Assembly (NCBI GenBank): GCA_951406725.2
Contig: OX597815.1
Span: 68,882,001-68,946,000, forward strand
DNA from: Octopus vulgaris
Lineage: Eukaryota
DNA length: 64,000 nucleotides
Direction: 5' to 3'
Part shown: in pieces, positions 1 to 64,000 of the stretch
Layout of the letters: every line of letters begins with the position of its first letter
Position numbering within the stretch: the first letter of the stretch is position 1
Program-made: the position numbers and the translations under genes
The notes under the pieces: model-generated
The model's database searches: none
What the model was told of the DNA's origin: nothing
Seen by the model: only the letters and a program-made list of their open reading frames with translations

Positions 1-787
1 CTTAGTTCTTCTTCCTCATTTGCTTACACCTCCCATCTCTCACTCTTTCTCTCTTCCTCTTGGTTTACTCTTCTTCCTTTATTTAATCTTTTCCCCCTTC
101 CTTCCTTGCTTATCTCCATCCTCTTTCTCCATTTCCCATGCTCCTAAGTTAACCTTTCTTTTAATATGATAGATATATTGTCTTTTCCATGTTCTAGAAT
201 AAAAGTTCCCAGCTCTATACCTATTATTCATTCCCTCTTCATACTACAGAAACACGTGCCTCACATACACATGAATTCATTCCCTTACACATACATAAAT
301 TTGCATGCACACACACACTTATACACATAACCCTATGCAATCATGAATATACATCAATACTCTCATATATATATAAAAATGCATGTACACCACACATATA
401 CATACATATAGATGAATTTACATAATTACATGCACACATACATGCAAACAGATGTGTGTACACACATGCATGTACACACACTAACAAATATCTGTCGTCA
501 TCATTGTCATCTTAATCATCATCATTTAATGTCTGTCTTCTATGCTAGCCTGATTCAACAATCCAGAAAACTGGTTCAACCTTTAATGTCTACTCTGGCA
601 TGGTTTTTACAGCTGGATGCCCTTCTTAACAGCAACCACTTTATGGAGCATACTGGGATGTTTTTTCATGGCACAAGTACTAGTGAGGTCGCCAAGTAAC
701 TAACAAACACAAGCTAACAAATATATAAATATATACAGTAATAAAATAAAACGCGAGATCTTGTTCATAAGGTAATTAATTACATGT

Positions 788-856
788 TCTTACATGTAAT
801 TCATTAACATAAAGTGATTATTATGTAATCAACCCTTACTGTCAAATCTTCAGAGA
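788..856 (-). ncRNA. degenerate type I hammerhead ribozyme motif
   Basis: Minus strand reads UCU-CUGAAGA-U-UUGAC...GUUAA-U-GAA(UU)ACAUGUA-AGA. Core and stem II are present, the ACAUGU palindrome precedes a GUA triplet, but GAAA is interrupted by UU. Confidence 0.45.
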
Positions 857-860
857 TTTG

Positions 861-952
861 AATTTCTATACATGATATTGTTGGAATGAAAAAATTACCA
901 TCTCGGAGATGGCTCCACCTTTTCATTCCAACAATACCATATTTAAGAAATT
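861..952. repeat. fold-back inverted repeat
   Basis: Perfect 17 bp arms at 876-892 and 920-936, extended imperfectly; the loop contains the palindrome ccatctc-g-gagatgg. Confidence 0.85.
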
Positions 953-1336
953 ACCTTCCCAGGTTACGTTCCCAATTATGTGTCATTTCCAAATTTCTGT
1001 GAAAACATCTGGCCATGGGGAAATCTTACTTTACTTGGTAATAGGTTAGGGTTGGTGACAAGAAGGACATCTGCTTGTTAAGAATCTGCCTTAGCGAATT
1101 TTGTTCAGCTCATTAAGGTATGGAAAAGTGGATAATAAATTGATGATGATGATGACAACGATGATGATGAAATACAATCATCCTCATAATTTAATATTTG
1201 TTTTCATTGCTGGCATTGATTGGGGAGTTTGATAGAATCTGATGTGCTCAAAGATAGCGTGAAGCTTTAATGTCTTCTGTGGCATGCTTTTTATGGTTGG
1301 TTGCCCTTTTTAATGCCAACCACTTCACAATATGAA

Positions 1337-1590
1337 GGTATCTGGCATAGTGGTTAGGGTGTTGGTCTTACAATCATTATCTGAGTTTGATTCCTGGGCT
1401 GGGTTTGCTTTGTATCCTTGATCAAGTCACTTCATTTCATATCATTCCAGTTCACTCAGCTGAAATGTAACTTCTAGTGGCGTGTTGGGATCAACCCAGC
1501 ATACCATATTGGGCTGGGGAGTGTATAGTCTAAAACCATGAAAATCTGGATTAACTTCAACCAAATAAGCCTGTAGGGTCAAAGAAGACT
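1337..1590 (+). mobile_element. diverged tRNA-head SINE (family 2)
   Basis: A/B-box-like head followed by 'ccagttcactcagctg', shared with copies at 8664, 18469 and 30462. Confidence 0.6.
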
Positions 1591-2129
1591 TTATACACAT
1601 ATACTGTCATAAGCACTTCTCTACATGTAGACAGCCATTCACCTGAACATATACACACACATGCACAAACATTCATACTTATGGAAGGATGTAGGTTCCA
1701 TATTTCAATATGAAAAACTAACGAGCAAAAATATTATTTTTCTTTCAGTATTTCTAACGCAACTAATTCATCATGAATAAGACTAGGGGTGTGTTGAGAG
1801 TAAAAATCACACACACAATGATGTTGATGTGTGCGTGTGTGTATTAACAGAGAGGAGAGGAGAGAAGGAGAAAGAGTGTTGCTGTTAAGAATAAACTATT
1901 CAAAGTTGTTTTTAGAACAGGAAAAAGCATCATTTATTAAGAGAGTTGATGACACACATGTACATATGCACACTCGTACGCACACAGAAATGCAGGCATG
2001 TGCACACATACATAACATGCAGTCATGCACATATACTTATGCACACACACATACATGTATGCACAATCATGTTTACTCATACACAAGCACACACATGCAC
2101 ACACATACACATATGCACACATACACACA

Positions 2130-2430
2130 ATTTGTATATGTGTATATGTGTATATATATGTATATATATGTATGTATATATATGTGTATATATATGTATA
2201 TATATGTATATATATATGTATGTATATATATGTGTATATATATGTCTACATATGTATATGTATATATGTATATATATGTGTATATATATATATATGTATG
2301 CATATGTGTATATATATATGTGTGTATATATATATATATTTGTATATATGTATATATATGCAAATATCTATGTGTATATGTATATATATATATATATATA
2401 CACACACACAAATACATACATATATATATG
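2130..2430. repeat. compound (TA)n/(TG)n microsatellite
   Basis: Seen directly; explains the Y/I/C/V-rich ORFs here. Many similar tracts occur, e.g. 18807-19205, 43995-44190, 45240-45510 and 51640-51790 (ATT)n. Confidence 0.95.
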
Positions 2431-2548
2431 TAGTCACTACACACATTTTTTCCTCTCCTTGTTTCTGTCTGTGTTCCTTTCTGTGGAAGAGCGTAGGCTT
2501 GAAACGTTAAAGACTTTTTCAATTCCCGAGCTTTATACTAATACATCT
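2431..2548 (+). mobile_element. Penelope-like terminal-repeat fragment (family A) with non-canonical minimal HHR motif at 2477-2512
   Basis: CTTT-CTGTGGA-A-GAGC-GTAG-GCTT-GAAA-CG-TT-AAAG, flanked by TA-rich repeats; homologous to 7456-7652 and 20000-20190. Confidence 0.55.
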
Positions 2549-3176
2549 ATATGTGTGTGTGTGTATGTATATGTGTATATATATATATATACACACATAT
2601 ACACTTAACGCAACAATATAATTTCATTCCAGTTTAGTTTTATTTTAAGTTAGTACGTTTTATTGTAACATTTTTATAAAATATAGAGAAAAAAAGTATA
2701 GAACAAATATGCAGAATGTGTACATGAATTATAAATAAATCTTTTTTATCTGTACTTTAAAAAAAATTGTCATTAAGTATATTTCATTCATAAATTTCAA
2801 TAAAGATATAAATAAATTTTTGAAAATGAAAGTAAAGAATTTTCTTTATGTTCTTTTCACTTGTTTTCATTTCTTTTCTTTCTTTAACTTTTCCTTCTTA
2901 TTTTTCATTTTCATCACCCACTTTCATCATTTCTTTGTCTGTCTCTTCCTTTTCCCTTCCTTCCTTCTTCTCTCTCATTCTCAAATCCCACTCCTTCTCC
3001 CTTTATTCTTTTGATTTGCTTTCTTTCTTTTCTAAATACAACTTCATTTGTTTTTAACCCCCTCCTTTCCCTGTATTGCCTCCGATAGGACAGCATTTAG
3101 TAGTTTAGTTGTCAGTTCTTACTGTTAATCCACATGACTGGGGAATAGAGACTAGAGAGCAGGGATTATTCTGACA

Positions 3177-3272
3177 ATGGATCATCTACATCTTCTGTTC
3201 AAGAAGAAAAAATTACCCAAAATGTTTCGGAAAATTGTCCACAACTTTAAACGCAGGAACTCCTATCTCTAT
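3177..3272 (+). CDS. candidate first coding exon (MDHLHLLFKKKKLPKMFRKIVHNFKRRNSYLY), product unknown
   Basis: Unique sequence; pyrimidine tract and AG acceptor at 3087-3088; ATG in ACAATGG context; ends at consensus donor TAT|GTAAGT in phase 0; RRNS is a PKA-type site. Confidence 0.5.
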
Positions 3273-4368
3273 GTAAGTAAGAATGTGCAGCTCTCTCTTG
3301 ACTTTTATTGTTCATCTCTGATTTCTTCTTGCTTCTTCTTCATCAATTTTTACCTTTCATTTTTCTGAAATATATGAAAAATTACCAATCTGAGGGTGGT
3401 ACATTGACAGAACTGCAGAACATCAGTCTGGCAGATACCTTGTGATATTTATTCCAGTTCTTTACATTCTTATATTTAAATTCCACCATGACCTGCTTGT
3501 TGATAGACTTATTCCATCACCCAGTTTAATGCCATTACGTGGTGCCTCTGGTGTCTTCAGTGGAGGCTTCTCTTTTGCAATCATTCATGCCAAATCTCTG
3601 GTTTGATGATACCTTTCTCTCTCCCTCCCATCAGTCTCAGAGGCATTGTAGATGGCCATGAGCTCTATCCTTCCTCCTCACTAAAGAAGAAATAAAAATT
3701 CATCCGGTTATTGTCATTAATGTTATTTTTTGACTTATATCCCTAGGGTTGTGAGCTGACAGAATTGTTAAGATGTTGGTAAAAAAATGCTTTTACATTC
3801 TGACTTCTAATCTTGCTAAGTTGAGCCTTGTCTTTCATACCTCTGGGGTTGATAAAACAAACTACCATGTACTGGAGCTAATGGTATTGATTAACCCCTC
3901 TGCTCAAAATTGCTATCATGTATCTGGATTAAAAATGATTACTGTTAAATAGCCCTTGTTAGCTGTGTGGAAGTAACACTAAAGTACATTTAATTATATA
4001 ATTTGTTTGTATTCTGGAAGCCCAATGCCAATCTGCATATGTTGTAGTTGTATATGCAGAACTCTTAGTGATCCCAGTGCATTGTTGTACCCAGGGGTCC
4101 AGAATTCTGTAAAGACAACCCTGTTGATAGCTTTAGTTTCATAGAATAAGCTTTCTGACAGTGTCAATAGTTGTCTGGTTCAGTAGAATACCAAACATTA
4201 ACTAAAGAACTCAGCACTTTGTATGCTGTTGTCAGCACTGTGGTGTTTCATGGCCAAGATATTTAACTGTCTAGTAGTCATCACACCTGTGGCAGCACTG
4301 TAAAATTGACTTGTGCTTCATTAGTTTGCAGTGCTGATTCCTACTCCTCATTTATGTATATAGCTTAA

Positions 4369-4579
4369 CTCTTTAACATTCAGATTATTCTGTCAAATGT
4401 AATACTTATTCATAAAAGTTGAGTTAATCATGTATTATCTTGTAGCTTTTAGATTTTGATGAACTGAATGTTTATTTTTAGAATGATTTTGTAAGGTAGG
4501 TGGGAGAGGCCAGATCCAGCCACTTTGATCATAAAACAGAATATTTCAGTCTGATATGGCTGGTTTAAATGCTAAAGAG
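4369..4579 (+). mobile_element. piggyBac-like MITE (family P2)
   Basis: TTAA|ctctttaacatt ... aatgctaaagag|TTAA terminal inverted repeats; homologues at 13139/15657, 39561 and 62519. Confidence 0.75.
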
Positions 4580-5667
4580 TTAAACAAGGGTCCACTCTAC
4601 CAAGCTGATTTCCCCCATTGTACTTACTATACACAAATGGGGTTACTATGAATTTAGGAATTACCAAAATAATCATTCTACTATATTTTTTAAATTTTTA
4701 CTAACTGTTTTTTTTTTTGGTGGTGGTGATGAGGGATTGGAGGTTTTGAGATGCGGGATACTTGTTTTATCAAGTATTTTCTTAAAAAGTCAGCTACTTT
4801 TTTTTACAGAGAAAGGATTGTAGATCACATTTTAAATTATAACAATTAAATAGAAAGAAACAAACAAAAAAGGAAGATAAAAATGAAAAGAAAGAAAAAA
4901 GGGGCAATAAGGCCCCTTTATTGGTGGAGGTGGAAGGAGTGATGTGCTATACACTCTGGAACAAATAGTATACTCAGTTGCATGCCACAGTTATGACTGT
5001 GGTGGTGTTGCTGCAGAGAATGGCCAGTGATACTCATTGCAGCAACCACTCCACCTCATAGGACTCATTTCTTAGATGGGCCACTGTTATCCTGATTTTG
5101 TGGAGGAAATTGGTAGTGTAAGGTCTGAAAATACCTGACGTCTTGATAGCGACTGGCACAAACTGATATCAGCCGGTCAGCCCTTGTATGTATTAATTTT
5201 TCTCTCTTCCACATTATGGGCTGTGACACCTAGGTGAAGAGAGTCAACACATTAGAGGACTTGATTGGTTGTATTAGTTTATCCCATCCACACTGTCATT
5301 TATGACTTTTTCTTCACTTACTTACCTCAAACCTACACACTGGTTTTCCTACCTCCATCCCCCTATTTATTTATCTCCCTATTTGACCGGTTGATTCATT
5401 GTGTCTCTGCCTATGCATCTAACTGGGTGTTGCTCTTGTGTGTCTATATTCTAATTTTGTATTTACTTTTCATCACTCTCCTTTGATGAAATAATACCAG
5501 TAGTATATTGAAGTGAGCCAATAATCAAATTCTCAACGTTTTTTTTTTCTTTCTTTCTCCCTATTTTCCTCTTTTTTCTTTATTTTTGTCTTTCTTCACT
5601 CATGTTTGTGTTTTCTTTGGTTTTAGATTGGTATTCAAATGTAGTTTTTTTTATTATATATGTATCA

Positions 5668-6058
5668 TGTGGTAAGTAGCTTGCTAACCAACCACATGGT
5701 TCCGGGTTCAGTCCCACTGCGTGGCACCTTGGGCAAGTGTCTTCTACTATAGCCTCGGGCCGACCAAAGCCTTGTGAGTGGATTTGGTAGACGGAAACTG
5801 AAAGAAGCCTGTCGTATATATGTATATATATATGTATTATGTGTGTATGTGTTTGTGAGTCTGTGTTTGTCTCCCTAGCATTGCTTGACAACCGATGCTG
5901 GTGTGTCTACGTCCCCGTCACTTAGCGGTTCGGCAAAAGAGAGACCGATAGAATAAGTGCTAGGCTTACAAAGAATAAGTCCTGGGGTCGATTTGCCCGA
6001 CTAAAGGCGGTGCTCCAGCATGACCGCAGTCAAATGACTGAAACAAGTAAAAGAGAGT
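5668..6058 (+). mobile_element. tRNA-derived CORE-type SINE (family 1)
   Basis: B-box GGGTTCAGTCCC, CORE-like ggcaccttgggcaagtgtctt, tail gactgaaacaagtaaaagag; near-identical to the 11813 copy. Confidence 0.85.
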
Positions 6059-6087
6059 ATATACATGCATACATACATATATATGTA

Positions 6088-6131
<44 letters not shown>

Positions 6132-6141
6132 TAATAAGTGT

Positions 6142-6540
6142 GGGCATTGCTGTGTGGTAAGAAGCTTGCTTCCTGACCATATGGTTTTGCGTTCAGTCCT
6201 ACTGTGTGGCACCTTGGGCAAGTGTTTTCTACTATACCCTCTGGCTGACCAAAGCCTTGTGAGTGGATTTGTTTGTTGGAAACTGAAAGAAAGAAGCCTG
6301 CCATATATATAAATTTATATGTGTGTGTGAGTCTTTGTCTTTGTCTCCCCACCACTGCTTGACAACTGCTGTTTACACACCTGTAACTTAGCTGTTCAGT
6401 AAAAAAAAAATGCCAATTGAAATGCTAAGCTTAAAAAAAAAGTCTTGGGGTTGAATTGTTTGACTAAAACCCTTGAAGGTGGTGCCCCAGTATGGCCATA
6501 GTTAAATGACTGAAACAAGTAAAAGATCAAAGATAAAAGA
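6142..6540 (+). mobile_element. SINE family 1, diverged
   Basis: Colinear similarity to 5668-6058. Confidence 0.8.
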
Positions 6541-7425
6541 GATACGTTATATATGTAATTATTAAATTATCTAAATTTTCAATAAATAAATGATCTTATA
6601 TACATATTAATGTAGGTCTACTTCTCCAGAGTGTTTAACTCTAAGCTAATGAATAATAAAAAACATAATAGTTATTATACTGGGGCAGGAAATGGAATTT
6701 TACCTGATATACCACCCTCTCAAATATTGCTGTTGCCATACCAATAGCACCTTAATTTCTTTAAACCACTTTAAAAACACTTCCACCCATTCTGTAAATA
6801 CCATAAAATTTCCATAAAAATACAGTTAAAATCTCATGTATTACTGCACCCTACTTTTTCAACTTGACTTTCCTTCTTTAATTTGTTTAAACTAAATAAG
6901 TCTGTCACTAATTCAACTACTAGTAACTACAACTATATGAACTAACTTAACTGTTCATTGGTAGCTTCTAGCTGTTTAGCTAAGCATATAATTTACTAAT
7001 GCAGCATACTGGCAACTAACATATCTAACATAGATGTAGGGCATATTTGAAATCCCTTTAAAGTTTGCTATAATCAGCACACATATGCATTCAGAAACAT
7101 CTGTTCCTAGATAATTTTAAAAAAATAATACTACTGCCTTTATAAGAAACTAATGTAATGTCTTATCACACCTTTCAGAATTCAAATGCAAATGTTTTAG
7201 TGTAAACTTTTAAATATAATGCTTTTATACACACACACACACATTTCTCTAGGTCAGTATACAGAACCTCTGTGTGCATGTGAGATGTGTCTATATGTGT
7301 ACGGAATTTTGTCAGTGAGCAAAGCGACGAAAATATTTTGGCAAATTAAATTTAAATGTTGAAGTGAATCTAATGGTTTTAGTGTGTTTATTTTTAAATG
7401 GCTTACAAACACCTTCCACACTGCA

Positions 7426-7455
<30 letters not shown>

Positions 7456-7456
<1 letters not shown>

Positions 7457-7652
7457 GGTTGAATTTTACAGAAAAACAAAGGACGAAGACAGGTGTATAA
7501 ATGACAAACAGTGTATTAGTTTAACGCTCGGGAAGGTGAGAAAATCTTTTACGTTTCAAGCCTATGCTCTTCAACAGAAAGGAACACGAGGAAATAAACA
7601 GAGAGAGAATAAAAAAACTTTTGAGGCTAGCGGTCAATCAGAGCGGCTGTAG
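7456..7652 (-). mobile_element. Penelope-like terminal-repeat fragment (family A) with HHR-like motif at 7546-7581
   Basis: Minus strand CTTT-CTGTTGA-A-GAGC-ATAG-GCTT-GAAA-CG-TA-AAAG, lying between (TA)n tracts. Confidence 0.6.
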
Positions 7653-7654
7653 TG

Positions 7655-7697
<43 letters not shown>

Positions 7698-8089
7698 TAC
7701 ACCACACCTATATGGTTGAAGTGTATATATCTGTATATATATCTGTTCCACAACTTTCAAATTAGCTTTCAGTCGCCTTTAAAATTTCTTCCATAATTAA
7801 CAAAACTTTATATTCAACTCATTGTATAGAGTACCGTGCATGAACTCTTGACACTTGAGCCACTTTTGTAACTTACTGCTAAGCAAAAATAATCAAAGGT
7901 AAATTATTTTATGTATATTTTCAATATCATTTTGAAAATATTTTAACTATTTAAGTCTCAAATCCTTCTTCTTCACAAAAACTTTATTAAATGCCTGAAG
8001 AAAAATCACTATCTTGAATAAAAACCAAACACAGTTTACTTTCTAGAAAGATATATTTCTGATGCCTCCTACATTTAAAAATTATGTAC

Positions 8090-8443
8090 AGGGATAGCTG
8101 AGTGGTTAAGAGGCTCATTTTTCAATTAGGAGGTTTTGGGTTCAGTCTCACTGTGTGGCACCTTGGGTGAATGTCTTCTATAGCCCTGGGCTGACCAGTG
8201 TCATGTGTGTGAATTTGGTAGATGGAAATTGTGAGGAAGACTATATGTGTGTGTGTGTTTGTTTGTGTTGTGCTTGTCCCCCACTATTGCATGACAACTA
8301 GTGTTAGTTTGTTTACATCCCCATAACTTAGTGACTCAGCAAAAGAGATCGATAGAATAAGTACAACTTAAAACTAAGTACTTGGGCCAATTTGACTAAA
8401 TCCTTTATGGCAATGATTGAAGTAAATGATAAAAAAGATAAAA
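8090..8443 (+). mobile_element. SINE family 1, old copy
   Basis: Head, CORE and tail similarity. Confidence 0.7.
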
Positions 8444-8663
8444 GGAGACTCATTTCATTGTTAATTGCATTTTTCTTTTAAATAATCAACTTCTCTAATT
8501 AATTTTTCTTTTTTTTTTACCTTTTTCCTTGTTCTTTACAAACATTTTGCATAAAAATAATATACAATTTTTATTTAATAATTGGTGAATTGTCAAATAA
8601 GAGAAACAGTTTATTGCCTTTGACATGAGCAGGGAGATTCCAGTGGGATGGTATTCAGAGGAG

Positions 8664-8908
8664 AGGAGGCGTGTAGGCTTAGTGGTTAGAGTGTTGGGCT
8701 CATAACTGTAAGATTGTGGTTCTGATTCCTGGATTGGGTGATGTGTGTTCTTGAGCAAAACACTTTATTTCATGTTGCTCCAGTCCACCCATCTGGCAAA
8801 AATGAGTAATCCTGTGAGGGACCAGAGTCACATCTGGGTGGGGAATATATATGCCAAGGAAACCGGGAAACCAGCCCTTATAAGTTGGCAAGACTCAAGA
8901 AGGTAACC
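8664..8908 (+). mobile_element. tRNA-head SINE (family 2)
   Basis: ggaggcgtgtaggcttagtggttagagtg head and ttgagcaaaacacttt CORE-like segment. Confidence 0.7.
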
Positions 8909-10362
8909 ATACTTTTATTCAGAGGAGAAAGGAAAAGATAGAGTGGTTAATATGGAGCTGGAAGGGAAGGTGATGAAAGATGAGTTTGTCAGAGGTTTCT
9001 GAGTGGTGAAGGTACAAGACAGCCAGTCAATTGATCTGATCCTTTATTGAGAAACAAAGACCATTATAGTAGCAATAGAAAAGATGGAGGGGAGACAACA
9101 TTCCTACGGGCCATGTGTGTGCATAGTAGCAACACTGTTTTAGATGCAGAAGCAGTACTTTATTGTGGGCCTCATTTGAGCCTTGTAAAATGTCAGTAGC
9201 TTTTGGGAGCTGATATATTTTTTAGCTGTGAAGAGAAGGATCAGCCATCAAGAGGAGGGCCCTGGTATGGCGCATGTTCTCTCCTAATGAAACCTATTGA
9301 CATTTGGCATGCAAAGCTTTCGAATGACATCACTTGCACAAGCAAGCTGTTTGCAAGTCACTGGTACACCCATGCATTATATGGGGTATGTATAATTGCA
9401 AAGCTGTTACCAGAACTCTCATACATGCACTCACCCAACCCATAAACATAAACAACTTGTTTATGAATAACATCCCTCCTCTCATCCCATCTCCACCACC
9501 ATGTTTTGATACTCTCTTTTGAAAAAAAAATTATTAATCAACTTGACTTATATAATTTTGTTGTCCTGCCTTGTTACATGCTTCACTTTATTACACCCAC
9601 TTAATACAGATTCAAGTTTTGTTTGTTTGCCAATGAAAACAGGTTGAAGCAAGATTTAGAATTTTTCTTTACCTTATTTTTCTTTGTTTTTTCTTGTATG
9701 TTTTTATGTTGTTGATTGACCTGCTATAAATAGCAGTGAAAAGTCTCCCTCAAACCAAACTATGCTGACTTTAAGAAAAATAGTCATTCAACGATATCAT
9801 AGATACACTGGTTGACTAAAATTTGGGATTGCCATGCTGGAACACTTTCAGTCATGGGCTCCCTTATCAGCTTGAGGCTAAGCAACAACTATAGAAGTTT
9901 CAACCATCATTGTCATGATCATTTAACATCCATCTTCTATGCTAGCATAGTTTAGATGGTTTGGCTGGATCCCACAGACTGAGGACTGCATTGTGCTCCA
10001 ATGTCTGCTTGACATGATTTCTATACAGAGTGTACTGGGTGCCCTTTATTTATTTATTTATTCATTGGTGACACAAATACTAGTGACACCACTATGCAGC
10101 TCAGAAGAGGGAGAACAGGAAAAATGGCAATAAGAGGGATGATTCTCAAAGCATTATGAAGCCCTTTTTTTGTTTGAGAATTCATATAATTTGTTGAGAG
10201 TCTACCCTGATACTACCTTATTATTACTATTTTCTCTCTCTTTCTAGCTTTATGTTGGTTACTTCCACCCTCTCTTTTGTAATGTGAGTAACCATGTAGC
10301 TCCTCTATAGCAAGAGACCTGTTATGTTCTGGGCCCTTCTTTCATACCTTAACCTCTCATAT

Positions 10363-10500
10363 CTTTTGAATGACATCACTTGCACAAGCAAGCTATTTGC
10401 ACGTTACTGGTACACCCATGCATTATATGGGGTATGTATAATTGCAAAGCTGTTACCAGAACATGCATGTTTTTATGTTGTTGATTGGCCCGCTATAAAT
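10363..10500 (+). repeat. locally templated composite insertion
   Basis: 10363-10462 copies 9317-9416 and 10467-10500 copies 9698-9731, with few mismatches. Confidence 0.9.
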
Positions 10501-11812
10501 CCCACTCAGTCAAAGGGGTTCTTAGTCTTGCACTCTGTATAGTGACCTCACTAGTGTTGGTGCCATGAAGAAAAAATGCATCAAGTACATGCTGCAAAGT
10601 GGCTGGTATCAGGAAGGGTATCTGAAATTATGCCAAAGCATGGTGGCTGGTATTAGGAAGGGCATCTGAAACCATGCCAAAGCAATGGTGATACAATCCT
10701 TGGACTTGGTAGATCTTGTCAGACTATCTAACTCAGCCAGCATGGAACATGGACACTAAATGATGATGATGATAATGAAAATAATGATGGTTGAAATTCT
10801 TGTAGTTTAGCCTCAAGTCAGACCTGATAAAAGCCTCCCATGATTAAAAGTGCTCCAGTATAGGCTAATCCCATAATTTATCCAGACAATATTATTAGGA
10901 CAATATCTTTGAATATCCCCTTTCTTTCTTAAAGATGGGATGATGTAGTTTGAGAAAAATTTCACTGCCATTTATAGCCAGTCAATCAACTCATAAAGAG
11001 TTCCTTACAGGATTGAGGTTAATATGGTGGTTGTGATTGTTTTGTCCTGGATCCTAACTGAGCTGACCTATGATCAAAGACATTCCTGCTGCTACATTAA
11101 ACCCTCAGAAATAATTTGTCAGGAATTATAATTATGATAATACAAAGGTTCCAAGGGAGAATTCCCTTTGCGTGTATCTTTCTGACAATCCTCTGTTTTC
11201 CTTAATTTGATGTTGTGTTAATGGACTGAAGGATGCTTATTCTGCAACTGATAAATCTCCCGTAAGCAACAGTATTCAAATACTGAATACCAATTAATAA
11301 ACTGTGAGAAGCTTACTTCCCAAACATGTAATTTTTGGTTCAATCCCACATGTGGGTAAAGTGTTTTTTATTAGAACCTAGAGCTGACTGCTAACCAAAC
11401 CTTGTGAAGGGATTTGGTTGATGGAAATGGAAAAGAAGACCATCATAGGATCCAGTGAGCCAGAGGGCTACATTGAGCTTCAACATCTGCTTTGGCCAGA
11501 TTTCTATGACTGGATGCCTTTCCTAATGCCAACCACTTTACAAAAAGCACCAAGTACACTCTGTAATGTCATACATGTATGTATACGGCAGGCTTCTTTC
11601 AATTTCCATCTACTAAATCCACTCATAAGGCTTTGGCTGGTCAGATGCTATAGTAGTTGATGCTTACCCAAGGTGCCACACGGCAGGACTGAACCCAGAA
11701 CCATGTGATTGGGAAGCAAATTTACCACACAGCCATGTCTGCTCCTATACAGTTATTATTTTTTCTAAACTTTAAAAGTCTGTCAGTAATTTTTGCTTTC
11801 ATCTCCAATATA

Positions 11813-12235
11813 GGCATAGCAGTGGCTGTGTGGTAAGTAGCTTGCTCACCAACCACATGGTTCTGGGTTCAGTCCCACTGCATGGCACCTTGGGCAAGTG
11901 TCTTCTACTATAGCCTCGGGCCAACCAAAGCCTTGTGAGTGGATTTGGTAGACGGAAACTGAAAGAAGCCCATCGTATATATGTATATACATATATATAT
12001 ATATATATGTATGTGTGTATATATGTTTGTGTGTCTGTGTTTGTCCCCCTAACATCGCTTGACAACCGATGCTGGTGTATTTAGGTCCCCGTAACTTAGC
12101 GGTTCGGCAAAGTGGCTGATAGAATAAGTGCTAGGCTTACAGAGAATAAGTCCTGGGGTCGATTTGCTTGACTAAAGGCAGTGCTCCAGCATGGCCACAG
12201 CCAAATGACTGAAACAAGTAAAAGAGTAAAGAGTA
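11813..12235 (+). mobile_element. SINE family 1, near full length
   Basis: A-box TGGCTGTGTGG, B-box GGGTTCAGTCCC, internal (TA)n, tail (aagagta)n. An inverted head fragment lies at about 11586-11748. Confidence 0.9.
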
Positions 12236-13162
12236 ATAAGCCACAAAATCAAAAAGGATTGAAAATCAGTCCTACAGTTAGTCACCAATTGTGACTGTTG
12301 GTTACCTTTCAAATAGCCATCTGTCTCACTGTTGATGAATAGTAAAAAGTTACAAACTAGTGACTTTTTGCAAACTTTGTGCAGACCTTGAAACTGTTTG
12401 AACTTGAATAGATTTCCTTTCTGTTATTTTCAACACAATCTCTTCATTATGCTTTGTTTACAAAATGATACATTAAACCTGATCTTGCATTAAATTTGAT
12501 AAAACCATGACAATATACCAATTCAGAACAAGAAAAGCTTTCTAGAGATTAGAAAACAGCTATTTCGAGGAGGCTTCTGTAATTGATAGAAATTAGATAT
12601 GAATGTTTGTTTATGGGTCTCTTATATAAATTTAAGAGATATCAACCATGTGAAAAGATAGCATGAGATAGTGATGGTGGTGTTGATAATCATAGTGATG
12701 ATGGGGGAGGTGGTAATGATGGCCATAAATGTGGTGGTGGTGATAATTGTGGTGATGACGAAGCTGTTAATGGTAGTTGCAGTGGTGGAGATAATGATGA
12801 TGTCAATCACATTATAACTAACAGCCCCAACAACAATGCTATCCATCTTTATTGAGAAAAATGATTTAAAGCTATTTACTAATATTTTTCAACAACAGGA
12901 AATCTTGAATAATTATGAGCAGAAATAAAGTTTTGTTTTATTTCTCAGACTCTTATTGTTGATGTCAAGACAAAATATTATCAGCTTTCAAGGGACATAT
13001 TATATTGGATGTTATATAAATAAGACACTCTTATTTTCCAAAAAATGTCCTTTAAAAAAAATCACTCTTTGTATGCTAATTTTTGTCCCCTATGCTTACT
13101 TTTCCCTCTATATGTACTCCTCAAACTGGGGTGTTTAACCCTTTAGCATTTAAACTGGCTAT

Positions 13163-15656
13163 AGGAGACAGGTATATTTAGCCAGAGGGGAAGCAGATAG
13201 GAAAAAATTTGCCAATGTTCTGCGCTGTGAGGTGTTTCATGTTGCAAGACAGTGTGTGAGAGAGAATCATGATGTGGTAGGAAAGAAATATGTTTGCATG
13301 GATGATGGTTCACTTGTGCTAAATGAGGATGCAAAGAGAGAGGTTTGGAGATGCCACTATGAAAGGTTGCTCAACAAAGAGAATGAATGGGATAAAGAGA
13401 GTCTGCCAAATGTCGACCCAATAGAGGGACCAGCTATCCGAGTTGACAGTTCCATGGTAGTTAAGGCAATTAGAAGCATGAAGACAGGGAAAGCCCCAGG
13501 CCCATCAGGAATTACTGCTGAGATGCTCAAAATATCTGGCAGTGTCGGCTATAGCCTAGTCACCCGTATAGTTAACCAGGTGATACACGAAGGAGTCATA
13601 ACCAATGACTGGTGTAGTAGCATAATAGTCAATTGCTACAAAGGTAAAGGTGACGCCCTAGATACAAATAATTACAGAGGTATCAAGCTGTTGGATCAGG
13701 TAATGAAGGTTACGGAAAGGGTCATAGCCCAACTGATTAGAGAGAGAGTCAACCTGGACGAGATGCAGTTTGGGTTTGTGCCAGGGAAAAGCACCACCAA
13801 TGCCATATTTCTGGTGAGACAGTTGCAGGAGAAATACCTAGCCAAAGATAAAACTCTGTTCCTGGCTTTCGTTGACTTGGAAAAAGCCTTTGACAGGGTT
13901 CCCCGTTCCCTTATCTGGTGGTCAATGAGGAAACTAGGGATAGATGAATGGTTAGTGAGAGCTGTGCGTGCCATGTACAGGGACGCTGTTAGTAAGGTGA
14001 GGGTTGGCAACGTGTACAGTGAAGAATTCCGGGTGGAGGTTGGGGTCCACCAAGGCTCAGTCCTCAGCCCCCTCCTATTTATCATAGTCCTCCAGGCAAT
14101 AACGGAGGAATTCAAGACAGGATGCCCCTGGAAGCTCCTCTATGCTGATGACCTTGCTCTAATTGCTGAATCACTATCAGAACTCAAGGAGAAGTTTCAG
14201 GTGTGGAAGCAAGGATTAGAATCGAAGGGCCTCAGAGTCAATCTAACTAAAACCAAAGTCCTAATAAGTAGGAAGGTAGACAAATCTCAAACGCCTTCAG
14301 GTAGATGGCCCTGCTCGATCTGTAGAAAAGGCGTAGGTAGGAACTCTATAAGATGCACAAGTGTAAGCTATGGACACATAAGAGGTGCAGCAATGTCAAA
14401 GGAAGGCTAACTAGGAATATAGTTTTTGTATGTGGCAGATGCTCTGGTGCAATAAACACTGAAAATGCGCAGAGACCATCTTCCGCCACATTCCAGGGAG
14501 AAAAACTAGAAATAGTTGACAGTTTCCGTTACCTAGGTGATCAAGTCGGTAGTGGGGGTGTGTGTGCCGAAAGTGTAACTGCTAGAGTAAGAATAGCCTG
14601 GGCAAAGTTCAGAGAGCTCTTACCTCTGCTGGTGACAAAAGGCCTCTCGCTCAGAGTAAAAGGCAGACTGTATGACGCATGTGTACGAACAGCCATGCTA
14701 CATGGCAGTGAAACATGGGCTGTGTCATTGATGAGGATATGCGTAAGCTCGCAAGAAATGAAGCCAGTATGCTCCGATGGATGTTTAATGTCAGTGTTCA
14801 TACCCGACAGAGCGTAAGTACCCTGAGAGAAAAGCTGGACCTAAGAAGCATCAGTTGTGGTGTGCAAGAGAGACGTCTACGCTGGTATGGACACGTGGTA
14901 AGAATGGATGAAGATAGTTGTGTGAAAAAGTGCCACACCCTAGCAGTTGAGGGAACCTGTGGAAGAGGTAGACCCAGGAAAACTTGGGATAAGGTGGTGA
15001 AGCACGACCTTTGCTCTTTAGGTCTCACCGAGGAAATGACCAGAGACCGAGACCTTTGGAAGTATGCTGTGCGAGAGAAGACCCGGCAGGACAAGTGAGG
15101 CCATAACCTGTGGCCCCTACCTGGGACGTAGTCAGTCCACCTGTGCATACCTTCCTTCTTGGGACACATAACTCTACTTGTGAAGACCTGTTGAGGCAAG
15201 TGAAAATCAAAATCGAAGAATCAAATCAAATCGAAATCGATCCACATCAATGGAATTTGTAGTTTGTGGTACCAGTGCCGGTGGCACATAAGAGAACCAT
15301 CTGAATGTGGCCGTAGCCAGCACTGCATCGACTGGCCTCCGTGCTGGTGGCACATAACAAACACCATCCGATCGTGGCCGTGTCAGCCCTGCTTGGCCTC
15401 CGTGCCGGTGGCACGTAAAAAACACCATCTGAGCATGGCCGTTTGCCAGCCTCGTCTGGCACCTGTGTCGGTGGCACATAAAAAGCACCCACTACACTCA
15501 CGGAGTGGTTGGCGTTAGGAAGGGCATCCAGCTGTAGAAACACCGCCAGATCTGACTGGCCTGGCACAGCCTTCGGGCTTCCCAGATCCCAGTTAAACCG
15601 TCCAACCCATGATAGCATGGAAAGTGGACGTTAAACGATGATGATGATGATGATGA
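13163..15656 (+). mobile_element. 5'-truncated RTE-clade LINE (RT region, 3' UTR, (GAT)n tail)
   Basis: RT motifs KAPGPSG, NYRGIKLL, QFGF, FVDLEKAFD, GVHQGSVLSP, LLYADD, FRYLG, RLRWYGHV, RGRPRKTW; no endonuclease domain; interrupts a P2 MITE. Confidence 0.95.
13232..15098 (+). pseudogene. RTE reverse transcriptase ORF with two frameshifts (~14358, ~14725), including a PHD-like Cys/His finger
   Basis: Three overlapping ORFs (13232-14410, 14353-14817, 14715-15098) join into one RTE protein. Confidence 0.92.
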
Positions 15657-15813
15657 TATCTAGCCAAAATATTCTATTTGTTTTGTATTCAAACTGGCCA
15701 AATTTAATCCTACAATGTTATACTGAAAGTAAACAACTCCATAATCGAAATCTCAAAGCATGATTAATTCAAAACAATTTGAATAAATAAGCATTACATT
15801 TGACAGAATAATC
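15657..15813 (-). mobile_element. remainder of P2 MITE split by the LINE (other part 13139-13162)
   Basis: TTAA|ccctttagcatttaaactggctat resumes after the LINE as atctagccaaaatattc...tttgacagaataatc, the reverse complement of the 4369 family. Confidence 0.7.
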
Positions 15814-15984
15814 ACATATACTTATATTACACACACACACACATGATTATTTGGGCTTTGGGTATATAGTTAGTAGTATGCCGATTAAAGCACTTTCGTT
15901 GTTTAGGCTATCTGATGTCATCCACAGTTTTGATATGTGTCACTGGATTTATCTCAGGAATTCCACAGTGTTCATTTGGTTTGT

Positions 15985-16300
15985 AATGAATGAAGGAAAT
16001 GGAAAATGGAGTTTGCAAGAATCTTTATTCAATACAATGATCGTTTCAAAACTATCCATTCCTTATCATTATACCCAACAACCTACTGGCAACAACAACA
16101 TGCCAAGCGAAACTGAGTGTATTTAGCAAAGTATCTGATTTAAAACAAGACACCCATGAGAGGCATTCTGCCCTGGAGGATGCAATACAACCAGTTGTAG
16201 AGTATCCCACCTGCAATGGACAGATACATGATGGGTCAAAACGACATTTGTGTTGAATAAAGATTCTTGCAAACTCCATTTTCCATTTTCCTCATTCATT
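15985..16300. mobile_element. fold-back element with ~60 bp inverted arms and degenerate HHR remnants
   Basis: Arms at 15985-16046 and 16239-16300; 16150-16300 is homologous to the HHR element at 57389-57523. Confidence 0.65.
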
Positions 16301-16569
16301 TTGTATATATATGACAAGCTCCTTCCAATTCTTGTGCCCCAAATCCACTATAGCAGAAGAGACTTGCCTAAGGTGGGACTGAACCTGGAACTATGTAGTT
16401 GGGAAGCAAACTTCTTAACAACACAACTATGCTCATGCCTGTCTGTTGATACATTGTTTTATATCACTTTAAATTTTAATTTATTTCATGAAGTGTCAAA
16501 AACTTTTGTAGCTCAATTACAGCCTGATCATTGATACAGTTCCACTACAGTGACTAGGTTGTAGTTTGT

Positions 16570-16870
16570 CCTCCTCCCTGCCCCATCTTCCCCCTCCTCC
16601 TCTTCTTCCCCCTCTCTATCACCATCACCACCATCGTTATCATCATCATGGTCATTACTATCACCATCAATCATCATTGTCATCGTTATTGTTGTCATTA
16701 TTCTCATCCTTGTTATCATCATTGTCATTATCATCATTGTTGACATCATCATCAGCCTCACCCTCATTGTTGTTATCATCATTGTCATTGTCGTCATCAT
16801 CATTGTCCTTATCATTATCCTTATTGTGATCATCTTCATCATTGTCATCACTGTTTTGTCATTATTGTAA
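16570..16870. repeat. (CAT/CATTGT)n low-complexity tract
   Basis: Seen directly. Confidence 0.85.
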
Positions 16871-18468
16871 AATCCTCTTTTCCATACTTCCACTAGTTAG
16901 AACATCTCACTGGGGCAGATTTTCTACAACCTGACTCCCTTCCTGTTATAAAATCACCAGAATTTACTCCATTTTAAAAACATATTGAAGTTCAGTCATT
17001 AATAATGTTCTTAATTACCATAATGTCCTTAATTACCATAGATATATTTTTTGATGTTATACATCAATTCTCTCTATATAGATACCTCTTGATATATCAA
17101 GTGGAAATATTGACATATAATATTACTAGGTGCAGTGCTTGGCTTTGTCCCAAGTTTATGAATACCTAAAATAAGTATAACTATAAATTCACTGTATTTT
17201 CATGAATTGCTTCAAAAGGAAACTGATAGTCATCATTTTGCTGAAGAATCCTGATTCACTTGAAATTCTTGCATGCAAGGAATTCAGAAGATAGTTCAAG
17301 TTGAAGTGTATAAAAATGCACAAAAATGTAATAAATAAGTATACAAACAAATCCTCATAATTTTTCTCATTGTTCTAATGTCTATGTTTCTATGATTGTA
17401 TTAGGAGTATGCTGAAGTTGAGTTTTCTATGGTTGATTGCTCTTTCTGTTGCCAACCCCTGCTTGGAAACAAGTGAGATAATAATCTCATAGTCTATTGA
17501 AAAACAAACAGCTTGGATGGACATGGGTAAATGTAAGAGTATAAATAACTTGGGCTTTTTGAATTGGGGGTGTGAGATATACCACGTCTGGTTTATAAAT
17601 CTTGGAGATGTTAGAAAATGGAATGAAATCTTGGGATAATAAAACACAATTGAAATGTGTGTGTGTGTGTGCATGCGTGCATGTGCAAAACTGGAAACAA
17701 ACAACTTTGTATGGATGTTCTCCAATGATGAAAAACAACAGTGATTAGATTTTCGCCTTTGAATCTGCCAAAATGTAGTAAGGATGAACAGATGCATTAC
17801 ATCTAGGAATGGTTTTCTGAAACATTGAATAAAAGAGGGATTCTAAGGAATTAGTTTTGTATTCTACAGGAATTGTTTTAAGATTATATCAGAAGACTTT
17901 GTTTAATTAGAACTGTAATTAGCACAGGTATATTGCTAATTATCTTAAAAGTATAACTAATTAATGACTGGTGTTGTTCTTTAGATGTCAGCTATCTTTA
18001 TTAGACTAATTATGGACTCTAATACTGTAGCCTGTACAAGTACTGTCCCTGCTATGGCCATCAACCCCATCACCACTACTATCGTCTATACTGCATCATT
18101 ATAATCACTACTATCACCTCCACTTCCTTATCAACACAAAATATAAATCAATCATTTTATTGTCATCATTCTCGTCATTATCATCATCAATATCACTGCT
18201 GCTGCCACTGCTACTACTGAGACATACTGTTGTCAATATCAACACATATACATCCACATCACTCATATTTTACCAACTGTACAGACACATACGTAAACAC
18301 CATACACATCATATGCAGGTACACACACACACACACTACTCATTTATATACACTTAACTATGCATTAAACCCACGCAGCAAATATATGCACATTATTATA
18401 TACACACATATACCTCACACACACATACACACATATACGCACACACAAACATAAATATATATATGTTG

Positions 18469-18806
18469 AAACCCTCTTCAGTCATGACTGACCATGGGAT
18501 TGCACCTAGAAAGCTACACTCCCAGGCACAAGTCTGGGCAAGTTTGTTTATGGAAGACCAGCAGTCGCCCATGCATACCAGACTCCCCTCTCCTCTCCAC
18601 GCCACCAGTATTATCCAAGGGAAAGGCAAAGGCCGATACAGCTTGGCACCTGTGATGTTGCAACTCATTTCTACAGCTGAGTGAACTGGAGCAACATAAA
18701 ATAAAGTGTCTTGCTCAGGAACACAACATGCAGCCTGGTCCGGGATTCGAACTCACAACCTCACGATCGTAAGCTTCACGCTCTGACCACTGAGTCATGC
18801 GCCTTC
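18469..18806 (-). mobile_element. tRNA-head SINE (family 2), well preserved
   Basis: Minus strand GGCGCATGACTCAGTGG A-box, GAGTTCGAATCCC B-box, CORE-like segment. Confidence 0.85.
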
Positions 18807-19008
18807 ATATATATATATATATATATGTGCGTATGTATGTATATATAATATATGTGCGTATGTATGTATATACAATATATATAAGTATATGTATGTGTGT
18901 GTATATGTATATATATATATGTGTGTATATATATGCATATGTCTACATATGTGTGTGTATATGTGTACATATGAGTGTGTGAATATGTATATGTGTATAT
19001 ATGTGTGT

Positions 19009-19039
<31 letters not shown>

Positions 19040-19172
19040 TATTTGTGTGTATATATATGTGTGTATGTATATATATATATATATATATATATGTATTTGT
19101 GTGTATATATATGTGTGTACATATATGTGATTATATATATATATGTGTTTATATGCATATGTATATGCATGC

Positions 19173-19203
<31 letters not shown>

Positions 19204-19417
19204 CACATGGTTTTCAGACAGGACTAACCATGTGTCCTGATCCCAAAGATTCTTTGGAGATACAAGGCATGTTATATAAATTTGCCTAATCTAAGTGTCT
19301 CTATTGCAAAAAACTATTGGTAGATTTTGATTTTAAATATTGTGTACATTGAATGATATTTATCTCTCACTGGATGGAGTACATTTTTGCTGATCCTACT
19401 ATAATGGAACAGCAAAC

Positions 19418-19652
19418 TATTTATTTCTTTATTGCCCACAGGGCGCTAAACATAGAGGGGACAAACATGGACAGACAAAGGGATTAAGTCGATTACATCG
19501 AGCCCAGTGTGTAACTGGTACTTATTAAATCAATCCTGAAAGGATGAAAGGCTAAGTTGACCTCAGCAGAATTTGAACTCAGAATGTAGTGGCAGACGAA
19601 ATACCGAAAAGAATTTCGCCCGGCGTGCTAACGATTCTGCCAGCTCGCTGCC
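19418..19652 (-). mobile_element. SINE family 4 (ggcagcgagctggcagaatcgttagc head)
   Basis: B-box-like GAGTTCAAATTC; homologues near 3749, 25990, 38380, 49510, 52972, 59110 and 62030. Confidence 0.75.
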
Positions 19653-19685
19653 CTATGGAAGAGTAAACTATTCATATATACTTAT

Positions 19686-19980
19686 CATCATCATCATCAT
19701 CATCGTTTAGCGTCCTCTTTCCATGCTGGCATGGGTTGGACGATTTGACTGAGGACTGGCGAAACAGATGGCTGCACCAGGCTCCAATCTGGTCTGGCAG
19801 AGTTTCTACAGTTAGATACCCTTCCTAACGCCAACCACTCCACGAGTGTAGTGGGTGCTTTTATGTGCTGCTGGCATGAGGGCCAGTCAGGCGGTACTGG
19901 CAACGGTCACGCTCAAATGGTGTTTTTTATGTGCCACCTGCACAGGAGCCAGTCCAGTGGCACTGACAACGATCTCATTC
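19686..19980 (-). mobile_element. RTE 3'-tail-type short element ending in (GAT)n
   Basis: Reverse complement of the LINE tail 15400-15656. Confidence 0.8.
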
Positions 19981-19999
19981 AAAAGACATGTATATATAT

Positions 20000-20190
20000 A
20001 GGGATAATTCACAAAAAAAACAAAAGATGAAGATAGGTTGTGTAGACAACAAACAGATGTATTTGTATAACGCTCAGGAATAGAAAAAGTCTTTTACGTT
20101 TCAAGCCTACGCTCTTCCACAGAAAGGAACACAGAAAGAAACAAAGAGAGAAAACAAATGTATGTAGTGGTTAGCAATCTATCATGGCGA
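20000..20190 (-). mobile_element. Penelope-like terminal-repeat fragment (family A), HHR-like motif at 20091-20126; duplicate at 21666-21856
   Basis: Minus strand CTTT-CTGTGGA-A-GAGC-GTAG-GCTT-GAAA-CG-TA-AAAG. Confidence 0.6.
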
Positions 20191-20200
20191 ATATATATAT

Positions 20201-20497
20201 ATCACGTGACCGACCAGACCATCAGATGTTGTTACACATCGCTGGTCACAATGCGTTCACATTGTTTTAGCCTTCGAATGACGCCACCCTGCTGGCTAAG
20301 CGAGCAGGCCAACAGAAGAAAGAGTGGGAGAAAGTGTGGTGAAAGAGTACAGCAGGGATCATCACCCCCTGCCGGAGCCTCATGGAGCTTTTTAGGTGTT
20401 TTCGCTCAATAAACACTCACAACGCCCGGTCTGGGAATTGAAACCGCGATCCTACGACTGCGAGTCCGCCGCCCTAACCACTGGGCCATTGCGCCTC

Positions 20498-20498
<1 letters not shown>
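20201..20498 (-). mobile_element. young tRNA-derived SINE (family 3); duplicate at 21867-22164
   Basis: A-box TGGCCCAGTGG, B-box GGTTTCAATTCC, CpG-rich. Confidence 0.85.
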
Positions 20499-20534
<36 letters not shown>

Positions 20535-20823
20535 TATAAATAATGAGGGAGATAAATTAATATTAATGTGTGTATATATATGCATATGTCTACATATGTG
20601 TGTGTATATGTATATGTGTACATATGAGTGTGTGAATATGTATATGTGTATATATGTGTGTATGTATATATATATATATATATATGTGTATTTGGCAGGG
20701 CAAGACTGCTAGGTAGTTGGCCGTATGCTAGAAATAGATCATCAACGATCAAACTACAAAGGAAGTTCTCTAGAGGAAAAATTCAGCGAACACCAGAACC
20801 AAATTTGGCGGGCAGAACAGATG

Positions 20824-20873
<50 letters not shown>

Positions 20874-21261
20874 GATTCAAGGATCAAGGTGTAGGAAGCA
20901 ATCCATAGAAGATATAAAAAACATCTTTGAATCCCCAACATGTTAACACGATTTCCCAACGACAATGTAAACTTCATATAATCAAGGTATCCTTGGGCTG
21001 CAGAGTAGCTTACTGGCTACCTTGTGTTTGGATAAGTCACTACATCTGATTTTCTACTAACTATGGAACATATGTAGCCTGAACTTTATCTACTCCATTC
21101 CATAAGTTTTTGAATATATATATACAGTACATATATTCATACATACATACACATACAGCAAATATTAAGTCTGTATGTTGACATGTTTTGGTCTCCTGCT
21201 GTGTTAAGGAAGTGAATATATATATATAAATACATATATCTACTTTACAACTGTACCATAC

Positions 21262-21552
21262 AGCAGTATGGTAGATAAGGCAATTAAAAACATGAAAACT
21301 GAGAAAACCCCTGGCCCATCTGGAATCATTGCTGAGATGCTCAAAGTATCCAGTGAGGTAGGATGTGGGTTGGTCACCTGCATAATTTGTCAGGTCATTC
21401 AGGAAGGTGTAATGTCCAGAGACTGGAGTAGGACCACAATTGTTAGATAGAAGCAGCTATAGAGGTATCAAACTCCTGGAAAATTTGATGAAAATTACAG
21501 AGAATTATTGCCCAATGAATTAGGAGTAGAGCTAGGCTAGATGAAATGCAGA
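21262..21552 (+). pseudogene. old RTE LINE fragment
   Basis: MVDKAIKNMKTEKTPGPSGIIAEMLK aligns with the 13232 ORF. Confidence 0.9.
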
Positions 21553-22435
21553 TCAGGCGGTACTGGCAACGGTCACGCTCAAATGGTGTTTTTTATGTGC
21601 CACCTGCACAGGAGCCAGTCCAGTGGCACTGACAACGATCTCATTCAAAAGACATGTATATATATAGGGATAATTCACAAAAAAAACAAAAGATGAAGAT
21701 AGGTTGTGTAGACAACAAACAGATGTATTTGTATAACGCTCAGGAATAGAAAAAGTCTTTTACGTTTCAAGCCTACGCTCTTCCACAGAAAGGAACACAG
21801 AAAGAAACAAAGAGAGAAAACAAATGTATGTAGTGGTTAGCAATCTATCATGGCGAATATATATATATCACGTGACCGACCAGACCATCAGATGTTGTTA
21901 CACATCGCTGGTCACAATGCGTTCGCATTGTTTTAGCCTTCGAATGACGCCACCCTGCTGGCTAAGCGAGCAGGCCAACAGAAGAAAGAGTGGCAGAAAG
22001 TGTGGTGAAAGAGTACAGCAGGGATCATCACCCCCTGCCGGAGCCTCATGGAGCTTTTTAGGTGTTTTCGCTCAATAAACACTCACAACGCCCGGTCTGG
22101 GAATTGAAACCGCGATCCTACGACTGCGAGTCCGCCGCCCTAACCACTGGGCCATTGCGCCTCCACACACACACACACATACATATATATATATTTAAAT
22201 AATGAGGGAGATAAATTAATATTAATTTTAATATCAATTTAAAACCAGAGTCCAGCATACAAAAAATCTGAGAAGTCAGAGAAAATTCTAATATATGTGT
22301 ATATTGGCAGGGCAAGACTGCTAGGTAGTTGGCCGTATGCTAGAAATAGATCATCAACGATCAAACTACAAAGGAAGTTCTCTAGAGGAAAAATTCAGCG
22401 AACACCAGAACCAAATTTGGCGGGCAGAACAGATG

Positions 22436-22485
<50 letters not shown>

Positions 22486-22662
22486 GATTCAAGGATCAAG
22501 GTGTAGGAAGCAATCCATAGAAGATATAAAAAACATCTTTGAATCCCCAACATGTTAACACGATTTCCCAACGACAATGTAAACTTCATATAATCAAGGT
22601 ATCCTTGGGCTGCAGAGTAGCCAGTCCAGTATGGTCCGCACAGCTCGAAGTTAGGTGAATAA

Positions 22663-23022
22663 AAAGCAAATAAGTAACAAGGATGTCCAGGTATCAGTGC
22701 ATTACAGCTGTTTCAAGCAGCTCCATTTAATTGATCAATGGAAACATTACATCAATTTGAAAGAAACTGCTCTCCTCAGAAGCTGACGACCATATAGATT
22801 TCCAACATACAGGATACACCATTGTAATTTTTTTATGATCTTTTAGCAAATTTTTCAATGGGAAATGGAAATGAAAAATTTTCTAAAATATTGTAATGGT
22901 CGTCTGCACAGGAGAAGAGTGGTTTATTTCAAATTGATGTAATGTTTTCATTTATTGATTAAATGGACCTGCTTGAAACAGCCATAATGCACTGATATCT
23001 GGACGTCCCTGTTACTTATTTG

Positions 23023-23026
<4 letters not shown>
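22663..23026. mobile_element. fold-back Penelope-like terminal structure with ~130 bp inverted arms
   Basis: Arms at 22663-22793 and 22897-23026, ending in (TA)n. Confidence 0.85.
22698..22784 (-). ncRNA. type I hammerhead ribozyme with long stem II
   Basis: CUGAGGA (22779-22773), stem II GAGCAGUUUC/GGAGCUGCUU, GAAA-C-AGCU-GUA (palindromic loop), weak stem I GCUU/AUGC with one mismatch. Confidence 0.7.
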
Positions 23027-23072
<46 letters not shown>

Positions 23073-23217
23073 GTAAAATTAATATGTGACAATTATTTGG
23101 TAGCCATGATAAAATTCTTCTATTTACATAATATCGAGGTCTCTTTCATTCTTTTGTTGTCTTACCATTTCTATCAATATATATATATATATATATATAT
23201 GTAGAGAGAGATAGAGA

Positions 23218-23615
23218 GGTGTAGGCATGGCTGTGGTAAGAAGTTCGCTTGTTAGCTTCCCAACTACCATGGTTTTGAATTCAGTCCCATTACGTGGCAC
23301 CTCGGTCAAGAGTCTTATTCTATAGCCTTGGGTTGATGAAAGCTTAGTGAGTAGATTTGATAGATAGAAACCGAAAGAAGCCCATCATATGTGTGTGTGT
23401 GTGTATCTTTGTGTATGTGTTTGTCTGCCACAACTGCCTGACAACCTGTATTGGTATATTTACACCCCTGTAACAGCAGTTTGGCAAAAGAGACTGATAG
23501 AATATATACCAGAGTTTACAAAAAAATTGAGTACTGGGGTCAATAAGTTTCACTAAAATTCTCCAAGGCAGTGTCCCAGCATGGCTGCAATCTTATGACT
23601 TAAATAAGTAAAAGA
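23218..23615 (+). mobile_element. SINE family 1
   Basis: Colinear similarity to the 11813 copy. Confidence 0.8.
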
Positions 23616-23616
23616 T

Positions 23617-23663
<47 letters not shown>

Positions 23664-23931
23664 CGTTAGGAAGGGTATCCAGCCATAGAAACACTGCCAG
23701 ATCTGACTGGGCCTGATGAAGCCTTCCAGCTTCACAGACCCCAGTTGAACCGTCCAACCCATGCTAGCATGGAGAACGGACGCTAAATGATGATGATATA
23801 TATATATATAGACACACACACACACACACAAGTATTGATAAGAGATAAAATTTGATAAGTGTCATTTCATGAGACTCTTGGACCTTGAGTCACTCTGTTG
23901 CTTCTTCTAAATATTAATAAAAATATACATA

Positions 23932-24325
23932 TGTAGGCATTGCTCTGTGGTAAGAAGCTTGCTTCCCAACCACATGGTTCTGGGTTCAGTCCCATTGTCT
24001 AGCACCTTGAGCAAGTGTCCTCTACTATATAGTCTTGGGCTAACCAAAACCCTGTGAGTAGTTTTGGTAGATGGAAACTGAAAGAAGCCTGTTGTGTATA
24101 TATATGTATATATCCATGTGTGTGTGTGGTGTTTGTCCCTTCCATCACCCACTCGACAACCAGTGTTTGGTGTGTTTATGTCCCCGTAACTTAACGGTTC
24201 GGCAGAAGAGACTGATAGAATAAGTACTTGGTTTAAAAAAGAAGCCCTAGGGTCAATTTGTTTGATTAGAATCCTTCAAGATGGTGCTCCAGCATGGCTA
24301 CAGTCAGATGATTGAAACAAATAAA
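23932..24325 (+). mobile_element. SINE family 1
   Basis: Colinear similarity to the 11813 copy. Confidence 0.8.
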
Positions 24326-24655
24326 ATATGCACGCACACACACACACACACTGTATATATCCCTTAACACACACACCACAAACATATGTTGTGCATACTA
24401 TTTATATATCAATATATAGTGGATTATATATCCACTAAAACACAGCACAGGCATACACTTCCCGCTCCCCACTTTCATTCACACACAAACAAACTGCAGT
24501 GCATTACACTAAAGCACCCAGACCCACCACCACATCCCCCACCCCAGCACCAGCCCTGTTAAGAGAGAGAGAATGTCCTAAATTGAACCAAGGTTTTACA
24601 TGACCTCAGTTACTGCTGAACTGATGACTGTTTCACCTCAGCTCTCTCTCTCTCC

Positions 24656-24691
<36 letters not shown>

Positions 24692-25025
24692 ATTTCTCTC
24701 TCTCTGCTTACTAACCACTTCACTGGTATTATTAAAATGGTACTATCATCCATAATCAATAATAGAGATTAACTCACTACCATTATATTCGCATACACAT
24801 ATACAAACATACATGTATGCATGTAACCACACACACAAATACATGTGTGTGTCTGTATGTGTGTGTGTGTTTATGTATACACACATGTACATAGTTACAC
24901 TGTAATTTTCTTACATAAAAGTTTTTTGATGAATTTGGCCTGGTGAATGTGTGTGTATGTGTGTGTGTGTGCACATGCATGCATTTGTGTGAGTTTGTGT
25001 GCATATACATTGATTTGTGTGGTAT

Positions 25026-25060
<35 letters not shown>

Positions 25061-25419
25061 GTGTATGCATATCCTTTCAAATATTTCTTTGTGCACATGA
25101 ACGCACACATACACATGCAATACACACACTCACACATGCACTTACATATGTGTGTGTGTATATATATATATATATATTATCCTCTTCCCTTCCTCATGAT
25201 CACATACTGTAGCAACAATCTCTCTGGCTTCTAACTGCTGTTAACTACTTCTAAATTTATATTCTCACCTGCCATGTTTGTAAATCTCAGTCTGTTGGAT
25301 ATTATTAAAAACAATGACTTGTATAAATTCTTCACCTGAGATTTTTTACCTGTTCTAGTCCTTTTGTGGTCTGGAACAATTCTAAGGAACTTACTTAACT
25401 TGAGTCTTGTTCATTAATC

Positions 25420-25455
25420 ATGATACCTAGTGTACTCCAAGGGGTTGGTTTTCAG
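25420..25455 (+). CDS. candidate alternative first coding exon (MIPSVLQGVGFQ)
   Basis: Unique sequence 25200-25460; ATCATGA start; strong donor CAG|GTAAGA in phase 0. Confidence 0.4.
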
Positions 25456-25930
25456 GTAAGATTACAGATTTTCTGTTATTTTTCTACTTTGTTTAATTCA
25501 ATTTCGATTTTAATTAAATTTGGTTACTTTTTATTTTAGTTAAATTTTAATTAAATTTAGCATTACTAGAACTATTAATGCTAGTTCATGTATATTAGTA
25601 GTCGTTTTAATTGTAACAGGGCTAGCAGCAGCAAATTGTTAAGTTTTTGCAAGAGAACAGCATGAAAACCACTACAATGCAAGGAAAAATACAAAATTAT
25701 AAATTTATTTAATAACCAAAACAAAAAAAAAAAAAAAAACCAAATAAACAAAAAACAAATGAATCTTTTTCATTTCAGAATTTAAATTTATGATAAAAGT
25801 TGGAGTATTAAATATATTTATTTATCTTAACCATCAGCAATGTGGTGACTTTCATCTTTCTCTCTTTGTTTATATCATTGGGTCATATGTGTATTTTTCA
25901 TTTTTGGTTAATGGCTGAATAGTTTTTATC

Positions 25931-25978
<48 letters not shown>

Positions 25979-26198
25979 TAATAATTCTTTCTAATTTTAG
26001 CACAGGGTCAGCAATTTTGTAGGAGGGGGAAGTCAATTATATTGACTTCTGTTCTTGACCAGTACTTATTTTAATGACCCTGAAAAGATGAAAATCCAAG
26101 TTGATCTCAACAGCATTTGAACTCATAACATAGAGAGCCAGAAGAAAATGCTGCTAAGCATTTTTCCAACATGCTAATAATTCTACCAGGTTACTGCC

Positions 26199-26229
<31 letters not shown>

Positions 26230-26230
<1 letters not shown>

Positions 26231-26785
26231 TGCCCTGATGCAGTACCAGGCAGTGGCTCTCATGGCTTCTGATCTTAACTGATTGGAAGTGTTATCGTGT
26301 ACATTGTTTTGTCTTGGTATAAAATGATGTGCTACAGCAAATATTCTGCTCAATACCATAGATTTGCTTGTCAGTTGTTTGACCATAACCAGTTGAGCAT
26401 GTCCCTTTGTGGTTGACAATATGTGCATCTCTGATCACGGGCAGAAGTAGTGGGGGAGCATCATAGCCATGTGTTGTGAGGGATTCTTTAGGGTTTGAAT
26501 AATTCACCTCTGGAAACATGGGTGTTTCGTTCAACATTGTTAACCCTTATTCAGGGACCTTTTAAACGGGATGGGTTACTCGACCAGAAGAAAATTCTAA
26601 CTGGGCCCCACCTGCTAGGTCATGTGCTGTTTATCTTGATATGAGCTCACCATGTCACGCACATATGGTTGTGATGCATGTGCCTGGTGTACCCTTATCA
26701 GACGGTTAGTCATGATGGGTATTCTGGGCTTGGTATATTTTACTCCAGTGTCACTTTGATGGCATGCACTGCTCTCTCACTCAAT
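26230..26785. mobile_element. ~550 bp interspersed repeat flanked by trinucleotide repeats; second copy at 48030-48535
   Basis: Two colinear copies starting tg(c/t)cctgatgcagtacc. Confidence 0.85.
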
Positions 26786-27586
26786 AATAATAATAAAAAT
26801 GTTTTCTTTATTAACTAGTAAAGGGTTCACAAAAACATTGGGGATTATACAGGATGATATAATGTGGGGTTACATAAAGGTGCATGTGAAAAGAAAAGCA
26901 ACAGCAATAATATGAATTTCAACAATGACTAATTCCCCTTATAATTAATAATTCATGAGATTCCCCTTGATGTTAACAAGCAGAACCTGAGCTGTCTCTT
27001 TTGGTAGATTTTCAGCCAAAGACAGTAGACAACTTTCAGGAATCTCTCTGACTAGGTAGTGCTATAAGTCTCCTCAGATTGGATATACAAATGGGTCTAT
27101 GCTGAATATGCCCCAAACACTAGCTTAATAATAACAAAGTTATTTTACTAATTTTCTAAATTAATGGAAACAGCAGCTGTGTGTTTTAACAGAAATATGA
27201 CAACAAAAAGTTAAGGACTGTAGGAAATTTGCTGAAAGAGATTTCTTTGGTGTTGTAGAAAAAAGCTGAGTGACTACAAAGAAGTTCTATAGCTGAATGG
27301 CTTATATGATTATTGATCTGTATGTACATGGATATGTGGTTAAGAAGTTCACTTTGCAACCAAATTGGTTTTGGGTTCAGTCCCATTGTGTGGTACTTTG
27401 AGCAAGTGTCTTCTATTATAGACCTGAGCTGACCAATGCTTTGTCAGTGAATTTGGTGGATGGAAACTATGGAAGTCTGTCATGTTATAATATATGTATG
27501 TATGTAGAGGTAGGATGTGCGAGAGGCATAGAGATACATTGGTAATGAGAATAAAGACAAAGAACAGTGAGTCTTACATATGACTC

Positions 27587-27642
27587 TGCATTCTGATGAT
27601 GTCTACCACTACAACTGGTAAATAGAAACGATCGTAAATGTA
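27587..27642 (+). ncRNA. intact minimal type I hammerhead ribozyme
   Basis: Stem I UGCAUU/AAUGUA; core CUGAUGA 27593-27599; stem II UGUCUACCA/UGGUAAAUA; GAAA; stem III AC-GAUC-GU; GUA triplet with predicted cut after 27636. Confidence 0.85.
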
Positions 27643-28485
27643 CTATTACTACCACTTTTATTTACTAATTAATTAAATTAATGACTTACTAGTGCAAACA
27701 ACCAACTTCTTCCTGTTATTTTTCCTCTATTTTCTTCTTGCATATGTATGTATATATATATGAATGCATATGTATGTATATATATATATATATATGTATG
27801 TATGTGTATATATATATATGTGTGTGTGTGTGTATGGGCATCCAGCCATAGAAACCATGCTAAAACAGACACGGAGCCTTGACAGCCCTTCAGCTGGTCA
27901 GCTCCTGTCAAACTGCCCAAGCCATGCCAGCATGGAAAACGGACATTAAGTGATGATGATAGTGTTGGTGGATATATTTATTATGTCACACTGCTTGACA
28001 ATCAGTGTTTGTTTGTTTATGTCCCTGTAACTTAGTGGTTCAGTAAAAGAGACCAAAAAATAAGTGCCAGGCTTAAATAAAATGTATTGAGGTTGAACTG
28101 TTTGACTAAAACCTTGAAATGGTACCCCAGCATGGCAATAGTCCAATGACTGAAACAAGTAAAAAATAAAGGACATGAGTATATCTAAGTGCATAGCCAA
28201 ATGGTCCAGGAGATTGCTTTGCAACTATAAGACCCCAGGTTCAATCTCACAGCAAGGCATTTTGGGTAAATATCTTTTACCAAGCCTTGTGAGTGAAATT
28301 GTGTAAATAGAAACTGTGTGGGAGCCCATTGCATGGATTGTACCTGTAATGCAAAAGATACAGCCTTGTCTTACACACGGTGTCATACTGGTTCTACCTG
28401 AGAATTATGTTAAGGATACCTGTGGAATACTCAATAAGCATAAACTGAAAGAAGTCCTCTCCACCCCTCTCTGTATTCATATATA

Positions 28486-28695
28486 GAGGGTTGGCCAAAA
28501 GTCACACACCAAAACATTTGACATTTTATTTATATTACGTAATTATTACTATTATTTATTTTGTTCATCATGTCCATGTATGTGTGTATTCATTATTTTA
28601 TTTATTTTATTCAGTTATAGAAAAACTGAAGCATGTCTTTGACAATTCCAGAGTGTATTGAAACTTATTTTGTGCATGACTTTTGGCCCACCCTG
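28486..28695. mobile_element. Tc1/mariner-type MITE
   Basis: TA|gagggttggccaaaagtca ... tgacttttggcccaccctg|TA. Confidence 0.85.
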
Positions 28696-31600
28696 TATAT
28701 TCACACACACACATGTGATTGTGCCACTTTGTCTTAGCATCGCATAATAGTTGTAAAGGAGCATCACTGTTATATAAGTAGTGTAATTCATGTTTTGTGA
28801 AAACATGTCCAACCAAAGGGAAATATTACCTTGCTCTGAAAGAAGTGAGGGTTGATGACAAGAAGGACATCCAGTTGTAGGAAATCTCCATCAGTTGAAT
28901 TCTATCTGCATGGAAAAGTGGACATTGAAATGATAATGACAGTATATAAATATGTAGGTATGTATGCATGTTTGTGGAATTTTGTGTGTGCATGTGTGTG
29001 TGTATGTGTGTTTGCATTTCTGCTTCTCCTTTTGGGTTACAAGCAGTGACTTTGTTGTCATTTCCTGTCATCAACTGGTTTTGCATTTTGATAGCCGTGA
29101 AATTAGAGATCCTTTACTTGAAAAACATCTGTTAACAACAGGAAGAGCATCTGGCTTTAAAACAATGCTTCAATAATATATTCATCTAACCCATGCTAGC
29201 AAGAAATAACTGCCCCCACCAAAAAAAGAAAACATGGAAAGCAAAACCGGAATTGTAAATTTAGCTTCAAATTAATATACTTATCTTAGCCATCTTTGTC
29301 TATTTGCATTATCAAATTCAGTTTAGTTATATGCTAATGTTCATTGCAAATTTATAGTTATGCCAAAGTTTATAAAGTCTGGACTTGCAAGTAGTGTTGC
29401 GCATGGATATGCTGCTATTTCAGCATTAGTTAAGAACTTGCATCAAACATCTACCACTGTTTGAGCTAAATAAATAGGCTTGCAAATTTAGCTCCAAGTT
29501 TCATTTTTACTATTTTTGTGTTAACCTGTTTGGTGCATTCATTACATTCATTGCAGTTTTACAATAGCATTATTGTGAAACTTTACAAAGTTTTATAAGG
29601 GCAGGCATATACTTATGTGTCGATGCATGCATATATATCTATGTACATGTACCTGTATGTGTGTATGTATGAGCCTGTGTTTGTGTGTGTATGTGTACAT
29701 GTGATAGTGTGTGTGTGGTTGTGTATGTATGTGTGTAAATATATTGTTTACAAAGTAAAGTAGGAAGAAAAATTTCCAACAATAGAGCAGCGATAATGTT
29801 AATATATTATATTTAAGATTTGTGTCACATGATCAGGTGAGAAGGGGGGTAGTCAAGGGTGGGTTGTTAGCAGTAGTGATGGTGGTGCAGTGGTCATTGT
29901 CGTTGTTGTCAAACAGAGATTTAAAGTTTAATGAGCAAATATTTTGACATTTTAATTGTTCGAGCAATTACTGTATAGTTTATGGGTGTATTAAGTGTAC
30001 TAATTTTAAATTGTTGTTTTCTACTTACATATTAAATCATGCGGCTATTGAGTATCTAACTAAAATAAATGAGCGAATAAAATGTCCGACTATCATATTA
30101 TTAATTGTTTGTTTATGTATCCTGCGAGTGATTTGTTGTCTCTAGTCAGGGCACTTAATTTTATATACTCATTCACTCTGTTGTGGTGTGTTTGATATTA
30201 TTCACATTTCATCCACTTAATGTGCAGTCTGTTAGCAATATCTTATAGTATTGTGTGTATGTGTGTGATAATTAGGAGTGCACTGAGCAATACTGAATGA
30301 AATATAGTTAGGTACATTCATGTATATATTCAGACATGGAAATAAATATGTTATGTTGGATGAACTGTCTCAACAGAAGAAATTCTGTTGAGTCTCTAAG
30401 GAGAATTTATTCTGTCAAGATACCTTGTGCAACATATTATTTTTACCATATCCAAGTGAAAGCACACAGCTTAGTGATTATGGGTATTCAGCTCACAATC
30501 ATAAGGTTGTGAGTTTGATTCCTGACAGTGTATTGTGTCTTTGGGCAGGATGCTTTATTTCTTTTCATTCCAGTCCACTCAGCTGGCAAAAATGAATTGT
30601 ACATGTAATTCAAAGAGCCAGCCTTGTCGCATTCTGTTTCACACTGAATCTCCCTGAGAACTATATTAAGGGTACACATGATTGTGGAATTCTCAGCTGT
30701 TACACATTTATTTCATGAGCAGGCTTTTCTGTTGATCAGATCATCTGGAACTCTTGTTGTTGTAACCAATGGAGTGCCAGTTTTTCCATATCTAAATGTA
30801 CATAAACCTGTTAAACATGACTGTACATTACTATATATCTAGATATATATTTACTCTTTTACTCGTTTCAGCCATGTGGCTGCAGTGATGCTGGAGCACC
30901 ACAATGCTCATCATCATCATCATCATCATCATCACAATCTTCTTCACAATGTTCCTCCTCCTCATCATCATCATCATCATCATCCATACAGGTACTTCAT
31001 GCTGGTATGGATTGCTCAGTTTGAGAGAATCTGATGAGTCCAAGGACAGCACCAAACTCCAATGCCTACTTTGATATGGTTTCTATGGCTGGATGCCCTT
31101 CCTAATGGCAACCATTTTACAGAGTATACTGAGTGCTTTTTTTTCTTGGCACCAGCATTAGGGAAGAGTGCCTTGTAGCTTTCAAGGCTAAGAACTTAAT
31201 GTGGCCCCTATAACTGGAGAAGAATAGGGAAAGTAGGTGATGATTCTAGTGGAGGTATGAGGGATGGTAAGATGAGAGGCTAGTAAGAGTATCATAGGGA
31301 ACAGCAAAAGGGAAAGGGATTAGTGAGGGGTTATTGCGAAAAGAGGGGAGAAGATTGGGAAAAGTTGAAAGGTGATAGAGTGGGTTGTGTTGTAGGAGTA
31401 TATTATTCAACATTATAAGTAACAAGTATGAAGAATACGGGAAGGGGACAGGAGGAGAGGAATCTTGAAATAGTCCTTGAAGGTAAGAAAGGTGTGGGGG
31501 TCATGAGAGTATATGCATACACACACACATTATGGGGTCTCCCATTGTTAGGTGACAGATGGGGGTTCTGCAATTTCTTGCATACAGATGATTTGTTTAC

Positions 31601-32560
31601 TGTGATCAAATGTTTGTGTTTACACAAGTTCATTCCTTCCATCAAATCAACATTGCCTGTGCAGGTGCACAGTCAAAGCTTTGGTCACCACTTGCTCAAG
31701 GTGCAGTACAGTAGGATTGAACATTAAGCCACATGGTTGGAAAGCAAGATGCTTGACCACACAGTCATTGCTAATGTCTCTTTGTTCTTCTGAATGCTCC
31801 ATGTGCTGATCTCTCATTCTCTTATCATTCCTTCCATGTCTTTCATGAAACTCTTTTTCTGATTACATTACTGATTACATTGCTGTACTTGAGAAGGCTC
31901 ATCCACCACAATAGAATTGAGATCCTAAGACCAAGGTGCCACAGAAAAAGGCATTGGTGTGGGTGCTGATGTTACTTAAAAAGCACTGGTGATGGTGCCA
32001 CATAAAAAGCAGCCCGTAGTCTCTGTCGAACGGTTGGCATTGAGAGGGGCATTCAGCCATAGAAACCAAACCAAAACAGACTATGGAACCTGGTGTGGCC
32101 CCTGGCCTTACCAGTTCCCATCAAGCCAGCCAACAAATGCCAGTATGGAAAATGGACATTAAATGATGATGATGATGATGATGCTCCAATATAGCTACAA
32201 AGCACTAGAAATTTCTCCCTAATTATATTTCTACAAAAGTTGAAAGTTAAACCTAAATCACATTTTTATCATCAGTCAATGATAGGATGGTGTAGAGGGG
32301 TGGTGAGGCTAGCAAGGTCATGAACTTTCCATTTCTTTCTCTTCTGACTAAATAATTTAAAAAGAGAATCAGAAGAAACAAAGGAAAAACTGTTGTGCAT
32401 GAACCATGAAGAGGTTGATGGTAGTTGGTGTTGAACTGTGAATCATTGGACATACACTACTGAACGGCTATTACTGATTAGACATCTGTCTTTGAGATGT
32501 ATTGTGCTTTCAAGGAAGAAAACAGTGTGATGATTCATGCTAGTAGAATATAAAGAGAGA

Positions 32561-32610
<50 letters not shown>

Positions 32611-32673
32611 TACATATATATTTATATATATAGTTAATCCAAACATGAAAACACAAAGAGAACAAGTATAGTG

Positions 32674-32713
<40 letters not shown>

Positions 32714-32789
32714 TCACTTTTTCTGTCTCTGTGTCTGTCTGTCGCTCTGTCTGTCTCCCTCTCTCTCTCTCTCTCCCTCTCTCTCCCTC

Positions 32790-32842
<53 letters not shown>

Positions 32843-33644
32843 GATGAGATGTAATGGCAAAGTGAGGTGAGGTGTGATGGTGTTTTATCAGACTAGGTAT
32901 TATTGTTTTACAATTGAAATTATCTATTTCATTTTTGTATTTGGTTTCCATGATTCTTGATGTAAACTCATGTGTTGAAACAGATTTTGTTGTATATTGG
33001 GAGCGTTATTATGCCAATAACAAACACGCACACTGGTTTAGTTTCACTTCTTTTATTATTTGTTAATTTGTTTAACAAATTAATTATTTATTTGTTAATT
33101 GGTTTAGAAAATTAAGTAATCAATTGTCTGATTAATTGTTCAATCAACCAGTTAATTGTCTAGGCTTGTCAAAGTTCTTTTGTTGCTGCTATTTACATCC
33201 TCATCAATGACATACCCTCTCTACTCCAGGGCATGTTATTGAAGAGGTTGTAAATGGTAATGAAAGGACTTTGACAAAACAACTGGTTGATTGAACGATT
33301 AACCTTGTAAATGGATTTGGTAGATGGAAACTGAAAGGAACCCTGCAGTGTGTGTGTGTGCTTGTGCATGTATGTTTATGTCTCCTTGTTCTGACATTCT
33401 TGTGATAGTTGTAAATGAGTGTCACTGTCATACATGCAGTGTCATAAATTTCCAATATTCTGTGATTGTAGGCTATGGGAAATATTAACCTTACTTAGAA
33501 GCAAGTGAAAGCTGGCATCAGGAAGGGCATCTGGCCATAGAAAATCTGTCTTATTAAATTCCATATGACCCATGCAAGTATGGAAAAGTGGACATTAAAA
33601 TGATGATGATTTTTTATACATACATCTATATACATAAATGTGTA

Positions 33645-34420
33645 ATGGTGTCTGACTGTCTGTGTGTTTGGGGTTACTCTAACTTCTCCCACATTGTCCA
33701 ACTGATTTTAATGATTTTTGGCACATAGGTAGATCACATGCCCTGAAGTTCAAATAAGGCTGGCATGTTTTGAAAACTCGATAATGCTTAGTTGGCATCG
33801 ATTTTTGTGAGCTCGATCAGGCGTTTGAATGGAAATTCCCATAATGATGTTATTTTTCCTGCAGCTTTTGCATTTTTTGCCCAGTTTTGATGAAAATTGA
33901 TGAGTGAGTGAGGCTCGTGGCTGTGAGTTGATGTCAGTATATGGGTTGACAAAAAATCGATAATTGCATCTGAGCAGTGGTTTTATAAAATCAATAGGCT
34001 TTTTGCGTGCAAATACCCTTAGGGATTTTATTTTTGGCCGTAACTTTTATATTTTTTATGTGATTTTAATGTAGGTAAATTTTGTGGTGGGGGAGATGGT
34101 AAAGGTGTTTTATAATTCAAAAGGGCATAAATGCAAATAAGCATTTCCTTAGAGACATTCTTATCAATTTTGTAGAAATTTTATATATGATTACAATTCA
34201 TGTCCATTAGTTGATGCCAGCATGAAGAGTTGACAAAAAATGGATAATTGCATATGAGCAGGGGATTTTAAGAAATCAATAGGCTTTTTGTATGCTATTA
34301 CCCACAGGATTAATATTTTATGCTGTAACTTTTACAGAATTCATTTGATTTTGATGAAATTTGACATTTAGGTTTATGGTCAGAGTCATGTAGTAGAATT
34401 AAAATTAAACTGGTGGAAGG
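33645..34420 (+). mobile_element. old non-autonomous DNA element (Helitron-like) with ~120 bp internal direct repeat
   Basis: Repeat units at ~33925-34047 and ~34209-34333; recurring 'gattttgatgaaattt' motifs. Confidence 0.4.
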
Positions 34421-35169
34421 TAGAAATCATCAAAATTCACTCACAATAAAATAATGAACTGATTTTGAAGAAAATTGACCCATGAGTAAAATTAAGCACT
34501 TTGACATATGAAACATTGATTATTCATATAATGTATTGAGATTTAAAAGTCAATGGGATATTTTCATGTAAATGGTCACATGGATTCTATTTAATGACAT
34601 AACCTTAACACTTTTCTTTGGATTTTGCTGACATTGGACGCGCTGATCAATTTTGTACAGAGGGTGGCATTTGGGGCAAGAAATAAACAAACATCACTCT
34701 CAATATGTCGAAGTACATCCAAAAGTTTGACTGTAATTTCAAATGGTCCAGTATGCAGGAGTATGTCGAAAGCATTAACTGGGTAATAATTGGCATGAGG
34801 AATGTAGATTTCAATACAAGGTCAGAAATGGGCTTAACTTCAACACAGTAAACATGAGCAATGCCAGGCCCAACAGTTAGTACATACATACATATATAAA
34901 TACTTGCTTATATATATATATAATATAACAAGATGCAGTTGAATGAGGTACTTAAAGGTGAGGCATCTACTTAGGCCAGCATAAAATGCACTCACAACAA
35001 TAATAGATGAATACCAACGTTGGTACAGAAGTACTGCCAGAATGATATTCGAGTAATATATACAGTTACTTGGACCCAACTGAATATATAATCTGCTCTT
35101 GAATTATTCAGACGTACATTTTATTAAATATACAGTCTATAATATACTTTGGAATATGTATACTCATAC

Positions 35170-35223
<54 letters not shown>

Positions 35224-36143
35224 CTACACGTGACCTGTTGGGTCACTGGGAAACTTTTAGTTTCTCAGCAATGGAGTTTTGTTTTGTGGGTTTTTTTTTC
35301 TTTTCCAGATTATTTTACATGCTTTCAACGAATGTGACATCGAAATCACATGTAAACAGCTCCTTTCTCCAGAAAAGGGAAGATCTGGTTGCTATTTCTT
35401 GCATGTCCTGCTACCACGTAACAGGTATTTTGTGATAAATCACAAATAGCTGTTACATGGTAGCAGGGTGTGCTAGAAATAGCAGCCAAATCTTTGGTGG
35501 TGAGATATGTTGAATGCACTTGAAAAAAACCTATGGAAGATAACTATTTCACACTGAGGTTATGAATGAATCTTTTATGCAATATTTACCATATTTTTAA
35601 AGTCATTTTTACTTTAGAATATTTTTTTGAATATGCCAAAAAAAATTTTTTTGTAATGGTATTTAAAAAATTTTATTTATTTATTGTCTGTTTAAAGGAA
35701 GCTAAAATATAAATACTTACTGTACAAACAACTTACATTTTTGAAATCACATTCACTTAAAAATATTTCTAAATGATTAAAATATTGTGTTTAACAAAAA
35801 CGAAAATAGAAGCATTTATTGTAAAAAAAAAAATTGTATTTTTTCATTGTCAACTCATTGTGTCTAATAGAAAGATAAGAATTTCTTCCCTTTCAGGATG
35901 AAGATTATTTTCTCAACATTTTCCCATTATGCACCGATTTGGGCATTTATACCCTGTAAACCTCTAATATCTTGAAAATCACTTTAGTGATTTACGCGAA
36001 ACTTGTTTCATTCCATTCGTATTAACATTTCAGGTTAAACTTAATTCATAGTATTTTCCCATTATGCACCAGTTTGGCTGAGTAATATTGCAAGCAAGCA
36101 AGATTCAATCTAACTTTTAATAATAATAATAATAATAATAACA

Positions 36144-36194
<51 letters not shown>

Positions 36195-36289
36195 TGCAGA
36201 TCAATCAACCCTATTCTTGGTTTTGAGTTACACCATCAGTAAATGAATGCTCAGTTGTTATTCTTCAAAGTGCTTTCAAATATTAAATC

Positions 36290-37110
36290 TTGTGATAGAC
36301 AAGTGGCTTGTGAAAGCTGTGCAGACCATGTACAAAAGTTCTGTCAATAAGGTGAGAATTAACCATGAGTATGGTGATGAATGTAGTGTACAGGCTGGTG
36401 TTCATCAATGTTTAGCTCACAGTCTCCTATTCATCATTGTCCTCTAGGACATAGCAGAAGAATTCATGACCAGCTGCCCCTGGGAACTGCTGTATGCTGA
36501 TGATCTTGCTCTCATAGCAGATTCTGTGACAGAACCAGAAAAGAAATTCCAGGGGTGGAAACAAAACTTGGAACCGAAGGTCTTTAAAATTAACTTAGCA
36601 AAGACTAAGGCTCTATTAAGCAAGAAAATGGACAGGACCATACTTCCATCAGGTAAATGGCCCTGCTTGATATGTAGGAAAGTTGTTGGCAAGAATTCCA
36701 TAGTACACCCAGTGCAAGCTATGGACACACTGGAGGTGCAGTGGAATAATTGGAAAGTTATTAGAGAAAGTAGCGTTTGTATGTGGAAGATGCACAAGAA
36801 CTATAAAGAGTAGACATACACAAGAAATTGATTTTCTCAAATGCCTCAGAGGCTTTTTAGAGGTAGTGGATAATTTCTACTACCTAATTAACAGTGGAGG
36901 AGAGAAAATTCAGTGAGCAACCCTTGTTGGCAACCGAAGGTCTCTCTCTGAGTGAAAGAAAGACTGTATGATGCATGTGTATGAACAACAGTACTACATG
37001 GTAGTGAGATGTGGGCCCTGAATGCAGAAGACATGTGAAGATTAGAGAGGAATGAAGCCAATATGCTCTGCTGGATGTGTAATGTCAGTGTACATGTGCA
37101 ACAGAGCATG
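36290..37110 (+). pseudogene. degenerate RTE LINE RT fragment
   Basis: DKWLVKAVQTMY...GVHQ, CPWELLYADDLALIA, WPCLICRK. Confidence 0.92.
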
Positions 37111-39560
37111 TATATATACTGCAAACCCTACCCCCGAGCCTCTTTCATATCTTTCCCCTTCATTTGTGACAAACCTGCGCACTCACTCAGTCCAAAGTTC
37201 TATATTGTTTCATTTATTCTCACATGCCCTAATGTCCCTTGAACGCATGTCCCAACATATCTACACCACTATCTCTCTCACTGTTGCTCTCTTTAACTTA
37301 CTCTCTAACTTGCCCTCTTTTCTTTTCCAACTGGAGTATCCCTATATCTACTCTACAGCAAGACATCTGTCCTTGTCTCTTTATACTGTTAATCACTCAT
37401 CAACTGGCACAAAGCACTCTCTCCCAATTTCTACTACTTCCTTCTCCCAGCCGAAGGTGTCTTTGTCTTACAAGTTACTTTGTGACTTGTTAGTGCTAGT
37501 GCCACATAGAAAGTGCACCAGTGCTGGTGCCATGTAAAAAGCACTCAGTACACTCTGTAAAGTGGTTGTTGTTAAGATGGGCATCCAATCCAGCTGTTGA
37601 AACCATGGCAAAACAGACAAAGGAGCCTGGTGTGGATCCTGGCCTTACCAGCACCACTCAAACAGTCCAGCTCATGCCAGCATGGAAAATGGACGTTAAA
37701 TGCTGTTGCTGCTGATTTTACCCCCTCTTCACACACACACACACACACACACGGAAACATATATAGTTTTAATGTGAAATAGTTTAATAAAACAATTAAG
37801 CCAAGTATTTATAGTATCCTTTTTGTTCCTTGTTTGGATTCTACAAGACAGCATAATTGAAGTTTTGTATTCTCTTGTATTGTTCACAATTGTTCTGAAA
37901 GAATTTTGATAAGCTCTCCAATCAGACTTCAGCTACAAATGCTTCTCTTAGAAACAGCTCTGAATAAAAATGTTGCTTTTGCCTTCTCAATGGACAAGAA
38001 GCAAATGTTGGACATTCCAATGAAAATTGAAAGTGTGTGTTGGGTTATAAAGATTTTCCTATGTATCTTTCTTATTGAAGACTTATCAACCAGAAGAATT
38101 TAGCAAACATAGAACGTTTGTGTTGAAATGAAAGCCAGAATGTCTGTGATATGGACAATGGAAAGCTGTGTAAATTATTAGTGTGTATTAAGATTTGAAG
38201 AAGATAAGAGAATAAAGAATCTTGCTGAAGACATGGTTGTATAATGTAAAGCTATTTTTCTGATGTGCTTAAACCCTTTTGTTACATAGTTCTGTCAAAA
38301 TCCCTGTCTTTGTTGTAATTAATTTTGAAAATAATAAAGAATTTATTAAAGTAACTGTTATTATTAAGTTGAGCTATCAGAATTGTTGGTGTGTTGGACA
38401 AAATACTTTGTGGCATTTCGTTCATCCTTACGTTCTGAGTTCAAATTCTATTGAGGTCAACTTTGCCTTTCATCTTTTCAGGGTTGATGAAATAAGTACC
38501 AGTTGAGTACTGGGGTCAATGTAATTGACTAGCCCCCTCCCTTAAATTTCAGGCATTGTGCCTATAGTAGAAAGGATTATTAAATTGAGCTAGCAGGATT
38601 GTTGGTGTGTTGGACAAAGTACTTAGTGTGAATTCAACTCTTGTCAGGGTCAGCTTTGTCTTTCATTCTTTTTGGATTAATAAAATATGCTATCAGTCAA
38701 GTTATCAACTTACTCCACTCCCACTAAAATTGCTGACCTTAAACCAAAATTTGTTTGATGGAAGGTTTTAATTATGATTATTTTGAAACAGGAAGTTTGT
38801 ATCATAGAACTAGAAGTAGTTTCAAGTGGTTTGGTATCAAAAGTGTTAACTTTGTTCACAGGCAAACTTTCATCAATCATCTCCTCCTCCTCCTCCTCCT
38901 TGCTGCTGCTGTTGCTGTTGTTGTTGTTGTTAAGCAACAATCCGGGTAAGGGTGATTAGGTGATGGTCTAGGGCTTAGGGGCGGGAGACCCCAGACCTTG
39001 GGGGAAAAAATAACTTTGGTCATCTTGTTGTAGTCGAGGGCTCTTTGTTGACGCCCGACACCGCTGAGAGGTGGTCCTCAAAGTCACTGGAAATGGAGAT
39101 CTCCAGGTCCAAATTCTTGAACAGCAATGCTGCTGCTGCTGCAAGCTCGCAGGATCTGGTGAACTGCAGGGCTGCACTTGTTCGAATGTAGCTTTGACAT
39201 TTTCTGTGACTAGATGCCCTTCCTGATGCCAACCATTCTACGGTGTGTGCTGGGTGCTCTTTTTCATGTCACTAGCACTAGTATGATCATGAAGACAAGA
39301 AAAGAACAGAAAAAAAGAAAAAGTAAAGAAAAATCCCTCTCTACTAAGTTGGGGTGGGGTGAGTATTGAGAGTGTGGTTGTTTTACACAAGGTGTTAAGA
39401 GGCCTAAGTATGATAGAGGGACAATCCCAGGTGTCTTGCTATAGGGGAGATACATGGCTACTTCACATTAGATAAGGGTAGGTGAGAGTTGATGGAAAGA
39501 AAATAGAGATGTTGGCGACTAGATGCCAGAGCATCTCAAGATACAATGTGAATAAGAGAA

Positions 39561-39770
39561 CCCTTTAGCATTCAGATTATTTTGTCAAATGCAATGATTA
39601 TATATTTTGAATTAATAATACATTATCTTGTGACTTCAAGATTTTGATGATTAATTGTTTATTTTTTGAATGGCATTGTGGGGAGGTGTGAGAGGCCAGA
39701 TCTGATCAATTTGAACATAAGACGGGTAGAATATTTGGGCTGGATATGGTCAGTTTAAGTGCAAAATAGT
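39561..39770 (+). mobile_element. P2 MITE copy
   Basis: Colinear with 4369-4579. Confidence 0.75.
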
Positions 39771-40340
39771 TAAAGTAGTCAATCAGAGCTTCCAGGTGAA
39801 GAAGCATGAGGTGTAATGGTAGGCATAGTAAAGGAAGATCTCAGAAATGAAGAAATTATAGGAAATATTATTTCAACAGTTATTTGACCAAGTTTAGTTT
39901 CTGTTTTATTCTTTGTAGTCTCCAACTTCTCTTCAACACCGTTAAAGAATTTTTTCTGAAAGAGGAGTTATTTTTGTGAAGAAAGATTTTTCTGTATTTA
40001 TCTGTTTGTGCTTCCTTTTGCTGGTGCTATCTTTGAATTTCACCTTTTAGTGTATCTCTTTTCCTTTCCACCTAGATTTGTGCATGCACACACTTTCTCA
40101 TTTTTATTCACATGCATATTATACATATATAATCACACATGTGTATACATCACCTTATACATACATATATGTATGTATACGTGTGTGTGTGTGTGTGCAT
40201 ATGTGTTTATCATTACCCTTTCTTTTAACAGTCATGTTAAAAAAGATGATGAGGATAATATACACATGCATACATGCCTTCAATTATATATATATATATA
40301 TACATATATATACATATACATATATACATACATATATATG

Positions 40341-40384
<44 letters not shown>

Positions 40385-40385
<1 letters not shown>

Positions 40386-40781
40386 TAGCAGTATCGCCCG
40401 GCGTTGCTCGGGTTTGTAAGGGAAATAACTATATAAGCATTTTTAGAGAGTTATAGCCAAAAATAGCAAAAAAATGCATTAAAAATTGAAAAAAAATTAA
40501 GTTAATTTTTTTTTTAAATCGTTGACACATCGTAGATATTTTTAGAGAGTTACTTCCCTTATATAATAACGAAAAATATGCATTAAAATGGAAAAATATG
40601 ATGGTAAATTTTTTTAAAATCGTAGACTCATCGTAGACGCGCGCTAATACCCAGAAGGGCTCGATATGAATCACGACTATAAGATACCCGCTTTTGGTTA
40701 AACTACACCGCAAAATGTGGGAGTAGTTACGAATCTAAATCGTAGGAGACAGACACACAACTTCACTCTTATATATAAAGA
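40385..40781 (-). mobile_element. non-autonomous Helitron (family H1)
   Basis: Minus strand 5'-TC start, 3' hairpin CCCGAGCAACGCCGGG, CTAG end, inserted between A and T. Confidence 0.88.
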
Positions 40782-40893
40782 TATAAGCCACGTAGTTATA
40801 TACACATACTTTGTTATATACACATTCTTAAAAGAAAATGTTATTTTGAACACAACATTTACAAAGAATAAAATATTTTTTGGTTTTTCTTAA

Positions 40894-41717
40894 CCCTTTC
40901 GTTACTATATTTCTGACCAAAATACACCCCTTATGTGTTTCAATGAATTTCTAACGTAATCATAAATTTAGTCTGGTTTCATTAAACAACTATAACTTTT
41001 TTATTTATGAATATATTAATCTGATTTTTGGAAGATAATTTAGTGAAATGTTCTCAACCAATTCTATATTATAATTTTTGTCACAAAGTGACTCTAATTG
41101 CAGGTAGATACAGGTAAATTCAACAATATATAAAATTATTAAAATTTTGTTCAAACATCGCTATAGAAAATGGGTTATTAGCTAATATTCAATTGGGTGT
41201 ACAACAAAATTTTACGCTAGAATTTGTTATTCTGGGTAACTTTCTAATACCCATAATAATATTTATGGCAAAATAGGCCTTAATTTCATTTAAGGTTGTG
41301 GGAAATAACAAACTATCGTTTCTTTCGCTTTGTTTAGGTTGAGATCAAATACCACATGCTTTTTTTTTTCAGTCATAGAGTTAGATTTATGAAGGTCTTC
41401 AGTAGAAAATCCTTCGAATTCTGACTCGCTGCTTGATATAATGAAATTCGTATCCATTTTTTGTCAGAATTACAAATTTTGAAAACACAATAGGAACAAA
41501 TTTCAGAAAAAAAATCTCCCATAATTCACGGAATTAAAATTACACTTCGATTTTTGTACAAAACTGTAGTTGAACTGTTTACGAAGTATAATACGTGTTT
41601 TCACGAATGTTCTAAAGAGATTTACTCTGATATTCTCATTTAAATATGAATAGGTAAATTCGGGCGGCTTGGTCACATTAACCAAAATTTTTTTCGGGCG
41701 GTTTGGTAACAAAAGGG
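40894..41717. mobile_element. piggyBac-like MITE (family P1)
   Basis: TTAA|CCCTTTCGTTAC ... GTAACAAAAGGG|TTAA. Confidence 0.85.
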
Positions 41718-42096
41718 TTAAATGGATGCATACATTTATTAATAACTATATATAAGTGTCATCTGTTTATACATAAACACTGTTTCATACTGCAATTATA
41801 TATACATATATCTATATATAATATTATATAATAAAATATATACAGAGTAAAATAAAAACCAATTTACCTTTTCTGTATTGTTATTCGACCGTCCGTGTGT
41901 CTTTGCAAATGTGTTGGAATGATAAGTGAGTTGTGTTTTGGCGCCTTTTTTTACTAATAACAAACACACACGTGTTTGTATGTAGTTGTTTGAAACGTTT
42001 GTGTTTGCCACTCTCATATATGTATGTGTATGCGTGTGTGTGAGGAATGACACACACACACTCACGCACGCACACATGTACATCAATGCTTTTATG

Positions 42097-42497
42097 AGCG
42101 TCATAGAGGGAAACAAATATTACATCGCCATCGCCATAGCCATCGCCATAGCCATCGCCATCGCCATCGCCATCGCCATAGCCATCGCCATCGCATTCTA
42201 TTTTCTACCTGTCAACACACAGTGAATTAGTTTCAGTTTATTCATTGCCCACTGTGTGTGTGCGTTTGCGTGTGGTGTAAACCAGACTAAGAAAAGCATT
42301 TGACACACACACCAGAATGTGAGTTTTCTGTAAATTTTGCTTAATTGGAGTTTAAATTTTGAAAACTGGACCTGGCATGACGCGATGCATTGTACTCTTA
42401 AAAATGCTAGGTAAATTGTAATTGAAGAAATCCTATATTGTAGATTTGTATAACTCCCAAAGGGAGGCAGATAAAATCTGCCTTTTATAATAAGAGA
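42097..42497 (-). mobile_element. Helitron-like 5' end (family H2) with (ATCGCC/ATAGCC)n expansion; second copy at 44291-44611
   Basis: Minus strand starts TCTCTTATTATAAAAG; ~300 bp near-identical between the two copies. Confidence 0.6.
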
Positions 42498-42509
42498 TAT
42501 ATATATATA

Positions 42510-43144
42510 CTAGCAGTATCGCCCGGCGTTGCTCGGGTTTGTAAGGGAAATAACTATATAAGCATTTTTAGAGAGTTGTAGCCAAAAAATAGCAAAAAAT
42601 GCATTAAAAATGGAAAAAATATGATGGTAAATATTTTTTTAAATCGTTGACTCATCGTAGACATTTTTAGAGAGTTACTTCCCTTATATAATAGCGAAAA
42701 AATGCATTAAAATGGAAAAAAAACGATGGTAAATTTTTTTTTAAATCGTAGACTCATGTAGACGCTTTCTTAGCCATTTCTGTTTTGGTGTCTTCAAGCC
42801 ATGAAGTCGTTGTTCTAAAAGAACGCTGGTCTCCTTGACAACGCATTACGACGTTGATTTCCTTACACTCCCTTCCCCACAGGTGCAGGTGTGAGCGTGG
42901 ACGCCAACTCCGCCGCCATCGACACACGAAAAATTATGCATTAAAATGGAATAAAAAATTATGTTAAATTATTTTTTAAATCGTAGACTCATCGTTGACG
43001 CGCGCTAATAGTCAGACGGGCTCGATATGAATCACGGCTATAAGCTACCCGAATTTGGTTAAACTGCACCGCAAAATGTGGGAGTAGTTAGGAATCTAAA
43101 TCGAAGGGGACAGACACTCACACAACTAGTTTTATATATATAGA
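42510..43144 (-). mobile_element. non-autonomous Helitron H1, longer variant
   Basis: Same termini as the 40385 copy plus an extra segment at ~42766-42930. Confidence 0.88.
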
Positions 43145-43279
43145 TATACATAGCGCAGTAGTGGTGAGATGTGACAGCAAAGAAAAGCATACATTCACTC
43201 TCTGCATGCAATTAGACTCGGAAAGTTCGTGAGGAACCCATTGACCCAATTTGCTGACTTTTCCGATAGCACACAGGTC

Positions 43280-43585
43280 TCAATGAATGGTTGAATGACC
43301 AAATCCAAGCTTCTCTGCTAGTTCCTCAACAGTTACGATGAGATTTTGTTCCACCAGGGTTTTCAGGATGTCCTTGTCGAGTTCTACAGATCTTTCAGGA
43401 TGAGGCTCGTCTTCTAGGCTGTAGTTTATGGCTCGGAATTTCTGGAACCACCATTGACACTGCCTTATGCTTATTGTCCAATCCCCATATACTGCATTAA
43501 TATTTCTTGTACTTTCCGTTGCGTTGTTGTCTTTATTGAACTCATAAAGCAAAATATGCCAAATATGCTCCTTTGTTACTTCCAA
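43280..43585 (-). pseudogene. mariner (Mos1/SETMAR-like) transposase N-terminal HTH fragment; element extends to ~43754
   Basis: HILLYEF...INAVYG...QWWFQKFR...SLEDEP...TVEELAEKLG; truncated with a stop, no DD34D domain. Confidence 0.9.
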
Positions 43586-45233
43586 TATAGCTTTGAAAAA
43601 AATAGCTGTTAAAATCGAAATGCACTCTTCAAAACTTGCACTATGAATAAGGACAAGATAAAATTACTACCTGCTTTTTATAGCAAGTTAATATAAGTAG
43701 TTTATCCCATTCCCCTCTGACATTTAGTTCAAGCTGTTGAAAAAACCGCATTATTATATATATATACATACATACATACATACATATACACACACACTCT
43801 CTCTCTCACACACATTTTACATTCTGTTATTGTTTTATACGTTTCAGCCTTGAGGTTGTGGCCATGCTGGATCATGTGTGTGTGTGTGTGTCTATCTGTC
43901 TGTCTCTCTGTATGTATATATGTATATGTATGTGTGTGAACAATAATATTTTCAACAGATGTGTTGCAGATGTATCTGATTGTTCTCAAGCTTCAATACT
44001 GTGTGTGTGTGTATGTGTGTGTGTGTGTATGTATGTATGTATATGTATGTATGTATGTATATGTATGTATGTATGTGTGTATGTATGTATGTGTGTGTGT
44101 ATGTATGTATGTGTGTGTGTATGTGTGTGTGTGTATGTATGTATGTATGTATGTATGTATGTATGTATGTATGTATGTATGTATGAGTGTATGTTTACTT
44201 TATTACTCTCTGGCTATTTACTCTCTTCCAAGAACATTTTCACTCACTCTTATGTGTTAGCTTCCCATACATTTTACTCATGTATCTATCAGCGTCATAG
44301 TCGTCATCGCATTCTATTGTCTACCTGTCAACACACTGAATTAGTTTCACTTTATTCGTAGCACACTGTGTGTGTGCGTTTGCGTGTGGTGTAAACCAGA
44401 CTAAGAAAAGCATTTGACACACACACCAGAATGTGAGTTTTCTGTAAATTTTGCTTAACTGGAGTTTAAATTTTAAAAACTGGACCTGGCATGACGCGAT
44501 GCATTGTACTCTTAAAAATGCAAGGTAAATTGTAATTGAAGAAATCCTATATTGTAGATTTGTATAACTCCCAAAGGGAGGCAGATAAAATCTGTCTTTT
44601 ATAATAAGAGATATATATATTTGTGTGTGTATGTGTGTGTCTACATGCAGTTCTACACATTCCTTTCTCATTGTGTCCTGCACTAAACAAACACATGCTT
44701 TCACAAATGTAAATGCATGCACACACACACACACACTGGAGAGCTAACAATTGCCTCAATTATGCAAAATCTTTAAAACTATGGGATTACGATGATTAGA
44801 TTATTCTACTGATTTTAATTAAAGAATTAGATGAAATTTGTCAGTCATATTTGCCTCACATTAAGCCCTCACCTTCCATACTTAGACATGGGTTATTGTT
44901 GGTGATGATGATGGTAATAATAATGGATGAGGATAATGAAGATAATGAGGATGAGTGGGAGGGAGCTGTGCTGGTTGTGGTAAGAGGAATGAAGATGCTA
45001 CATGTGGCTTGTTAGAGGTGAGGATGGAATAAAATAATGCTAGTAAGTTTTGTTTTTTACATTTTTTGTTAGCGTGGCTGTGTGACACAGATATGGCTGT
45101 GTGGTTATGAAAATTGCTTCTCAACCAAAGGTTTTGGGTTCAGGCCCAGTGTGTCACCTTAGTCAAATGTCTTCTACTGTAGTTAACCAAAGCCTTGTAT
45201 TTGGATGTGGTAAACTGAAATTGAAAAAAAACT

Positions 45234-45266
<33 letters not shown>

Positions 45267-45337
45267 ATGCATGCCTACATGCGTATGTATGTATGTATGT
45301 ATGTATGTATGTATGTATGTATGTATGTATGTATGTA

Positions 45338-45372
<35 letters not shown>

Positions 45373-45446
45373 TACTTTATATATATAATATATATGCATG
45401 TATGTATGTATGTATGCATGTATATATATATGCATATATGTATGCG

Positions 45447-45510
<64 letters not shown>

Positions 45511-47599
45511 AACTGTGTGTATGAATGTAAGTACATGTAGGTTTGTGTCTCTTTGTCTTGACATTATGTAATAGTTGTAAATAAGTGTCACTGTTATACA
45601 AGCAGTGTGATTCATTTCCAGTATTAAGTGTCCGTGGGAAAAATTTGCCTTGTTCAGAAGGAAGTGAGAGTTGGCAACAGGAAATGCATCTGGCTATTGA
45701 AAATCTGCCTCAATAAACTCTATCCAACCCAGGCAAGCTTGGAAAATTGGATGATGGTTATGATGATAAGAGTAAGGATGATGAAGATGGCATCATCAGC
45801 ATTGGTGTTGGCATTGGCAGTAGTGGCATCAGCTTTGTGGTGGTGGCAGTAGTGTATTTGTTGTTTAGCTGATGTCTGTCTATCTGCTTCTACTTCTTGC
45901 TATTTTAAATTCATTTAGCCAAGCTATGAATATTTTTTTTAGTAGCTTCAGTCATTAAACTGTGGCCATGCTAGAACACCACACTTGAGAGGTTTACTTG
46001 ATTGTATTGATCTCAGTATTTATTTCTGTATTTGTGTTTTTATTTTATTGTTCACTTTTCACTGAATCGTTAGCTATGCATTCTGACATGGACTGATGCA
46101 GCTGGATGCACTGGTTTACACCAGTAAACATTAATAATTAATGGATTCTTCATCAGATTTGATGAATTTGATATTACAGCTGTCTGATCAACTCAGTCAT
46201 TCATTCATTGAACTATATAAGTGGCTGAGTATTCCCCATACAGCTTTACCATTAAAGTAAGCCTCAGGTAGATTCTTAGCATGACACAGCATGTGACATT
46301 GGTTGATTTTGAATTACATGTACAGCCCATCCGATGGACTTCAACACAGTTTCCTTTTACCAAAATTCACTCACAAGGCTTGGGTCAACTAGAGGTTAAG
46401 GTAAAAAGCACCTGCTCAGGATGACATGCAGTGGGATTGAACTTGGATTCTCATGGTTGTGAATCAAATTTCTTATGCATTTTGCCATATTTGCAGCCAC
46501 TGGTCATCATAAACAACCCCTTACACACATAATCATATATCAATTATTGTTTAATGTCCACTTCTCCATGGGTCAGACAGAATTTGTTGAGGTAGATCTT
46601 CTATGGCTGGATGCCCTTCCTGTTACTAACCTTCATCTGTTTCCAAGTAGGGTAATATTTCCCCATGGCCGCATACGTTTTTCCACAGAAGACTATATGA
46701 TGGTAATGCTTGTTTATATCCATCATGTGATGTCAAGACAAGGGAACACACACACACGCACATTATATGGCGGGCTACTTTCAGTTTTCATCCACTCACA
46801 TAGCTTTGTTCAGTTCAGAGTTGTTGTAGAAGACATTTGTCCAAGGTGCCACACTATGGGAATGAACCCAAGAACACATGGTTGGGAAGCAAGCTTCTTA
46901 GCCATGCAGGCACTCCTATTGATGCATCATGCTTAACATGTGTACTTCGTTGACAGGCATGATGCTGTGACTTTTGTCTGAGAGAGAAAATCTTTCACAT
47001 AGACATGTTTTGTTAAAAAGATGGACATTGTTTCAGCAGTGATCCACAGGAATGTCAGATGTGTTTTGGTGTCTCTGATCTCTGTCAGTGATGTGTACTT
47101 GCTAGGCACATGCCTCGATGAGATCTCTGTCTTCTGATATATAATAAACAGTGGATAATATATTCACTGATATTATAGATAGCTTCTGGGCTATAAAAAC
47201 TCAGTATGCAATCGAAATTGCATTAAATTAATACAGACATCTGTGTACTATAGGTAAAATATATACACTGCTGACAGGCAGATGTTGAGCATAGATCCCT
47301 ATCAAAAAGATCTTCAGTCAATAAAAGCTAGGTAGCGTAGTCTACTCCAAGTTAAGTACTTCTGATATTGTTTCACCAGGAAGAGGGTATTAATGGAACT
47401 GTATCCTCTCATAAACTTGAACCACATCTCCTCTTGACCAATTCTCTTGCTAATCAGTTGTGTTACACCCTTTCTATTACTTTTGTAACTTGGTCCATCA
47501 CTTCAATACTTCTGTTGATGCTCCTCTCCAGAGCATCTCATTGCTGTATATGATGATGATGCTTCTTACAATGCTAGTCATTGTGTAGGATATCTTCCT

Positions 47600-47990
47600 G
47601 TTTTGCCTGATCAATTCTGTAAGTAATTCACATGTAACCTATTTCCACAGATATTTTCATCACCTTGGAACCTATCTCTTCTGGTCCGACTGCCTTCTTT
47701 GTCTTAAATTCTGCTTTCAGTCACCCTGCTCTCAACTTTAATGGCTGGTCCCTCTGTTGGGTTAGCTTGCAATAGGCCCTTCCTCTCCTCCATGCATTCT
47801 CTTCATTAAACAACCTCTTATAATTGCTTTTCTTTCTTTTTGGCATCATTGAGGGCAAATGCATCATTTTGTGCACACTTTTCTCCAGTAACACCTTGAT
47901 TCATTCTAGTGTACTGCCTTGAAATACAGAACACCTCATGCCTCTGATCCGCACATTGCAAAAACATGTGCAAACCTCTTAATTTTGACT
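47600..47990 (-). pseudogene. highly degenerate RTE fragment
   Basis: Minus strand EVFCISRQYTRMNQGVTGEKC...NPTEGPAIKVES aligns with the start of the 13232 ORF. Confidence 0.75.
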
Positions 47991-50438
47991 TCTGCTCTTG
48001 CTAACTGTAGTAGTAGTAGTAGTAGTAATGTCCCTGATGCAGTACCAAGCACTGGCTCTCATAACTTCTGATCTTAACTGATTGGAAGTGTTATCATAAA
48101 AGTTGGCCTACAGAAAATATTCTGCTCAATACCACAGATTTGCTTATCAGTTGTTTGACCGTAACCAGTTGAGCATGTCCCTTGGTGGTTGACAATATGT
48201 GCTTGTCTGATCACGAGCAGAAGTAGTGGGGGAGCATCATAGCCATGTGTTGAGAGGAATTCTTTGGAGTTTGAGTAATTCACCTCTGGAAACATGTGTG
48301 TTTCATTCAACATCCTTAAACAAGGACCTTTTGAGTGGGGTAGGCTACTCAACCTGAAGAAAGTTCTAACTGGGCTCCACTTGCAAGGTCATGTGCTTTT
48401 TATATCATGATATAAAATCACCATGCCATGCACATATGGTTGTGAGGCATGTGCCTGGTGTACCCTTGCCAGACGGGTAATCATGATGATATACTGGGCT
48501 TGGTATATTTTATCCCAGTGTCACTTTGATGGCATGTGCATGATGATGATGATGATGATGATACTGCTGCTGCTGCTGCTGCTGCTAATAATAATAATAA
48601 TAATTTCTTTTGCTCTGGCTCAAAGTCAGTTTCTGTATGGTATGAGTATAACCTATTGTACCGATTTCAGAACAGAAGAATACTAAATATTTCTTTAATC
48701 AATTCCAGAGATGTGAAAGACAAAGTTCAACTTCAGTAAGAATCAGAATGTGAATTTAGAACCTTTAGTATAGGGGTCTAAATTGATTTCGATCACAAAT
48801 ACAAGGTCAGAAATTTGGATGTGGGGACACAGTCTGTTGCATTGGCCCAAGTGCTTGATTAGTATTTATTTTAATGATCACCCATCCCCCCATAGGAAGA
48901 ATGAAAAGTGAAGTTGACATCAGTGGTATTTGAATTGGGGATGAGGTGAACTCTTTTGATTCCAATGTGTCTGAGACTACTCCTCATTCTATGATGCAAA
49001 CCTGCTGTTTCAAAGTGATCTGAATTATTACGTTCTATCAAAATTTTATGTTAATTTATATTTCAAACACCATCTCAATAAAGATAAAGGTATTTTACTG
49101 AATTCTTAATAATCAAAATTAACTGAAACAAAGACAGTGTTTGTCTTTGCCTTTCACCATTTGATAACTAGTGTTGGTTGGCTTACATCCCTGTAACTTA
49201 GTGGTTCAGTAAAAAGAGAATGGACTGTTGACTGATTCTTTCAAGGCAGTGCTCCAGCATGACTGTAATCCAATGATTGAAACAAATAAAAAAATAAAAG
49301 CATGTCACTCTCAACTTTGTTTGTTGAATGTTTTTAAGACATCATTAACAAGGTTTAGTAGAGATCAGCTGATTATATTGAAGATTTTCAAGAATTAATC
49401 TTTGTAGTTAGCAAGGTTACAGACTGACCTCTCTTGAACTTTTCAAAGAAGTGTCAAGTATGTTAACATTGTTGCAATGGAAGTATTGTTCCTGGCATTA
49501 TTTTATTTTAAAGTGGCAAACTGGCAGAATTGTTACCACACTGGACTCCAAAATGCTTAACTGCAATTTGTTCCAGCCCCATATGTTCTGAGTTCAAATA
49601 CTGCTGAGGTCACTTTGTCTTTCATCCTTTTAGGGTTGATGAAATAAATAACAGTTAAGCACTGGGGTTGGTGTAATTGACTTACTCCTAAAATTGCTGG
49701 GTCTGTACTAAAATCAGAAACAATTATCTTAAGATGGAACCACTGCCATCTCCACGAAGCATATAGGCATTTCTGTTGTTGTGAGTCTTGTTATATAACC
49801 TTGATAAATACTTTTTTGTGGGTTGTTTCTCATGTGTCAAGGCCAGAAGAAATGTAAACGCACACATTGCTATGGAGATCAAACTCCATAGCAACCATAT
49901 AACAATAATTGTAATTAGGCCAAAGAATGAGGGTTATAAACAGTGGAACAATTAACAGTTTTTGTTATACTTCTGCAGACGTGAATAGTTGATATCAGTT
50001 GTCCTTGAAATTCTTTCACTGCATTCCTTTTCTCATTGAGCAGCAAGCATACCTTCTTTCAGCTGCAACTTCTTCAGGCTTTCTTCTATTCTTCTGACTT
50101 TTGCTCTTGAGATATTCTTTGTTCATTGTTGGCCAACCCAGATTCGGAAAACTTCATTAATGGATGCTATCTTAGCTAAAGTGATTTATTTGATGACAGC
50201 AATAAATTTTGCATTGAGGTCCCCATTATATTGTCTTCAGTGGAGCGACCACTATTGTTCATTCTTCCTGAAAGAAGATGAATTGTCAAGTGTAAAACCT
50301 AGTATTTAGGATATTTCAGGAATTATGGGATATATACATATACACATAACATATGCACATATATATCATCATCTTTTAAACTCCATGTTCCAAGCTGTCA
50401 TCAGTTTTTCACCCCATATACCTATATATATATATACA

Positions 50439-50486
<48 letters not shown>

Positions 50487-50487
50487 C

Positions 50488-50532
<45 letters not shown>

Positions 50533-50651
50533 AATTTATATAAATAAGGATAAGATCGTTAATTTAAATTAAATAATGATCTTATCAAGTGGCCAGCATG
50601 GAAATAAAAACCTTCAAAGGTAATAATTATTATTATTATTTTATATATATA

Positions 50652-51035
50652 CTAGCAGTATCACCCAGCGTTGCTCGGGTTTGTAAGGGAAATAACTATA
50701 AAGCATTTTTAGAGAGTTATAGCAAAAAAATGCATTAAAAATGGAAAGAAAATGATGGTAAATTTTTTTTAAAATCGTTGACTCATCGTAGACATTTTTA
50801 GAGAGTTACTTCCCTTATATAATAGCGAAAAAATGCATTAAAATGGAAAAAATGATGGTAAATTATTTTTAAAATCATAGACTCATCGTAGATGCGCGCT
50901 AATACCCAGAAGGGCTCGATATGAATCACGACTATAAGATACCCGGTTTTGGTTAAACTGCACCGCAAAATGTGGGAGTAGTTAGGAATCTAAATCATAG
51001 GAGACAGACACACAACCTTACTTTTATATATAAAG

Positions 51036-51036
<1 letters not shown>
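50652..51036 (-). mobile_element. non-autonomous Helitron H1
   Basis: TC...CTAG termini and 3' hairpin; inserted in (TA)n. Confidence 0.88.
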
Positions 51037-51063
<27 letters not shown>

Positions 51064-51066
<3 letters not shown>

Positions 51067-51257
51067 ATTTTATAGAAGGAGCTTCTACAGGACTAGAACT
51101 GTTTCATTCAAAAGAAATCATCAGGGCTTCCTGATGATTTCTTTTGAATGAAACAGTTCTAGTCCTGTAGAAGCTCCTTCTATAAAATAAATTAATTTAC
51201 TCTGCTATGTATTGAGTACCTTATTTACTGTGGTTAACCCCGACTCAACCCGGGACC

Positions 51258-51260
<3 letters not shown>
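51064..51260 (+). mobile_element. young Penelope-like terminal repeat with perfect 62 bp fold-back, inserted in (TA)n
   Basis: 51064-51125 is the exact reverse complement of 51130-51191; 4 nt loop; tail continues to 51260. Confidence 0.85.
51124..51176 (+). ncRNA. type I hammerhead ribozyme
   Basis: Stem I GGGCUUC/GAAGCUC; CUGAUGA 51131-51137; stem II U-UUC-UUUU-GAA-U; GAAA; stem III ACAG-uucuaguc-CUGU; GUA with predicted cut after 51169. Confidence 0.8.
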
Positions 51261-51304
<44 letters not shown>

Positions 51305-51700
51305 CCTTATCCAAGATGCCACACTGTGGTACTGAACCTGAAACTATGTAGGAGGGTAGGAAACTATGCCTGCCCAACCACAGTGATTTCATAGTGATTC
51401 CAGTTCCTGTGTTAATGCCCCTGAGAAGAATAAAGAAATGCATGAACATCACAAATCTCACTGTTTGACCCCTGAAGATCAATAAGTCTAGACACCTATT
51501 GTTGGTAAACTTTTTCTTATCAGACAAGACTAATTATGATTAGTAAATATTTATTTTTATATAAGTGATGTAAATAAACATGATTTAACTGAGTGACTGA
51601 ACAAATGGGGAGGGCAATATCCTAATACTTTTTACAATTATTATTATTATTATTATTGTTATTATTATTATTATTATTGTTATTATTGTTATTATTATTA

Positions 51701-51746
<46 letters not shown>

Positions 51747-52832
51747 GAGAGAACAGTGCATGCCTATTATTATTATTATTATTATTATTATTTATTCCAC
51801 CTCCACTTCATTTTCTGATGTTATACAATCTATATTTGGTATAGAACAGACATTTAATATTTAGTCTATACCACCTGCTTGTACACATGTATCTACACAT
51901 ATAGGTATGGATATATACATGCATGCATACATGTATACATACACTCATACACATACACATAAAAACATATGTATAAATGCATACACAAAGATACATTTAC
52001 ATATGCAACACATACATACACACAAATATATACATACATATAAACAGACATGCACATACAGTCATGTATATCCAAATATAAATAAACACATGCTTCTATA
52101 CACATACATATTTCTATTCAGGCATAACAGTTATTGTTATGATTACTCTTAATTTGTCAATGAAAATATTGATTCCTTTCATGAATACAAGGACATTGAT
52201 CTTTACATGAGAGAAATGAAATGTGAAGTTGTAACATTCATACCTTTCTCGAGAGCATTAAGTGCTGAATGCAAAGGAAAGTTGTTTCAATAGGGATCTG
52301 AACCAATTTTTATAAAATTAGCTCTCTTCTGTAAGCTTTAATATTTCTTTCCTTTCAGTTTTACTAATAGGGTTTATATTTTAGAAGATGAAGGAATTTG
52401 ATAAAAAGAAGGAATTTGGCATACTCGGACAGTCATTGTTTTTCAAGGTTGTTCACACAACTGAAGTAAATTTAGATCAACTAAGATTCCAATTTGGGTC
52501 AGACTTTGTTTTTCCAAGAATTTAACTTTTGCTCTACAGTTACAATATTATTACTTTTTGTAATAGAGTCTATGGCTGCATGGTAAGAGGTTTGCTTCCC
52601 AACAATATGGTTTTGGGTTCAGTCCTACCGTGTGGCACTTTGCTGTAGCCCCTGTGTGATCAAAGCTTTCTGAATGGATTTGGTAGATGCAAACTGTCAG
52701 AAGCCTACCATAGAATCTTAGAAACCATGTGGTTGTGAAGTGTATTCCTTAAGCACACAAATAACTTTGAACTCACTGGCAATAAAATTACACACACACC
52801 TCTTTCTTTTTCCATGCTGATAAAGGTTGGAT

Positions 52833-52928
52833 ACCATGGTCCAAGTTAGCTCTTACATAGACTTTTGTCTTAGATAGTTTACCATGGTCCAAGTTAGCTC
52901 TTACATAAACTATTGTCTTAGATAGTTT
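52833..52928 (+). repeat. 48 bp tandem duplication
   Basis: Two units with 2 mismatches. Confidence 0.95.
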
Positions 52929-52971
52929 GGGAGAATCATATCTTGCTTGAACATTATTAAATTTGATATGA

Positions 52972-53190
52972 AGGCAGTGAGTTGGCAGAATCGTTAGCAT
53001 GTCTGATGAAATGCTTAGTGGTGTTTCGCCGGTCCTTATGTTCTGAGTTCAAATTCTGCCAAGGTCAGCTTTGCCTATCATCCTTTGTGGGTTGATAGAT
53101 TAAGTACCAGTCAAGTTCAGGGGTTGATGTAATCGACTATCCCCCTCCCCCAAATTTCAGGCCTTGATCCTATAGTAGAAAGGGTTATTA
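52972..53190 (+). mobile_element. SINE family 4
   Basis: Homologous to the reverse complement of 19418-19652. Confidence 0.8.
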
Positions 53191-54506
53191 AGTTTGACAT
53201 GTAGATGCTCTTCCTATCACCAACCACCCTTCAGAGTGTTCTGGGTACATTGTTTTTCATGGCACCTGCACTACAGGGATTGTCCTGTTATCAGTGTTTA
53301 CATTGTCTCTACTTATTTGCCAACCACTGAAAATTTTATTTTACTTGAGAAATATAGACTTGGATACAAAAGTAAGTTTGTTCAATTGTTTAATTATAAT
53401 AGTTGCTGTGTCACAGCAGTAATGTGTGTGTGCTTCTAAGTTGAGTTATAGCCTTGGTAATTATCGTTTCAGTTCAAGTTTTAATACATTTAATTAAACA
53501 TTTGGAAGAACTGAAACTTTTTAAAAACACTTGAAGATGATAGAATTCCATGTTATGGATGTGTAGGGGTGGGGTGGGTGTTTGATTGTTCGGCTGTGGA
53601 CAGTCATGTTACAGTTATTTCCCCTGTGAATGGGTTCTCTGCTGGTTTTATGCCTTTGAAGACATGTGGAATACATCTCGACGTGTAGAATTCCTTAGTT
53701 GAAAAACAGCTAAGGGTTAGAAACAGCTGTAAAACAATATCTCAGTAATGCATTCATATAACTCATGCTAGTATGGAAAACTGGCGTAAAAACAAATGAA
53801 TGCTGTGTGTGTGTGTGTGTGTGTGTTCATGTGCTTTGACGATATATAGAATAAGAAATTTCTTACTCGAAAAATAGGTAAGGATTAGAGACAAGAAGGG
53901 CATCCAGTTTTAAAACAATATCTCTATAATATATTTCTCTGACCCATACTGGTTCGGAAAAACAGATGTAAAAACAAATGAGTATAGTTTTTTTTTTTCA
54001 TTGAATGTTTTCTTTCCTGATTTATAAAGTGAATGAATGATTGTAATCATTTTACCTAATTCTGAATATTTGCAGTAGATTTATAAACCAAGTCACAACT
54101 AGGAAAAACATGTCTTAGATCAGATATTTTAATTTCACAATTTAATTCTCATTATAATGGTATTTCTTCATATCCATCCATTGTTTCATCCATTCACCCT
54201 TCTGTTTATCTAGTCCATCTGTTCATCCATCCATCTATCCATTCATCCATTTGTCCATCCGTCCGTCCATCCATCCATCCATCCATCTGTCCATCAATGC
54301 ATGCATTCATCCATTTGTCCATTTATCCCACTGTCCATCCATTCAGCCTGTCTGTATATCTCTATATTTCTCTTTCTTACTTTATACTCTTTTTTCTTCT
54401 TTAAACTGTTACCATCAGGTCCAATGTAGCCAGCTTCAAATATGGTGAAATTTCTAGAGAAATTTTTGGATACTGATGATGTGCCAAGCATCACTTTGAC
54501 CTAAAG

Positions 54507-54536
54507 ATGCTACCCTGGTCACCCTATCTGGAGCAG
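54507..54536 (+). CDS. candidate alternative first coding segment (MLPWSPYLEQ) in exon 54419-54536
   Basis: Pyrimidine tract and CAG acceptor at 54418; AAGATG start after in-frame stops; donor CAG|GTTAGT in phase 0. Confidence 0.42.
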
Positions 54537-54659
54537 GTTAGTTGCTACTGCACCTGACTGATCTTCTAAGGATGGGTCTTCCAATCAATAATCGTTATTT
54601 TAAAATTTTGACCCTGCTTTTGTGTTGCTTTCATTTTACTGATATTTTTTATTGTTTAT

Positions 54660-55030
54660 CTTTTACTTGTTTCAATCTATGCATTGTGGCCATGCTGAGG
54701 TATTGCCTTGGAAGATTTGGTGGAACAAATTGGCCTCAGTACTCATTTTTTAAGTCTAATGCTTATTCTATTGGTCTCTTTTGCTGAACTGCTAAGTTAG
54801 GGGGACATAAAAAACCCAACACAAGTCAAGTGGTGGCAGTGGGGACAAACACAAACATGCATACACATGCTCACAGACATATTCACACAATTTCTGTCTC
54901 AGAAATTCACTCACAAGGCATTGACCAGCCCATGGCTATAATAGAAGACATTTGCCCAAGGGCATACAGTGGGACGGGATCTAAAACCATGTGGTTACAA
55001 AGGTAGCTTCTTAACTGAATATCCATGCCT
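54660..55030 (-). mobile_element. SINE family 1, diverged
   Basis: Reverse-complement similarity; a further head fragment lies at 55345-55502. Confidence 0.7.
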
Positions 55031-55298
55031 TTGCCTGCTGTAGAAACCATGCCAAATCAAACTGGAACCTGGTGCAGCTGTCTGGCTTATCAGTTCCAGT
55101 CAAACCATCTAACCCATGCCAGCATGGAAAGCAGACATTAAATGATGATGATACACACACGCACACACACAAGTAAGCACATAAATGCAGAAAAAGATGG
55201 AAAAAATAATACTCGAATACCAAAGGTAGAGTAATATCTTTTTATTAAAGCCCCAAAAAATCTTCACAAACTGTTGCTCAGAGTTTCCTGTTACAGTT

Positions 55299-55344
<46 letters not shown>

Positions 55345-56254
55345 GGGATTTGTTCTGTTTCCATTAACCAAATCCACTCACAAAGCATTGATTGGTCTGG
55401 AGCTATAGTAGAAAACATTTGCATCAGGTGCTGTGCTGTGGGACTGAACTCATAACCATGTAGCTTCAAAGCAAGCTTCTTAACCACACAGCTATGCCTG
55501 CACCAGTGTTTGATGAGGAATTTCTAAGTAACCAGTACATAGAGAATATGGTGTGGAAATCTGGCATTTTACAACCCAGTTATTATTGTCAAGTAGTTTC
55601 ATGCTAGGTATCATAATTTTAGTTTGTTACGGTTTGTGTCGTGTCATAGTTATTTCACTGTCTTATTCTGGAATCTGTATAGAATTGTTATGTTTTGTTG
55701 TGTTGCTAGTATAGAATTATAGTTATGTTATGTTGTTAACCTACTTCTCATTGTTGAGTGCAGTATATCATGCAGATCAGTAGCTACTAGACGATAACAA
55801 ATTCCAGAGAATATTACAAACATATCAGTCTGTAGTACTGTCCCTATTCTCTTATATTTATCTTGTACTTTGAAGGTGTGTCTTCACCATCTCTCTCTCT
55901 CTCTCTCCAGCTGAAGAAGCCATGTATTCACTTCTTCAGCAGGTCTCCTGTTCCTGTCTCTCTGTTCATATTCTCATATCCTTCAGTACTATATTCCACT
56001 CATGTGAGGGGACCTGTCTTGTGAATTACTTGGCAACCTCACTGGTGCTGGTGCCCAGTACAAGAAAGCACCCACTACATTCTGTTAAGTGGCTTGTGTC
56101 AGTAAGAGTATCCAACTTTAGAAACTATACCAAAGCAGATATTGGAGCTTTGCATTGTCTTCTGGCTCATTGGTCCCTGTTGAACCATTCAAACTATGCC
56201 AGTATGAAAACTTATATATATATATGTATATATTTATATATATATATATGTATA

Positions 56255-56305
<51 letters not shown>

Positions 56306-56450
56306 AATATGAGTGGTTTAATTCACTCATGATCTAAACCAATTGGTACACTGCGTAAGTGCTATATTTGGTCATCCATTCGGTTCCAAGTTCACAGCTG
56401 AGGCTGGAGCTAGGGATCTGTAGTAGGCTTCTGAGTCAGCAGGTACATAT

Positions 56451-56794
56451 TTAAAGGAAAAGGAAAAGAAAACCAAGGCAGAGCAAGTATCTCAGGTCAT
56501 TTAGAATATGTAATTAAAGCAAGGTGAATCAGACATGGAGAAGCAGAAGTAATTAATGCCTTATAGCTATTTCTAGGATATCCCAAGTGATGGGTCAACA
56601 TCTCCATACACTGGGAATACCTTGAAATACCCAGTGTATGGAAATGTTGACCCATCATCTGGGATATCCTAGAGACAACAGTGTAACATTAATTACTTCT
56701 ACCTCTCCATTTTTGATTCACCTTACTCTAATTAAATATTCTAAATGACCTGAAATATTCATCCTGTCTTGGTTTTGTTTTCCTTGTCCTTTAA
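56451..56794. repeat. ~165 bp-arm fold-back inverted repeat abutting a TA-rich microsatellite
   Basis: Arms at 56451-56615 and 56630-56794; minus strand retains GAAA-U-AGCU-AUA. Confidence 0.9.
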
Positions 56795-56846
56795 TATATG
56801 TATGTATATGTATATATGTATGCATATATGTATGTAAGTATATATT

Positions 56847-56881
<35 letters not shown>

Positions 56882-57388
56882 ATGTGTGTATATATATATA
56901 TGTATGTATATATGTATGTATGTATGTGTGTATATATATGTGTATATATGTATATATATGTATGTATGTGTGTATATATATGTAACTGTTAACGTAACTT
57001 AGTTTACTTTAAAGTATGGATGACTTAAGTTTACTTTTAACCTCCCCATTCTTATAAACACCAAGTTGATAAATAACTCGCTTTGTGATCATGAGCGCAC
57101 CAAACCTCATGTGTGTGTATGCTCACATTTTTGTGGATGCTTGTATGAGTGAGTGAGTGTACTTGCACCATGCAGCTTGCCCAAGGGTGTTTATACATCC
57201 ATACCTGTTAATGGTTATTTTTAATACTTTTCTTGCTTGATTGTGCATTTGTTTCTCTTCTTGTCATCCGTGATTTTATTTTTGATCATCTATATAAATG
57301 AAGATCTTTCCTACTTCTGGCTACTTTTCTCTCTACAAAATGGAAAGTTACATTGTAGAACAATCATTTTAACGAGTTGTATTTATCT

Positions 57389-57478
57389 ATCACCTAACGA
57401 GATATATCTGACCCACTGGATGCTCCTGAACCAGTTGTTGAATGTCCCACCTTGATGTGTCGAAACAATTGTTGTGAT
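57389..57478 (+). ncRNA. type I hammerhead ribozyme with G5A core mutation
   Basis: Stem I AUCAC/GUGAU; CUAACGA; stem II GAUAUAUC/GAUGUGUC; GAAA-C-AAUU-GUU. Confidence 0.72.
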
Positions 57479-60400
57479 TAATAATAAATTCTTGTATATT
57501 CTATCTTCTGTCTTTCATTTGCTATATATACATATGTATATACATACTCACACACACACACACATATGTGTATATATATTATATAAACATTTGTTTTTAT
57601 ACTACTCTTACACTTTGCACATTATCCCTCTGCTTTCTGATCTGTTCTCCTTTCTGATCCACTTTTATCCAAACTGAACTTCCACCTCTGTTCATCACTC
57701 CCTAAATTCACCTGTACATCCATTTCTATCTATCAGTTACTCTCCCCTCACACCACCTTCATGTACCTTGGAATGCTCTGTTATTTAGTCACCGCCATCT
57801 CTATCTTCTTTCCAGCTACTCCCGCCTACCTCTATATAATGCAAGGTAGCCGTGTATCTCCTCTATAGTAAAATTCCTGGGTTGCCCTCCTTCATACATT
57901 TTAGTCCCTCAATGCTTGGCATACATACAACCACCACCCAACTCTCAATATTTCTCCTTCCTACTTATTTGAAGGTATATTTTTCTTTTTTTCTTTTTCT
58001 ATATCCTTCTATTGTACTTTTTTGTCTTGCATGTAATCTGGCAACCTCACTAATGCTGGTTACAAAAAAGCATCCTGTATACACTGTGAAGTAGTTGGCA
58101 TTAAGAAGGGCATCCAGCTGTAGAATCCATGCCAAACGTGACACCGAAGTTCATGCATGCACACACACACAAATCATCAATTTGATGCCCATCTTCTGTG
58201 CACAGTTTGGATGGTTTGACAGGATCCAGTGAGCAGCAGGCTTGTGTCAAGTTCCAATGTTTGCTTTGGCATAGTTTCTAGGGTTGGATACCCTACCTGA
58301 CAGTAACCACATTACAGAGTGTACCAGGTGCTTTTTTTCTGCACGACAGGATTCTTTCAGTTTCCACTCACAAGGCTTTGATTGTCCTAGAGCTATAGTA
58401 GAAGACACTTGCTCAAGGTGCCTTGGAGTGGTTGGGAAACAATCTTCTTAAACACACAGCCATGATTTTGCCTATTACAAATATAATAATTGGAGCAGTT
58501 GGTATGCTGGTGTGGTTGTTATGTTCAGGGTATTTCTGTTTTCAATGGAGTCAAGTAGATTCATTGAAACTACCAGAATTTCAAGTGATTATAATTACTT
58601 GATAGCAGTGTGTGTGTGTGTTGGGCTGCATGTGTGTGTTTGATTTTGAGTGTGCACAACTGTGTGTCAGTTTATGTTTGTGTTTTGTGTGCATGTGAGT
58701 GTGTTTGTGTATGTGTGTGCATGTGTATGTGATACGAGCTGTACCATGACAAACTATTTAAACATAAGAAAAGAAAATGGTGAATTACTGTAAAGCTATC
58801 TCAGCTTCCTCTTTTCTTGACATAGAAACCTTTAAACTGAAATTGCCAATTTATATGTTGAATAATAATAATAATAATTTTCTTTATTCATTTAATAATA
58901 ATTTCTTGTGATGATGAAGAGGATGATAGTGGTGAAGATGATGATGGTGGCAGTAGTAGTGGCAGTGATAATTGTGATGATGATAATGATGACGATGATG
59001 ATAATATTTTTATTCTTTTAATATTAATGATTTCTCATGATAATAATGGTGGTGGTGTTGGTGGTAGTGATGATGATGACGACAATTATTATTATTATAT
59101 CATGAAGATGAGGGACAAAGTACTTAGTGTTATTGCTTCCAGCTTTAAGTTCTGAGTTCAAATTCTGCTGAGGTCAATTTTGCCTTTCATCCTTTCAAGG
59201 TTGATGAAATAAGTATGAGTTGAACACAAGGTTTGATGTAATAGACAAGACCCCCAACCCTAAAATATCAGCTTTTGCACCTACTGTAGAAAGAAGTATT
59301 ATTATCAGGCAGTTTTTATGTGTCCAGTAGCAATAGCAAAAGGGATTGTATGGTGATCAAAGGGGCTGAAGACAAACACCTTCCTCTTTGGCAAATCCCT
59401 CATCAATTTCTTCAAGTTTCACTTGAAGATGAAAATAAGAATGGAGAGAGAAGTGTTGCCTTCCAGCCATTGTTGAAAGGTGGATGAAAGTGTCGAGCAT
59501 GGTGCAAGTGAATGGGCCCGCCCTGAGCATGCATCTGTAAATTGGGGATAAGGAACTGAGAAAAGGCACCTGCTCTATAAGTCAGGGCATCTGTGGTTTT
59601 ATGGGATTTTTCCATGAGCAGCTCTCAAACACCTCCTCCTTAATGAAGAATACTCATTATTAAAATTTTATTACACTTTTATGTGCAAACCCCTCTCAAC
59701 AACATATACTCATAGTCACACATTCAGTGTTCTGTTCTGTGCCATCCTTAATGTTTTTCTTAATATAAACCTTTATGGTTTATTTTATATTATTATTATT
59801 ATTATTATTATTATTGTTGTTGTTGTTGTTGTTATTGTTATTATCTCACTTCATCTGAAGCTTCTGTGGCAATAAATACAGTTATTACTATTATTGTTGC
59901 TGTTGTTGTTACAACTATAACGCTTCTTTGCTTTGGTATATATTTATATGGTAAGTAGAAAGGAATAATATATTTCTATGTTCAAGTGATACTCAGAAAC
60001 TAAAAATGTCAAGAGATTGTTTGACTTGAGAATGACCTAACTCTAGCCATTCTCACATTGTTTTTTTTTCCTTCCCTTTTCTTTTTTTTTTATCATGTCA
60101 TGTCACAGAGATAAGTTGGTTGACCATCTTCCTTTTCTTTACCAGACAAAAGTGTCTTTAAGAATGTTGTTTGGTTAATAGCCATGGTAACAAAATTGCA
60201 AGCAGGTAATGAAATAAAATCAGGCAGGTAATGAAATAATCAGATAAAATTCTTCAGGATAGCTTCCTTGTTTATTCACAGATCTGATATTTATCCTGTT
60301 GAATTTGTGACTATGCTTCTCTTGTACAGATAGTTGGTGCTTTTGGCAGGTTTCTTCTTTTTTTTATCTTGTGAGTTATTTGGTGATGTCACTCTACTTA

Positions 60401-62518
60401 GAATCATTGCCCCTCCCCCTTCTCTCTCAGTTATAAGGGCCACTTTAGGCCCTTAGTCTTGTATCATACAAGTTGATCTTTATTAGTGCTGGTATCATGA
60501 GAAAAGCATGCAGTTCACACTGTAAAGTGATTAATATTAGGAACGGCATCCAGCTGTTGAAACCATGTCAAAGCTAACATTGAAACTCAATGCAGTCCTC
60601 CAGCTCATCGGATCCTGTTAAACCTTCCAGCCTAAGTGTGTGTGGACAATGAACATTAAGTGACTCCTCCTCCCACCATTAAAACACTTTGCAAGAAGCT
60701 GTTTAATATTCTTCATTGCTGCTTAAATCCCCTCTGTGGCCAACAACATTGTTTATATTTCTACACTAAACTTTATTTCAACTTGCCTTGCTTTGGGGTC
60801 CTCAACTCCTTGTGGAGTCATAAGGGTGTCATCATGACATATTGTATGTCTTGAACATGATTCAGACATAATGGAACCTGTCCTGATGCAGATTTGACCA
60901 CAACTGATTTCTTTCAGAGAGAGAGAGAGAGAGAGAGAGAGTGAGAGAGAAAGAGAGAGAGATGAATAGAAAGATCAGAATCTACTCCAGTACATGACTG
61001 GTACTTTAGTTATTAACTGTGAAAGGATGGAAGGCAAAGTTGACCTCAGCTGAATGTAGAGAGAGAGAGAACAAACATTTCAGGACAATCTATTCAACAA
61101 ATTTGCTGCTTTAAACTCTAAATGATGCAGCTGATGACATTCTGCCAGGTGACACATATCTGAAACAGTAGCCAGGCCAACAAGGAAGCTTCTGTTTGGT
61201 TCCTCAACCTGTTACAAAGCAGGAACCAAATCTTCAAATTTTGATACACCAGCACTAGTGAGGTCACCAAGTAGCTTGCAAGACAAAAAAAAAAGTTGCC
61301 AAGAACACCATGTCTATATTAGAAAATGACACATTAGATAATGTCATTGGTGCATGCAGTTAGGAAAATGATCATAGGTTCAATGATCAATACTTTTGGT
61401 CATAGCTTTGCTCTACTAAAAAGCAATGGTAACAACTCTAAGAGAATTGTGAAATCCTTGCAACACTCCAGGTCCAGGAAGATCTAAAAACTGAAGATGA
61501 CCCCAGCAAGATTTGAACTAAAAATGTGGCTGTACAAAACTAAATGCTGTATCACATTGTATCTGTTAATTACAAAAACCATAGTTCTGTTCTGTTCTTA
61601 GGTGTTATCTGCTCTCAGCTGGTTGAATATCAAGGATACCCAATTAGGTTGTCTAAGATCCGTGTTTTACAATGGATGATACAATTATGCACATGGTGGG
61701 GTCCCAATCCCTTCCATGGAGATTGACCACAAGTCCGTAATTTGTCAAGAGAATGTCCTAGATGTACCACACATCTTGCTGTTATGTCTTATGAGCCATT
61801 AACCATATTGGGTTTAGCCACTTCGGTTTTTGTGCACTTGTGGATGCAATTCTTCCAAGATTGCTGATATCTTCTACTTAGTTTTGCTCACCAGCCAAAG
61901 TGAATTACTGTAGTGTAGCCATCAGTGTGTGCTACCAATCTGTTGGAGCCATAAGTGAGAGCTGTGAAGTAGTTGGAGACCAGTGCTTCTGTCCACATCT
62001 GAAGATATGCAACTGACAAGTATAATTAGTTGGCAGTGAATTGGCAGAGTTGTTAAAATGTGAATATAATATTTCTTCTGGCTTTCAGTGATCTGAGCTC
62101 AAAACTCACCGAGGCTTGACTTTGTCTTTTAACCTTTCAGGGTTTAATAAAAAATATATACCAGTCCTTTGGGTGGGTGAGGCTGTGAAATGGTGGAACT
62201 GTCAGAAGTTTAGTAAAGATGTAGTATCTCTTACAGTTGTCTGAATTCTGACAGCAATGTGTATGATGACTCTGGAGCCAAACTGTTCTGGTCAAAGTCA
62301 GTGGTGTTTCCTTTGGATAAATATCAGTGGTGTGGAGGAGAGGAGACTTGCATTTATGGGTAACTGCCAGTCTTCATAAAAAAACTTAAAAACTTTTACG
62401 CAGGCCTGTTCATAGATGTAGAAGCCTACATAAATAATTATTAGATAAATTGATAAAGTATGAATGAGTATAAGGGTTGAATACTATAAGGACTACAAAC
62501 TAATGAAGGAATACTTAA

Positions 62519-62826
62519 CCCTTTAGCATTCAGATTACTTTGTCAAGTGTAATAGACTCAAATTCCATTGAGGTGGACTTTGCCTTTCATCCTTTCTTGG
62601 GTTCAGTATATATGGATGTATATATATATATATATATGTTTGTGTCTTTATTTATATTGTTTTGAATTAATCTTGTATTATCTTGTAGCTTTGAGATTTT
62701 GTTGATGTAATTGTATCTTTTTAAAATGACATTGTAGAGTAGGTATGAGAGGCCAGATCTGGCTGTTTGAATATAAAATAGGTAGAACATTTTGATTGGA
62801 TATGGCTGATTTAAATACTAAAGGGG
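62519..62826 (+). mobile_element. P2 MITE interrupted by a SINE fragment and microsatellite
   Basis: TTAA|ccctttagcattcagatt ... ttaaatactaaaggg. Confidence 0.7.
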
Positions 62827-63867
62827 TAGAAATAGCAGCAATGTCTCCCTTAACTCACTCCTCTCTCTTCTGTTAAAAAAAAATATGAAGGTTGTATTTG
62901 GTAATGTCATTCAAGATAAATCATCTTCAAAGAGAAAAAAAATTATAAGCTTATTGTATACAGAGTTCAGGTGTACAACAACTCATCAGAAACGATGTAA
63001 AAGAGGACAGAAAGCAAAGATGTAAGTAAAATGGAGAATAGGTAAAATTGGATATTGAGACATTATATCTATGATCTTGTGGAAATACATAGCATGGCCT
63101 ATAGCTTACAGACACAGTGTAAATAGTTCAGTGAGTGAGTAGACACACAATATGGCCTATCTGAACAGTGCACAGGTGAAGTCAGTTGATATAAACAGAA
63201 GGAATTACTTAATAGATTTATAGACACAGTAGAAAGTTCACTATCTCTAACAGCAAATAAACTGATAAAAAAAGTCAACCTGGGTTGGTTACATAATGTG
63301 TCTAAAGAATATAAAATGCACAAAATAGGAGCACCATCGATAAGTTTCTCTTCAATGGTGTTAGTTCTGCTGTTCATAAAAGTTTGATAGTTTTCAATCC
63401 AAATTCCTTTCATGTCATGTGTTGTACACTAGGGCAACAGTGTACATAGTTTAAATGTCTCAGTTCTCTTTAAACTGTTTGTAATAGCTATAAGATCTTC
63501 TGGGAATGTTGTCTGTGATAAACACCTGGATAAAGTGCCAGTTTATTTACCAACTGCTTTATGTCATGAAAAAGAGCTAAGCATACTATATATTTAACTA
63601 TGTACGTGATATATTTGATATATAACTGCAAAACACAGACACAGACATACACACACACACACACACACACACACGTTAAAAACAATAAATGCACAAGCAA
63701 ATGGGAAACAGACACAGAAGGTTGCCAACTCCTCATCAATTATCAGTCAAATGAAATTTTGTGCCTTATCAATATATATATATATATTGAAAAATAGGAT
63801 AAAATCTTTATAAGAATTTATCAAATAGTTAGTGTGAAAAACCTCATAAGGGAAAAATCCATGAATT

Positions 63868-64000
63868 ATTCCTCTTAAATATATTTACTTATATTAAGGG
63901 CATTACTATACATAAATGCCTCATACATTAATGTTTATTTATTATGGTAGTTTTGACTAGTATAATGCCCTTAATATAAGTAAATATATTTAAGAGGAAT
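63868..64000. repeat. inverted repeat with perfect 38 bp arms, cut by the window end
   Basis: 63868-63905 versus 63963-64000. Confidence 0.9.

Follow-up and report, generated by a model that had tools for sequence, protein, structure and literature searches.

Among the Penelope-like retrotransposons (PLEs), the systems closest to the one considered here belong to the Hydra clade, which, in the account of Craig et al. 2021, has a C-terminal EN with a CxCx5C linker and no CCHH (PMC8557442). The same source describes CxxC and CxH around the E and N residues, (TA)n targets, and canonical hammerheads (PMC8557442). As to whether such ribozymes cut, published work reports no cleavage by a single minimal hammerhead of Schistosoma and little by its dimers (PMC4209133); the ribozyme of an anole PLE failed to cut unless the element's protein was present, none of the RNA-seq reads had an end at its cut site, and the template was mainly uncut RNA (PMC11167929). 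The G10.1-C11.1 pair that closes stem II is described as highly conserved, though not obligatory, in hammerheads (PMC4209133).

Here we describe a hammerhead motif in the window, by which we mean the whole 64-kb stretch of Octopus vulgaris DNA that was analysed. The motif is very probably the pseudo-LTR hammerhead of a PLE with Hydra-clade features, carried within a 245-bp truncated and part-inverted insertion, in a copy that is predicted to be inactive. The features to which the text refers are as follows, with the basis of each in brackets.

About 27488-27500, no strand: short TA-rich tract, left flank of the insertion (sequence)
27501..27745, plus strand: whole insertion, a Hydra-type Penelope-like element reduced to its 3' end (pseudo-LTR), 5'-truncated and 5'-inverted (copy comparison)
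27501..27579, minus strand: inverted 5' arm, in which family positions -133..-57, counted from the cut, are reversed (copy comparison)
27569..27586, plus strand: gagtc/gactc hairpin, an accidental product of the inversion (sequence, folding)
27575..27579, no strand: TACAT microhomology of both arms, the inversion junction (copy comparison)
27575..27745, plus strand: forward arm; its end is the main 3' end of the family, at +109 relative to the cut (copy ends)
27587..27642, plus strand: minimal type I hammerhead, predicted cut 27636/27637 (sequence, descriptor scan)
27587-27592 (UGCAUU) with 27637-27642 (AAUGUA), plus strand: stem I, 6 bp, one of them G.U
27593-27599, plus strand: core CUGAUGA (sequence)
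27600-27608 with 27616-27624, plus strand: stem II, 9 positions, with 8 pairs (one G.U) and one C.A mismatch
27625-27628, plus strand: GAAA (sequence)
27628-27635, plus strand: self-complementary ACGAUCGU, predicted to form an 8-bp intermolecular helix III in a dimer
27634-27636, plus strand: GUA triplet, predicted cleavage 3' of 27636 (sequence)
27656..27667, plus strand: putative blocking arm pairing with 27616-27627 (predicted fold); rare substitutions at 27623, 27660 and 27665 complete the helix
27746..27835, no strand: (TA/TG)n microsatellite at the 3' end of the insertion (sequence; the flank type is that of most copies)

Judged by its sequence, 27587-27642 is a genuine minimal type I hammerhead: CUGANGA, GAAA and NUH stand in type I order together with helices I and II. 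It is the single descriptor match in the window, both strands scanned, and 100 shuffles yielded 0 strict matches and a mean of 0.02 loose ones; an Rfam scan of the window at the gathering score gave 0 matches, the hammerhead model included. The canonical core, the 6-bp stem I and the 9-position stem II with one mismatch that an earlier note on this DNA had reported are all found in the sequence, as are its GAUC palindrome and GUA triplet, both within 27628-27636. The stem II pair closing at the core is U-A, not G10.1-C11.1, and U-A recurs in 42 of 43 family copies; the second pair from the core is G.U in the window copy versus G-C in 38 of the 43 family hammerheads, and the C.A mismatch is family-wide (42/43 copies). 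Taken in isolation, the 56-mer is unremarkable in stability (z -0.52) and is predicted to fold hammerhead-like, with probabilities of 0.93 for stem I and 0.55 for stem II.

Comparison of copies establishes the inversion geometry, the anatomy and the family membership of the window copy. Most copies have their counterpart of 27501-27579 immediately before the ribozyme but in the opposite strand sense; the 5' arm of the window copy is thus inverted, and at 9 positions out of 76 its base is not the commonest of the column. The forward arm begins 62 nt 5' of the predicted cut. The earlier note had seen no inverted arm, which is wrong for 27501-27579 and right for the ribozyme itself: the arm stops short of it, so that no antisense arm lies over it. 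The small gagtc/gactc hairpin upstream, which the note had also recorded, does exist at 27569-27586, and we can now explain it as a by-product of the inversion junction, since GACTC occurs twice in the element and one of the two was reversed and placed beside the other. As to its origin, we think it likely that reverse transcription, primed at a (TA)n target from the element's 3' end, passed the uncut ribozyme, that a second priming took place at an internal ACAUAU, and that the products were joined at TACAT, leaving the 5' part inverted. Over 141-172 nt, the window insertion is 92-94% identical to the 3' region of copies that retain EN or RT-EN remnants.

A search of the octopus's own genome with 27480-27760 found dispersed copies on many contigs; 40 of 280 candidates were scored, and the best match of each of these 40 is 76-96% identical to the window copy. 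Sixty distinct hammerhead copies were retrieved, giving at least 60 in the genome, and the exact-pattern matches (35 and 33) have only 14 in common, an overlap which suggests about 80 copies or more as a lower estimate of family size. Among 104 pieces taken from the fetched loci, a few of which belong to a sister subfamily, 52 have 3' ends in the +105..+109 bin (the window copy among them) and 35 end near +249, and 38 have an adjacent inverted piece. Microsatellites flank most copies. The family thus displays 5' truncation, inverted 5' pieces and an optional 3' tail, all of them Penelope-like traits, and on these comparisons the window hammerhead belongs to a dispersed retroelement and is not an element of the host. 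The two fixed 3' ends, +109 and about +249, stand about 140 nt apart throughout the family (e.g., L002:1672-1812), and many inverted pairs combine an arm ending at +109 with one ending at about +249.

The earlier note had also called the hammerhead intact. Its core, stems and palindrome do pass inspection, but there is nothing special in this: all 11 core bases are kept in 43 of the 60 copies, and 22 of the 60 pass a full test of core, stem I of at least 5 pairs, stem II of at least 8 and a perfect palindrome, in a sample that over-represents intact copies, as some were retrieved by patterns lying within the ribozyme. For 17 copies chosen outside the ribozyme, with differences counted against the column-commonest base, core plus stems differ at 39/697 sites and flanks plus loop at 148/2097 (P=0.19), so there is no clear constraint after insertion; the core by itself differs at 6/187 sites and is less diverged than the flanks, in what is a small sample. 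Divergence of the window copy over 27587-27745 is 4.4%, against a median of 6.8% for 54 copies, which makes it younger than the median. By sequence it is a routine pseudo-LTR copy, 4-7% diverged, with many others equally intact. A sister subfamily (L034, L040, L045, L048, L058 and L060) has a CUGAAGA core, the same palindrome, and a stem II of 8 positions, mostly starting with G-C or G.U. Across 43 family and 6 sister sequences, which amount to two lineages and few events, two stem II positions covary fully (G-C versus A-U, C-G versus U-A) and the first pair also changes (U-A versus G-C/G.U); these double-sided changes indicate that stem II structure has been under selection in the element's lineage. 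Among the papers listed in searches of the literature on Penelope and octopus hammerheads, none treats this family, which may already be catalogued in Repbase or Dfam.

The parent element can be assembled from longer copies. One of them, L042, whose 3' region is 92% identical to 27575-27744 of the window, carries an RT remnant (the FDITMG region), EN and the hammerhead in that order on the same strand, so that Penelope-like RT and GIY-YIG EN, recognized by motif and by tblastn, stand upstream of the pseudo-LTR in broken form. In copy L018/L031 a 202-aa frame lies upstream, with some 500 nt between its end and the ribozyme; it carries CGCRDRSKC, a GIY-YIG-like core and C-terminal CxxC/E/N motifs. 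The CxCx5C linker before GIY-YIG is represented by CGCRDRSKC in the family peptide P0001, the GIY-YIG core holds one Cys and so lacks CCHH, and L042 reads C..C..E..N..CLH where the Hydra clade has CxxC and CxH around E and N; insertion at (TA)n and a canonical hammerhead, both typical of that clade, are likewise found. Sister families L061-L064 have open RT-EN frames of 608-908 aa, the longest of which (908 aa) shares 43% identity with the family peptide across 157 aa of EN. At the DKT position, the single family copy with coverage, itself degenerate, has GKT, and sister family L063 has DKT; at the N-terminal RWK mark, sister family L062 has RWR upstream of its ORF. Pfam returned no significant family for the EN peptide and three long ORFs, and a PDB sequence search with the 908-aa sister ORF returned nothing significant. 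Since the family itself shows GKT, leaves RWK uncovered and draws no name from Pfam, the clade rests on motifs and on a by-eye match to the supplementary alignment rather than on a tree, and by these marks the parent appears to be a Penelope-like retrotransposon with Hydra-clade features. A permuted hammerhead of the Naiad type is ruled out by the plain type I order and the C-terminal EN. The frames at L062:2372-4900(-), L063:2379-5102(-) and L064:2493-5081(-) represent a more distant Hydra-type family, with RT-EN of 843-908 aa and Asn-rich inserts; a descriptor scan of about 2.3 kb downstream of these three frames found no hammerhead.

The window copy differs from L131, its nearest natural relative, and from the column-commonest base at three positions within 27580-27680, namely 27623, 27660 and 27665. 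All three substitutions strengthen a single helix, two of them turning C.C into U-A and the third turning G.U into G-C. In the predicted fold, the resulting 12-bp helix, 27616-27627 with 27656-27667, sequesters the GAA (G12-A13-A14) together with the 3' strand of stem II. The minimum free energy structure of 27560-27670, the construct proposed earlier for a cleavage assay, is this non-hammerhead helix, and the blocker reaches a probability of 0.96-0.99 in 27560-27670, 27500-27745 and 27400-27800, with stem II at no more than 0.02; in L131, stem II stands at 0.96 and the blocker at 0.00. The earlier note had described the ribozyme as unblocked, a claim that these folds contradict in silico, in its own construct as elsewhere (stem II 0.01-0.02). 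These are nearest-neighbour predictions, which ignore tertiary contacts, proteins and folding kinetics. On this model, the window copy is likely jammed and not cutting host RNA.

In predictions for transcripts with a progressively longer 3' end at 37 °C, the hammerhead fold prevails up to about 27663 and is gone by 27667; at 20 °C it goes earlier. A short co-transcriptional interval would therefore exist before the transcript reaches about 27663. We picture three substitutions, gained as the copy drifted after insertion, as having perfected a latent downstream helix, which would sequester G12-A13-A14 and the stem II 3' strand when about 25 nt of transcript past stem I have been made. Of the 60 copies, the window copy has the highest blocker occupancy, with 0.40-0.77 in four others. 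When 1500 random triple substitutions were placed on L131 as a null, 101 damaged stem II equally and 1 gave this same 12-bp helix at equal strength, the helix having been chosen post hoc. An exact pattern with the 27623 variant matches the window copy only. No copy was found with most of the window's private variants, so that no subfamily origin is seen for the three changes; L025 has two of the three helix-forming changes without the other private variants.

In the monomer, helix III is only 2 bp, so that cutting likely needs a dimer. The earlier note had allowed that the ribozyme might work only as a dimer, and this is supported: the active monomer fold is predicted at -3.2 kcal/mol, the ACGAUCGU duplex at -10.0 kcal/mol, and the crossed dimer at -21.2 kcal/mol, near the dimer minimum of -21.8. 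In the source element, to judge from these energies and from the published dimer proposal (PMC4209133), two tandem repeats probably paired through ACGAUCGU, building helix III, so that the ribozyme probably worked as a dimer. The descriptor scan found no second hammerhead in the 64-kb window. With no partner there and a predicted blocker, the window copy offers little prospect of activity, and the earlier description of it as the best candidate for an active ribozyme cutting host pre-mRNA finds no support.

Copy ends carry some information on cleavage in the family as a whole. Most copies read through the predicted cut site, which accords with uncut RNA being the main template in the anole. 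Three of the 104 pieces start at 0 or +1 from the cut (L149:1495, L156:1495 and L030:1070). Among the 15 unbiased copies that start between -70 and +5, two begin exactly at the cut (P about 0.016, or 0.058 for 0..+1), and the third copy, outside this set, starts at +1. We take these starts to hint weakly at past in vivo cutting by the family's ribozyme.

The host context was considered over a wider region. The candidate exon at 25420-25455 terminates with a good donor-like CAG|GTAAG. Examined by eye, the 196 window ORFs of at least 70 aa included no identified host exon, in a search that short exons would escape, and neither did 90 filtered ORFs from the window plus 100 kb on each side; for 40 ORFs from both lists, Pfam gave only a zinc knuckle, likely from a retroelement, and one sub-threshold match. 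On the plus strand, T exceeds A in 25 of 28 bins across 264 kb (the window together with L178-L197). Transcription is linked to strand asymmetry, and a T>A skew, uncalibrated here, fits a long plus-strand transcription unit. The locus thus fits weakly with a plus-strand intron or long transcript. Copy orientation shows no bias relative to flank skew, itself an uncalibrated proxy (33 positive and 36 negative of 70, P=0.30). The sequence TTTTCAG|GTAAGAT at 25448-25462 could serve as a donor, or as an acceptor followed immediately by a donor; it resembles, we presume, a recursive splice site of long introns.

Other accounts of the locus have to be weighed against a jammed pseudo-LTR copy. A sense-intronic copy might once have cut or destabilised the pre-mRNA, with host selection then fixing the three helix-zipping substitutions. 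That all three differences within 27580-27680 sit in one helix, each strengthening it, that a single random triple in 1500 on L131 equals its probability, and that T>A in 25 of 28 bins over 264 kb fits a long plus-strand unit all speak for this history, yet the helix was picked post hoc, 101 of the 1500 triples wreck stem II equally, the helix is latent in the family (the four other copies of 60 at 0.40-0.77), and L025 shares two of the three changes. Without selection, a transition at 27623 and then a template switch, by which the left arm was copied over the right, would account for both changes in the right arm, orientation is unbiased against flank skew (P=0.30, 70 copies), and there was possibly nothing to silence, given that the lone minimal hammerhead is reported inactive in the cited experiments (PMC4209133). 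We therefore consider selection for the blocker quite improbable. If true, it would mean that solitary minimal hammerheads cut pre-mRNA in cells and that genomes quiet them through evolved cis-blockers, with the core untouched.

We rate as very improbable that the ribozyme actively cuts host pre-mRNA, whether transiently as a monomer during transcription or in trans, dimerized with another transcript. It keeps all core bases, a 6-bp stem I and a perfect palindrome, the isolated 56-mer folds hammerhead-like in prediction (stem I 0.93, stem II 0.55), and copy starts at the cut (2/15, plus one at +1) indicate that the family may cut in vivo; against this stand the predicted blocking, the U-A and G.U pairs by the core, the 2-bp helix III and the partnerless window, as well as read-through of the cut site in most copies and the host exon that the ORF searches did not find. 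The reported behaviour of the Schistosoma monomer, without cleavage, and of its dimers, with little (PMC4209133), and that of the anole PLE, which needed the element protein and left no reads ending at the cut (PMC11167929), also count against it. Domestication as an intronic hammerhead like those of amniote RECK, CTCL and DTNB, or descent as a retrozyme monomer, would agree with the type I topology and the possible intronic position, but we hold it to be extremely improbable: the motif lies within unaltered element sequence, has about 80 or more paralogues and forms no tandem array, longer copies hold RT-EN coding remnants, and its private changes weaken the fold without improving it. The reading we prefer remains that of a PLE pseudo-LTR copy whose fold has probably since been jammed.

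Elsewhere in the window, 20071-20946 and 21737-22558 form a local duplication about 1.6 kb apart, in which several frames translate identically, and 13154-15098 (plus strand) is a frameshifted LINE reverse transcriptase remnant, which we take to be RTE-like. A frame at 43280-43663 (minus strand) presumably resembles the N-terminus of a mariner/Tc1 transposase.

By itself, the single locus adds little: it represents a further Hydra-type Penelope family, whose hammerhead is the kind expected of the clade. A negative cleavage result with 27560-27670 would be uninformative on the family, since that construct is predicted to misfold. The family's about 80 or more copies, with their fixed 3' ends and a few starts at the cut, offer material on whether PLE hammerheads cut in vivo.

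Compared with known systems, the family shares with the non-LTR retrozymes a type I hammerhead related to PLE pseudo-LTRs, but is the truncated end of a coding element and not a tandem non-coding unit (bioRxiv 10.64898/2026.07.22.740005). With a single copy in the window and coding remnants in the family, the tandem non-coding units of a non-LTR retrozyme are not seen. Like the RECK, CTCL and DTNB hammerheads of amniotes, the window hammerhead is type I and possibly intronic; those, however, are described as conserved across species, whereas the window copy is one of many decaying paralogues (PMC6155905).

The metazoan PLE minimal hammerheads described by Cervera and de la Pena 2014 resemble the family in their long helix II and short helix I, in a small palindromic helix III with a proposed dimer mechanism, and in their mostly solitary genomic copies from truncated PLEs (PMC4209133). 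Unlike the PLE hammerheads set out there, the family has U-A in place of G10.1-C11.1, no clear extra base between A9 and 10.1, and a C.A mismatch throughout in stem II, and the window copy has its predicted downstream blocker (PMC4209133). From Hydra-1_Obim of Octopus bimaculoides it differs in its hammerhead stems (PMC8557442 File S2), which marks a different family, and four ribozyme strings and one peptide string of the families studied here gave 0 matches in the Craig et al. supplement (PMC8557442). An optional 3' extension of about 140 nt also contrasts with the 30-40 bp tail described for PLEs, and Asn-rich inserts between RT and EN with the Hydra clade as described there (PMC8557442). 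The likeness to that clade, Hydra-1_Obim included, nonetheless extends along the element: RT followed by a C-terminal GIY-YIG EN, with CxCx5C and, as in the published description, no CCHH; CxxC and CxH around E and N; truncated, inverted insertions at (TA)n targets; and, near the 3' end, a canonical type I hammerhead whose helix III is short and mostly palindromic (PMC8557442).

Follow-up and report, generated by a model that had tools for sequence, protein, structure and literature searches.

A hammerhead-bearing hairpin in Octopus vulgaris is one of about 2,000 head-to-head stumps of a probable Hydra-type Penelope-like element

The window analysed here is a 64,000-nucleotide stretch of Octopus vulgaris DNA (assembly GCA_951406725.2, contig OX597815.1, positions 68,882,001 to 68,946,000 of the forward strand), and all coordinates refer to it except those with a plus sign, which are counted from the first base of hammerhead stem I (+1, window position 51125). 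Enclosed by (AT)n on both sides, the window sequence contains two perfectly complementary arms, 51064-51125 and 51130-51191, that form 62 bp around a 4-nt loop; a repeat comparison within the window extends the match between the arms to 65 nt at 98%. The hairpin folds at a predicted -133.5 kcal/mol (z -23), and 0 of 200 shuffles did as well, which confirms that the perfect hairpin described from the letters alone in an earlier note is far beyond chance. The features of the locus are as follows.

51036..51063, no strand: left (AT)n target flank
51064..51125, minus strand: short arm, inverted element +6 to about +67, the 62-bp perfect complement of 51130-51191
51124..51130, no strand: head-to-head junction at the inferred transcript start (+1 = 51125), placed from junction lists, the parental TATA box 29 nt upstream and an extra G
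51125..51175, plus strand: type I hammerhead pattern, predicted cut 51169/51170
51126..51264, plus strand: long arm, element +2 to about +140, carrying the hammerhead and a one-sided tail, placed by identity to copies L065 and L066
51192..51260, plus strand: tail of about 70 nt, on one arm only, whose parental position lies between the pLTR end and the ORF (copy comparison)
51261..51303, no strand: right (AT)n target flank

The last four bases of the long arm (51126..51264) are common to the (AT)n flank. As the earlier note had stated, the 5' strand of stem I is missing on the minus strand; the inverted copy starts near the core, not exactly at it as had been read, but one base 5', and so includes the last base of stem I. 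Directly to the left, 50650-51036 is occupied by another short element, present in very many copies and internally duplicated over about 100 bp, which ends right at the (AT)n run holding the hairpin and is very deep in all runs compared; its ends resemble those of Helentron-associated short elements. Two diverged copies (79-88%) of another dispersed repeat lie at 49579-49682 and 53034-53138.

On the plus strand, the 5' strand of stem I (51125-51130) leads into the core CUGAUGA at 51131, followed by a stem II of 3 bp over a U-U mismatch, GAAA, stem III and GUA, with cleavage predicted between 51169 and 51170. All the elements of a type I hammerhead (core CUGANGA, GAAA, NUH triplet and three helices) are present. 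The G10.1-C11.1 pair at the base of helix II, which passages of PMC4209133 describe as highly conserved in hammerheads, is absent, and U-U takes its place in all of the 241 arms. No Rfam hammerhead family matched at gathering score, nor among the 48 matches at E up to 10, and the Rfam search of the hairpin gave miRNA-type hairpin scores only. In isolation the hammerhead fold is predicted at -7.4 kcal/mol, against -7.7 kcal/mol for the lowest-energy fold, and makes up about 5% of the predicted ensemble. The complete plus-strand hammerhead claimed in the earlier note is upheld as a type I pattern, albeit an atypical one in its U-U mismatch, its lack of an Rfam match and its small share of the ensemble. 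Frequent variants in the 241 arms, a set whose anchor pattern favours conserved arms, are confined to N7, loop II and loop III, as expected if the hammerhead fold is maintained.

A genome search with 51124-51260 scored 40 copies, out of 156 candidates, at 99-100% identity, most of them with an inverted arm of their own, and extending the copies downstream led to long copies that run on into an ORF. The long arm in the window is 100% identical over 138 nt to the ORF-bearing copies L065 and L066, and copy L068 consists of a pLTR, an unbroken 713-aa ORF, a second pLTR and a tail. Direct pLTRs in a partial-tandem layout with a tail are seen in L068, L062, L067 and others. The ORF carries YRDD and YIG motifs together with the Hydra-type motifs DKT (116), RWR (38), CxCx5C (567), CxxC (667) and CxH (695), and the insertion target of the family is (TA)n. 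The account of the Hydra clade in Craig et al. 2021 (PMC8557442), in the parts consulted, lists a C-terminal nuclease region, DKT, an RW motif (RWK), a CxCx5C linker, CxxC, CxH, a hammerhead and (TA)n targeting. The family departs from that account in having RWR for RWK and a unit, measured between long copies, of 4.8 to 5.6 kb through a microsatellite-rich 3' part; in the parent L068 this part (3950-6150) consists of some 2 kb of mixed microsatellite. Searches with the ORF gave no RT or GIY-YIG match in Pfam and no match in the PDB, and among its protein-atlas look-alikes (0.96-0.99) part of the members carry HTH_animal, GIY-YIG or RVT_1. Judged by protein motifs against the published description, the parent appears to be a young Hydra-type Penelope-like element (PLE), and the near-identical copies and ORF-bearing parent bear out the proposal of the earlier note that a Penelope-like element inserted here recently, with a truncated copy of its terminal repeat in inverted orientation.

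Other classes of element were considered for the locus and rejected. A 246-nt retrozyme monomer, delimited from copy L017, is incompatible with the other copies, which continue into the ORF; a non-LTR retrozyme would consist of tandem units each with a hammerhead, and the locus is a single head-to-head pair; and for a fold-back DNA transposon or MITE, the junction varies between copies and the arms are unequal. A retrozyme-like arrangement of the same family does occur elsewhere (L053-L060, G000:C5 near 37.48 Mb), where a TATA box, hammerhead, tail and ORF start form a 333-bp tandem array of at least 15 units among those listed.

Head-to-head junctions near +1 gave 2098 matches per strand, a few loci being counted twice, compared to 5 for the reversed pattern used as a control. 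The locus is thus one of about 2,000 near-identical stumps of about 200 bases, the smallest insertion product of the element. We aligned the arms of 98 distinct pairs drawn from the first 52 loci listed for the junction pattern, from 36 of the +2 to +30 loci in which no TATA box was matched and from 29 of the 30 initial-search loci, excluding loci without a detectable close pair (4, 9 and 6 in the three samples). All 98 have an inverted 5'-truncated copy with a one-sided tail, and each combines an arm that reaches no further than +72 with one that extends to at least +105. The short arms end between +66 and +72 in 95 of the 98 hairpins and the long arms at +140/141 in 96. The arms are identical over +12 to +57 in 65 pairs and differ in the other 33, so that the perfect hairpin in the window is typical, and the special locus implied by the earlier note becomes one hairpin among some 2,000. 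At subfamily sites the two arms agree (loop II 91/93, loop III 96/97), which suggests one RNA or one source locus, while subfamily bursts at different times or later conversion could also produce such agreement. Many TATA-bearing copies (among the matches listed, G000:C1) are themselves head-to-head pairs 0.3-10 kb apart, and three such pairs (L146, L152 and L161) likewise have one short and one long end.

No contig of the public runs compared bridges the hairpin in the window, as might be expected of an assembly or library fold-back artefact. We consider this explanation extremely improbable given that the arms end at element-specific sites and are unequal in length, that loose ends before +1 occur in the independent short-read runs X1 and X17, that the palindromic junction is present in the independent runs X15, X17 and X5, and that the arms differ within a third of the pairs (33/98).

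These counts also bear on the function suggested for the hairpin, a switch in which the duplex silences the ribozyme and A-to-I editing frees it. Long perfect duplexes are ADAR substrates, and the first half of the proposal fits the folding predictions, in which the duplex out-competes the ribozyme fold by 73 kcal/mol. The second half fails in the folding model: when none of the 22 adenosines in the antisense arm is allowed to pair and the ribozyme is left as it is, a best case that represents editing as a pairing ban in the computation and not as inosine chemistry, the hammerhead fold has a probability of 6e-13, and real editing would strike core adenosines too. The stump has no promoter, and as it lacks a TATA box any RNA from it requires read-through; we found no long host ORF in the 36-64 kb part of the window, where short exons may be present. 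With about 2,000 equivalent stumps and no sign of this one being kept, we find the switch scarcely credible. The cleavage control proposed with it, 51120-51200, keeps 5-6 nt of the antisense arm and has a predicted ribozyme fold of 1e-5, compared to 5e-2 for 51125-51176.

Where the two arms meet is informative about the RNA from which they were copied. Exact-pattern searches, which give lower bounds, counted 8041 arms for +31 to +56, 8145 for +12 to +38, 6181 for +2 to +30 and 2794 with an upstream TATA box. Most junction samples were chosen by near-junction patterns, and only the +2 to +30 sample is unbiased on the upstream side. Among the first 100 cores listed, 41 have a TATA match (matched by hand) and 59 do not; 50 of these 59 stop at +1/+2 (as scored by script, one of them probably extending 9 nt), 7 extend by 3-16 nt and 2 reach a variant TATA, among the matches listed. 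This leaves 49 or 50 stops at +1/+2 per 100 listed cores, whereas the adjoining 26 nt upstream hold about 5. All 100 TATA matches listed have the box 29 nt ahead of +1, with spacings of 16-30 permitted by the search and a spacer of variable sequence. In A/T-flanked single arms, a G precedes +1 in 50 of 93, with A, C and T together accounting for 43, and none of 104 native arms has a G at that position (a single variant makes up 83 of these arms, largely from overlapping loci of a tandem array); one public run likewise has a G between the short-arm end and +1. For LINE-1 and SVA, passages of PMC4859970 interpret an untemplated G as the trace of a cap that was copied. Because the junction falls at +1, the TATA spacing is fixed and the extra G is present, we infer from these copies a capped transcript starting at the first base of the ribozyme, although the extra G could instead be plain terminal addition at any template end. 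After an extra G, the A at +1 is replaced by T in 7 of 78 distinct loci (hand count), a change that miscopying of the base next to the cap might produce; 103 of the 104 native arms have A there.

The bases at +1/+2 are also AG following a pyrimidine-rich stretch, in all listed variants, and so resemble a splice acceptor, and passages of PMC4209133 map the end of an intron in D. virilis Penelope to the 5' end of helix I. It might accordingly be argued that the same element and two primers are at work but that +1 is a structural stall or a splice acceptor and not a transcript start. This appears very unlikely: the copies retain the AG that splicing would take out, no constant upstream exon was seen in the junction lists, an enzyme arriving at +1 is already past the whole ribozyme, and the TATA spacing is fixed.

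Taken as a whole, the hairpin is likely to be a 200-base Hydra-type Penelope-like insertion, one of some 2,000, for which both nicked (AT)n strands primed short cDNAs near the 5' end of the RNA that were then joined head to head. Transcription from the pLTR TATA box would yield a capped RNA that opens with the first base of hammerhead stem I. One target strand would prime reverse transcription inside this RNA at about +68, and the second strand would do so at about +140. Each cDNA would run off the cap, often copying it, and the two ends would anneal via the self-complementary AGCT (+1 to +4) or be sealed by end joining, with minor loss of sequence. The known long inverted insertions would arise if priming took place on the downstream pLTR of a read-through RNA. 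Locking of the ribozyme would be a by-product, because the antisense arm is transcribed first in any head-to-head stump.

Perfect junctions through the palindromic AGCT are the most frequent form (23/98), and junction loss is symmetric in the 75 pairs scored, with only the long arm complete in 24, only the short arm in 19, both in 31 and neither in 1. Since both arms reach +1/+2 in those 31, the one-sided ribozyme is incidental, and the symmetric clipping (24 versus 19) argues against simple fold-back of a long cDNA. Such a fold-back, the published idea that comes closest, underlies a self-priming explanation akin to that of Arkhipova et al. 2013, whereby a single cDNA that has reached +1 loops back onto its end and serves as its own template for the second arm. 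It would fit the agreement of the arms at subfamily sites, the two commonest junctions can be derived from a 2- or 3-nt fold-back loop, and palindromic junctions are interpreted in this manner in passages of PMC3846280. We nevertheless judge it rather unlikely. Only the long cDNA would carry the tail and the short arm should be the clipped one, yet the 19 cases above show the reverse, with a complete short arm and a clipped long one; each outer end lies at a fixed position of the element and abuts (AT)n; and the 2013 model calls for a template of antisense polarity, but the extra G indicates the 5' end of a sense RNA.

Some arms start where the ribozyme would cut. A genome pattern count found 107 arms with a base other than A before +46. 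The first 40 loci contain 44 of these arms, and 27 of the 44 start precisely at +46, the predicted cut. Ten of these were set aside as explainable by microhomology with the +1 end, leaving 17 unexplained by it, and at 3 loci both arms start there. Scaled up, the starts are estimated at 41-66 at +46, about 37 at +47 (5/30 of 224) and about 5 at +43 (4/30 of 41), and +43 is the sole control position, +47 being unsuitable as background with about as many starts as +46. The comparison suggests that the ribozyme may cut roughly 1% of parent RNA templates, an estimate resting on this one control position. Single-base deletions occur at +46 in 11 of 164 arms and at +49 in 14 of 164, versus 4 events over +12 to +44; these single-G deletion hot spots (window 51170 and 51173) are mostly found in one arm only and may be due to slippage or stalling.

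A more specific version of the two-primer mechanism, which we hold only tentatively, has the reverse transcriptase acting as a dimer on a single uncut, capped RNA. The dimer would prime both target strands from two fixed sites, make two copies of the 5' segment by strand displacement and link their ends, while in vivo the hammerhead would cleave a minority of the RNAs and so give rise to the second cluster of ends, and to the skipped bases, at its cut site. In keeping with two-primer joining in general, passages of PMC11167929 report that an anole PLE protein in vitro nicks and extends both strands with uncut RNA as the template, uses two internal start sites bounding the tail and is predicted to form a dimer. 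If the version with a dimer is true, the 2,000 stumps would be a genome-written record of the start site, the cap, both priming sites and ribozyme cutting, the last of these recorded for a hammerhead without the G10.1-C11.1 pair.

Several features of these stumps are already published, namely the inverted copy, the one-sided tail, the palindromic junction and opposite-strand hammerhead pairs. In the openly accessible papers that our search covered, mostly as main texts, we came across neither junctions tied to a capped start nor a strict pairing of short with long arms. Passages of PMC8557442 and PMC11167929 call the formation of PLE inverted repeats and one-sided tails, and the role of the hammerhead, open. 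Besides an intact protein and thousands of naturally formed products, the family supplies exact coordinates (start, two priming sites and cut site), and two-primer joining can therefore be tested against self-priming with a 140-nt RNA. If read through, about 2,000 near-perfect 60-bp hairpins would also be a sizeable potential pool of double-stranded RNA.

The closest published layout is that of EN+ PLE inverted-pLTR insertions, for which passages of PMC8557442 and PMC3846280 describe an adjacent inverted 5'-truncated copy, a tail at one end, a palindromic junction, a (TA)n target and a putative pLTR TATA box. All of these are common to both, whereas the insertions here total about 200 bp, occur about 2,000 times, have their junction confined to a single position, where an extra G is present, and carry a tail of about 70 nt instead of 30-40. 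Compared by eye, the element belongs to a different family from Hydra-1_Obim, with a different protein start and hammerhead. The PLE hammerheads and non-LTR retrozymes described in passages of PMC4209133, PMC7229834 and bioRxiv 2026.07.22.740005 are alike in having a type I hammerhead in the pLTR and a palindromic loop III, and the same sources describe opposite-strand hammerhead pairs 100-700 bp apart in Schistosoma. The present family differs from them in having U-U for G10.1-C11.1, and the locus is a head-to-head stump instead of a tandem array.

In LINE-1 twin priming, both target strands prime and an inversion with small breakpoint indels results, in which the inverted upstream part is non-overlapping; here +1 to +68 is copied twice. 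Poseidon PAc from Anolis, as studied in vitro (passages of PMC11167929), resembles the octopus family in two tail-bounding start sites, priming of both strands and uncut RNA as the principal template. For Poseidon PAc, those passages give no difference in start sites between strands and leave the joining unexplained, whereas in the octopus stumps the two sites are strictly paired, one per side.
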